A stretch of 63,709 nt of DNA, filler included, from Octopus bimaculoides (GCF_001194135.2; 8 parts of 8 records of this genome joined end to end with filler, not necessarily neighbours in it), one strand, 5' to 3'. Positions 1-63,709 are shown, counted from the first letter of the whole stretch. Numbers and translations: made by a program. Notes: generated by a model not told the origin, from the sequence alone.

Positions 1-15
1 ATATATATATATATA

Positions 16-170
16 TAACGTTTCGAGCCTATGCTCTTCCACAGAAAGGAACAAGGAAAGAAACAAGGAGAGAAAAAAAAGGAGTGGAAGAGCGTAGACT
101 CGAAATGTTAGAGACTTTTTCAATTCCCGAGCGTTATACTAGTACATCTATTTGTTTTCTACACCACCTG
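16..170. mobile_element. Two pieces of a Penelope-like tail repeat with hammerhead-like motif (16-47 minus; ~84-170 plus)
   Basis: Minus: tttctgtggaagagcataggctcgaaacgtt. Plus: gtggaagagcgtagactcgaaatgttagagac...acaccacctg. Same family as 2770-2900. Confidence 0.6.
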
Positions 171-327
171 ATGCATATTATTTGTCCAACACTGCAATGG
201 TACGGGCATGAAATAATCGGCTTTTTACTGAAAATATTGTGAAACTGTCAAAATTGTATCGTATACAGGAAGAATTGTCAACATTTACCTCACGTGTGAC
301 TGAATATTGAAAAAAGTAAATTAGTAC

Positions 328-1400
328 TTTATTCAATATTGTAAAACTCAATATTGACTCCCCAGAATGAATTGCAATTTTGCCACAATGGTAAGAAGTG
401 TTACTTGCTCTATCTGATGCAAAAGAATTAAAGTGCGTAGATCTGCGTAGAGCGAAGTTATCCGGGATAATATTCTTATCCAGCTATACAAACTGTGACG
501 AAGATTTCTAATATTTGCTCGCCCAGCAGCAAGTTGAAACAAAAATAGTCGTCATGACCTCATTTTACGATATTTAATCAGTAGTAAGTAGTTTATTCAA
601 TATTGTAAAACTCAGTATTTACTCCCCAGAATGAATTGGGATTTCTATTTTGCCACAATGGTATGCAGCGTTGCTTGACCTATCTGATGTAAAAGAATTA
701 AAGTGCGTAGATCAGCGTAGAGCGAAGTTATCCGGGATAATATTCTTTTATCTTCATAGCTATACTGACTTTGACGAAGATCGTTCACCCAGTTGTTGTA
801 ATAAGTAAAAATAGTGCCTTCAAAATTTTTCCCAGTCATTTTAGCATATTACCTCAATAATTTACGAATGGTCGGAGATTTCTGGAACCTACGGTAAATC
901 CTTTAACACAACCGATTGGAACCGACATTTTGTGTGAAAATGCCAATTGCGGTGTTGATAGAGTGTGTCATTGTACTTACACCTTAAACCTGAAAGCTGA
1001 TGATACTGTCCAAATTGTAATGACAAGCTTAGGGAGAGGGAATAGTGATTCGCACCCCATGCACCTGCATGGGCATTCATTTTATGTTGTTAAGATGGGA
1101 TTTCCGAAATACAATGAAACATCGGCTAAAGGTAGATAATTTCTCAAGAATGAGTTTGTTTTCACATCATTTAACGATATTTTATGGAGAAGTAAGTAAT
1201 ATATTCCATGAAAAAAAAAGTCGATATTATTTTCCCGCGGTGACATAGGATGTTTATTTTTTCACCATTGTGTGAGGCGTTACTTTATCTAATACAAAAG
1301 GATTGAAGTGGGTAGATCTGCATAGAGAAAAGTTATTGTACATAACATGCTTTAATACAGCCATATTGCTTGCAATGAATAATGTTTCTATGCCCGCCTA
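328..1400 (+). repeat. Local ~265-bp repeat: copies at ~328-545, ~592-800 and a diverged copy at ~1255-1400
   Basis: Shared blocks tttattcaatattgtaaaactca, ttttgccacaatggta and aaaagaattaaagtgcgtagatc.gcgtagagcgaagttatccgggataatattctt. Confidence 0.8.
861..1125 (+). pseudogene. 265-bp duplicate of oxidase exon segment 5243-5507 (includes HPMHLHGH)
   Basis: Matches 5243-5507 at a constant offset of 4382 with no mismatch seen by eye. Both flanks are non-homologous. Confidence 0.93.
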
Positions 1401-1492
1401 GAACATATTTGAAATAAAAATGGTCTATGCAAAGGTGTTTTCATAGTCACTTAGTCATTTTTCGTAAGTACGACATTAAAAAATAGAAAAAA

Positions 1493-2075
1493 TTTTGGAT
1501 CTTTTTTAAAACGGGGGCCACATTTTTCATTAACGAAACACTTTGAAACTTGGAACACTGGCAGAATGTGTCATATAAAACATCTTTTTCTCTTAGTCTT
1601 CTTAAAAAAAAAAGAAATCCATAAGTTATTCCATGTGAAAGTTGTCGTATTTCTGTAATTTCAACCAATCACTGACGTCCATTCAGCCGATATACATTAA
1701 GTGCCGACTACATAAACAAACGATTCTGAAACAATTAACCCTAACCCTAACCCTAACCCTAGGGTTAGGGTTAGGGTTAAAGCAAATTTAAAATGAAAAA
1801 AGCAAATAAAACGAAGGTATGGAGATTAAATACGCTTTACATCGCTTAATCAGCCAAAGGAGTAAATGTAAACAACTGAATACTTGTCAGTGATTGGTTT
1901 GAAATTATCGAAATAAGACAATTTTTTACATGAAATAAATTCGAATACAAAAATATTTTTCTGTTCGAAAAAACAAAATAGATAAATATACGAAGTTTGA
2001 AAGTCTTTCCGTACCAAAAACACTACGTAAAACATTAATGAAAAATGTGGCCCCCGTTTTAAAAAAGATCCAAAA
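1493..2075. mobile_element. Foldback/MITE-like element with a central telomeric-repeat palindrome
   Basis: Perfect 41-bp inverted repeat at 1493-1533 / 2035-2075. Diverged inner arms at ~1620-1677 / ~1886-1945. Centre (TAACCC)n-TAGGG-(TTAGGG)n at 1736-1779. Confidence 0.8.
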
Positions 2076-2349
2076 TCTTAAGAATGTGTATTCAATCGAA
2101 TGTACGCGGTTAATGGCTCGGTCATATTACTGGCTTTTGTGCTATAATACGTTAATCCAACGCGTTGGAAGTTTCATATAACTTTGCTTATGAGTCATAC
2201 CCTGCCGTACATCGATCATTATAATCATTGACATACGTTGCTCCCATATCTGACAAAAAATTCAAAACTTTTTAAAAAATTAACTCGATAAATAAGTTTG
2301 ACGTGTTTAACAGGCAAATCTACCATTGTGCTATGTTTGGATTTTTCAT

Positions 2350-2700
2350 GATTTTTTTCAAGCAATGGTTTCTTGCGTTTAGAAAATCTTTATAAAAACA
2401 TGAAAAAACCATTAACAAAGAAAAAAATGGAGCAGATGGGCGAAAAGGACGCAAGTTGCAGGCAGAAGAATCTAAGAAGTTGAGCAAAGTCTTCATGTCC
2501 CTCTTTGTAAAACATGCTGATAGTTCTTCAACACCTACCAAGAGGTCGCCTGGAGTTCAACCGCGCATTTTATTGTCCAATACTGCTTTGTGTAATAGCC
2601 CACGTCAAACAGCCGCAAATGGGTCGGATGGGTTAGGTCTTTAAATTGGGTGGGTGGCGCAAATTTTGGCTTTGCCCTGGGCGCCATTTACCCTAGCTAC
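2350..2700 (+). mobile_element. Possible hAT-type transposon remnant
   Basis: Reads GADGRKGRKLQAEESKKLSKVFMSLFVK, resembling hAT transposase N-termini. Followed by a ggcgcc...ttaccctagctac terminal-like motif. Confidence 0.3.
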
Positions 2701-2798
2701 ACACCGCTGCATTGTTATGATCAGCCATTACTATGATTGACCGTTGACTGAACACTATTCAATTTTTTTTCTCCGTGTTTTTCTCCTTGTCTCCGTAT

Positions 2799-2835
2799 TC
2801 TTTCTGTTGAAGAGCGTAGCTCGAAACGTCAAAGA
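2799..2835 (+). ncRNA. Minimal type I hammerhead-like motif with variant core (CUGUUGA)
   Basis: Helix I UCUUU/AAAGA; core CUGUUGA+A; helix II GAGC-gua-GCUC; GAA; palindromic helix III ACGU; GUC cleavage triplet at 2828-2830. Confidence 0.65.
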
Positions 2836-2925
2836 CTTTCCGTATTCCCGAGCGTCATACTAATACATACTTTTGTTATTTACACCACCTGTCCTCGTCT
2901 GTTGTTGTTTTTTCGTATATTCTCC

Positions 2926-2945
2926 CATATATATTTATATATATG

Positions 2946-3017
<72 letters not shown>

Positions 3018-3090
3018 CATACATATATATATTTATATATATGCATACATACATACATATATATATACTACATACATATATATATTTAAA
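2926..3090. repeat. (AT)n microsatellite, representative of many simple repeats: (CA)n, (AAT)n, (ATC)n, (GTA)n, (GATA)n, (ATGT)n
   Basis: Direct reading. Other examples: 7915-7990, 14069-14136, 31826-31888, 32110-32330, 33735-33805, 36300-36360. Confidence 0.95.
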
Positions 3091-3400
3091 CATTCCAACG
3101 TCTTTGTCTTTATTTATTATCTAGTGTGTTAAACGACTATAAAGGAGATGACACTGTTGTTTCCGGTAGATTGAACAATTTCATAGAGGTGAAACAGCTT
3201 GCATTGTTTGATTAATGTTTCGGAAATATCTCTTGACTGTATGACACTCTAAATTTAGAAGGTTGCTATCTTTATTTACCAATATTCTAAGTAGTAAATG
3301 TTTTTATGAAACACCAGACATTTGGTTCCATATGCAATCACGGCACAGCCACTAGGCTGCATATCTAACTTACCTATGTATTGTCAATCACTGCAATATT

Positions 3401-3413
3401 CTGTAAGGTAAGC
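3401..3413 (+). promoter_or_regulatory. Candidate splice donor of an upstream 5'UTR exon of the oxidase gene
   Basis: AAG|GTAAGC at 3407/3408, about 500 nt upstream of the 3908 acceptor. No transcript evidence. Confidence 0.35.
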
Positions 3414-3931
3414 ATGACAAGTACTATAAAACGAAAGAGTTAGAACCTGATCACGTATTCAAACTGTCCTTGTTAACAGATATACTAGTATCCTCTTGAC
3501 CACACTGTGACACACAGTCACACGTACTGGATGAATTACTTCAACCGGTGTTTCTGGTTTGACAGACATGCTTGAGATATTCCCGGCGTTAAGTTCTGAG
3601 GGTAGTTTACTTTGTCACCAACTGTTGAAAAGGGCGTCTTGTAAACTATTAAGTACAGACAGACAGGTGACCGTAACCAGCAGTTGTCCAAAAATTCCTG
3701 ATAGGAAGGTGTTCCTACAGAAACGTCCAACTAACCAAAACAATATTGATTTCCCTGTCGTCTACCTGTAACACAAAGTTTTCTCTTCATTTCTTCTCTT
3801 TAACTTGTTTGTATCCTTCGGTCTTTAAAACCTATAAACATTTCATGATTTATTAGATAGTCCTTGATGATTTTATTGTTTCTTATAATTATATTTTATG
3901 ATTTCAGATCTCTGCACACACTGGTTCAACA

Positions 3932-5900
3932 ATGGTTCACTTCAACGTAATTGTATTCCTCCTGGGTCTCTTATCACCATTAGTTTATTCTCATGGTTGT
4001 CGTATGGAAGACGACGAGTGTGAGTTTAAGCTGGTAATTTCCTATCAATTAACGATGGTAGTCAATCATGCCTTGGTAAAACCCTACAATGGAAAACTCT
4101 ACAAACATGACGTCACTAATTTTACGGGTGCTCAACCGATACCAACTGAGGAAGTTATTACAATGGATGGTTTCTCTGAGTCAGTGAAGGTGATTGCAGT
4201 TAATGGCACAGTTCCAGGACCAACAATAGAAGTTTATAAGGGACAAAGAGTCATCATTGAAGTAGAAAACGAATTATTTTCAGAAGGTACGACAGTACAT
4301 TGGCACGGCATTCATCAAAAAGGAACACCTCATATGGATGGCGTGCCTTGGGTTACACAATGCCCTATTCTACCTGGTCAATCGTTCAGATATGAATTTA
4401 ATATTACACAAACTGGAACTTATTGGTACCATTCTCATCTAGGGACACAGCGTAACATGGGACTATTTGGTGCTTTTATAATACACGAAAAAACACAACC
4501 TAAAATGAAAGAACATTTGATGTTAATAACAGAATACAATCATAACTGGGACGCCGATGTGAGTCTCATAAAACCACGTTTGGGATATTATTTTGATGGT
4601 AAAATGATTGGACGGACGAAATCTCTAGATGGAGCATTTTTTTCTCCTTTAAACGTCGATTCGGCGCTTGTGAATGGTCGGGGCCGTTATTATGATGAGT
4701 CAGGGAATCACAATGGGGCTCCCTTAGCTATCTTTGACGTAGAATCGGGAAAACATTATCGTTTTAGAGTGATCGCTGCAGGGGCTCTGTACCCGTTTGA
4801 AGTGTCTGTTGATGGTCACCAGATGACAGTCGTTGCCTCTGATGGTTATGAACTGAATCCAACACTTGTTGATTATTTTATCATCAACCCGGGCGAGAGA
4901 TTTGACTTCACGCTACATACAAATAAGAATATCGGGAATTACTGGATCCGTGGAAAGACGCTACAAATACATAAAAACAATACATTTGAAGCAATTCTTC
5001 GATATAAAGGTGCACCGGACGAAGACCCCAACTCCACAGTTTCTGACTGCGTTCAACAGAAGAACTGCATCTTACTTAACTGTCCCTTTCTTTATTATCC
5101 TGAGAAAAGTAAGAAACGATGTTTACAATTCGATGACTTGGAGTCGGCTAGCTCAACTCAAGCACCCTCATTCCGGTCTGGAAAGTTTGAGGAATATTTT
5201 TTAAATTTTGCTTTTTTTGGTGTACCTGGAAACATGCATTCGTTTACGAATGGTCGGAGATTTCTGGAACCTACGGTAAATCCTTTAACACAACCGATTG
5301 GAACCGACATTTTGTGTGAAAATGCCAATTGCGGTGTTGATAGAGTGTGTCATTGTACTTACACCTTAAACCTGAAAGCTGATGATACTGTCCAAATTGT
5401 AATGACAAGCTTAGGGAGAGGGAATAGTGATTCGCACCCCATGCACCTGCATGGGCATTCATTTTATGTTGTTAAGATGGGATTTCCGAAATACAATGAA
5501 ACATCGGGAAAAATTATAGCAAATACTAAAGATATTGATTGTAGAGGTGACCCGAAAAAGAATTATTGTAACGATGCGACTTGGTCAAACAGCAACTGGG
5601 AGGGAGACAATATCCCCGGAATAAAGTTAGACAAGGCTCCTCTAAAGGATACAATTATGGTCCCTAAAGGTGGATACGTTGTAGTGAGAATAGTTGCAGA
5701 CAACCCTGGATTATGGTTGATGCACTGCCATATTGAATTACACAGTATGGATGGAATGGCTCTTGTTTTTAACGAATCTTTCGCTCGTTTACCAGAAATA
5801 CCGGACAACTTGCCTAAGTGTCACAGCTTCAAGAAAGGAGTTTATAACAAAAGAGACGATATTGGAAAAGATGACGACAAACATAAAAATTATAATGGCG
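3932..5900 (+). CDS. Laccase-like multicopper oxidase, main coding exon (signal peptide plus 3 cupredoxin domains)
   Basis: Signal-peptide-like MVHFNVIVFLLGLLSPLVYSHG. Four Cu motifs: HWHG, GTYWYHSH, HPMHLHGH, HCHIELHSMDGM (Met axial T1 ligand). Acceptor tttcag| at 3907/3908, ATG in acaATGG context, donor GGCG|gtaagg at 5900/5901. The ORF track continues to 6172 only by reading into the intron. Confidence 0.95.
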
Positions 5901-6194
5901 GTAAGGAATGTTTTTTACTTGTTCTATCTTTTCTTACGAGTTTCAGCTCTTACTTTACATATATATATATTCATCACAGATTTGCTGATGTTTTTAAGAG
6001 TGCAGGACATACGGACTATCCTAAAACGGTTGATGGGGGTGAGAACAGTGCTGTTCTTGTGAACGAGATGTATTGTAACATGTTGCATGTTTCAAAAGAG
6101 CGGGAGAGATGCCTAAAGAGAACGAGAGGAAGAGAGACAGAGAGAGAGGGAGGTAGAGAGGAGGGAGAGTGAAGGAGGGAAGGATGGAGGGATG

Positions 6195-6226
<32 letters not shown>

Positions 6227-6539
6227 TGTGAAGAAATATTTTCTATGGCATTCAGAGCTAGCACTGAAAGTTTTGCCTGTGTAGACAATGCGATCGAAAA
6301 TAGGAAAATTAAGCAATGGTTATATTTGCATATTTTGAGAAGAGTTAGTGCTCTTTTATCAGCACCACATCCAATCCATCTACTATCCACGAACGCATTG
6401 TTTTTACGACCTCTAAGTTTAGCTGTGTAACACTGTTGGAGAGCCCAGTTTATATATTAAACACATTCCTGGCAACTGGTACGTAAATATTGATTGCTAG
6501 CAAGAACACAGTATTCCACCCTGCCAATGTAATAAACTA

Positions 6540-6812
6540 CCAACCGCAAATCAGTGTTGCTCTTACAAGACCACGTATTGCCCGAGTCAGTAAAGGAAAG
6601 ATTATCGCTCTAAATATGGAAGTTTAGTTTCATCGTTCTTACTTTCCTGACGTTGTTCCCTCTGACTATCATCTTTGCAAATCGTTGCAACATTATCTAT
6701 AGGTTAAACAGTTTATTAATTAGGAAGAGTTAAAAAATGATACCGCGTCTTTCTTTACTTCGAGTCCTGATTAATTTTACACTGAGGATCAACAGTTTGC
6801 CAAACAGATGCG
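6540..6812 (+). mobile_element. Degenerate mariner transposase C-terminus (intronic)
   Basis: Remnants of LLQD..., WEV...Y.PDVVPSDYHL..SLQH.L and F.S....FY..GI..LP.RW. Confidence 0.75.
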
Positions 6813-6814
6813 AT

Positions 6815-7720
6815 TACTTCCCACTTTGCGTAACCCCTGGCCTCTAAATACCTAATCCACAAGAACGCAGCTATTGCAGACAATGCCAAATCCAATATCC
6901 TAATAGCGGACTCATCACCGAGTGATGAATGTGTCCCGCATGTTCGACTCAACAGAATTGGAAAGTTACATACAACATTTCAACCGCCGCATGCGATTCT
7001 CTGGTTACAGCCAAAGGGACAGGATTATAGTGTACAAAGGAGCCAGGGCTAAGTACAAGGCCATCATAGCGATAGATGTAAATGAGATTTACTCGCTAGA
7101 CAGGAGTGAATCTGGGAACAGTGAAGAAAGGATAAAGAAGAAGGTAGATAAGGCCAACTCATGATATGACAACAAAAAATGCCAGAGTGTCATATTCGTT
7201 GATGCCACCCCTGGTGCCGAACTAGTATATCTTTTTAGAAAAGCGTTAGATAAGATAAATCTACGGGTTAACGTAGTAGAAAGGCCAGGAACCCCCATAA
7301 AATCCCTGATCCGTAGAACATATCCATTTGATAGGTTTCCATGTACGAAGAACAACTGTGTAATTTGTTAGATGAATTCACAGGTTAGCCTTAAGATTAG
7401 GAATGTTGTCTATAGCTTACCATGTACTGAAGGACAACACACATTGGAGAGACGGCAAGTAGCATAGGGGAGCGGATAGGTATACACTGGCGGGAAATCA
7501 AAGAGGAGTAAAGTGCGTCAGTGCTCTACCAAGGTGCTCAATTAGAACACAGAAGCTCGGTTAATAACATAGAGGTTAAGGTATTATCCACGCATAGAAC
7601 AGACATGACACTTAGACAAATTACAGAAGCCACACACATCGTAATAGAGAGACCGAGCCTCAAGAGAAGGCACAAATGGAACAATAACACTCCCTATTAC
7701 TACACTACGCAGCACGACGA
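6815..7720 (+). mobile_element. 5'-truncated Penelope-like element (RT thumb plus GIY-YIG endonuclease), intronic
   Basis: LASKYLIHKNAAIA..., VIFVDATPGAELVYLFRKAL...VVERPGTPIKSL, then C..C...NVVYSLPC...H.GET. Homologous to 47760-48600. Confidence 0.8.
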
Positions 7721-7931
7721 CTAAAGATAGAGGGAGGAAAAAGACAGAAATGCAAACAATATAATACACAAACCCATATATATATATATATACACATACA
7801 CAAGAGACACACATACACATATTTATGATGAAATATAAGAAATAAAGATAAGTAAATAAATGAAAGAAAGGCTATATAACGGACACGGATACAAACAATA
7901 TAGTAGGCAAAGTCACACACACACACACACA

Positions 7932-7994
<63 letters not shown>

Positions 7995-8682
7995 CACACA
8001 TACAAGTAGACAGACACGCGTAATATACGCACGCATGCACACGCACACACGCACAGATACAGACGCAAGCGTATGCGCAGATAAGAATACACACCATAGA
8101 AAGACAGAATGAACTAATGAGAACAGGATGGAAGAGTCATGGAATGGAAGAGTCGCTGAAGAGGTCACAGGTGTGTTACGAAAGATTTCCAGGCAATGGA
8201 CATACGATAAAATAAGTACAATAATATACATATGGAGGACAAATATGTAGTGTGCGTGTGTTTATTTGGCATGAAAAATATGACCATCCCGAAATATAAC
8301 AATATCAAGTAAGTAGATCATTGTATTCTTGTTGTTATGGTAAATGTGTCGATTCCTGTTTCTAATATTTCAAGATTGAAATGAGCGAGGTTTAGTTATT
8401 TTACATCCATTACGCCCACATTGTTGTTGTAGCTGTCGTGGTGGTTGTGGTTGCGGTGGTGGTGGTGGTGGTGGTGGTTGTATTTGTTAGTGTTGCCCAT
8501 CTCTCTCTCCCATCTCTCTCTCCCTCTCTCTCTCTCTGATTGTATATGTCTGAATGTATGTGTACACACATATGCACACACATATTCACATTTCGGATGT
8601 GTTTCCAGGTTGTGCCGATGCATGATGTTCACTCGTTCATGCATGCACAGTTTGCTAGCACCGTCGAATTTACAACTAGAAT

Positions 8683-8741
8683 ATCATACCGATGAAGGAA
8701 ATGGAGTGTTATCGTTCCTAATCCAGGAATGCGTCTATGAT
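8683..8741 (+). ncRNA. Degenerate type I hammerhead remnant
   Basis: 6-bp helix I AUCAUA/UAUGAU flanks CCGAUGA-A...GGAAUGCGUC, which is 2 changes from GAAACGCGUC. Confidence 0.45.
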
Positions 8742-9954
8742 TAACTTCGACTGGTTAGTTTTCATTGTTTTTCTTCTTGTTTTGCCTTTGTGAGTTACAA
8801 GTAATGCTATCTGTTGGAGTCTCAGCTTTTTAGCTGCTATTTCTGAACTTCGGTATGTGGTGAAGCAACTATTTGCTGATCCCTTAATTATGTTTATAAA
8901 TGTATAAGAACTTTTAAATAAGTTCTCCACCGATAATGGTGTTTACATACCAAAGGGCTTGGTAAAATTATTAATTATTAATTTATTAATAAATTAATAA
9001 ATTGATAAACTTTTACCCTTTTAATTGNNNNNNNNNNNNNNNNNNNNNNNNNNNNNNNNNNNNNNNNNNNNNNNNNNNNNNNNNNNNNNNNNNNNNNNNN
9101 NNNNNNNNNNNNNNNNNNNNNNNNNNNNNNNNNNNNNNNNNNNNNNNNNNNNNNNNNNNNNNNNNNNNNNNNNNNNNNNNNNNNNNNNNNNNNNNNNNNN
9201 NNNNNNNNNNNNNNNNNNNNNNNNNNNNNNNNNNNNNNNNNNNNNNNNNNNNNNNNNNNNNNNNNNNNNNNNNNNNNNNNNNNNNNNNNNNNNNNNNNNN
9301 NNNNNNNNNNNNNNNNNNNNNNNNNNNNNNNNNNNNNNNNNNNNNNNNNNNNNNNNNNNNNNNNNNNNNNNNNNNNNNNNNNNNNNNNNNNNNNNNNNNN
9401 NNNNNNNNNNNNNNNNNNNNNNNNNNNNNNNNNNNNNNNNNNNNNNNNNNNNNNNNNNNNNNNNNNNNNNNNNNNNNNNNNNNNNNNNNNNNNNNNNNNN
9501 NNNNNNNNNNNNNNNNNNNNNNNNNNNNNNNNNNNNNNNNNNNNNNNNNNNNNNNNNNNNNNNNNNNNNNNNNNNNNNNNNNNNNNNNNNNNNNNNNNNN
9601 NNNNNNNNNNNNNNNNNNNNNNNNNNNNNNNNNNNNNNNNNNNNNNNNNNNNNNNNNNNNNNNNNNNNNNNNNNNNNNNNNNNNNNNNNNNNNNNNNNNN
9701 NNNNNNNNNNNNNNNNNNNNNNNNNNNNNNNNNNNNNNNNNNNNNNNNNNNNNNNNNNNNNNNNNNNNNNNNNNNNNNNNNNNNNNNNNNNNNNNNNNNN
9801 NNNNNNNNNNNNNNNNNNNNNNNNNNNNNNNNNNNNNNNNNNNNNNNNNNNNNNNNNNNNNNNNNNNNNNNNNNNNNNNNNNNNNNNNNNNNNNNNNNNN
9901 NNNNNNNNNNNNNNNNNNNNNNNNNNNNNNNNNNNNNNNNNNNNNNNNNNNNNN

Positions 9955-9985
<31 letters not shown>

Positions 9986-9991
9986 TTACGT

Positions 9992-10210
9992 GTGTGTCTT
10001 TGTATTTGTGTTTATCCCCGACTACCGCTTGACAACCGGACCTGGTGGGCTTACGTTCAAGTCCGGCTAATGTGACCGATAGCATAAGTACCAGGCTTTG
10101 AAAGGAAAAAGTACTAGGGTCGATTCATTCGAGTAAAAAAATATTCAGTGCAGTGCCCCAGCATGGCCGTAGTCTAGTGACTGAAACAAGTGAAAAATTA
10201 AAGATAAAAG
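9992..10210 (+). mobile_element. SINE-associated repeat, family B (other copies at ~26640-26850 and ~57195-57400)
   Basis: Shared cgcttgacaacc...ggggtcgatt...ctccagcatggccg...tgactgaaacaa motifs across three copies. Confidence 0.8.
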
Positions 10211-10333
10211 ACCGTACATATACGTCTATATTTGGTGAGTGAAGCTTCTTACATGCAAAATAGAACTGCTACATGTGTACGATGTAGAAAAAGAGAAAAA
10301 GCTAGAAGTAAATGCCAAAAGAACTAATCAATA

Positions 10334-10790
10334 AATACAGTAATCACTCGCCATATCACGATTCACTTATCACGCCCTCAGTACAGTAATCACTCATTAT
10401 ATCACCGTTCACTTATCGCGCCCTCAGTACAGTAATCACTCCCCATATCATGGTTCACCTATCACGCCCTCAGTACAGTAATGTTTCATTATTGCGCCCT
10501 CAATACAGTAATGTCTCGCCATATCGCGGTTCAGCTATCGCACCCCCAGTACAATAATGTCTCGCAATATCGCGGTTCACCTATCACGCCATCAGTACAG
10601 TAATGTCTCGCCATATCGTGGTTCACCTATCACGCCCTCAGTACAGTAATCACTCGCCATATCGCGGGTTTCTGCGGCCGGTAAGTATTTATATTTTCTT
10701 AGATTTTAATTATTTCTTTAGTAAAATAAGCATTTTCACGCTTAAAAATGAATAAATTGATGGATAAAAATACAGTACAGTACTGCATTA
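10334..10790 (+). mobile_element. Tigger/pogo-like transposon end amplified into a ~46-bp minisatellite (~7 units, 10334-10667)
   Basis: Unit cagtaatcactcgccatatcgcggttcacctatcacgccctcagta. The TA-CAGT start resembles pogo/Tigger TIRs, and the last unit continues into unique sequence. Confidence 0.65.
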
Positions 10791-10944
10791 TATAACACAT
10801 TAATTAAAATATATTACAAGAAAATGTGTCGTGAACCGTAGATGAGTAAACAAAGAATCGCATATACCGTATGGAAAACGAAACTCGAGAGGCGAGTGTG
10901 GTATTGTTTTGCATTTATAATAAAATAAATATATACAAATTATA

Positions 10945-11466
10945 CAGGGTGTTCACAAAGTTTGGGTACATGGGGATTAACACATACTTTAAGAAATTAT
11001 TGCTTCTTATATTTAATTGTTTATGTTATGATTTTATTTACTCCATGCACCCACATGGGCATTGACACATACTTTAAGAAATTATTATTTCTTATATTTA
11101 ATTGTTTATGTTATGATTTTATTTACTCCATGTACCCAGACCTTGTGGACACCCTGTAGAAAGGATTTNNNNNNNNNNCACAAAGTTTGGGTACATGGGG
11201 ATTAACACATACTTTAAGAAATTATTGCTTCTTATATTTAATTGTTTATGTTATGATTTTATTTACTCCATGCACCCACATGGGCATTGACACATACTTT
11301 AAGAAATTATTATTTCTTATATTTAATTGTTTATGTTATGATTTTATTTACTCCATGTGCCCACATGGGGATTAACACATACTTTAAGAAATTATTATTT
11401 CTTATATTTAATTGTTTATGTTATGATTTTATTTACTCCATGTACCCAGACCTTGTGGACACCCTG
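10945..11466. mobile_element. Tc1/mariner-type MITE (10945-11156) plus a second copy (11179-11466)
   Basis: TIRs cagggtgttcacaaagtttgggtacatgg / ccatgtacccagaccttgtggacaccctg, TA flanks and internal tandem duplication. The second copy starts at a 10-N gap and may be an assembly duplication. Confidence 0.8.
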
Positions 11467-11611
11467 TAGAAAGGATTTAAAAAAATATTGAGTACGGCGG
11501 GATTTGGGGGTGTAACACTTGCGATAGCGAGGGATGACGTAATATGTGAGCAAGTTGCTGTCTATATATCTACCTAATGAACTCCATATTGTTTTTTCTT
11601 TATCATTGCAG

Positions 11612-11733
11612 ATATAACCGACCCAACAGTAAAAGTGGCACTCGGAGTTCTAATCGGAATTGTCTGCGTCCTGGTTATTCTTGTTATTGTTCTTGTTTAT
11701 GTTTTGATTGGTGTGCTGAAACAGAAGAAATGA
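11612..11733 (+). CDS. Terminal coding exon of the multicopper oxidase: transmembrane helix plus short basic tail
   Basis: Pyrimidine tract gttttttctttatcattgcag| ending at 11611. Phase-1 join gives (G|AT)=D-ITDPTVKVALGVLIGIVCVLVILVIVLVYVLIGVLKQKK-stop (TGA 11731-11733): a long hydrophobic run followed by KQKK. Confidence 0.85.
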
Positions 11734-12073
11734 CATTCGAAAACCTCTTGAAAGCAACACGTCTGAAGATAGAAGTGAAGGAAAGTTCAGTGGCATGGTA
11801 GTGGTAGTGGTCGCGGTGGTGATAGTTACGAGGGATGGGAGGATTGTTTAATGCAATAGTGCTTTTAGTGGTGGCTGCGCTGGTGGGGGGGGGGTGATGG
11901 TGTCGGTGGTTGTTGTTTGTGTTGTGTGGGGAGGAGTGTTAATGCTGGAGGAGGAGGTGAAATAACATAGAATACATTATGGTTTATGCAATGCTTAGTC
12001 CAAGTGTTCGAGTGGGGTTTGGTAACTAATGCATGAAGGATGTAGCTGTTGGTGTACATATAGCACAGGTATA

Positions 12074-13084
12074 TAATGACTTGTAGGCACACGGCATTTC
12101 GTTATGCAACCATGATATACAACGAAGTGCATTAAACGTTTTCATAAGACAATAGCGTGTACTTCTGTGTTAGCAGTGCACTTAAATCCCGTGTTAAGGT
12201 CATCTCTACAGATTTGCTAGAGAAATTATAACCAACACTGATTATTTTGTTACGACGTTTTGTATCCGAGATTCCAGATGTAAACAAACAGTGAAATCGA
12301 GGACGAAAAGATAGTTAATGAGCGTATATACCATAAAGAGCGTATAAACTGATGTTGTTTCGATGTTTCCTTTCCGATGCGCCAGATGTGACCAACAGTA
12401 AGATCTAGGATGAAAAAATGTATAATGGGCGTATATACTATATTTCGGGAGTTTTTGCACTTTCATCAGCACCCATCTTACACATTAATCATCCATGAAC
12501 TCATTGCTTAAATAACCACGAAATACAGCTGTGTAACGTTACTGGATATACCAGTTTACTCATTAAACACACTTCTGGAAAGTTGGTGTGCAAATATTAA
12601 TGACTTGTAGGCGCACGGTATTTCGTTATGCTACCACAAAATACTATAAGTATATTAAACGTTTTTATAAGTCAATACCGTGGACTACTGTGTTAGCAGT
12701 TGGAATGCGCTTAATAGGCAAATTGGTGTATTCAATATCGTTATATCGCTATATGTAGTGGTTATATAAGCAATGAATTCGTGGATGGTTAATGGGTTAG
12801 ATGGGTGCACACGAAGGAGCAAAACTCCCGAAATATGGCATATACGCCCATTATACAATTTTTCTTCCTCGATCTTACTGTTGATTACATCTGGCGTATC
12901 GGAAAGGAAACGTCGTAACAAGATCAGTGCTGGCTCTAACTTCTATCGAAGATCTATAGAGATGACATTAACACAGGATTTCAGAACATTGCTAGTACAG
13001 TAGTACATGGTATTGAATAATACAATCGTTTAATATACTTTGTAATAATCGCATAACGAAATATTATGTCCCTATACATCATTA
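12074..13084. repeat. Large diverged inverted repeat (arms ~12074-12519 and ~12758-13084)
   Basis: atttcgttatgc/gcataacgaaat; tgtataatgggcgtatat...tatttcgggagtttt / aaaactcccgaaatat...atatacgcccattataca; cattgctt..ataaccac / gtggttat..aagcaatg. Related fragment at ~21110-21220. Confidence 0.75.
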
Positions 13085-13247
13085 ATACACGCACATACAT
13101 ACGCACACAGACTATATTGTTTTTTAAATTGCTAAATTATTACTTTTAATTAAGTTCATCGTAGGAGCTGCTTAACTATATTATCAATTTTCCAGTAGCT
13201 TTTAAAGGTAGGCTATGTTTGCATGGGCTTTAAACCAATTCTATTTA

Positions 13248-13430
13248 CTAGCGGGACCCGTGAATATTTCACGGAATTAATAGTAAATTTATTGGGTTAT
13301 TCCTGAAAACTTTATCGAAAAATCCTGAAAGCGTAACCTGTGGTGTGTCTGTATCAAAAGATAGTCGCTCATCTGCTATTCATTGGAAAGTGAAGGAAAT
13401 TGGAATAAGATGATTATTTAATGCACTTTT
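13248..13430 (-). mobile_element. Helitron 3' terminus (non-autonomous fragment)
   Basis: Minus strand: hairpin CCGTGAA-ata-TTCACGG, then GTCCCG, then CTAG|T. The 5' extent is uncertain. Confidence 0.65.
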
Positions 13431-13514
13431 TATATATATATATTATATGCTTTATATGCCCAATTTCATAGACTTAATACACAACTCTCATAAAATAAAC
13501 ACTCACTCCTATTT

Positions 13515-14076
13515 GTCTATTTTTCCCATAAAGAGAAAAAAGTGTAGAAATTGTCAAAGTACAAAGATCTCGAAGTTGAAGTATTCAAAATGTGGGGAAT
13601 GACAGTGAAAACAATAATAAGTAGAGCATTGGGCATCATATAAAAACATAAATACGTAGAAGCTATACTTGGATCCTCAACACTATACACTATCTAAAAA
13701 TAGCCCTGCTAGAAACAGCCCACATACCACGCAAAACACCATCAATTCAATAAGACAACCTTAACAAAACAACCCACAAACACATGGCACATCTTATACA
13801 GCAATTATCCAGTGAAATTAACTTCCACTAGTGAGCTGGATAACCAGCGCATTACAACTTAACACACAATACAAACAATAATAGAACAAAAGACTGCACC
13901 ACACTTCAAGAGAAAAAAACTGATGCAATGCAATACCGGGAAGAATTTGCACGCTCCCAGCAACAGTAGAAGAACACCTAATGTTGCATACACCCCGGCA
14001 ACACGGAGTAGCAGGTGATGCAGTAGAAATTTTCTTGAAACTACCAGATGAACAGCTATGTAATAATAATATTAAT

Positions 14077-14137
<61 letters not shown>

Positions 14138-15020
14138 TGAATCCTAGAAACACTAGCCATGAACAAGGTAGCACCCATAATCATGAAATATATAAAACAT
14201 TCCATGAATAAGTGACAAACAGTGCTATAGCCCCAGACAAATAGGGACTCATAAAAAACCAAAAGCATCCCCATTAGAAGAGGAATATTCCAGGGAGACA
14301 CGCTCACTCCACTCTTTTTCTGCTTGGCACTGACACCTTTATCTGACATGCTAAACAGAACTGGATGTGGATACAAATGTTATGGTAAAACAATCCAAAA
14401 TCTCTTGTGTGTGGATGATTTAAAACTATGCTGCAAATCATAAACTGCTGGAAACATTATTACAGACGGTTCATGAATTTACGAAAGAAATAAACATGAA
14501 ATTTGGTTTAGAAACATTTGCCAAAGCAACCTTGAAAAGAGGAAAACTAGTTAAGAGTAACAACATCACACTAGATAAAGGAAATGAAATAAGAGAATTA
14601 GACCAAAGCCAGGCATGCAAATACTTAGGAATCAATGAACTAGGTACAACACACACAAATGAACGAGAAGATAAAAAAGGAATACTATAGTTGAATAAGA
14701 TTAATATTGAAAACAGAGCTCAATGCGAAAAACAAGATAATAGGTATCAACACTCAAGCCGTCCCAGTTATGTTACAGCTAAAATATTCTTAACTGGACT
14801 TTAAATGAACTATTCAAAATAGATAGGAAAACAAGAAAAATAATAGCAGGATTTAGGATGTACCACCCAAAATCTAACATACAAAGAGTATATATATACA
14901 ATGTATCGAAGGTGGTAGAGGCCTTATACAACTAGAAAACTATTACAAAATAACCACCATAGGATTACAGAATTACCTACTTCAGAAACAAGGAAAACTG
15001 ATACAAATAGTATTGAACAA
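13515..15020 (+). mobile_element. R4/Dong-like non-LTR retrotransposon remnants: RLE C-terminus (13515-13760), then RT region (13860-15020)
   Basis: KYKDLEVEV.KMWG...GALG; IFQGDTLTPLFFCLAL (~14285); VDDLKL (14411); MKFGLE; CKYLGI. Contains stops and frameshifts. Confidence 0.85.
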
Positions 15021-15027
15021 TACTATG

Positions 15028-15079
15028 CTGATGAGCGGAGTCTAGATTAATTGTAGTAATCGCGAAATGTCGATACATA
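15028..15079 (+). ncRNA. Hammerhead core lacking helix I
   Basis: CUGAUGA-GCG...CGC-GAA-AUGU-cgau-ACAU-A. No flanking helix I complementarity. Confidence 0.4.
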
Positions 15080-15398
15080 GTTGAGTTATTTAAAAGAAAG
15101 TTGGTCTTCTTCTGTTAGTTCTTTTCCTCGCATTCGGTACTAAATGTGTTTATTTTGGGAAGTCCAGTGTNNNNNNNNNNNNNNNNNNNNNNNNNNNNNN
15201 NNNNNNNNNNNNNNNNNNNNNNNNNNNNNNNNNNNNNNNNNNNNNNNNNNNNNNNNNNNNNNNNNNNNNNATACGCATATACATATACATACATGTATAC
15301 AAACACATACGTAAACACAGGCATGCACATACATACATACATAAAAATATATATATATAAGAAAAAGAACTCAAATGTTTTCATATATACATACATAC

Positions 15399-15503
<105 letters not shown>

Positions 15504-15736
15504 TATATATATATACATATACATATATATACACAAACACACATACACACATTCATACATATATACACACACATACATACAGATATATGTACACACATAC
15601 AGAACCTAATAACGCATACATATGGATTTATACAAATACATACACGGTTTTTTTCAAATGAATCACGTCATAACCTTATCCATCTATTGTTTTCATACTC
15701 GGTCATAATGTCTTACGTTTAAGATGATTCCCATGC

Positions 15737-15822
15737 ATTCCCTGAAGAGAAGGTTACAATTTTAATATCAAAGATCCCTATGGATCACACAGGTTGTAAT
15801 CCTTTGAAACATATGTAGGAAT
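15737..15822 (+). ncRNA. Canonical type I hammerhead ribozyme
   Basis: Helix I AUUCC/GGAAU; CUGAAGA (15742-48); 11-bp helix II GAAGGUUACAA/UUGUAAUCCUUU with one bulge; GAA; palindromic helix III ACAUAUGU; GUA triplet, predicted cut after 15817. Confidence 0.85.
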
Positions 15823-16746
15823 AAAGTATGCAATTATAACATGCGTTTTCTCCATTCCTTAAATTTTATATATATATATANNNNNNNNNNNNNNNNNNNN
15901 NNNNNNNNNNNNNNNNNNNNNNNNNNNNNNNNNNNNNNNNNNNNNNNNNNNNNNNNNNNNNNNNNNNNNNNNNNNNNNNNNNNNNNNNNNNNNNNNNNNN
16001 NNNNNNNNNNNNNNNNNNNNNNNNNNNNNNNNNNNNNNNNNNNNNNNNNNNNNNNNNNNNNNNNNNNNNNNNNNNNNNNNNNNNNNNNNNNNNNNNNNNN
16101 NNNNNNNNNNNNNNNNNNNNNNNNNNNNNNNNNNNNNNNNNNNNNNNNNNNNNNNNNNNNNNNNNNNNNNNNNNNNNNNNNNNNNNNNNNNNNNNNNNNN
16201 NNNNNNNNNNNNNNNNNNNNNNNNNNNNNNNNNNNNNNNNNNNNNNNNNNNNNNNNNNNNNNNNNNNNNNNNNNNNNNNNNNNNNNNNNNNNNNNNNNNN
16301 NNNNNNNNNNNNNNNNNNNNNNNNNNNNNNNNNNNNNNNNNNNNNNNNNNNNNNNNNNNNNNNNNNNNNNNNNNNNNNNNNNNNNNNNNNNNNNNNNNNN
16401 NNNNNNNNNNNNNNNNNNNNNNNNNNNNNNNNNNNNNNNNNNNNNNNNNNNNNNNNNNNNNNNNNNNNNNNNNNNNNNNNNNNNNNNNNNNNNNNNNNNN
16501 NNNNNNNNNNNNNNNNNNNNNNNNNNNNNNNNNNNNNNNNNNNNNNNNNNNNNNNNNNNNNNNNNNNNNNNNNNNNNNNNNNNNNNNNNNNNNNNNNNNN
16601 NNNNNNNNNNNNNNNNNNNNNNNNNNNNNNNNNNNNNNNNNNNNNNNNNNNNNNNNNNNNNNNNNNNNNNNNNNNNNNNNNNNNNNNNNNNNNNNNNNNN
16701 NNNNNNNNNNNNNNNNNNNNNNNNNNNNNNNNNNNNNNNNNNNNNN

Positions 16747-16799
<53 letters not shown>

Positions 16800-17099
16800 T
16801 AGATAGATATATACACACATATATAGATATATAGCCCTGGTGATATTCTGACTATAGTGGAGAAAGCAAGCCATAGTCTTTGGATGAAAAGTGACGATGA
16901 GCAATGGTTTGATGAATATTGAGCGAAGACTAGTAATCCCACGATCTAGCAAGTAGATAAATATTGCTGTTGGGAGGAAGGTCTCTAAAACGTATGCATT
17001 TTTTCGTGATGACTTCATAAGCGTGCTTGGTTATGGAATGCGGAGCTTTGGACTGGTAAAACTTGTATTTACAAGGCGATTGCAAATGATTAAACACAC

Positions 17100-17151
<52 letters not shown>

Positions 17152-17651
17152 AATATAATACATTATATCTTGTGTAATGGCAGTGAACAATTGTATCCAG
17201 ACACAAAAGCTATTAGATTTTTATTTCTATACCAACTGAAAACTGGTGCAAACGAAAGCTGCAAATAAAAGCAACACCGACACGTATTCCCAAGCTGATG
17301 GGAGGAGGTTCCAGTTAAGGAAACATATCAAAGAATGGAACAAAGGAATAATGAGGCTATAAATAACTGTATCTTGCTTTTTCTTCTCTTTTTCAATTTA
17401 TATATATATATATAGCATAGGTCAATCAGTAAGTTGTCATAATTGAACTCAGTTTCAAATGCCGAGCAGCAGTGTGTAATGTTTTACCAAAAAGTTAAAC
17501 AATAACTGTAAGTAAATTTGACTAGGGTGTTGCAAACACCTACATTGCTAGAAATAAGACTTAAAATACTCTAATGTCGTACTCAAGGCACATAATTGTA
17601 TACATATATTCTGACAGGGATTATAACCTCCCGAAAACACCGATCAAGAAT

Positions 17652-17704
17652 TCCTTTTACTGACAGGTCAGTTTCGGCAGTTTTCGCTGCCTCGTCAGTA
17701 AGGA
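17652..17704 (-). ncRNA. Type I hammerhead ribozyme with canonical core
   Basis: Minus: UCCUUA-CUGACGA-GGCAG-cgaaaa-CUGCC-GAA-ACUGA-ccug-UCAGU-A-AAAGGA. GUA triplet; A-A mismatch at the first helix I pair. Confidence 0.8.
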
Positions 17705-17984
17705 TTGATTTGACTTCGGCAGATTAAGGATTGAATTATCTATTATAAAAATCTCTGGATGATTTAGCGAATCGTTAATGTGTATACAAAAAAAAATAAT
17801 GTAGAACCAGGAAGAATGTGGCTGGCAAGCAAGCTACTTACCACACAGCCACTCCTGCGCTTATATATATATATATATATATATNNNNNNNNNNNNNNNN
17901 NNNNNNNNNNNNNNNNNNNNNNNNNNNNTTAATTAATTAANNNNNNNNNNNNNNNNNNNNNNNNNNNNNNNNNNNNNNNNNNNN

Positions 17985-18090
17985 TGGAGCCTGGTGTCGC
18001 CTCCTGGTCCACCAGCCCTCAGTCAAATCGTCCAACCCATGCTAGCACGGAAAGCGGACGTTAAACGATGATGATGATGATGATGATACA
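17985..18090 (+). mobile_element. Retroposon 3' tail ending in (ATG)n; related pieces at ~19690-19810 (+) and ~55730-55900 (-)
   Basis: tccaacccatgc.agca.gg.aa..ggacgttaaacgatgatgat; reverse complement at 55735-55770. Confidence 0.6.
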
Positions 18091-18095
18091 TATAT

Positions 18096-18254
18096 ACGAT
18101 GGGCCTCTTTCAGTTTCCGTCTACCAAATCCACTCACAAGGCTTTGGTCGGTCTGAGGCTATAGTAGACGACACTTGCCCAAGATGCCACACAGTGGGAC
18201 TGAACCCAGAACCATTTGGTTGGTAAGCAAGCAACTTACCACACAGCCACTCCT
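18096..18254 (-). mobile_element. tRNA-derived SINE family A (other copies at 56974-57140 +, 39838-39990 +, 61671-61826 -; fragments at 17820-17860, 22060-22140, 26028-26350)
   Basis: A-box gtggctgtgtggtaag, B-box-like ggttc.gggttcagtccc, conserved body ggatttggtagacggaaactgaaaga. Confidence 0.85.
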
Positions 18255-18269
18255 GGGCCTAATAATATG

Positions 18270-19262
18270 TTATTATTATTATTCAGTAGTCTTATTTTTA
18301 TCACTTGTCTTCACTGCACTATTGAGTGCAGCTCTGTGTGCCTTGAGTATGTGCTGTGGTTTGTTGTAATGGTCTTATTGTTACTGTATTAAAAGTGTTT
18401 TATATAGGATGTGCGCAGTGCCTCGTAGTGCTATTTTCTACATCTTATATACATTCGTATGTCCTGGTGTTTTGGTTATGTATTTGTCTGAATATTTTTT
18501 AATCATACCTAATGCACCTATTATTAAAGGGATTATTTCAGTTTTTAGATTCCACATTCGAGTTACCTCTATTTCCAGATCTTTGTATTGTGAGAGTATC
18601 TCCGTTTCTTTTAGAGATACATTGTCATCTGTTGATACTAATTCATCAGTTAGAAAGCATTTTTCCTTGATGATTTCTGACAACTATGTCCAGTCTAGTA
18701 GCCTTGATTTCTCTATTTGTATGTATTGGCATATTCCAGAGTATGGTTGCTTTGTCATTTTCTGGGGTATAGCTATACCATATTATTATTATTATTATTA
18801 TTATTGTTCAGTAGTTTTATTTTTATAACTTCACTACCGAGTGCAGCTCTGTGTGCCTTGGGTATGTGCTGTGGTTTGCTGTGATGCTCTTATGGTTACT
18901 GTATTTTGCGTAGGATGTGTGCAGTGCCCAGTAGTGCAATTTTCTGTATGTTATATATATTTGTAAGTCCTGGTGTTTTTGTTATGTATTTGTCTGAATA
19001 TTTTTTTATTATACCTAAGGCTCCTACTATGATAGGAATTGTTTGTCTTTAGATTCCACATTCGAGTTACCTCTACTTCCAGGTCTTTGTATTTTGAAAG
19101 TTTCTCCATTTCTTTTAGGAAAACGTTGTCATCTGCTGGTATTGATACATCAATTAGAAAGCATGTTTTTTCTTCATGATCTTTGACAACTATATCTGGT
19201 CTATTGGCCTTAATTTCTCTATCTGTGTGTATTGGCATATCCCAGAGTATGGTTGCTTTCTT
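18270..19262 (-). mobile_element. Two tandem 5'-truncated R4/Dong-like LINE 3' ends, each bounded by (AAT)n
   Basis: ATILWDMPIHTDREIKANRPDIVVKD...CFLIDVSIP.DDN...EKLSKYKDLE.EVTRMWNLKT..IGALG (RLE domain). (TAT)n tracts at ~18270, ~18781 and ~19270. Confidence 0.88.
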
Positions 19263-19889
19263 CTTCTTATTATTATTATTATCATCATCATTTTCAACAC
19301 TTGATCCATTATTCCCTACCCAAAGAAATTCCTAGTCTTTGCTAGTGAGAAACTCTTCCAGGTGAAATTTTACATCTTCTTCAGGAATTTTGAAGAGACT
19401 AAAACAGGTAACAATCTGAAGGTGCAAAGTCAAGCAAATATGGAGAGTGCAGCAAAACTTCCCAACCAAGCCCCAGATATTTGGGGAATATTTGTGATCA
19501 TTGTGGTCATATAACAGGGTTGGTATTGCTGTTAATCTCAGTTGGCTGGCCAGAGCAGGGTGCATCTTGAAGCAAATAATTTCCATATTAAAATCTTGAA
19601 AACCACTTTTGGCACACATATTCCACAACAACATCTCTATACACAGTGCAGATATTCTTGCAGGTTTCTGCAATAGTTGTGAGCAAGTGTCACTGTGATG
19701 CAGAAGTTACTTTAGTTGAGAGCTGCTGACTGGAAGAGCATCCAGCTGTAAAAAATTTGCCTCTACAAATTTCATCCTACTCATGCAAGTATGGTAAAGT
19801 GGATGTGGAAACAACTAATTTCGCTGTCACCATAACAAACCACATCATGCTTATAGCACTTTCACCTACCAATATTTTTCATTTACACA

Positions 19890-20075
19890 TTATGAAAGGG
19901 TGCTGAGAAGTTCCTGACTTTAAGAGTGTCACAAAAGGCCTGGTTAGAGGTCCAACATTCCAACTTTTAGAGGATTTAGAAAAACTGAAGGATCACTGCA
20001 ATAAGTGTGTGAATCTAAGAGGGGAACATGTTGAATAAAATCATAATTAAGTGATCCTCCAGTATTTTCTTTTAC
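19890..20075 (+). mobile_element. Internally deleted mariner remnant
   Basis: TIR-like tgaaagggtgctgagaagttcctg and C-terminal LKDHCNKCVNLRGEHVE-stop. Confidence 0.6.
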
Positions 20076-20533
20076 TAAAAGTCACTATGTTTTGAGTTCA
20101 AACTCTGCCATGGCCAACTTTGCTTTTCATCCTTCTAGGGTCAAAATAATTTTGAGCAAAGTCAAGAATTCTGGCCTTGTACCAAAATTAGAAAAAAATA
20201 TTTTCATCTTATTCCATCAATTTCTATTTCTTTCTCTTTTCATATTTTGTGTTTGCCTCACCAGCCACTTATGAAGATGGTCGGAACCACAGATATCAGT
20301 CTACAGGAAGCTGCTGCTGGTTGTATTGGTAACATACGTTGCCTGGCTCGCACTAATGCAAACTGGTCAAGCTGAGCCACATTGCATCAAAAATGCAGTT
20401 CAACAATTTCATTTGTTCTTACATGTTAACTTGAAAATTAAGCAAATAAAGCTGAAAGATTTAACCTTTCTTTTAAAACACACAACTGGTCTTTGAAATA
20501 TTTCAGGCAATCATAGATGCTAAGGTTGGTTGG

Positions 20534-20915
20534 TTGGCACTCCGTCGGTTACGACGACGAGGGTTCCAGCTGATCCGATCAGCAGAACAGCCTACTCGTG
20601 AAATTAACGTGCAAGTGGCTGAGCACTCCACAGATACGTGTACCCTTAACGTAGTTCTCGGGAGAGATTCAGCGTGACACAGAGTGTGACAAGGATGGTC
20701 CTTTGAAATACAGGTACAACAGAAACAGGAAGAAAGAGTGAGAGAAAGTTGTGGTGAAAGAATACAGCAGAGTTCGCCACCATCCCCTGCTGGAGCCTCG
20801 TGGAACTTTTAGGTGTTTTTGCTCAATAAACACTCAGAACGCCCGGTCTGGGAATCGAAACAGAGATCCTGCGACCGCAAATCCACTGCCCTAACCACTT
20901 GGCCATTGCGCCTCC
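20534..20915 (-). mobile_element. tRNA-derived SINE family D
   Basis: Minus head ggaggcgcaatggccaagtggttagggcag (A-box) and tttcgattccc (B-box), followed by a ~300-bp body. Confidence 0.8.
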
Positions 20916-21249
20916 AAGGATGTTAAGGACAGCTGAGATATATTTAGATTGTAGCTGGCAGTTAATCTAATTTGTTTTCTTGTTTATTCTTTACATGTGA
21001 AAAATCAGCAAACGTCAGTTACAAGTTCATAACAGGTTAATCATTTATCCAATGCAAGTCATTGATTATTTACTTACCAGCTTCTTGGATGTTACACTGT
21101 TATATTTAGTGGCTAATTAAGCATTGGTAGTGTACATGGTTAATGGACACTGATCAAGGAGCAAAACTCCCGTAATATGGCAAATGCACCCATTACCTGT
21201 CTTCGATTGCATTGTTGTTTACATTTAGCATTTTTTTTTTTTTTTGCAC

Positions 21250-21482
21250 CATTTTAAAGCCTAGCCAGGCTCATGGGCCCAGTTTCAATAGTGTATGTGT
21301 TCTCCAGCTGGACGGGGCGCCAGGCCATCGCAGCGTTACTCATTTTTGCTAGCTGAGTGGACTGGAGCAATGTGAAATGAAGTGTTTTGCTCAAGAACAC
21401 AATGCGTCGCCCGGTCCAGGAATCGAAACCACAATCTTATGATCATGGTGCTGACACCTTAACCACTAAGCCACGCACCTCC
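21250..21482 (-). mobile_element. tRNA-derived SINE family E with V-SINE-like central motif
   Basis: Head ggaggtgcgtggcttagtggttaagg...tttcgattcc. Body gcgatggcctggcgccccgtccagc resembles the V-domain motif (recalled similarity). Confidence 0.7.
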
Positions 21483-24400
21483 AGTATTTACATTAAGCAT
21501 ACTGAGATTAAAAAAAAAAAAAAAACATCTTAAGTCAGTGTTGGCTATAATCTCTATAGGAAATCTGTAGAGAATGTCAAGTGATGTAATAGCACTACTA
21601 ACACTGTAGAACACAGTTTGACTTATGAAAACGTTCAATATACATTGTAATATGATTGCATAACAAAATACTGTCATACCAGTCTTCAAATATTTGCACA
21701 TTATAATGGTAAAATGAGATTTCCTGTTCAACTTGGGTAGAGTGAATATCACAAGGAACTTAATTGAGAAGCATCAGTTTGTCTTACCCCCACCTCACTG
21801 ATATACACAAACTAGTAAAATGGTTAAGAAGTTTGCTTTGCAAGCACAAGGGCCCAGGTTCAAATCCCACTGTGTGGCATCATGGTCAAGTAACATTTTC
21901 TGTAGCCTTCGGTTAAGCCCCACTACCCTGTAAGGGGAATTTGTTGGATGGGGGAGAAAAAAAAAAACAAAAAAACAACTTGAGACCACCCCTGCTTTTA
22001 TAACAAAACTTGTAAATTTATTTAAATTAAAATTTTCTATGAACTATAATAGAAGATACCCAAGATATTGCACAGAGGGACTGAACCTGAAACCACATGG
22101 TTGTGCAGCAAGCTTAGCTACACAGCCAAGCCTGCACCTTCACACAAAAAATTAAATGGAAAAAAGGAAATTAAGAAATCCTAAAGAAAAGAAAACAGAA
22201 TTGTTGAGAACAAATTTTATTATTGTTATTTAAGGAGGTCCAGGGATGAGTTTATTACAGATAAACAGCTGGCACAGCCAGTGAGTTAACAAAATGGTCG
22301 AAGGCCACCATGCAAAAGACAAGCATGAAGACAAAGGCACTGACAGTGGGTTTATAGAGAACCAAGATCTTTTCTAAGATTACAACAATAATTAGAATTC
22401 AAGAACGTGATGTTTGTGTTAATGTGTTTTATACATGCATGTGAGTGCTTTTCATGTGCATGTCTTTCTTGCACAACTAACCCACGACTTAATATCATTC
22501 CCCTACTAGTGTTTTAATGCCAGCAAATGGAATGGTAAGCCACAGGGTTTTTTCTTTTCTTTTTTTGTATAAGAACGGTTTCAACATTGATGGAAAACGA
22601 ATAAACAAAGTTTCCAATAATAAACAAGTGTCTAAATGATCTTTTGCTCTTGACAGTGTGTATATTTTACATATATATATATATATATTTACATATATGT
22701 ATGTACACATACTTACATACATATATATACATATATATCCCCAAATATTAAGAATATAAAAATATATAAACCATGTTTACTGACCAACATGCAACTTGAA
22801 AATATAGAATTGTCTCCGATAAATACAGAAATATTTTTTCTTCCACAGTAAACTACACAAAATTTGTGTAACCCAAAAATATTTCACAGAAAAAGATGTA
22901 AAAAAAAAAAAAAAAATAAATAAACTAGTTTAAGAAAAGAAAAGAAATTATTAATGTACCAATGTAAATTGCTAACTAATTTGGTAAAATTATTCCATGC
23001 GGTACCATTTCAAAAGGTTTCACAATTCTTTAAATAAATGAACTTGATGACTAGGATGCCACTGTCAAGATTTTACGTTAACTCCTGGCGGCAGCCAATA
23101 ATAACNNNNNNNNNNNNNNNNNNNNNNNNNNNNNNNNNNNNNNNNNNNNTTAATTAATTAANNNNNNNNNNNNNNNNNNNNNNNNNNNNNNNNNNNNNNN
23201 NNNNNTATATATATATATATATATATATGCTTATGCACATTGATATACTCATATGTATGTATGCATGCATGCATGCATGTATGTCTGTATTTTGTGTCGG
23301 TGCGTTGGACCGTGTATTTATGTACATATAAATAAATATATTATATATAAAGAGTAAAACAGAATTGCAATGAGAGCGAGAATATAAAACGGAACTAATC
23401 AAACAATATACCTCATATATCTTTTTGTGAATATAGATATGTGGCCAGGTTGTGTTTACAATTTCTGTAGAATATCATTGTTATAGCAATTACCATCTTC
23501 TGTGTTGTCCAAAGCCTCTCGTACGCATATAATCCATGCCAGTCTTAAATTTCTTTGCTTTCATATGCACAAAAGTACACACACGCACATACACATACCT
23601 ATAAGTATTATATATTTATATATACTCATTATATGAGTTATATACTATATCAGTACCGCATTGTGAGATCTATCCAGTCATCTCTGTTTCATTGCTCTCT
23701 AGGGCTCCTACGCTTTGGTAAAATATACTTCATCTTTAATGGTAATGGCGCACATTTCCTCGATCATAATAGCAATATATATATATAAACCATTTTATAA
23801 AGTCTGCATCACGTTTTACCATGCAGTTTATTTTAGGATGAAATCTTTTGTAGCACTGAGTTCATTGACCTAGGGAGCTTCTCTCATTAATATATTAACG
23901 ATAAGGTACAACTGCACTTATGTTCTGTTACGAAGATAAATGGTTAACACTATCACATCAGGACATGATAAAATTCTGAAAATTCTAAAACGACATCTTC
24001 AAACTTTTTCATTGAAATAACTATACCCAAAACATGAATATAATCAATTTCTTAGACATTGCACATCACTAAAACACTGTTATTCATTAATCCCACAGGA
24101 AATAGAACGAAACATTATAACGTACATTTGTTTCTCAAACATATTAACAGAGAAATCTGATACATCATCAGATAAAGTATGTTATCAACAAAGGCAACTG
24201 ACATTAGCATAACGCATTAGTTGTAACTGGCAATAGAAGCAAGTTCTGTTGAATATCCTAATTCCTTGGCACATATTGGGAAGTGACGATCAAAATACAT
24301 TGCTCATTGATTACCAAATCTAACATGGAAAATAAATTATCAGACTTTATTGGCAAAGATATCCAGATTAGCTAATGATAAAGCAGCCTAGTAGAAATTA

Positions 24401-26054
24401 TGTAATCACTGTACATAGAATATGAAATGTAAAATTAATAGAACTCATTCCTAAATAACAAGGTTAAAATGGTTGCGATGAAACAAAGATGCAACCTATA
24501 AAGCAGTTAATTAGTGATAAATCCTGCAGTAATTATTTCCGTCGTAAGAAAGAGACTGATGCCTACGCAAACATTAGCAAACACACACATACAAGAAACA
24601 CGCTATAAACACTGTTGATAATATACATCCCACTAGCTGCTCTGAGTTATTTCCCTTAGTTTATTTATCTTCAGTATGTAGACTAAATTTAAACATTTAA
24701 TATACCGTGAAGCAATTCTGCTACCTGAAAATTTAGTGCATATAAAGATTTAAATTTTAAGCAAAAAACAAAATTCTTTTCAGCCGTGGACCAAATATTA
24801 CAATCAAAATTTCTTAGATTGTATACACCAGTAATCACGTATAGATACGGAGGTAGTAAAAGACAGGGTTGCATGCTTTCTGTGTGTATACTACGTGTTA
24901 TTTAGAACCGTGCATACCAATCTCATGGTTTTTGACTTTAATACTACCGTGTAGCACGTTAGGCAGGTGACGTCCACTATAGCTACGAGCGTGGCTTTTG
25001 TGAGCGGAAACTCACAAACACAAATTACACAAAAACAAATATCATTTCATTTGGATTTCGGCTGTAAATTTTCAGATGCACACTGCAAGAATTAACATAA
25101 TTTGCACAGAAGTTTGACCGAGAGTGTATGTAAGCATATGTGTGTGTCAAAGGAAGTTATTTTATGGCATTCTTTCATTTGAAGAACCAAATTTGTCAAC
25201 TTGACGCATATGGGATCATATGATTGTTAGTTAATTTCCGTAAAATTATTTTCATTTCTATATGCTTTGAAGGGAGCGGAGGCGGAGGCGGTGGATGTGG
25301 CGGTGGCGGAGGTGGAGGCAGCGGCGGAGGTGGAGGCAGCGGCGGAGGTGGAGGCNNNNNNNNNNNNNNNNNNNNNNNNNNNNNNNNNNNNNNNNNNNNN
25401 NNNNNNNNNNNNNNNNNNNNNNNNNNNNNNNNNNNNNNNNNNNNNNNNNNNNNNNNNNNNNNNNNNNNNNNNNNNNNNNNNNNNNNNNNNNNNNNNNNNN
25501 NNNNNNNNNNNNNNNNNNNNNNNNNNNNNNNNNNNNNNNNNNNNNNNNNNNNNNNNNNNNNNNNNNNNNNNNNNNNNNNNNNNNNNNNNNNNNNNNNNNN
25601 NNNNNNNNNNNNNNNNNNNNNNNNNNNNNNNNNNNNNNNNNNNNNNNNNNNNNNNNNNNNNNNNNNNNNNNNNNNNNNNNNNNNNNNNNNNNNNNNNNNN
25701 NNNNNNNNNNNNNNNNNNNNNNNNNNNNNGGTGGCGGTGCTTGTTATGGTGGTGGTGGTGGTAAAAGATGTCGTTTACGTTAGATGACTAAATGATAATC
25801 TTAATTTCTTGTAATGCAAATAAGTGAACGGAAATATTGTTTAGCAGGTAGTCAAAAACGAAACTTGGTTTTGAAATGCATAAGGAACACCCGCACGAAT
25901 ACACACATTACCACACACTCACAACTACACACACACACACACACACACATATACGAACTCTCTTTGATATATGTAAGATATATATATATATATATATGCA
26001 TATATATATATATACGTATATAATACGAGCAGTAGTGGCTATGTGGTAAGAAGC

Positions 26055-26280
26055 GGTGAGGTGGCAAAAACATTAGCACGCCGGGCGAAATGCTTAGCGG
26101 TATTTCGTCTGCTGTTACGTTCTGAATTCCAATTCCACTGAGGTCGACTTTGCCTTTCATCCTTTCGGGGTCGATAAATTAAGTAGCAGTTACGCACTGG
26201 GGTCGATGTAATCTACTTAATCTCTTTGTCTGTCCTTGTTTGTCCCCTCTATGTCTAGCCCCTTGTGGGCAATGAAGAAA
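26055..26280 (+). mobile_element. SINE family C nested in a family A SINE with 8-bp TSD
   Basis: taagaagc at 26047-26054 and 26281-26288. Removing the insert restores gtggctatgtggtaagaagcttgcttacc. Confidence 0.85.
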
Positions 26281-26862
26281 TAAGAAGCTTGCTTACCAGC
26301 TACATGGTTCGGGTTCAGTGGATTTGGTAGACGGAAATGGAAAAAAGCCCGTAGTGGGGCTGTCTATCATGGTAACGCGTGCTGAGAAAGGTGAAGATAT
26401 TATGCCAGTCCAGAAACCAGTCCATGTGAGTCCAAATACTTGAATATATACTGAGACATTGTCATAGTCCGTTTGCCTTCGGACGGTTGATTTCTGTAGT
26501 TATTATCAGTGTATCTTAGCGATTTAAATAAGCGTTTTGACTGTCACTTCCAGCAGGTAGACATACATGGTATGTCATTTGATTAATTTTAATCCTTCGT
26601 CTATGTGTGTGTGTGTCTCTCTGTTTGTGTCTGTGTGTTTTACATGTCTGTGTTTGTCCCCTATCCTCGCTTGACAACCGATGTTGGTGTGATTACGTCC
26701 CCGTATTTTAGCGGTTTGGCAAAAGAGACCGATAGAATAACTACTAAACTAACAAAGAATAATTCCTGGGGTCGATTTGTTCGACAAAAAACGCCGTGCT
26801 CCAGCATGGCCGCATACAAATGACCGAAACAAATAAAAGAATAAAAGAATATAATTAAATAT

Positions 26863-26949
26863 GGGCATATGGCGTAGTGGTTAAGAGCGCGGGCTACTAG
26901 CCCCAAGATTACGAGTTCGATTCCAAGCAGTGACCTGAACAGTAATAAT

Positions 26950-26987
<38 letters not shown>

Positions 26988-27192
26988 TAATAATAATAAC
27001 ATCGAAAAATACCTTAGGAATGAGAACACAGGTTCGAAATTTCCCCAAGACACTTGAAGAAGGCTGGAGAGTATATCAGCCGAAACGTTGTGTTAACAAC
27101 AAACAAGATGAGGACAAATGTCCGTCGAATGTAAATAATCTAAATAATGTAAATAATGTACACAATTCCTCATCTCTTAAATATAGAACTGT
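26863..27192 (+). mobile_element. Composite element: tRNA-like head, (TAA)n, hammerhead-bearing tail
   Basis: A-box TGGCGTAGTGG (26870-80), B-box GAGTTCGATTCC (26913-24), (TAA)n at 26943-27000, hammerhead at 27049-27094. Confidence 0.7.
27049..27094 (+). ncRNA. Minimal type I hammerhead (U3 variant)
   Basis: GACAC-UUGAAGA-A-GGCUG-gagaguauau-CAGCC-GAA-ACGU-U-GUGUU. Palindromic ACGU helix III; GUU triplet. Confidence 0.72.
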
Positions 27193-28731
27193 ATATCCAT
27201 TATAGTTATTAGTAAGTGATGTCGATTACAACTGAACTATTTGGGATCTTTGAGTTGAACCCAGCGATCTCAGTTCTTTATTTCCGCAAGAGTAGTACTT
27301 TTCTTCAGATATTGTATTCAGTGAGAGTCTAGAATTTCGTCTCCAGATATGATATGATTAATCAAGGTTTTTGAAACTATAAATGATTGGCAGGAATGTA
27401 TATCAATGAAACCTAGGTATCGATTTATTGAAAATATGATAAGTATACATGTAAGTGTGCTCCATGTTTTAAACTCATCTCATTCTAAGTGGATTGTTAT
27501 ATTGTTATATACAAATAATTATTTATTAAACCAATGCATGTGCTTCCCTTGCTTAATTTAACAAAAGAGCTACTGCATTTCACGCGTAGATATTTTCACT
27601 GAACAACAATATTTTACTTTTCTTCAATACACAAATGCATATAAACACATACAGGCATACTAACAATAAGCATCATCTCTGTAGTTACTCAACGTGTATC
27701 AAACAGTTTTCCCTGCAGAACGTACGCGAATATAATTTGACTAGAATCGATTGTTCATACAACAATGACTAAGAGTGTTCTACAGTTTTCGCCCGCTGAG
27801 TGTTGTTTATGGATGTTGATTGAGTAAAAGACCTCGACTTTATGTATTTGCATATTATTATATTCCATGGCAGGGTGCAGTAAATAACTAAAGAATTGTG
27901 AGAGCAAATATATTGACAAACTTAAAAGAAGTTAACAAGTACAACTTTAATTTCCATACAGTCACCCTCGATGTCTGAATAGAAATTACAGCTGTTCATC
28001 AAATATATACATGGAGATTAACCACACATTACGCTTAAAGACTTTATCAAAATAGTTCAGAAATGTGATACAGAAGAACGGTAAAAGTACTAATGTGACC
28101 TTCAGGTATCTGTTTCTCACGGAGTTTTCAAAAGTATGTCAGAGTTACAACCTCGGGTTACAGATCGAGGCTTTTGCGGGTTATATACTGGCATCAGCCA
28201 GTCGACTGCAAACCGGTTCTTCAAGGTTCACAGTCCAGAGACTAATTTCATCTTCAGATTGGTAACATATTTGTTAAAAGTGAAATTATCGTTTGTTTTA
28301 TCTTTCAATTGATTCAGGCATTACATTACGGCCTGGCTATAGCATTGCCTTGAAGAGTGTGTTAGTCGAAAGAATCGACTCGGCTAATTTTTAAAAACTT
28401 AATACTAGTACCGAACCTCTTATCTGGAATCTAGAAATCCGGAATTACCAGAAATCCGGCTATCTTTTTAAACTGGCTACCTTTGAATTTCGCGGGCTGT
28501 AGTAGGTCTCCGTGCGGCTGCTTTCTTAGTTTTTAAGAATTTTAAGTGCCTTAATAATGATCGAAGTGACCCTGCACATTAGAAAATTATTACTTTGTAT
28601 ATTTCATACAATTGTGTTCTTTATTATCTATTCCAGAAAAAATAATGCCCATATTTTTGGGACGCCCCATGTTGAATTGCAAAATTTTAACGTGATATTT
28701 GTGTAATAAAGAATCAAAACTGGAGTTTGTA

Positions 28732-28794
<63 letters not shown>

Positions 28795-30619
28795 ATATAT
28801 AATTTATATATATATCGAATCTTCTGTTTGTATACGTATATGGGTCTTCATATAACCATATATTATGCACTATATATGTAGAAAGCCATGTATGCCCATG
28901 CAATCACATGAACCGAGAAAGGCCTACGCACATATATACAGATATACACCCACCCAATAATTACACACATGTAAAACCACATATGTCCTTGTGTATGCAT
29001 ATGTACTTGTCAACGTATATCTTTGTATGCAGTTAAAAATGTGAGAAGATCCGAATATTTGCGTATTTATCTCCTGATTCCGCATTCTTGTTTTAATATA
29101 TAGCAATAAGGTATACTTTCATTCTTTGTATTAACTTCTTTATTATTTGATCTAAAGGAACTTTCTGACATTTACCAATACTGAAATGTCAAGTAGAATA
29201 TGGTAACATTACAGCCAATAAATCTTTGCCTTGCTTCGTACAGCAATAGAAACATACAACGTTTGGTTTGTGTGCGTAGCAGTAGATTTAGTAAATTTAT
29301 GCATGTATGTATGTATGTATGTATATGTATATATGTGTGTGTGTTTGTGAGTGCATCAAAAATATCGCTATCAATCTGGAGTAATAATTTGTAGTTTTGA
29401 AATCAGTAGTTCTTTGACTGCTATNNNNNNNNNNNNNNNNNNNNNNNNNNNNNNNNNNNNNNNNNNNNNNNNNNNNNNNNNNNNNNNNNNNNNNNNNNNN
29501 NNNNNNNNNNNNNNNNNNNNNNNNNNNNNNNNNNNNNNNNNNNNNNNNNNNNNNNNNNNNNNNNNNNNNNNNNNNNNNNNNNNNNNNNNNNNNNNNNNNN
29601 NNNNNNNNNNNNNNNNNNNNNNNNNNNNNNNNNNNNNNNNNNNNNNNNNNNNNNNNNNNNNNNNNNNNNNNNNNNNNNNNNNNNNNNNNNNNNNNNNNNN
29701 NNNNNNNNNNNNNNNNNNNNNNNNNNNNNNNNNNNNNNNNNNNNNNNNNNNNNNNNNNNNNNNNNNNNNNNNNNNNNNNNNNNNNNNNNNNNNNNNNNNN
29801 NNNNNNNNNNNNNNNNNNNNNNNNNNNNNNNNNNNNNNNNNNNNNNNNNNNNNNNNNNNNNNNNNNNNNNNNNNNNNNNNNNNNNNNNNNNNNNNNNNNN
29901 NNNNNNNNNNNNNNNNNNNNNNNNNNNNNNNNNNNNNNNNNNNNNNNNNNNNNNNNNNNNNNNNNNNNNNNNNNNNNNNNNNNNNNNNNNNNNNNNNNNN
30001 NNNNNNNNNNNNNNNNNNNNNNNNNNNNNNNNNNNNNNNNNNNNNNNNNNNNNNNNNNNNNNNNNNNNNNNNNNNNNNNNNNNNNNNNNNNNNNNNNNNN
30101 NNNNNNNNNNNNNNNNNNNNNNNNNNNNNNNNNNNNNNNNNNNNNNNNNNNNNNNNNNNNNNATATATATATATATATATATACGTTTAATTGTATGTGA
30201 TAGCATCAGATGCATGATCGACTGCTTGTGTGCTTACATGCATGTGGCAATGTATATAAATGCTGCAATCACTATGTATCTGTCAAACTATGTGTACGTA
30301 AGTCGCTATACAAAACTAAGTATTTAGATAAATAATCCTTTCACTATATGTGTTAGTATGTACGTACGTATACGTGTAAACACATGAAAAGATAGATAGG
30401 CAGTTAGACAGATGGATAGATAGATACAGAAGTAGATATACAGACAGATCGACGGACAGACGGAGACGGTCAGACAGATAGGTAGATAGATAAATAGATA
30501 GATAAACAGACGGACAGACTGACAGGCAGATATATAGATAGATACATACATACATACATACATACATACATAAATAGTTACGTTGATGAAACCATACGTA
30601 GCTACATACATAGCTCAAA

Positions 30620-30794
30620 AATGTCATCACGGTATTACCTACCTATGAGACATGATGTTGTAGCCAATACACTGTATAATGAAATCCGCCGACAGGATAA
30701 CCCCGGGGCTAAGGAGATGAAAACCCATAATGAGGTAGAGGCCATTACCACTCACAATATGAAAGAGTATTGGTGGAATATCCCAATAAAAACC
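30620..30794 (+). mobile_element. RLE-type LINE fragment (post-zinc-knuckle RHD region)
   Basis: YYLPMRHDVVANTLYNEIRRQDNP...EYWWNIPIKT, running into a gap. Confidence 0.6.
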
Positions 30795-31632
30795 NNNNNN
30801 NNNNNNNNNNNNNNNNNNNNNNNNNNNNNNNNNNNNNNNNNNNNNNNNNNNNNNNNNNNNNNNNNNNNNNNNNNNNNNNNNNNNNNNNNNNNNNNNNNNN
30901 NNNNNNNNNNNNNNNNNNNNNNNNNNNNNNNNNNNNNNNNNNNNNNNNNNNNNNNNNNNNNNNNNNNNNNNNNNNNNNNNNNNNNNNNNNNNNNNNNNNN
31001 NNNNNNNNNNNNNNNNNNNNNNNNNNNNNNNNNNNNNNNNNNNNNNNNNNNNNNNNNNNNNNNNNNNNNNNNNNNNNNNNNNNNNNNNNNNNNNNNNNNN
31101 NNNNNNNNNNNNNNNNNNNNNNNNNNNNNNNNNNNNNNNNNNNNNNNNNNNNNNNNNNNNNNNNNNNNNNNNNNNNNNNNNNNNNNNNNNNNNNNNNNNN
31201 NNNNNNNNNNNNNNNNNNNNNNNNNNNNNNNNNNNNNNNNNNNNNNNNNNNNNNNNNNNNNNNNNNNNNNNNNNNNNNNNNNNNNNNNNNNNNNNNNNNN
31301 NNNNNNNNNNNNNNNNNNNNNNNNNNNNNNNNNNNNNNNNNNNNNNNNNNNNNNNNNNNNNNNNNNNNNNNNNNNNNNNNNNNNNNNNNNNNNNNNNNNN
31401 NNNNNNNNNNNNNNNNNNNNNNNNNNNNNNNNNNNNNNNNNNNNNNNNNNNNNNNNNNNNNNNNNNNNNNNNNNNNNNNNNNNNNNNNNNNNNNNNNNNN
31501 NNNNNNNNNNNNNNNNNNNNNNNNNNNNNNNNNNNNNNNATATCCTCGGAGGTACATAATAGATATCCGTTTCCACTCGTATTATTTTATATATTTATTT
31601 GTTCATGCATTGTTTTTTATTATTATTGTCAC

Positions 31633-31680
<48 letters not shown>

Positions 31681-31823
31681 TATTATTATTACATTTACAT
31701 TGTCCGTTGTCTTCATCTTTTAACATTCTTACCATCGTTGCTGTGGCCACGGACATCAGCAGTAGCATCACCACAAGATCAGCAGCAGGAGCTGCAGCAG
31801 CAGCAGTTGAAGAAGCAATAGCC

Positions 31824-31889
<66 letters not shown>

Positions 31890-32132
31890 CCCTGATCTTG
31901 ATGTAAATATGAATAAAACTCGAACTTTTTTTTTTATCGTGATTTTGCTATTCATTTTGTTCGTAATATTCTTTTTTTTTTTCTCTTCTATGTTTGCTAA
32001 AGATATTTAAAGGAAAAGAAACAAAATCTTCACAGAAATGCAAATAAAAAAAAATAAAAACAAAGCTACTTAACAATATAGAAGATTAGAAACTGGTCAA
32101 ATCTGTGTACGTTTACTGTATGCTTATTATTA

Positions 32133-32191
<59 letters not shown>

Positions 32192-32200
32192 ATTATTATT

Positions 32201-32323
<123 letters not shown>

Positions 32324-33735
32324 GTTATTGTTCTTGTTTTTGTTGTTATCAATATTTCTTTTTTCTATTATCGTTGCTGTTGTTGTTCAGGAAGGTTCTG
32401 GAAGTGGTGTTGGTGGTGGTGGTGGTGGTTATGGCGGTGGTTTGGGGTTCGTGCTATGGTGCTGGTGCTGGCGCTGGTGCTGGCGCTGGTGCTGGCTGTG
32501 ATGTCGGTGACGGTGGTCGTGGTCGTGGTTGGTGTGATGATCGCCGTCGTCGTCGTTTTCATGGTGGTGAGGTGGTTTTAGATGTTGTGTTGGTTGTGGT
32601 CTTCGTGGAACTGATGGTGGTGGAGGTTATGGTTGTAGTGGTGCCGTTGCTGATTGTGCAGGTGGTTCTGTTCTACTAGTAGTATTTTATTATTATTAAT
32701 ACATTTCTCATGACTATTATTATCAATATTATTATCATCGTTATTCTATGTTACTATAGGTTTTCCCTCTACTTTTCTGAAAATTTTTCTTTCATATTTT
32801 TTTTCATATCAGTAAACAGTAAAACAACGCAAAGAGAAAAAAAAAACAAAGAAATAAATTAATAAACTAACCTTAAAACTAATGGCCGCCATATTTCGCC
32901 TAAAACAAAAAAGACATAAAATGTCAAGATATTTGTAGAAATATTCATGTCAATGTGAGAGAAAATAGATTAACTGTCATTCCAAGACTGCTGAAGAGAT
33001 AAATCAGAAAGAGATAATCTCATGTTCAACGTGTTCAGTTATTACGTCATGGTATACCTCAATACCTATTCATCATTCACAAGTCACTTTTTAATAAAAT
33101 GTGCATAGAAATAGCGCGGGTGAGATGAATAAGAGAAATAATGAAATAAACAAAGGAAAACGAGGCTTATTAAACTATGGCGGAAGTGACAGCTTTTATA
33201 CCCATGTTGTTTTAGTAGCTCCAGTAAGGAAAGTGAAATGTTGTATATGTATATAAATATATATATATATATATATACATATATATNNNNNNNNNNNNNN
33301 NNNNNNNNNNNNNNNNNNNNNNNNNNNNNNNNNNNNNNNNNNNNNNNNNNNNNNNNNNNNNNNNNNNNNNNNNNNNNNNNNNNNNNNNNNNNNNNNNNNN
33401 NNNNNNNNNNNNNNNNNNNNNNNNNNNNNNNNNNNNNNNNNNNNNNNNNNNNNNNNNNNNNNNNNNNNNNNNNNNNNNNNNNNNNNNNNNNNNNNNNNNN
33501 NNNNNNNNNNNNNNNNNNNNNNNNNNNNNNNNNNNNNNNNNNNNNNNNNNNNNNNNNNNNNNNNNNNNNNNNNNNNNNNNNNNNNNNNNNNNNNNNNNNN
33601 NNNNNNNNNNNNNNNNNNNNNNNNNNNNNNNNNNNNNNNNNNNNNNNNNNNNNNNNNNNNNNNNNNNNNNNNNNNNNNNNNNNNNNNNNNNNNNNNNNNN
33701 NNNNTATATATATATATATCAATCTATAGAGACAA

Positions 33736-33804
<69 letters not shown>

Positions 33805-35026
33805 GAGGTTTATGCACACGTATACCCTTATATATGTTTACGTATATGCATGCATATAAATATGTATACAAGTCTGTGAGCTTACGTGTGTGTGTGTAGT
33901 GTTATGTTCATGTGTGTATGTGTCCGTATGTATATAACTCCCTGAATGAGCGTTCTAATAGTAAATAAACGGCCCTAACCAGATTTTGATTTAAAATAAC
34001 ATTAGAACCATAAAGTACAACAAACTTATAAAAAATAACTCAACACACACATATAAATGAAATAAATGTCTATCGCGTATTTTTTATTGCTAACGGAATA
34101 CATTCTACTATTCTGGAAATCCTATAATTCTCTCTGAGCTATAACTATAGCAAAATGGTTACTGTTTTTCTAAACAACATAAGGGAAGTACTTTTAAAAT
34201 GTTGATTTTGTTGTTCTTTCAACGTAACACTGAATTTCGTGCTATTACTCACTGTTTATTGCACGGAACGTGATCCGTTTTATCGAATACAAAACTGATC
34301 TACTACCGTCGACGTTTCAGTGTAAAGTATTTTTGGAGGCGTCTGTCCTGCTGGAATTTCTCGCTGATGATTCATTGTTTACAGTAATATTCATAGTTAT
34401 TTGTAGTTTTTACCCTCTTTTTTCTTTTTTAAACTTTAACTCAACTAAGATATGATAAAATGCAAAATGTTTATTTTTCACTGCATCTTCCAACATTTAT
34501 GAAGACATTGTGTGAATTGAGATTTTAGTAGGTTTCCAGAAGGCCAGGTGTTTGTTTTCTAATTTATCGCATGAAAGAGAAATCGTACATACGGATATTT
34601 GAGTAGTAAATACAATTAATCAAGAATATATAGTTTGTTCACAACTGTAACAAATTTTCTTCCAGGCGTATTAACAGGGGCTGCTATATACATAAAAAAA
34701 CAAGAACTAAGGCAGCAAAAACAGGAGAGCAAAGAATTATATGACTGATTTCCATCCTATTCTACAGCAACTAAAAAAGTCAGCCTTCTGAAGTTGATAT
34801 CTACATAAACTTTAATGTAGACCATATAAATATATGCTTTGTTTAACAGTATCTGTAGAAATATATTCAAATCATAAACTTCCTCCATTTAATTTACTGA
34901 AGATCATCTCGCCAGTGCTGACGACGACCGGTATACATTAACCATTATTTTCCTGACGTCAACCAGTGTTTTTCTTCCCAACCAGATGCTTCCGTCTTCA
35001 ATCCCACAGATCGGCACATTTCGGGA

Positions 35027-35059
<33 letters not shown>

Positions 35060-35074
<15 letters not shown>

Positions 35075-35352
35075 TGAGAAAGTTCGTATGTGAAAGCACG
35101 TGATTTGATGTATAAAAGATAATAAGAGTGAAAAAACTACAGAAGGCTTGTGTTACATGAGTGTCAGAACAAAATACTAGAGACTAAAGACTACAAGAAC
35201 TCAAAAACACACTAATTGACAAACACTACCCAGTTCAACTCATAGAAAAATTAACATAGAAAACTTAAGAAAAGTTAAACACAGCAACACACCTTCCCCG
35301 AAAATACTGCCGTACATATCCACATACAACCCCAGAAACAAAGAAGCCTTCA
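35060..35352 (+). mobile_element. Penelope-like element fragment (RT-to-endonuclease linker)
   Basis: LKTHLIDKHYPVQLIEK...KILPYISTYNPRNKEAF. Confidence 0.55.
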
Positions 35353-36119
35353 NNNNNNNNNNNNNNNNNNNNNNNNNNNNNNNNNNNNNNNNNNNNTTAA
35401 TTAATTAANNNNNNNNNNNNNNNNNNNNNNNNNNNNNNNNNNNNNNNNNNNNATATATATATATATATATATAGATATATATATACACACACACATATAC
35501 ACTCATACATATGTACATGCATGCATATAGGCACACACGCCTCTAAGGTTAAGTGTGTTTATCTGTGTATATATATGTGTTTGTGTGTGTGTGTATGTGA
35601 GTGTATTTGTGTATACAAATAGATAGATATGTATGTATGTACATGTGTGCGCACGTATGTATGTGTGGAAATACGTGCGTGCGTTGTATGGACGTGTGCA
35701 TGCAAGAATCTACGTAAGTCGGTGTCATGCGACCACTATTTATATTATAGGATATATTACGTTTGTGAAGAGTTTACTGTCAGAAAATAAGGCAATATTG
35801 TCTTGTTTTGTGACTATGTACTGAGTGAGATGTACTATAATATCGAAAGATGTCAATCTTTTCTAGTTTACCGGCGCGTAGAACCTAATAAGATCTCTGG
35901 TGCAGATAGGGAATTATTTGCGGGTTCATGTGTTGAATAATGCGGTTGAATGGAGGGAAACGACAAATAAGATCACAGACATCAACTTTTCAAGTGTTGA
36001 CACCGATACCGTCAACCTTAACAACCTCATCGATTTTGCAATCTATCAAAAGTTCGTTGACATTAGCGACGCCGTTGTTAAAATCCTCAGAAGCAATGTC
36101 GTCATCAAGTGCAATACTC

Positions 36120-36172
<53 letters not shown>

Positions 36173-36305
36173 CCACTAAGATTATCTTTGTGATACATAT
36201 CGTATTGTCGTATTCCCTGGTGGTGTCCTACACCTCGTGGCTATAATTGTTATCATCATCTCTTGCAGTAGCTGTAGCAACAAAAAGGGCAACAACAGTC
36301 AATAA

Positions 36306-36362
<57 letters not shown>

Positions 36363-38360
36363 TTTCATAATTGTCGTCATCATCATCACCATCATCATCA
36401 ATAAGTGCGTGCTAATCTATTTTTAACCTGCCACCATCTGTGCCATTGTACCGACAACCAACCACTGATAAAAAAAAACAACATATTAACATTATTACCT
36501 TCATCAATATAATCTTCTTTTTCTTAGCAGTCATATCATCATGCTCATCTTCCTATCCTCATACTCGACCGCCTCCACTTCAGCATCATCATCGTCATCA
36601 TTTTTAGATTGCGTATCAGATATGCATTCCGTCTTCGAATCGTAGTAATCAGTTTCCTTCCCTTTACGTGCACCTCACTCACTAATCGTCATTCATCATA
36701 TCCACCTGTGGAATCGGATAGTCTATTCCTTCAAAGGAAATGTGGTAATATATTCGACTATTCAGACTCGGCTAGACACAGCCTACACTCACCTTTTTAA
36801 GTAGCTTTTGTATATAAAAAATGTAATCATGTTCTTGGATTACTGTTGTGTGTTTCCGTCTCTGTAAGCTGCCATGGCAAACGCGTCCTGCATTTGTAAA
36901 CGAAATGCTGAATAGAAATCTATCAGGACCGGAGAGAGGGTTTTGTCCATCAACCTATGTTATATATATATATATTTATATATATATATATANNNNNNNN
37001 NNNNNNNNNNNNNNNNNNNNNNNNNNNNNNNNNNNNNNNNNNNNNNNNNNNNNNNNNNNNNNNNNNNNNNNNNNNNNNNNNNNNNNNNNNNNNNNNNNNN
37101 NNNNNNNNNNNNNNNNNNNNNNNNNNNNNNNNNNNNNNNNNNNNNNNNNNNNNNNNNNNNNNNNNNNNNNNNNNNNNNNNNNNNNNNNNNNNNNNNNNNN
37201 NNNNNNNNNNNNNNNNNNNNNNNNNNNNNNNNNNNNNNNNNNNNNNNNNNNNNNNNNNNNNNNNNNNNNNNNNNNNNNNNNNNNNNNNNNNNNNNNNNNN
37301 NNNNNNNNNNNNNNNNNNNNNNNNNNNNNNNNNNNNNNNNNNNNNNNNNNNNNNNNNNNNNNNNNNNNNNNNNNNNNNNNNNNNNNNNNNNNNNNNNNNN
37401 NNNNNNNNNNNNNNNNNNNNNNNNNNNNNNNNNNNNNNNNNNNNNNNNNNNNNNNNNNNNNNNNNNNNNNNNNNNNNNNNNNNNNNNNNNNNNNNNNNNN
37501 NNNNNNNNNNNNNNNNNNNNNNNNNNNNNNNNNNNNNNNNNNNNNNNNNNNNNNNNNNNNNNNNNNNNNNNNNNNNNNNNNNNNNNNNNNNNNNNNNNNN
37601 NNNNNNNNNNNNNNNNNNNNNNNNNNNNNNNNNNNNNNNNNNNNNNNNNNNNNNNNNNNNNNNNNNNNNNNNNNNNNNNNNNNNNNNNNNNNNNNNNNNN
37701 NNNNNNNNNNNNNNNNNNNNNNNNNNNNNNNNNNNNNNNNNNNNNNNNNNNNNNNNNNNNNNNNNNNNNNNNNNNNNNNNNNNNNNNNNNNNNNNNNNNN
37801 NNNNNNNNNNNNNNNNNNNNNNNNNNNNNNNNNNNNNNNNNATATATATATATATATATATATAAAGCAAATAAGCGTGTACACATTCATTTAGATCTAT
37901 TTATAAATTACAATCATACACATAACTAATCAAAATAAATAAACAAATGAACAAGTAAATGAATAAATAAATAGAAATAAATGAATAAGAATATATAATT
38001 TATAAGTCTCAAGGAAATTGGTCCTGTTAGTTCCCGATAAAGGCCAAAATAAAAATGGATTGCTGTGCAGTAAAACAGTTCGAATGAAATTTTGATTAGT
38101 AAAATATGAATAAATCCTCGAAATTTCAAGATAAGAATGATTAGTTCCATAATTCTGAGAACTAGCTAAATGACAGCTCATACATAAAACAGATTACATT
38201 GACTAATCTTGACACAAAAGTATTTTATATATAAAATGAAACCCGTCGTATGTTCTTTCGTCTTTGCAAAGCCATTAATATTATATGAAGGTATAAAAGA
38301 ACTTATATCAAATTGGATGCATAGAATTAAACATACATAATTTTTTTTCTTTTCTACTCT

Positions 38361-38776
38361 AGGCACAAAGCCCGAAATTTGGGGGGAGGGAGCAGTCGAT
38401 TAGATCGACCCCAGTACACAACTGGTACTTAATTTATCGACCTTGAAAGGATGAAAAGCAAAGTAGACCTCGGCGGAATTTGAACTCAGAACGTAACGGC
38501 AGACGAAATACCGCTAAGCATTTTGCCCGGCGTGCTAACGTTTCTTATTTCTTTATTGCACACAAGGGGCTAAACATAGACGGGACAAACAAGGACAGAC
38601 GAACGGATTAAGTCGATTATATCCACCACAGTGCGTAACTGGTACTTAATTTATCGACACCGAAAGAATGAAAGGCAATGTCGACCTCGGCGGAATTTGA
38701 ACTCAGAACGTAATGGCAGACGAAATACTGCTAAGCAATTCCCCCAGTGTGCTAACGATTCTGCCAGCTCGCCTCC
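38361..38776 (-). mobile_element. Two tandem family C SINE copies
   Basis: Reverse complements of 26055-26280 (cggcggaatttgaactcagaacgtaa.ggcagacgaaatac occurs twice). Confidence 0.85.
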
Positions 38777-40015
38777 TTATACATTAGAAATATTTGTGAC
38801 ACGTTAAGTAACTCATCTCTTTTTCAGTTATAACTACATAAATAAGTTGATTAATCAGGTAAAATCACCGCAATATACATGTAATTTACATGAAGTTCTA
38901 CTTTGAATTCTCTGTCATACACATACGCATGCACACATACGAGTCTCTTGTATTTATACTCCAAACTCCAGACACAAAGATACAAGCACGTGTACATATA
39001 TGTGTGCGTATCTATGTATAGACGTAGTTTTTTGATTATATATGTCTACGAGTGTCTGAGTGCATGAGTATTGTCAATTTATATCTTAACCATCAGGCAA
39101 ATTTAACACATTTAACAGCGAAAATCGAATTTATTCAGTGAAAAATTTAACTATGATTTAATGAATTCAAGCAGCAAAGAATTGTAGATAAGCGTTTAGT
39201 TTTAATCTCACGTGTAAACTATTCTCTTTACATATAATTCTATATTGTAATTAGATTTTTAACGAAAAAAACCGCCTGTAAACTCTTATAAAATATCTCT
39301 GATAAATATCATAACTTAATAGGCAAGACTTGTTTTCTCGTGCAGTAATTCCTGTGTTTCTTTATACGCAAAAAATTAAATCTACTTACAATTATGTTAG
39401 AATTTAATCCGCTAAAAGACATCAATGCGGATTAGTTTGGCGAAATGACTGTCTGTTTATAGTTGAGAAACGAATGCTTGGACAATAAGAATGGTAAATC
39501 AATTGATTCTGTAAATAGTGTTGCGATGAATATTTTAGGCTCAGTTTAATATTCATCAAAACAAAAATTTGCCTGACTATAACTAGGAGAAAAACGATTG
39601 AATTACAAAATCTGATATATATATCCGTAGAAAGAGAGAGGGGGAGAAATGAAAGAGAGAGAGAGAGGGAGGAGAGAGGAAAGAGAGAGACAAAGAGGGA
39701 GAGAAGAAGAGAGTAGAAGTAGAGAGAAAATAGACGGAATTTTTTCGCGCAATTCTTCCATTTTCTAAATTCCATATCTTTAAATAAGTTTGAACAAATG
39801 ACCTTTAATTGGTTGATGCTAATTTTGAAGTTATTAGAAGTGGCTGTGTAAGAAGCTTGCTTCCGAATCATATAGTTCGAGGTTCAGTTAAGTACCTTGG
39901 CAACTTGAGCAAGTACTTTCTGCTATAACCTCGGGCCGATAAAAACCTTGTGAATGGTATTGGTACACGGAAATTGAAAGAATCCCGTTGTACATACATA
40001 TATATATATATATAA

Positions 40016-40351
40016 GAGGGATGACCACTAAGAAAAGATTGTTGTCAAGAAAATTCAGCAAACGCCAGAACGCCAGAACGTAAGCGAGCAAGACAAATGA
40101 AAAGATACAAAATATAAAGATTAATCACAAACCCGGTTTCGTTGTTACCACTTACGTAATTACTTACGTAAATGTCCGCAACTCATCAGTGTGATCGTCC
40201 TAGCAATATAATTTGCAGAACTATACACAAGACGTCCACTTACGTTCTGACGTTTGCTGAATTTTCTTGAGAACAATCTTTTCTTAGTGGTCAGACCACA
40301 GGTGGTCTACTTCTTGCAAAATGGATGTCCACTTAGTGGTCATCTCTCTTA
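40016..40351. mobile_element. MITE with long TIRs, TA-flanked; right TIR interrupted by a short insert
   Basis: 40023-40084 is inverted relative to 40239-40292. Direct repeat cttagtggtca at 40283-93 and 40332-42. Confidence 0.75.
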
Positions 40352-40700
40352 TATGTATGTAATATAATTTTTATGAATCTTCAGATTTTTCAATATGCTA
40401 GGCCACTGGTTTTAAATTGATATTAATCGAATCAATATTCAAATTTCCATCCTTATTTTTTAAATTTATATATAAATATATATATATATATANNNNNNNN
40501 NNNNNNNNNNNNNNNNNNNNNNNNNNNNNNNNNNNNNNNNNNNNNNNNNNNNNNNNNNNNNNNNNNNNNNNNNNNNNNNNNNNNNNNNNNNNNNNNNNNN
40601 NNNNNNNNNNNNNNNNNNNNNNNNNNNNNNNNNNNNNNNNNNNNNNNNNNNNNNNNNNNNNNNNNNNNNNNNNNNNNNNNNNNNNNNNNNNNNNNNNNNN

Positions 40701-40748
<48 letters not shown>

Positions 40749-40879
40749 ACATTTGTATCGTCAGTTCATATATCCGGTGTCATCAAAATTGATAACTGTG
40801 CAAAGAAAGAAAAACGTAAAGAACAGAAGGGCTCAAAACACGAAATAACATGGAAGGGGAAAAAATGTATGGTCAGTTT

Positions 40880-41720
40880 TGCAAGAGATACGAGCGTCAA
40901 TAAATACAGAAGATGGTGGTTATGGATGTGGAGGTGAGACCTGAAGATAGGGACAGAAGCGCTTGTATGCGCGGCACAGGAAAAAGCGTTAAGGACTAAG
41001 TATGTGAAATGTAGAACTCACAACACAACTGAGAGCGGCAAATGCAGAATGTGTGGTGAGAGGGGTGAAACTGGATGGCAAGTTGTAAGCGAATGTCTGA
41101 AACGGGTACAATGCGATTACAAAAACATGACACGACAATGTTGTGGCAAGAATGATACATTCGTAGCTCTATGCAAATCACAGCCTACAAAGGAGAAACA
41201 CGTGGTATGACCAAATCTCAGAAGTAACCAAGAATGAAAATTACAAAATCCTTAGGGATACAATGATTCAGTGTAATCATCAGATTAGGAATCACCAGAA
41301 AGCTGACATTGTTGTGACAAAGGAAAAGAAAAAGAAAATACTTGCATGATAATCGACGTAGGATGTTTTTATCCAGAAAAATTAGCTGTGCAATTTTATC
41401 ACATAATAGTAATAATACTGTGATCGAGTTATACAGGATAATAGACCAGATATCGTAGTAAAATTGTCGTTGACAATCTTGCCTGTCCATAGATATGTCA
41501 ATACCAGAAGACTGCAACATTTCTGTAAAATTATTCGAATGAAATAAATGCAACGACCTTAAAATCGAAGTCTCATCAATGTGTCATCTAACGACAACAC
41601 ATGTATCTGTAATCATTGGAGCTGTGGGGACAATAGCAAAAGTCGCTCTTAATACCAAGAAATGTCTAACTTGGCTTTATAAGAGATCTCTGTTTAAAAC
41701 CTGGAAGATCTCGTACAAAG
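40880..41720 (+). mobile_element. Degenerate R4/Dong-like LINE C-terminus (zinc knuckle plus RLE)
   Basis: TEALVCAAQEKALRTKY...KCRMCGERGETGWQVVSEC...RHDNV; KILRDTMIQC...; VIIGAVG. Confidence 0.8.
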
Positions 41721-41837
41721 CAAAGCAGCAATGCACACACAAACACAGGTATCTATCTATCTATCTATTTATCTGCCTATTTATCTATCTATTTATCTGT
41801 CTATCTATCTATTTACATGTATGTCTATCTCTCTCTA

Positions 41838-41887
<50 letters not shown>

Positions 41888-42391
41888 CATACATACATAT
41901 ATATACAAACGAGAGTTTTTCAGTTTCCGACTACCACACCCACTCATCAGGACACGTCCCTAAATTGCCATACAGTAGGACTGAGCTTAGAATCATTTAC
42001 TTAGAAACCAAATTCTTCTCTCACAACCATATGTGTGCGTTTGTGTGTTTGTGTGAATCTGTGTTTATTTGCGAGCGTGTATATGTGTATGTATGTATGT
42101 ATGTATGTATGTATGTATGTATGTATGTATGTATGTATGTATGTATAAATTCGCAATATGTTCGTTAAGTTTCAAAAGTATATAAGTAGAATTTTGTCTC
42201 GAAGTTTATGATGCTGAATTATATAATGACACATACATATTTTGATTCACAATTTTTCAAAGATGGACGCTCGCTTTCGTCTAAGTACATGAATTTTTTA
42301 TTCGTGTTTATATTGATTCATACACTTGTTGTTGTCAAATTAATTAGCTTGTATTTCAATATAATTAGTTTACTCACACACTCACACACAC

Positions 42392-42444
<53 letters not shown>

Positions 42445-43102
42445 CACACTACACATACACACGCATTCATAGACGCGTATGTATACATACACACGAACAC
42501 ATACTTAGACTCCAAATAAATTGGTTTCTGTTTAATGATTTGGAGAATAATAAAAAAAAAAATTCAAAAAGATATGTACTAATTTATATAATCGTCTCTA
42601 GGAATGAGATAACGTCATTCCAATGGCGAGTTAAATAAACAATGTGAAAATGCTCTAATACAAATAGTTACATGAGCATTGTCATTCTTGGAGAACAGCG
42701 TGGAAATTCACAGAATAAAATATTCAATGCGAGAGAAACAGAAAGGTTGAGAGACTCAAGCAGACATAAAAAAGCAGAGATCGAATCAGAATTGGTCATT
42801 TATGGTGATTGATAGCTTTGCTATTACTCTCTTGTTTCCTGAAGGATTCAGTTTTAGGAAACAGGCAAGTAGAATAAAATGTCTCAGCGCATATTGCTGA
42901 TGTTTCCTTCTAGATTGTCTTTTCTTAAATGTCAACGAAAAGTGGCTTCCAGCCTTTGAAGTGAACATAATTTTGATTACCTTGATAGTAAATATCTTAT
43001 TCTATGAGACTAAGGATGTACTGTGCTCATCGAAGTATTATAAAATTCAAATATCCATCATATGTGTTTTTAGTTACATTATTTCATTTGTAACTGCGAA
43101 TG

Positions 43103-43225
<123 letters not shown>

Positions 43226-43520
43226 CATATGTATGTATAGAGTGTTAGGTGTGGTACAGAAATTTAATATTGAGAAAAGAAGTCATCAGAATCCTTTTAT
43301 TTCTTCATTATTGTTAGCGCTTTCGTTCGTTTCTCGAACTTGTTAAATAAGATTTTGTGAATGTACAAACAGCTTGTTCATTTATATAAACCAGATGGTT
43401 TTTGGGGGGTAGTTGGGGGGAGGTTGTTTAGAAGAGAATATTGTTTTTGCTTTTTGGGGTCAGGTTCTATGGCAATGGAGATAGGTAGGAACATAGGTAG
43501 GTAGATAACTAGCTAGCAAC

Positions 43521-43572
<52 letters not shown>

Positions 43573-43753
43573 TCAGACAGATAGATAGGTAGAGGGAGAG
43601 AGAGAGAAGTGGGATCCCCCTTCCTATTCACCATTCACTTATTCATTTATCATTTCCCATTGTATTGGAATGGGTTTAAGGATGGTGACACCTTCAAAAC
43701 AAGATAAAAAGGTGTGTGTTTTGCTTCCTTTCTCTCTTCCTCTNNNNNNNNNN

Positions 43754-43801
<48 letters not shown>

Positions 43802-46627
43802 TCTATATTGGGAAAATTCTTTCTTGTGTCGTACTGAAACCCGTCATTGTTACCCCCATTTTCCTCTTCCTTAACGTCATCTGCAGTAAGTACATGCGAC
43901 ATGAACTATGCCATTTCCATTTGAAAATCCGCGTTACACAATTTTGCTCTACTGCATAATTCACTTTTTTCAATTTTTCTTGTTGCCTTCTTTGTGCAAA
44001 GCAGCATTTACGCACACACACCACCCCAGTAATTTTTCACACATGTTTCTACAGTTGCCATTACTGAATATGTATCTAACTTTAAGCTATGGATAATGTT
44101 TCACACGGTTTGTATTTGCTGTTAATTAGTCACCTGGAAACCAGGGATACACGGATAGTATTTGCACATTTAATTTTTTTCACGAGAGAGTCATGAAGTA
44201 AAATATAATATAACCAAATAAATAATGCAAACCGAAAGAAAGAAACACCATTCAAAAGTATGTCAGAATTAAACATACTTCATAATTCTCTCAGGTTTGC
44301 TTTTAGAGAATAACATGGGTTAGATAAATCTTCGGACGGCATTCAATTCGAACTTAGTTAGTCTTGGGTCTTGGCATTAAAAAGTGTAAAACCAGCTTCT
44401 ATGAATTATGACCAGAATTACACGAGAGACTGAAATTTTAGATGTCACAGATTTGAACACAAAATATATAGACTGTGACAAGGTAACATAAGTTTAACAT
44501 ATTGTGAGATATCGAATCGCTATAGAGAGTGTTCCCGTATTATATCATGTAGATTCCGAACATATAAAATTTTGGGGATAACGGTTTCAGAACGGGAAAT
44601 TTCGGAAACTTCACCGGGGTCTACTTCAATTCGTCTTAACTTTCTAGAAAATGGATATTTTTTTAATGAAATTCTCTACAAATATACCTCGGACTATGTC
44701 GAATTGTGGGAGAAAACAATTGGAGGTTATATTTGAGAACTGTTCCCCACTCGGGGGTGTTTCGGAACAAGTTGTCCATATTTGTTTCATTTTCTCCGTT
44801 TCATTAAAAAATATCCATTTTTCTGAAAGTTATGATCATCCAAATTCGGTGGGGAAGAAATCTGTAGTTGTGCCTATATATTTTTAGTTGGTGAAAGGGA
44901 GAGGACAAGGACACACATAATAAGAACACTATCAAACATCGTTGAGCGAAAACTCTTATATTTTATCTTCTATATTTTACTTGCTTCAGTCATTGGACTG
45001 CGACCACGATCGTACACTGTCATGAAAGGTTTAGTCAGGGAAACATCAGTACTTCCTTACATACAGCCGAACACTCAGATACAGACACTCACTCGCATAC
45101 GGGCACCCCACACACTCTCTTTCTCTCTCTCACTCAGAAACACACACATGTATATATACACGACGTGTTTCCACGCAGGTTCCGTCTACCTGAATCATTC
45201 CCAAGCCCTAGCTCAGCATTAAGAGCTCTATTAGAAATTACTTCCCCAAGATGCCGAACCGTAAAAATAAATGTGAAACGACGTAACTGCAAAGGGAAGT
45301 GGAAGTATGCAGAATCATTTCATCAAAATATCATAAAATTAAATTACCAGTCACATTAAATAACGAAGGCATATCTTCCATGTAAGAAATGTATTTTGAA
45401 CAGATAAAAGAAACACATTAATGGCGAATAGCAGGATGTCTGCCATAGATGACGCACTGACATTGGATGAAGTACAAGCAAACAGGTTGTAACTCTGAGA
45501 GACAAGTATAAATCATCTCGTATTTACACATGATTTACATCTGTGTATAACAAGGTTTGCACAACTATTCACCAGCAATTGGATCGCGTATTAAACGCAA
45601 CATTTTAAGTATGTTTAACCATTGACACAATACGATGAGGTAAATAAGAACTGATAATATTAAATTATGTATAGAAAACGAAATAAAAGACTTGCACAGA
45701 AACCATCCATTCAGATTCAGATGAAAGTGATAATATACAACACACCGTAATGAAGAAAATTACTGTAGAGTCACACGTATATTAAAACCCGAAATCAATA
45801 AGATAATACGTATAAAGAAAAACTCCAGATCTGATATAAACTTTAACATAATGAAGTCGAAGTTAAATGAATTGGAGGGCTCAAGAAGAAAAAAAAAAGA
45901 CACAGACAATTAATAACTGTTTCAAAACCCGGCCATAAATCTGATTATATATATATATATATNNNNNNNNNNNNNNNNNNNNNNNNNNNNNNNNNNNNNN
46001 NNNNNNTTAATTAATTAANNNNNNNNNNNNNNNNNNNNNNNNNNNNNNNNNNNNNNNNNNNNATATATATATATATATAACATGTGTGTGTGTCTATATT
46101 CCCAAATGTTTCACCATTCCACCATTTTAGTACCCCTCACTGCCCCTCACTTAGGCTCTATAACTGCATACCTCACATTCCTTTATTCTTTACACTTTCA
46201 TACCATTCTCTCTCTCTCTATCACCCTCACTTCCCAATTCCTACTATCAATTTATCTTGACTGACAACTAACCAGTACACTTTCCCTCTCTTCATCCCTT
46301 TATTATCTCTCTCCCCATTTTTTTTCTTTTGTTTATTCCTTTCTGTTTTCTATTTGACATTACATTATCAACTTTTAAGTCAATTTAAATAAAATCATCG
46401 ATTCAATACCATTGTGTACAAAGTCTATATTTGGAATGACCAATTTTAAATACTATTCGAACTTACTCACAAGGTATTGGAATCTTATATGCATACCATT
46501 CTGCCTAAATAATGGATCTACAGATGCAATATCCCTGTATATCTCACGTCTATTTTCATTCCTCCCTTTCACTGTCTATTTCATAATTTTATCTAAAATA
46601 ATTATTGTTTAACCATTTTCTCACACC

Positions 46628-46675
46628 GTCTCCGATGAAGAGATATATAAAATATCCTGGAAACAGCTGTAAGAC
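46628..46675 (+). ncRNA. Degenerate type I hammerhead just upstream of a Penelope-like ORF remnant
   Basis: GUCU-CCGAUGA-A-(GAUAU/AUAUC partial helix II)-GAA-ACAGCUGU-A-AGAC. U4C substitution. Confidence 0.55.
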
Positions 46676-46709
46676 CTTTTATTCATAAATGTTCTAAAAC
46701 CTTCCACAC

Positions 46710-48600
46710 ATGAGAATGTGGTGTAGCATACTCCAACCAATAAAAAGGACAGCACACAATTTCCAAGCATCCAACAATGATGTTCCTACACTATACGGGT
46801 TACGCAAAGACCACAAACCCTACATGAACCCTGTCATAGAGCCCCCAACCAGACCAGTTTGTGGAGCGAATATCTCTAGCAACTGTAGACTGTCCTACTT
46901 AGTCTCACAGGTAATACTTCCTCCCATAGAGATGTCTCCAGATGTCTGTGTGAGCACGGAAGATCTCTTCAGTAAAATTAGTACTTGCAACCACTCCAAC
47001 GACCTCGCAGGTTGTGTAGTGGGTAGTATGGATGTGATTTCACTCCCCATCTATAGACATAGATTTTGATGTGGAGAAATGCATTCAGGTAATCTGTGAG
47101 AGTGAAGTAGAGTTCTGTAAGGTCAACACGAGGGAACTGGGCCTCCTCCTCAGACTGAGCTACGACAGTGACTATTTAGACGACCATGACCTCAGTAGAT
47201 TCTGCTCCACCAGGTCACAGAGTGGAAGACTACTCACCATTCACTTCAGCAGGGGAAAAAAAGCACCTCAGAGCGCTGGAATGGCTGGACCGCACCCGCC
47301 CAAAATCCTGAGAACAACAATTGGGTGAAAGAAATGATTGAACATGCAATAGGGACCAGTGTAAAAACCACCTTGAAGAACCACGTAGTAAAGTTCAACA
47401 AAAAACTATACATGCAGTTTCAAGGTGCAGCCATCGGTGTCGGTGTAGCTGGAGATGTGGCCGACCTCTTCATGACTTGGTGGGTCAGAAAACTTAAGCA
47501 AATGTTAGCAGAACAGTCCACAACTCCTCTACTCTACAGTAGATATGTAGATGGCATTAATATCATAGGACCAACTCTAGTAACGGTAGTATAGAAACTG
47601 AGAGGAACGTAATAGAGAGCCTCCAGCAAGTAGCTAACTTCATCCACCAAAGTATCAAGGTAACTATAGATTACCCCCACTAAGCACCCCAACTATAGAC
47701 TCCTTGTACTTGATACTGAAGTTTCGTTAGAGACTGTGAATAATAAAGTGCTGCTCCTTCACTCCTATTACATGAAACCTTTAGCTTCAAAGTACGTTGT
47801 TCACAAGAACGCAGCTTTGTCACACAACTTTAAAATTAATATACTGATAGCAGACTTAGTTAGGATAAGGAACAACATGTCCCCACTATGCGAACCTTTG
47901 AAATGAAAAAAACATACACAGAATTTCATGTACCGCATCTAGTTCTCTGTATATGCTCAGAAAGATAGAGTTCGAATATACAGGTGTGCTAGTAAGAAAT
48001 GAGATAACTTTATACGTAATGATACCAGTGATACCTGCCCTAGATATAGAAACAAAGACTGGAATAGGATACAAAGAAATTGTGACAAAGCAAACAAGGC
48101 GAACACGTGGTATAAAACCGACAAATATCAAGGAGTGATGTTTGTAGAGGCCACATCCCATGGAGAACTAGCCGGTAGATTTAGAAAAGCTCTGAAGGAG
48201 ACCGAACTCAACATTAAGATTGTCGAAAAGCCTGGGAACTCCATCAGATCACAGCTATGTAGGACGTACCCTTTGAGAATACCATATACACTAATGATAA
48301 TTGCATGACATGTACGATTAGCTCTGACATTAATTGTAGAAATTGAAATGTAGTTTACAGCATAAGATGCATAGAGGGTGAGGTGCTTCTAAAGACATGA
48401 ACATGATATACATAGGGGAGACATCTGGGAGCATTGCGGAACGAACATTTGAGACAATATGACGACAAAAAACAGTCCTCGATATTCTACCAGCATGCAA
48501 AGGCCCAATATGGAGGTTACCTGGGTCAACTTGACATCCGCAGCTTATCCAAGCACCCAAAGGACCCAACACTCAGATAAATACGGGAGTACGTCATCAT
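46710..48600 (+). mobile_element. Penelope-like element: degenerate RT plus GIY-YIG ORF
   Basis: PTLYGLRKDHKP; GSMDVISL; YMQFQGAAIGVGVAG; YSRYVDG (~47535-47555); YYMKPLAS; NVVYSIRC...YIGETSGSIAER. Confidence 0.9.
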
Positions 48601-49041
48601 AAATGAAACTTCCCCTATACTAAATAGGAAATATACATAATAGATATCATACCCCCATACCCACAGTTTAAACAGTTAGAGTAGAATAGTTAGTGGGCTG
48701 TTATGTAGATAGATGTATGTATGTGTGGGTGGGTGCATGAATATATATATGTATATGCACATGTATGTAAGCATATGGATATGAAAGTAAACAGATCAAC
48801 ATACAGACGGATAGGTACATAGGTTATATGAACAAACAAGCACACATACGCAAATGAAGACTGAAATACATGACCATATATACACACACACAGTTTACTT
48901 CACACAACGACACATATGGAGACACACGTCCACACATATGGAGATGCACATCCATACATACAAACACGGAACATAGTTGCGAAACACACACACTCAGACA
49001 TGCAGACACAAGGAGACAGTGGTTCACACACACATATACAA

Positions 49042-49072
<31 letters not shown>

Positions 49073-49536
49073 TAAACACACACATACATAAAAACACACA
49101 ACCACGGACATGCAAACATGAATATGCAGGATACATACATACAAATGTACACACATAGATACATACATACATGCATACATACACATGCATACATACATAC
49201 ATGCATGCATGTATAGGCACACACACACACACACTGATCCACACACATACGCACAAACTAACAAGAAGGAACGCAGTGTGAGTAACGGACAGAGTCAACG
49301 ACTATTGAAAAGGTTGCAGGACGCAACGAAAATTTTAGAAAAATAAAAAAGCTAAGTGGAAATTTTACCGGTGAGTGTGTTAAATTACATATATATACAT
49401 ATTCATATATACATATGTATATATNNNNNNNNNNNNNNNNNNNNNNNNNNNNNNNNNNNNNNNNNNNNTTAATTAATTAANNNNNNNNNNNNNNNNNNNN
49501 NNNNNNNNNNNNNNNNNNNNNNNNAAAGTTGAATAC

Positions 49537-49785
49537 AGCTGTTTCATATTTGCTTTTTATTGATGAATAAACCAATTACATCATTAAAGAAAAAACGTTT
49601 TCTTCGGGTGAATTAAAAATTTGAAATTTGATGTTTGGTTCAGAAAATGTACCAAGATGTGGAACATGTTTTTCAAACCAAACTTTAAATTTTAAATTTT
49701 TGATTTTTAATTTACCTGAAGAAAATTTTATTTTTCATGATATAATCAGTTTATTCCTCAATAAAAAATGAGTTTGAAACAGGTG
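49537..49785. mobile_element. AT-rich foldback/MITE with ~90-bp imperfect TIRs
   Basis: ctgtttca...tttttattga.gaataaac / gtttattc.tcaataaaaa...tgaaacag; ttttcttc.gg..aattaaaaat arms. Confidence 0.65.
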
Positions 49786-50695
49786 TAGTGAACCTTAACT
49801 CATTTGTGTCCTTCCTTTATGTAAACACCTCACCTGGAACATTCCCTATGTTGGACCTGGAACTCACAATGGATCGAATCTACATGCCTGTGTGCATATA
49901 CATGTATTTCTATATAGCTGTGTATATGGATGTGTTCATGTATATGTATATGTAAGTGTATATAAGTAATTATTTATAGAATTCATTTGAACCAAGATAT
50001 TTCAAAAACACTGGGTAACAACAGTTTTATTTATTTATTTATTTTTTGGTCTTTGGTCAGTAAGTGTTATTTCCTATCTGCTTCTATCTAGAAATAAAAG
50101 GAAATGATTACTATTCCCTTCAGACTTTGCTGGATCTGGGCATCAATATTTTGAAACTTACCTATTTTCCATTACATTTCAGACAGATTCATTAAGAATT
50201 AAGGCACATCAAAGTATAGGATACCACAAATTGGCTGGATAGAACCACACAGAGCAGGCAATGAATTCCATTACTGTAGACACTAATTATACAGACTGGA
50301 TACTGTTGTTGGGTAATTCTCAATTTCATTTTATTTACCAGTGATCTGATTAATAGGGGCAACACTTGGTGTGATTCAAGTATAATAAAAACAGACGAAT
50401 TGTTTCACTAGGAATCTTTATTTATGTGTTTGTGTATACCCTTGTCCAGACATCATGTGATGGTTGTAATAGATTAAATCACGCATTACATGGATTCTCA
50501 AGATAAACATAGTCAACCTGTGACTAGCCATACGCTAGTTATCTTACTTAACTTATTTAAATATATATATAATTATATAATAATAATAATAATAATATTA
50601 GGGACAAAATCCAAAATTACAGGTAAAAACTCAATTCAAATCAATTTATAAAAAATTAAAATTAAATTGAGCTTTATAGATTATAATATATAAAA

Positions 50696-50920
50696 ATATA
50701 TAGTTTTAGGGAAAAGAACCAAGTTTCAAGAACTCATCGATGAAAATCCACTATCCACTAAATGTCATAAGATAAAGATACTATCTTTATCTTATGATAT
50801 TTACTTTGTTTTATATTATACTCATTTATTGTGCTTTTAATTATTAATTTTTCTATATGTGATAGTGGATTTTCATCGATGAGTTCTTGAAACTTGGTTC
50901 TTTTCCCTAAAACTATATAT
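50696..50920. repeat. Perfect 60-bp inverted repeat with 105-bp spacer
   Basis: 50696-50755 is the exact reverse complement of 50861-50920. Confidence 0.85.
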
Positions 50921-51747
50921 ATAATTATATATATATATCTNNNNNNNNNNNNNNNNNNNNNNNNNNNNNNNNNNNNNNNNNNNNNNNNNNNNNNNNNNNN
51001 NNNNNNNNNNNNNNNNNNNNNNNNNNNNNNNNNNNNNNNNNNNNNNNNNNNNNNNNNNNNNNNNNNNNNNNNNNNNNNNNNNNNNNNNNNNNNNNNNNNN
51101 NNNNNNNNNNNNNNNNNNNNNNNNNNNNNNNNTATATATATATATATATATGCATATATATATATGTGTGTGTGCATATATATATACATATACGTATATA
51201 TAAAATAATGAAGGCAACTATATGTAATATAAAACCAAAAGGGTTTTATATGTATGTATGTACATTTGTATATACTCATACATACACATGCATTCATACA
51301 CATACACACACTCATATAAATATACATACACTTATAGTCACATACACACACCATACATACCAATTTAAGTAAAATAAAAGTTGTATGTCCCTGTTGAACA
51401 GACCTACATGTCTGTTCCGTGTTAATGCTGAGCAATTAATGTTTTCCCTATAAAAGCCTAAGTTTCTTTCTGTTATTGTATCTTCTTCCTTGCCATTATC
51501 TATACGATAATTAATTGTCAGCTCTTGAACACACCCACTTGGTAGATTTATGCGCTGGTAACTTCAACTTTAAACTCCACTTGCTGAAAGTAGTTGACTA
51601 GTCATGGGTTGACTATGTTTAAATTTGCCTGATGAGACAGGGAATCCATGTAATGTATGGTGTAACCCATTGTGACTACATTGGTTAAAGATTCCTAGCT
51701 AAACAATTGTTGCAAATTTAAACTTCATTCACCTGTTATTATATGTG

Positions 51748-51865
<118 letters not shown>

Positions 51866-53639
51866 GCACAAAGTTTTGTCAGTGAACAGGTTGTGGTTTT
51901 AAAGCAACAAAAATATTTTGACACAAATGGAATTTAAATGTTGAAATGAAACTAACGTTTTTTTCTTTTTTTTCTTTGTGTTCTTGAATGGCTTACAAGC
52001 ATCTTTCATGTTGGTTGCATTTGTTTTTTGTTTCAGCACACGATCTCAGATCAAATCACACGCAAGTCCATCTCCGTAATATAATGTGTGTGTGTGTATG
52101 TTATCATCATAGGTTCATTTATTTGAAAAAGAAGCGCACTCTAAAGCATTAGAGCAGTAATATATTTTTTAGGAAGTAAAACATTATGGCCAGTCATAAA
52201 GGGATTTTTCCCTATATTATGGCCAGTCATAAAGGGTTTACTCTAAGAGTCATGCTCAAGTGGTTAAAGACAATATTTTCGACCGAGACGCTATGAGCGT
52301 ATCTGATTCTTCAAATGCTTCAATTCTATGTATGTATATATATTTACTAGATTGCTGACATTTATCAACGGTTTCTCCCATTGTTGTGTTGATGCACCAT
52401 TTTCTATCATTAATAAAATTGTTGGCATTTTTGACAACACAAGTATGCTAGTGTATATATAATGTACACAATGTGAGTATATATATATGTACATGTTTAT
52501 GAATGTGTGTGTATGCCTGTATGTATGTATGTGTGTATGTATGTTATCAATCAGTTTCATTTCTGTATTTCTTGTCCATAGAGAAAGAGCCAGACTCTAA
52601 CATAGATTCAAGGCTCCTTCATTGGAACTTTTATCAACATCATCTAGGTATTTGTGCATATGTGTGTGTGTGTGTGCAGTATTTGGTGTTAGTGTATGTG
52701 CAGATTTGTATGTTTGTTTTATGGATGAGTTTTTATGTATATATTTTCATGTCTAGATGCATGCATATGTATTTATGTGCTAAATTTTTGGAAAGTTTTA
52801 CATATCTTTACAGTTCCATTGATGGCTTGAATCTGTAGTCTTCTAATCAGCCTTTTTCTTTCAGGTTTTTTCCTTTATGTATGTATGTATGTATGTGTGT
52901 GTGTATGTATGTATGTATGTATGTATGTATGTATGTATGCATGTGTTTGTCTATTATCAACATAAGCACAACCACCAACAGTAACAGTAATATATAGCAT
53001 GAAGTAGATAAGTAAATCCATCTCAAGTAAAAAACATTTAATGAAGTGTCCTGGTGTATTTTTAAAGCTGAATGAAATGTCTTTGATCTTAGATCTGTGA
53101 GGACTGACTTGAGACTAAACAGTCACAACAAAAGAATTAACAAGAACAATATAACCACCACAACACCAGCAATACCTTCCCACCATCACTAACATCTAAA
53201 CCAATGTAACCCACATCATCACCACTATCAACCCACCGACTTTTGAATCCAACTGACTACCATAGATATCAGCATGCTAACACATGTGTGTGCATATGTG
53301 TGTGTGTCAGAGTGTGTCCGAGTGAGTGTGTGTGTGTGTGTGTGTGTATGAGTGCATGTGTGTGTATGTATTTATGTCTTAAGTTGGAAGTGCAAGGTAA
53401 GAAATGCCTATAAAATCTAGTGACCCTTCAGCTAACTGTAATCATATAGTACTTTCTCTTCCTCAGCCCTTCACTTTTCCATCTCATTTTAATTATTTCA
53501 TTAATAGGAATAAAACAATTTTCTGCTTTCACAAATTAGATCTTTCCTGAGCCAATTTTTTTTTTTTACTACATATTTATTGTAGATATTTAATCGCCGC
53601 TGCTATTGTATTTGCTTTCAATTTAAGAAGCCTGGAAAG

Positions 53640-55695
53640 AAGCTATCAATTAGACTTGAAGGCAGCTGTGCAAAAAGGAACCACAAAGGGATTACTCTAG
53701 ATATTAAATTTCATGTCTTAAAAAGACTTGATGCTGAAGTTATTAAAACATTAAATCTTACAACATCTACAGTGAGAACAATACATGACAGCAGAGAGAA
53801 AATTATATCAAGTGCTCAAGAAGCTACTCCATTAATTGTTTGGTCCATATTTTTCCATATATCTAAAGGTAATGCTTAAAATGGAATTACTCTGAGTGTA
53901 TGGATCATGGACCAGAATCAGCATAATGTACTGATAAATATGATGATAATTCAAAAATAAACCAAAAGTTTATATGACAATTTGCAGAAAAAGGGAGATG
54001 AAACTTCAAAGAAAAGCCCTTTTTTGGCTACTAAAGGCTGGTTTGGAAGGTTTAAGGAGTGCATGAATATGCACAACATAGAAGTGACTGGTAAAACTGT
54101 GAGTGCTAATACAGAGGCCGCAACTAATTGTCCTGGGTAGCTGAAGAAAATGATTGCTGAAAGGAGTTACACACCAGAGCAAGTATACAATGTTGATGAA
54201 ACTGCACTTTTCTGAAAGTGCATGCTTGATAGAACTTTTATTTCTCAATAAGAAAAACCAACACCAGGATTTAAAGCTTCCGAAAATCACCTCCTGACAC
54301 TTCATTTGGGAGGAAATGGTACTAAGGATATGAAATTAAAACCCCTACACACGTATAACTCTGAAAATCTAAGGGCTTTCAAGGATTATACAAAGTTTAA
54401 TCTCAGATTTGGCATTCAAATAAGAAAGCATGGATGATTAAGAACCTTTTCAAAGAGTGATTTACAAACATTTTTGTCTTGCAGCAGAAAGGTACAGTGC
54501 CAGACAATATTTTGAACAAAGCATTGCTTCTTTTAGACAATGCAATTAGCCACCCAACAAACTTAGATGACCTTTCTGATAATGTGAGAGTAGAATATAT
54601 CCCCAAGAATACAACTTCTTTCTTCCAGGAAATGGATCAAGGTGGGATAGCTAACTTCAAAGCATATTATGAGAACTTTCAAACAAATTATGAAAGCAAT
54701 TGACAAGGAGGATAAACCTACTGTTAGATATTTCTGGGAAAAATTCAATATAATGGATGCTGTGAGCAATATAGCTGATCATAGGATGAAGTGAAACCTT
54801 CAGCTTTGAATAGTGCTTAGAAAGGTATATGGCCAGATTGTATCTGTGACATTACAAGATTTCCTCAAGCAAAAAGTCTGCATCAAATTTGGAAAGATAT
54901 TGTGACACTTGCAAAAGATGTAGGGTTTGAAAAAGTCATAGAGAATGATCATTATTGTATTGTTAGTGTCCTGGATACAAAATTTAACTAACTAGGAGCA
55001 GATGTTGTTTGAAATAGAACAAGCTGAGCATACAGATGAGAAAGCGGAAGCTTCTCCTACACCACTTAAATTGACTTCAAAAATTATTGTTAAAGGAGTG
55101 GTACTTTTAGAGGAAGGTCTGCAGGTTTTTACAGAAAATGATCCTAATCATGAACATAGCAAAAAATTACAAGAGGAGTTTACAATGAGCCCAATTTCTA
55201 TACTGAGCTACACAAAGAGATATGTCATAAACAACAAACAACTTTGGATAAGTTCTTCACCCCTCGAGCTGATGTTCATGATAATAAACTATAAGATATG
55301 GAAATATTATCCCTCACTCAACTAGCAATGCTCATTCTACCACCATGCCTCACACTGTAGTCAACATCTTTTGTAGTAAGAATGTACTCTTATGATATTC
55401 TGATTCTTATTCTCTGACTTATTCCTCTTGAAACGTTTTTGTACTTTTATGTATCTAAATTGTCTCATGTATGTTTAGAAATTGTTATTTTCTTGCATAA
55501 AGGTGATTGTGTTGCTTGTTCTCTGTTGTTTTATTGTCCTTCCATTTTTTTTTCTTAAATGTTTGTTGGAATGCAATCTCAGTTGATAATATGAAAATCA
55601 AAATGAATGAGAAAATTAATTTCACATAACACCATTTTGCATTTTGACCAGATTTTCAGAAACACATTACTTTCATAAACCAAGGGCTTCCTCTG
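53640..55695 (+). mobile_element. Tigger/pogo-family DNA transposon, degenerate transposase
   Basis: HTH-psq-like ITLDIKFHVLKRL; FLATKGWFGRFK; QVYNVDETALF; LLLLDNAISHP; IPKNTTSFFQEMDQGGIANFKAYY. Multiple stops. Confidence 0.9.
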
Positions 55696-55706
55696 TGTGT
55701 GTATGT

Positions 55707-55738
<32 letters not shown>

Positions 55739-56229
55739 TTAACATCTGTTGTCCATGCTGGCATGGGTTGGATAGTTTGACCAGGGTCAATAAACTGAGA
55801 GGCTGATTTGGCATGATTTTCTATGACTGGATGCCCTTCCTGACATCAACCACTCCAAGAGTGCAATGTGTGCTTTTACACGGCACTGGCACAGATGCCA
55901 GTTGCGTGACACCAGTATTGCCATGACTACAGTTTCACTCAAGCATGGCATATTGTCAAAGGTCTGGGTCATTTGAAATTGCCTCCACGAGGCCCAATGT
56001 TGAAAAGGTGCTTTTTACATGCCACTGGCACAGTATTGGTCACATTGCCTCCATGAGACCCAACACTCAAAAGGTGCTTTTTACATGCCACTGGTATGGA
56101 TGCTAGTTATACAACACTGGCCACTACTATGATTTCACTTGGCTTAACAAGTCTTCTCCAGCACAGCATATTGCCAAAGGTCTTGGTCACTAGTCATTGC
56201 CTTTGTGAGGTCCAACATTCAAAGACCAT

Positions 56230-56560
56230 GCTTCCCCAACTCTTCCCATGTCTTCCTGGGTCTACCTTTTCCACAGGTTCCCTCCACAGTTAGAGATCAG
56301 CACTTCTTCACACAGCTGTACTCATCCATATACATCACATGACCATACCAGCGCAGTCCTCTCTCTTGCACACCACATCTGATGCCACTTATGCCCAACT
56401 TTTCTCTCAAGATGTTTACACTCTGTTGTACATGCACACTGACATTACACATCTAGCAAAGTATGCTAACTTCATTTCTTACAAGCCTACACATGTTCTT
56501 GGTAGTCACAGCCTATGTTTCACTGTTGTGTAGCATAATTGTTTGCACACAGACATCATC
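56230..56560 (-). mobile_element. RTE-clade LINE 3' coding remnant
   Basis: GIRCGVQERGLRWYGHVMYM...VEGTCGKGRPRKTW. Confidence 0.8.
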
Positions 56561-57427
56561 ATACATATATATAAAATACATACACACACATGTATGCATA
56601 TAGTTAGAACTATATACATATAAATTTCATATGCATATATATATCAAAAAAATAAAAAAACAAATAGCTGTGTCTAAATTCTTCTTAGAGAAATTCAAGT
56701 AGTTCTGTATAGCTCTATTCACTCAGCCTATTATTATTCAGTTGTTTGTTTAACTAGTTAGCTTATTGGTTATTGTGTTTAGTCCTTGCTATTTTGTATT
56801 TTCATGATATATCATTAGAAGGTCTATCATTAGCTATTCTGCTCAGATGTATAAGTTACTGTATTCTTTATATACCTTTTATACGTGTCCCATTTGCACT
56901 ATATATTAAGCACTGCATATGTGTATTTATGCATAATATAAATGCATATACCGAAATGTACTTATATTTCTGAAGGCGCAGGAGTGGCTGTGTGGTAAGT
57001 AGCTTGCTTACCAACCACATGGTTCCAGGTTCAGTCCCACTGCGTGGCACCTTGGGCAAGTGTCTTCTACTATTAGCCTCAGGCTGACCAAAGCCTTGTG
57101 AGTGGATTTGGTAGATGGAAACTGAAAGAAGCCCGTCATATATATGTATATGTATATGTGTGTATGTGTGTGTGTGTTTATGTGTGTGTGTGTTTATGTG
57201 TCTGTGTTTGTCCCCCAACATCGCTTGACAACTGATGCTGGTGTGTTTATGTCCCCGTAACTTAGCGGTTCGGCAAAAGAGACCGATAGAATAAGTACTA
57301 GGCTTACAAAAGAATAAGTCCTGGGGTCGATTTGCTCGACTAAAGGTGGTGCTCCAGCATGGCCACAGTCAAATGACTGAAACAAGTAAAAGAGTAAAGA
57401 GTGTGTGCTCACAACAACAACAACAAC

Positions 57428-57471
<44 letters not shown>

Positions 57472-57473
<2 letters not shown>

Positions 57474-58030
57474 GGGGTGAAACGGGATGGCACATTATTA
57501 GCAAATATCCAAAATTGGCACAATGTTATTACAAAAGGCAACATGACAGTGTGGCAAGAATGGTCCATTGGGAGCTCTGTAGAAATCACAGCCTACAAAG
57601 AGCAAAGACATGGTATGAGAAAACCCCAGAAGGAGTCACCGAGAAAGAAGATTGCAAAATCCTATGGGATGCAATGATTCAATGCAATCACCACACCAGA
57701 CATCGGAAACCAAACTTTGTTGTGGTGAATAAAAAAGAAAGAACTTGCATGATAACTGACATAGCATGTCCTGATGACAACAGGATCATAGAGAAAGAAG
57801 AAGAAAAATAAACAACTATGATGATTTGAAGTAGCAAATACACAGGTTGTGGTCAATGAGGAGAGTAGATGTGATACCAATAGTAATTGGTGGACTTGAA
57901 AGTATCAGTATTCAACTACCAGCATGGCTCAACAAGACTGGTACAAATATAAGCATAGAACACCTACACCTATGTTTCGTTATAACTCGCAAAGTTGTTA
58001 ACGACACAGCTGACCCAATCAGCCGTTAAG
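57472..58030 (+). mobile_element. R4/Dong-like LINE 3' fragment starting at an (AAT)n tract
   Basis: GETGWHIISKYPKLAQCYYKRQHDSVARMVHWELC...KILWDAMIQC...RKPN...ITDIACPDD...PIVIGGL. Confidence 0.85.
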
Positions 58031-58336
58031 GTATAGCGTTCGGTGAGTTATGTAAAAAAAATTTAATTTATTCATTTTTGCGGGTTGAAATGTACATTTC
58101 CTTTGATCTCATGAGAACTACGTTAAGTGAAAGAGAGAGAAAATTGACAGGGCCGTGTGTATGCGTTGATGGGGGGTGCAAGACAGAAAGTGTGTGTTGT
58201 GTGTGTATGTGAGAGAGAGAGAGAGAGCAAGCGAGANNNNNNNNNNNNNNNNNNNNNNNNNNNNNNNNNNNNNNNNNNNNTTAATTAATTAANNNNNNNN
58301 NNNNNNNNNNNNNNNNNNNNNNNNNNNNNNNNNNNN

Positions 58337-58381
<45 letters not shown>

Positions 58382-58397
58382 TCTTTATTTATCTCTA

Positions 58398-58446
<49 letters not shown>

Positions 58447-59639
58447 GAGGGGTGTTCATTAAAGACATCCCCTGAACCACTTCCCAAGGACTGGGATAAA
58501 CAAAACTTGGCATAATTACTAGTCCTTCTCTACATAGCCATCACCAATGGTGACATACTTCTCCCATTGCTTTATGCATCTGTGAAAACCTTGTCTCTAA
58601 AAGTTGATAGGTTGCATCTGAAATCGAAAAGTGCCTCTTCTTCAAAAAAGACTTTGTAGTTGGAAAGAAGTAGAAGTCAGATGGTGCAAGGTCGGGGAGT
58701 AATCAGAATATGTGCATTGTGAACTGGAATGTTGTCTTGGAGGAGGCAGACTCCTTTGGTCAGCATGCCGTGCCTCTCTGCTTTGATGGCATCCTGCAAT
58801 TTCTGCAACAGAGAAGCATAATAAGCCCCATTAATTCTGCCCTTTGCCAGAAAATCCATCATCACTATTCCACGCTGGTCCCAAAAGACTGTGAGCATCA
58901 GCTTGCCTGCTGAGGGTAGGACATGAGCCTTCTTTGGAGGTAGTGAGTTATCATGCTTCCATTGCTTTGACTGGACTTTAGTCTCAGGATCACAGAGATG
59001 GATCCATGTTTCATCCTGTGTGATAAGTCTGCCAAAAAGTACTCCTCATTTTCTTGGCATATTGCCAAAAGTTTCTAGAAGCAATTGACTCATTCCTGCT
59101 TCTGAAAAGTTGTCAGCATCCAGGGAATCTATTGTGCAGACAACTTCCACATGTGCAAATGGTCATGAATGATTTTTCCACTTATCTTCACTTCTTGGGC
59201 TAGTTGCTGAAGTGCTATGCAGTAATCCCCCAAAATGGCAGCTTCCACTTTATAGATGGTGTTGTCATCAATGGCAGAATGTGGTCATCCAGGAAAGGGA
59301 GCAGTTTCCACTGATGTCTGACCACATTTGAACTGGTGATGCTAGTGCTTGAGTATAACATATGATGTTGCATTGTCACAATAAACTTCTTTCATCTCAT
59401 CGAAAGTCTCTTTTGGTGTATAACCTTTGAAGTATAAGAACCTGATCACTGATCTGCATTCAACTGCCTCCATTATAACACCTTAGTCCACTTCAGCAGC
59501 CGTAAAAGACAAACAAATGCTAGTGGAAAGCTGCAATTTACAATGTGACATGTAGACATATATGATTATAGTTGTACCTGTTCTGTTTCCTGAAATAACC
59601 AGAAGTGGGTCAGGGGAAATCTTAAGTAAACATCCTTCA
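58447..59639 (-). mobile_element. mariner element with TIRs, defective transposase
   Basis: ATG at 59473 (MEAVECRSVIRFLY); TQDETWIH; MLTVFWD; LLQDN; YSPDLAP region deleted. TIRs share cccctga.ccacttc. Confidence 0.9.
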
Positions 59640-60123
59640 TATGCTCATATATGTATACACACACACACACACACACTCACATAGTTCATAGATGAGATCC
59701 AGAGATTCTTCATATAGAAGACACTTAGTTGTGCTCAAAGATTCAAACTTAGACTCCACTGTCTTTACAGGGGATCATTCCATAAGGTAAAGAAAGGCTA
59801 TAAGAGGGATGAAGTTGAGCAGGTATAGAGGCAGATAAACAAATTAGATACATCAAATATATTAAATATATTAAGTTCAAAATATGTGTATATGTATGCA
59901 TGCTAAACAAGAGAAAGCAAAAGGAGGAGACTTTCAGATGATGAATTTTTAAGTATAAATATATAGATATTTATATTAATAGGTCCAACTTACTATTAAT
60001 TTATATTAATAGATCAAACTTATACATATTTTGAATCTAATATATTTAATATATTTGATGTATCTAATTTGTTTATCCACATAATTGCTTTTCTCCCAAT
60101 ATATATATATATATATATATATA

Positions 60124-60950
60124 CTAGCAGTCGTCCGGGTGTGACTTATTACGCCATTTATGATAAGTCTTGCTAGGTGAAAATCAATTAAAAAAGAAAG
60201 CCTTACAATGAAAAAAACCCTTATGATGTAAATATGTTCATAATTCAAATGACGACGAAATTAATAGGGAAAGTCTGAAGGCTGTTTTGTGTAACATTAT
60301 TAAGCGTACGTAAATTTCATCCGTCTAATTGGCTATACAAATGCTTTTGCAAAACAACTTTTTGCGCTGCACTGATTATACATAGCAGGGTAATCCCTTT
60401 TTGCAGGAGCTAGGACGGTAGTTTCTGATGAAGCAATTGCTGGTGATCTGTTGCTACACAGTTCTGCCAGAATTCTATCAGATTGGGCAGTAGATGTTCA
60501 TGCACCATTTTGTATTATGTTCAAATTATCTCTTGAAATGTGGTGAATTGCTGCAGCCTGTTGCTGTCTTTTTAACCTGGTTGCTTTCTTTCCCCAGCAA
60601 ACTCTCTTCTTTGGAGGCATAATCTATGTATATATTAAACAGAACAAAAAGTTATAACAGATGGCAAGGTGGGTAGTTTTCACGGCGATCTTACGTTACC
60701 AAATCCAAAGCTGTCATTTAAACCACGTGTGTTTATTTACATCACATCGGCCTTTTCCATAAAAGGGTTTTAGGGTTAGGGTTAGGGAACTCCCTCCCTA
60801 ACCCTAACCCTGACCATAACCCTAACTCTAAAACCCTTTTACGGAAAAGGCCGATATGATGTAAATAAACACATGTGGTTCAAGTGACAGCTTTGGAACT
60901 GGTAACGTAAGATCGCCGTTTTTACATTTCTAATGAAGTTCACTGATTTT
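60124..60950 (-). mobile_element. Probable non-autonomous Helitron carrying a 238-bp palindrome
   Basis: Minus 3' end ...cccggacgactgCTAG|T at 60124. Short MPPKKRVCWGKKATRLKR start at ~60620. Palindrome at 60682-60919. Confidence 0.5.
60682..60919. repeat. Palindrome with central (TTAGGG)n / (CCCTAA)n
   Basis: acggcgatcttacgttacca...tggtaacgtaagatcgccgt arms, ~100 bp each, near perfect. Confidence 0.9.
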
Positions 60951-61638
60951 CAATGTGTTGTCCTGTCTACATAAGCTCCGTAGTTTGTATATTTACAAAA
61001 CATTGACGAACATGTAGTAAAGTAAGATTTAGTTATATTGCAGTGAATGCTTGTGTGTATGCGTGCGTGTGTGCGTTTGAGAGAGTGAGAGAGAAGAGGA
61101 AGAGAGAGAGAGGGGAAGAAAGGAATAGAGAATGGGAGCAATGAAGAGAGAGAAAGAAAGGAAGGGAGAAGGGAAGACAGTTATAAGATAGCAATGCGTG
61201 CACGTGTTTATATAAGAAACACACACAAACTAAATCTTATATCTATAATGTTGATGTGTGTATGTATTTATGTGTATGTTGTCACAGATCAAGTATGTGT
61301 GGTTGTGTGTGTTTTTACGTATCAATGTTATAAAAATAGGTAAAGAATACTGAGAGGAAACTTTAATCTATGACTTTGTATGTATCACTTTCTCTCTCTC
61401 TCTCTCTCTCTCTCTCCCTCTTTTCCTCTTACTGAGCGCGTGTATAAGAACGCCGATCCAGGTAGAAGGGAAGAAATATAAAAGTTGCTAGAAACAACAG
61501 CCAAATCTCCCTTAAATCACACAAAGTAGACGGAATTTNNNNNNNNNNNNNNNNNNNNNNNNNNNNNNNNNNNNNNNNNNNNTTAATTAATTAANNNNNN
61601 NNNNNNNNNNNNNNNNNNNNNNNNNNNNNNNNNNNNNN

Positions 61639-61670
<32 letters not shown>

Positions 61671-62229
61671 CAGGCTTCATTCAGTTTCCTTCTACCAAAT
61701 TCATTCATAAGGCTTTGGTCAGTTTGAGGCTATAGTAGAAGACATTTGCTTTAGGTGCCATGCTGTGAGACTGAACCAGGAACCAAGCTGTTGGGAAGCA
61801 AGCTTCACACAGCCATGCCCGTGCCTACTTTATTCATGTTTCTCATAAAAGTTTTGAAATCATTGTATACAGACGTTCTGATTGGTGTCTAAAATTACAG
61901 TTGGGAAAGAGCAACTATTTATACATTTTTGAAAATTGCGACTTGATGACAACATACTCTTAACATGTAAATATCATGTGTGTTGGTGTAAGATATTGCA
62001 TGGTAGTGAAACATGGGGATTACATGCAGAAGGTTTGTGAATATTAGCAAGAAATAAGATTTGTGTGCTTTTGCTTGATGTCTAATGTTAATGTGCATGA
62101 ATGATGGAGCATATGTCTAGCAAAGAAAAAAAAGGCAGAATGGAAAGAATGTGTTCAAAACAAAAATAGACAATACCATACATGTCAAACACTTCAATAG
62201 TGCCATCCTATCTGTGCTTTTATATGCAA

Positions 62230-62328
62230 GTCAGACTTGGACTACTATGAAAAGGATAGAATGACTGGTGATGATGCAAAGGGTTATAGAAAGATCCCTG
62301 CTAGGAATATCATTACAAGAACATATTC
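62230..62328 (+). mobile_element. RTE-like LINE fragment
   Basis: WTTMKRIE*LVMMQRVIERSLLGISLQEHI. Confidence 0.6.
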
Positions 62329-63066
62329 NNNNNNNNNNNNNNNNNNNNNNNNNNNNNNNNNNNNNNNNNNNNNNNNNNNNNNNNNNNNNNNNNNNNNNNN
62401 NNNNNNNNNNNNNNNNNNNNNNNNNNNNNNNNNNNNNNNNNNNNNNNNNNNNNNNNNNNNNNNNNNNNNNNNNNNNNNNNNNNNNNNNNNNNNNNNNNNN
62501 NNNNNNNNNNNNNNNNNNNNNNNNNNNNNNNNNNNNNNNNNNNNNNNNNNNNNNNNNNNNNNNNNNNNNNNNNNNNNNNNNNNNNNNNNNNNNNNNNNNN
62601 NNNNNNNNNNNNNNNNNNNNNNNNNNNNNNNNNNNNNNNNNNNNNNNNNNNNNNNNNNNNNNNNNNNNNNNNNNNNNNNNNNNNNNNNNNNNNNNNNNNN
62701 NNNNNNNNNNNNNNNNNNNNNNNNNNNNNNNNNNNNNNNNNNNNNNNNNNNNNNNNNNNNNNNNNNNNNNNNNNNNNNNNNNNNNNNNNNNNNNNNNNNN
62801 NNNNNNNNNNNNNNNNNNNNNNNNNNNNNNNNNNNNNNNNNNNNNNNNNNNNNNNNNNNNNNNNNNNNNNNNNNNNNNNNNNNNNNNNNNNNNNNNNNNN
62901 NNNNNNNNNNNNNNNNNNNNNNNNNNNNNNNNNNNNNNNNNNNNNNNNNNNNNNNNNNNNNNNNNNNNNNNNNNNNNNNNNNNNNNNNNNNNNNNNNNNN
63001 NNNNNNNNNNNNNNNNNNNNNNNNNNNNNNNNNNNNNNNNNNNNNNNNNNNNNNNNNNNNNNNNNN

Positions 63067-63592
63067 TGACACCTCCTTCAGGTTTGTTGTCCTACATCAC
63101 TCATAAAGTAAATTTGGAGTAACTGTAGTTGTTCATTTGTGAGTAAGAGGTTCAGCTATCTCTTTAGATGCACCAAACGATGTCATTTGAAATGCAGAGT
63201 TGTATTGTCTGATATTGTTCAAAAAATCCTTTGACTGGATGGAAGTGCCTTCCAGATGATCCTGCAGCATGCCTCTGCTGATCTTGAGATCTTGAGATCA
63301 TCTTGTTTCTGTCTTGAGACTGCATTTGATGTGCTGCAGCATGCATTTGCTGATCTTAGGAAAGTCTCATCTCCCTTCTGTATTGAGACTCCATCTGACG
63401 TACTGTAGCATATCTTTGCTGATCTTGAGAAAGTATCATCTCGCTTCTGTATTGAGACCCCATTTGACGTTCTGCAGCATGCATTTGCTGATCTTGAGAA
63501 AGTGTCATCTCCCTTTTGTTTTGAGACTCTTGCCTTTGGCTTTCTACAATCCTTCTTGCTTTATACTTGTTTCTGGAGAGGCATATTTTTTC
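63067..63592 (-). mobile_element. Helitron RepHel N-terminal remnant with 69-bp (23-aa) repeats
   Basis: About 4 repeats of ESQ.RREM.LSQDQQ.HAA.RQM, then (other frame) SKDFLNNIRQYNSAFQMTSFGA and LQIYFMSD, both Helitron N-terminal motifs. Confidence 0.85.
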
Positions 63593-63709
63593 AATATTGT
63601 AAACAAAAAAATTATGAACATAGAAAAAATTATATACTAGGTTGAGGAAAAAGTTCATGTGCCGTGTTAAAATAATGATTTTTTATGCAAGAATTTATTC
63701 AAAAACAAC

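What the first reader, a model, noticed from the sequence alone, without database searches (positions are those of the whole stretch)
3932..11733. Hidden exon makes the laccase a membrane-anchored (type I) multicopper oxidase
The ORF track gives a 746-aa protein with a junk tail. The sequence shows a GT donor at 5901 and a phase-matched exon 5.7 kb downstream encoding a long hydrophobic helix plus KQKK-stop. The predicted product is 696 aa: signal peptide, three cupredoxin domains with all four Cu motifs, a Met axial ligand, at least 6 N-glycosylation sequons (NFT, NGT, NIT, NST, NET, NES) and a TM anchor. Established: most animal laccases are secreted, while anchored three-domain MCOs such as yeast Fet3p are ferroxidases. 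Inference: a cell-surface ferroxidase, ascorbate oxidase or catechol oxidase, possibly for metal handling, pigmentation or sclerotization.
Basis: partly seen in the sequence, partly recalled or inferred. Interest (0 to 1): 0.72.

Follow-up and report, generated by a model that had tools for sequence, protein, structure and literature searches.

The report
Octopus membrane-anchored laccase gene, already annotated

Summary
RNA contigs from two runs and 35 raw RNA-seq reads join window 5900 to 11612.

It is not new. This exact protein is RefSeq XP_014788213.1/XP_014788214.1 (LOC106882155, Octopus bimaculoides; UniProt A0A0L8FNW0, "Laccase"). The window is identical to chromosome CM046617.1 of GCA_001194135.2.

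The design, one large catalytic exon plus a terminal membrane-anchor exon, recurs in the O. sinensis orthologue, in a paralogue about 15 kb downstream, and in cuttlefish and abalone genes. Of the 120 closest homologues, 68 carry a C-terminal hydrophobic helix. Insect MCO1 is also described as membrane-tethered.

Both assembly gaps lie inside the intron and cannot affect the reading frame. DNA continuity across them could not be shown.

The substrate is unknown. The Fe(II)-binding residues of yeast Fet3p are not conserved, which argues against a Fet3-type ferroxidase.

Seen in passing: a 265-nt exact copy of part of the coding exon in intron 1, and dense A-to-G RNA editing in the 3'UTR.

The parts
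3908..5900 (+). Exon 2. It holds 24 nt of 5'UTR, the start codon at 3932 and codons 1-656 plus the first base of codon 657. These encode the signal peptide (about residues 1-20), the three cupredoxin domains and most of the acidic/basic linker.
   Evidence: ORF and Pfam domains. An X2 RNA contig diverges upstream of 3908, after the AG at 3906-3907. RNA contigs end exactly at 5900.
5901..11611 (+). Phase-1 intron, GT...AG. Its nominal length of 5711 nt includes the assembly gaps 9028-9954 and 11169-11178. It is rich in microsatellites, interspersed repeats and an 85-nt tandem array at 10968-11448.
   Evidence: Junction contigs and reads. There is no raw RNA coverage at 5960-6120. Repeat depths and the absence of bridging DNA unitigs. 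Tandem array.
5901..6172 (+). The read-through 'junk tail' of the mechanical 746-aa ORF. It is intronic and not part of the mature mRNA.
   Evidence: Depth is 0 in X23 and X24 and 2.5 against 64.6 in X2.
11612..11733 (+). Coding part of exon 3: (D)ITDPTVK, the hydrophobic helix VALGVLIGIVCVLVILVIVLVYVLIGVL, KQKK and the stop codon (TGA 11731-11733).
   Evidence: The AlphaFold2 helix spans 661-695 with block pLDDT 82-91. The same exon is present in the orthologue and the paralogue.
11734..13515 (+). 3'UTR of exon 3, with AATAAA at 13494. It contains long inverted repeats (12122-12571 against 12706-13043) and about 37 A-to-G RNA/DNA differences between 12172 and 13002. The end coordinate is approximate.
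   Evidence: RNA contigs run to 13468-13499. Poly(A) signal. Inverted repeats. A>G table.
861..1125 (+). Exact 265-nt same-strand copy of CDS 5243-5507, encoding FTNGRR...HPMHLHGH...NETS. It lies in intron 1 and is not part of the mature mRNA as far as seen.
   Evidence: DNA unitigs cross both junctions in X25 and X27, and X16 also shows the flanked copy.

Best explanation
This is the Octopus bimaculoides gene LOC106882155, one of a tandem family of laccase-like three-domain multicopper oxidases.

The gene has at least three exons:
- a 5'UTR exon about 7.4 kb upstream, outside this piece;
- one large exon (3908-5900) encoding the signal peptide and the whole catalytic ectodomain;
- a terminal exon (11612 to about 13510) encoding a single hydrophobic helix, a four-residue basic tail (KQKK) and a long 3'UTR.

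Splicing at 5900/11612 is essentially constitutive (shown).

Inferred mechanism: the signal peptide sends the protein into the ER. The copper-loaded, N-glycosylated ectodomain faces the lumen or cell exterior. The C-terminal helix, with its positive residues on the cytosolic side, holds the enzyme on the membrane in type I orientation. A roughly 25-residue disordered, charged linker connects the two.

The enzyme takes single electrons from a small reducing substrate at the type-1 copper (His502, Cys599, His604, axial Met609). It passes them to the trinuclear cluster, where O2 is reduced to water. The most likely substrates are o-/p-diphenols, aromatic amines or ascorbate, as for other low-potential Met-type laccase-like oxidases. 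Fe(II) by a Fet3-type site is less likely.

The dibasic KR site in the linker allows shedding of a soluble form. That is speculation.
For: Junction: RNA contigs in two runs and 35 raw reads join 5900 to 11612, and the intron start has no raw-read coverage.

Identity: the exact product is XP_014788213.1/XP_014788214.1, also UniProt A0A0L8FNW0. The window is identical to CM046617.1.

Domains and ligands: three Pfam Cu-oxidase domains. H123, H125, H167, H169, H502, H505, H507, H598, C599, H600, H604 and M609 are invariant in a 50-sequence family alignment.

Structure: the AlphaFold2 model has mean pLDDT 86.7 and pTM 0.84, a linker at 632-656 below 50, and a helix at 661-695. Foldseek top hits are ascorbate oxidase 1AOZ, termite laccase 8R7I, and fungal and plant laccases, all at E of 1e-42 or lower.

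Anchor conserved on its own terminal exon:
- the O. sinensis orthologue has the same donor G|gtaaggaatg;
- paralogue LOC106881493 lies about 15 kb downstream;
- Sepia pharaonis;
- Haliotis rufescens, where 32 residues follow the helix, which shows a true membrane-spanning segment.

Of the 120 closest homologues, 68 have a C-terminal hydrophobic helix, most followed by 15-50 residues.

Exon 1: its end...GAAAATAAAT|gtgagt, is at L001 2574.
Against: No experiment or predictor for topology, signal-peptide cleavage or GPI anchoring could be run here. In octopus the cytosolic tail is only 4-5 residues, so a GPI-attachment signal cannot be excluded.

Substrate preference is not predictable from fold. 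Ascorbate oxidase, laccases and Fet3p all match with similar scores. The NCBIfam ascorbate-oxidase and laccase models score far below their cut-offs (255 against 615 bits and 226 against 559 bits).

The Fet3p residue comparison rests on a sequence alignment that is uncertain in loop regions.

DNA continuity across the intronic gaps is unproven.
Confidence: 0.8

Rival explanations
1. The C-terminal hydrophobic segment is a GPI-attachment signal. It would be cleaved and replaced by a lipid anchor, as is predicted for insect MCO1, rather than serving as a permanent transmembrane helix.
For: The cytosolic tail is only four residues (KQKK), and small residues (N, G, D) lie upstream of the helix. 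Insect MCO1 has a C-terminal hydrophobic region and is predicted to be GPI-anchored (PMC4593997).
Against: The hydrophobic run is about 30 residues and ends in a basic cluster, which suits a stop-transfer anchor. Homologues in gastropods, bivalves and annelids have 15-50 residues after the helix, so the ancestral state is a true membrane span.
Confidence: 0.15
2. The membrane form is a precursor. The ectodomain is shed by cleavage in the disordered charged linker (for example at the KR site) to give a soluble haemolymph or secreted laccase, which is the working enzyme.
For: The linker at 632-656 is predicted to be disordered (pLDDT below 50) and contains NKRDD. Mollusc laccase-like activity has been measured mainly in plasma, and it rises after trypsin treatment in Biomphalaria (PMC4722754).
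Against: There is no direct evidence for cleavage. The linker sequence is poorly conserved across the family (consensus). The plasma activity in other molluscs could come from the homologues that lack an anchor, which are 52 of the 120.
Confidence: 0.2
3. It is a cell-surface ferroxidase working like yeast Fet3p or vertebrate hephaestin. This is one of the reader's functional options.
For: The topology matches Fet3p: signal peptide, three cupredoxin domains and a C-terminal transmembrane helix. This paralogue and its O. sinensis orthologue have an Asp (D500) two residues before the T1 ligand His502, where the family consensus has Trp or Phe.
Against: Fet3p E185, D283, D409 and Y354 align to Y253, N350, G495 and F426. 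These positions are non-acidic throughout the family. Fet3p ranks only 31st among structural matches. Fet3p has a Leu at the axial position, whereas this protein has Met (alignment).
Confidence: 0.08
4. The 746-aa read-through ORF is a genuine alternative secreted isoform produced by intron retention.
For: One low-depth X2 contig (2.5 against 64.6) reads from 5885 to 6038 across the donor.
Against: Raw-read depth is 0 at 5960-6120 in two deep runs. The tail is low-complexity sequence that runs into a GA microsatellite. The level fits unspliced pre-mRNA.
Confidence: 0.03

Closest known systems
RefSeq LOC106882155 (XP_014788213.1 / XP_014788214.1; UniProt A0A0L8FNW0 'Laccase'), Octopus bimaculoides
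   Same: Identical 696-aa sequence and identical genomic locus.
   Different: Nothing differs. The database entry carries no functional characterisation.
Lophotrochozoan laccase-like multicopper oxidases with a C-terminal membrane helix (O. sinensis XP_036355362.1, O. bimaculoides LOC106881493, and Sepia, Haliotis, bivalve, annelid and nemertean homologues)
   Same: Identity is 43-84%. The copper ligands, the axial Met and many cysteines are invariant. The catalytic part sits in one large exon and the anchor in a terminal exon.
   Different: Octopus members have a cytosolic tail of only 4-8 residues, against 15-50 elsewhere. This gene and its O. sinensis orthologue have GNSD-SHP where the family has GKGW/F-SHP, just before the first T1 His.
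Insect multicopper oxidase-1 (MCO1)
   Same: It is an animal laccase-like three-domain oxidase with a signal peptide and a C-terminal hydrophobic tether. It was first described as a ferroxidase and later found to be mainly an ascorbate oxidase (PMC4593997).
   Different: In MCO1 the hydrophobic region is short, lies at the extreme C-terminus and is predicted to be a GPI signal. Orthology with the mollusc family was not tested here because no insect sequences were aligned.
Yeast Fet3p (PDB 1ZPU)
   Same: Type I membrane topology and a three-cupredoxin fold.
   Different: About 22% identity. The Fe(II)-binding residues E185, D283 and D409 are not conserved, and the axial ligand is Leu in Fet3p against Met here.
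Termite blue laccase BP76 (PDB 8R7I) and zucchini ascorbate oxidase (PDB 1AOZ)
   Same: These are the closest solved structures by sequence (8R7I, E 3.5e-69) and by fold (1AOZ E 3.3e-47; 8R7I E 5.1e-46 with TM-score 0.68).
   Different: The solved chains are 628 and 552 residues. Sequence identity is only 23-27%.

Membership tests
Three-domain multicopper oxidase (laccase-like) | Three cupredoxin domains (Pfam Cu-oxidase_3, Cu-oxidase, Cu-oxidase_2) | tested here: met
   E-values are 9e-44, 6e-32 and 3e-34, all far above the gathering scores. The AlphaFold2 model matches laccases and ascorbate oxidase at E of 1e-42 or lower.
Three-domain multicopper oxidase (laccase-like) | Ten His and one Cys copper ligands in the four motifs HxH, HxH, HxxHxH and HCHxxxH | tested here: met
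   H123/H125, H167/H169, H502/H505/H507 and H598/C599/H600/H604 are present and invariant in 50 homologues.
Laccase in the strict sense (EC 1.10.3.2) | Oxidation of p-diphenols or aromatic amines by the purified enzyme | not testable with these tools
   This needs an enzyme assay. The NCBIfam plant laccase model TIGR03389 scores 226 bits against a cut-off of 559.
L-ascorbate oxidase (EC 1.10.3.3) | Match to the equivalog model, and ascorbate-specific activity | tested here: not met
   TIGR03388 scores 255 bits against a cut-off of 615. 1AOZ is the top fold match but is barely separated from the laccases. Activity was not tested.
Fet3p-type ferroxidase | Acidic Fe(II)-binding residues at the T1 site (Fet3p E185, D283, D409) | tested here: not met
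   They align to Y253, N350 and G495. Anchoring on the L(I/V)NG motif instead puts E185 opposite L240. The alignment is uncertain in loops (Fet3p sequence verified against 1ZPU).
Fet3p-type ferroxidase | Type I membrane anchor C-terminal to domain 3 | tested here: met
   A hydrophobic helix spans about 663-692, after the HCH motif.
Type I single-pass membrane protein | Cleavable N-terminal signal peptide, plus one C-terminal hydrophobic helix of at least 19 residues with positive charges on the cytosolic side | tested here: inconclusive
   Hydropathy at 1-19 is 1.95, and at 663-692 it reaches 3.6, followed by KQKK. The model shows a helix there. Homologues have real cytosolic tails. No SignalP, TMHMM or GPI predictor and no experiment was available.
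Mollusc membrane-anchored laccase-like gene family | Catalytic ectodomain in one large exon and the anchor in a separate terminal exon | tested here: met
   This gene; paralogue; O. sinensis orthologue; Sepia; Haliotis.

The most novel reading that the evidence does not exclude
This paralogue and its O. sinensis orthologue have replaced the family's conserved aromatic residue next to the first T1 histidine (GKGW/F-SHP) with an acidic one (GNSD-SHP, D500). If D500 lines the substrate site, this member of the octopus tandem family may have shifted towards cationic substrates, such as Fe(II) or protonated catecholamines. That would make it a functionally diverged cell-surface oxidase and not just another phenoloxidase. 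More broadly, a membrane-anchored laccase-like oxidase may be the ancestral state in protostomes, shared with insect MCO1.
Probability: 0.1. Interest if true: 0.4.

Novelty: already known. Interest (0 to 1): 0.15.

Why it matters
It matters little beyond correct annotation. The gene model was already public and the architecture is the common one in molluscs.

The residual value lies in two points. Many lophotrochozoan 'laccases' are membrane-anchored, whereas the immunology papers read here treat mollusc and squid laccase as a soluble or extracellular enzyme. Their substrates also remain untested.

Tried and rejected
The junction was therefore shown from the two sides separately.
- Bridging the assembly gaps with DNA unitigs from four runs failed. 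The gap edges are high-copy repeats and no contig crosses them.
- I tried to discriminate laccase, ascorbate oxidase and ferroxidase by fold search and by NCBIfam models. The fold scores are nearly equal and all models fall below their cut-offs.
- The literature searches found no paper on a membrane-anchored mollusc or cephalopod laccase. They returned only activity studies and the Euprymna laccase-3 work. A search on 'BP76' found nothing useful, and Peng et al. 2015 is not held.
- Rfam found nothing in the window.
- The scripting machine was lost. As a result, no family-wide phylogeny, no residue-distance analysis of the model and no systematic exon mapping of further homologues was done.
- The idea that the 861-1125 copy is an assembly artefact was rejected, because junction unitigs exist in independent DNA runs.


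Full report
**What is in the sequence.** The mechanical ORF 3932-6172 (+ strand, 746 aa) carries the three Pfam multicopper-oxidase domains: Cu-oxidase_3, Cu-oxidase and Cu-oxidase_2. At 5900/5901 the sequence reads AATGGCG|GTAAGGAATG. At 11611/11612 it reads TTTATCATTGCAG|ATATAACCGACCC. Codon 657 begins at 5900, so the exon ends in phase 1, and G + AT gives Asp. The joined CDS is 2091 nt, giving 696 aa and a TGA stop at 11731-11733. The added 40 residues are DITDPTVK, then VALGVLIGIVCVLVILVIVLVYVLIGVL, then KQKK.

**Is the junction used?** Yes.
- A 1505-nt RNA contig of run X1 lies with positions 1-718 on 5183-5900 and 718-1499 on 11611-12392.
- A 1402-nt contig of run X2, from another study, lies with positions 1-1119 on 4782-5900 and 1119-1402 on 11611-11894. 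Both have no mismatches.
- In raw RNA-seq, 17 reads (X23) and 18 reads (X24) leave 5900 and continue with ATATAACCGACCCAACAGTAAAAGTGGCAC, the first 30 bases at 11612, with agreement 1.0. Coverage of 5960-6120 is zero in both runs.
- The only read-through is one X2 contig at depth 2.5 against 64.6, which is consistent with pre-mRNA.

The 746-aa 'junk tail' is therefore intron.

**The assembly gaps.** Both N runs (9028-9954 and 11169-11178) lie inside the intron, so they cannot affect the reading frame. Unitigs from four genomic runs do not cross the large gap, because its edges are microsatellite and interspersed repeat with depths of 1e5-1e6. The 10-N gap sits inside an 85-nt tandem array at 10968-11448. 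DNA continuity is therefore unproven, and the intron length of 5711 nt is nominal. The spliced RNA is what links the two exons. The window is base-for-base identical, gaps included, to GCA_001194135.2 chromosome CM046617.1, at about 49.113-49.131 Mb.

**Rest of the gene.** An X2 contig that reaches 3908 carries an upstream sequence ending ...AGTTTATAGAAAAAAAGGAAGAAAATAAAT. That sequence lies at L001 2545-2574 and is followed by GTGAGT. This is about 7.4 kb upstream of the ATG, beyond the gap that bounds this piece. So there is a 5'UTR exon outside the window, and exon 2 starts at 3908, after the AG at 3906-3907. The 3'UTR runs to about 13,510, with AATAAA at 13494 and RNA contigs ending at 13468-13499.

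**Is it new?** No. The exact 696-aa sequence is in the public collection as XP_014788213.1 and XP_014788214.1 ('uncharacterized protein LOC106882155' / 'laccase-like', Octopus bimaculoides) and as UniProt A0A0L8FNW0 'Laccase'. The read-through 746-aa sequence is not in the collection.

**Is the architecture unusual?** No.
- The closest relatives are octopus paralogues and orthologues of 698-729 aa that end in the same kind of helix plus a short basic tail...VLKQRK...VTKNKK...VRKQKN.
- Of the 120 best homologues (molluscs, the annelid Owenia, nemerteans), 68 have a segment with mean hydropathy above 1.8 after the HCH motif. It is usually followed by 15-50 further residues.
- Paralogue LOC106881493 lies about 15 kb downstream on the same chromosome. 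It has the same two coding exons, donor G|gtaaggg and acceptor ...ctttacag.
- Reads from that paralogue cross-map to the signal-peptide region (3935-4046) and to the start of the anchor exon at roughly ten-fold higher depth.
- The O. sinensis orthologue has the identical donor (aatggcg|gtaaggaatg) and an anchor exon.
- In Sepia pharaonis and Haliotis rufescens the catalytic part is likewise one ORF of more than 680 codons, and the helix is in a separate terminal exon. In Haliotis the helix is followed by a 32-residue tail.
- Insect MCO1 is described as having a signal peptide and a C-terminal transmembrane region that is predicted to be GPI-anchored (PMC4593997).

**What it is and how it probably works.**
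- The copper ligands and Met609 are invariant in a 50-sequence alignment, together with about a dozen cysteines.
- The AlphaFold2 model has mean pLDDT 86.7 and pTM 0.84. It shows a confident three-domain core, a low-confidence linker (632-656) and a helix at 661-695.
- Foldseek finds zucchini ascorbate oxidase (1AOZ), the termite blue laccase BP76 (8R7I, the best TM-score normalised to the query, 0.68), fungal and maize laccases, and Fet3p at rank 31. All have similar scores.
- The shown facts therefore support a glycosylated, copper-containing ectodomain tethered by a C-terminal helix.
- Type I orientation follows from the signal peptide and the basic residues after the helix. It is inferred, not tested. 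A GPI signal remains possible because the octopus tail is so short, but the long tails in other molluscs argue that the segment is a true membrane span.

**Substrate.**
- The Fet3p sequence was verified against PDB 1ZPU and aligned with 19 family members.
- Its Fe(II) site residues E185, D283, D409 and Y354 fall opposite Y253, N350, G495 and F426, and these positions are non-acidic in every family member.
- The alignment is weak around E185. Anchoring on the L(I/V)NG motif puts Leu240 there, which is also not acidic.
- Plant ascorbate-oxidase and laccase equivalog models score far below their cut-offs.
- A Fet3-type ferroxidase is therefore disfavoured. A phenol, arylamine or ascorbate oxidase is the best guess, by analogy with Met-type laccase-like oxidases and with the laccase-type activity measured in mollusc haemolymph (PMC4722754).
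- One peculiarity is worth noting. This gene and its O. sinensis orthologue have GNSD-SHP before His502, where the family has GKGW/F-SHP. Whether Asp500 touches the substrate site could not be measured.

**Seen in passing.**
1. Window 861-1125 is an exact 265-nt, same-strand copy of CDS 5243-5507, which includes the HPMHLHGH motif. It lies in intron 1. Genomic unitigs cross both junctions in independent runs, and the shared segment has about 1.7 times the flank depth. It is therefore real and not a mis-assembly.
2. The 3'UTR shows about 37 A-to-G RNA/DNA differences between 12172 and 13002 in four RNA runs. They lie exactly within long inverted repeats at 12122-12571 and 12706-13043. This is the expected signature of ADAR editing of a double-stranded UTR in a coleoid cephalopod.
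3. Run X23 shows a 2-nt deletion in an A5 run at 4973 in 8 of 16 reads.

**Verdict.** The structural interpretation is right but already annotated and typical of the family. The functional suggestions remain untested, and the ferroxidase option is weakened. Interest is low.

Noticed in passing
window 861-1125 (copy of 5243-5507): An exact 265-nt same-strand copy of an internal piece of the coding exon, encoding FTNGRR...HPMHLHGH...NETS, sits in intron 1, 2.8 kb upstream of exon 2. Genomic unitigs cross both junctions (754-890 and 1096-1162) in runs X25 and X27, and X16 shows the flanked copy. The shared segment has about 1.7 times the flank depth. It looks like a very recent templated insertion into a repeat copy. 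No sign was seen that it is spliced into mRNA.
   Followed up: partly
window 12172-13002 (3'UTR); inverted repeats 12122-12571 / 12706-13043: About 37 A-to-G differences between RNA and genome appear in four RNA runs, many at 30-100% of reads. They lie inside long inverted repeats that can form a hairpin of roughly 450 bp. This is the signature of ADAR A-to-I editing. No comparable editing was seen in the coding exon: the only candidate is one synonymous site, 4633, in one run.
   Followed up: partly
window 3935-4057 and 11619-11656: Reads and contigs from the paralogue LOC106881493 cross-map here at roughly ten-fold higher depth. Their loose ends encode LYQKILVQP and DKGDKNGAGN. In the libraries examined, the neighbouring paralogue is the dominant family member.
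   Followed up: partly
window 4973: A 2-nt deletion in an A5 run of the coding exon appears in 8 of 16 reads of run X23 (three start positions) and in none of X24. It is either a frameshift allele in that animal or a library artefact.
   Followed up: no
window 10968-11448: An 85-nt tandem array (with a higher-order period of 225 nt) just upstream of the acceptor contains the 10-N gap. Its copy number is therefore uncertain.
   Followed up: no
window 13537-15100: Low-level RNA coverage continues past the AATAAA at 13494 in X1, X23 and X24 but not in X2. There is a second AATAAA at 14489. This could be a longer 3'UTR isoform or unrelated transcription.
   Followed up: no
L003 (O. sinensis VCDQ01003116.1) about 4226-4260: In the orthologue's assembly the main exon is split into two overlapping ORFs (3001-4260 and 4226-5152). 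This frameshift explains the 'LOW QUALITY PROTEIN' label of XP_036355362.1.
   Followed up: no
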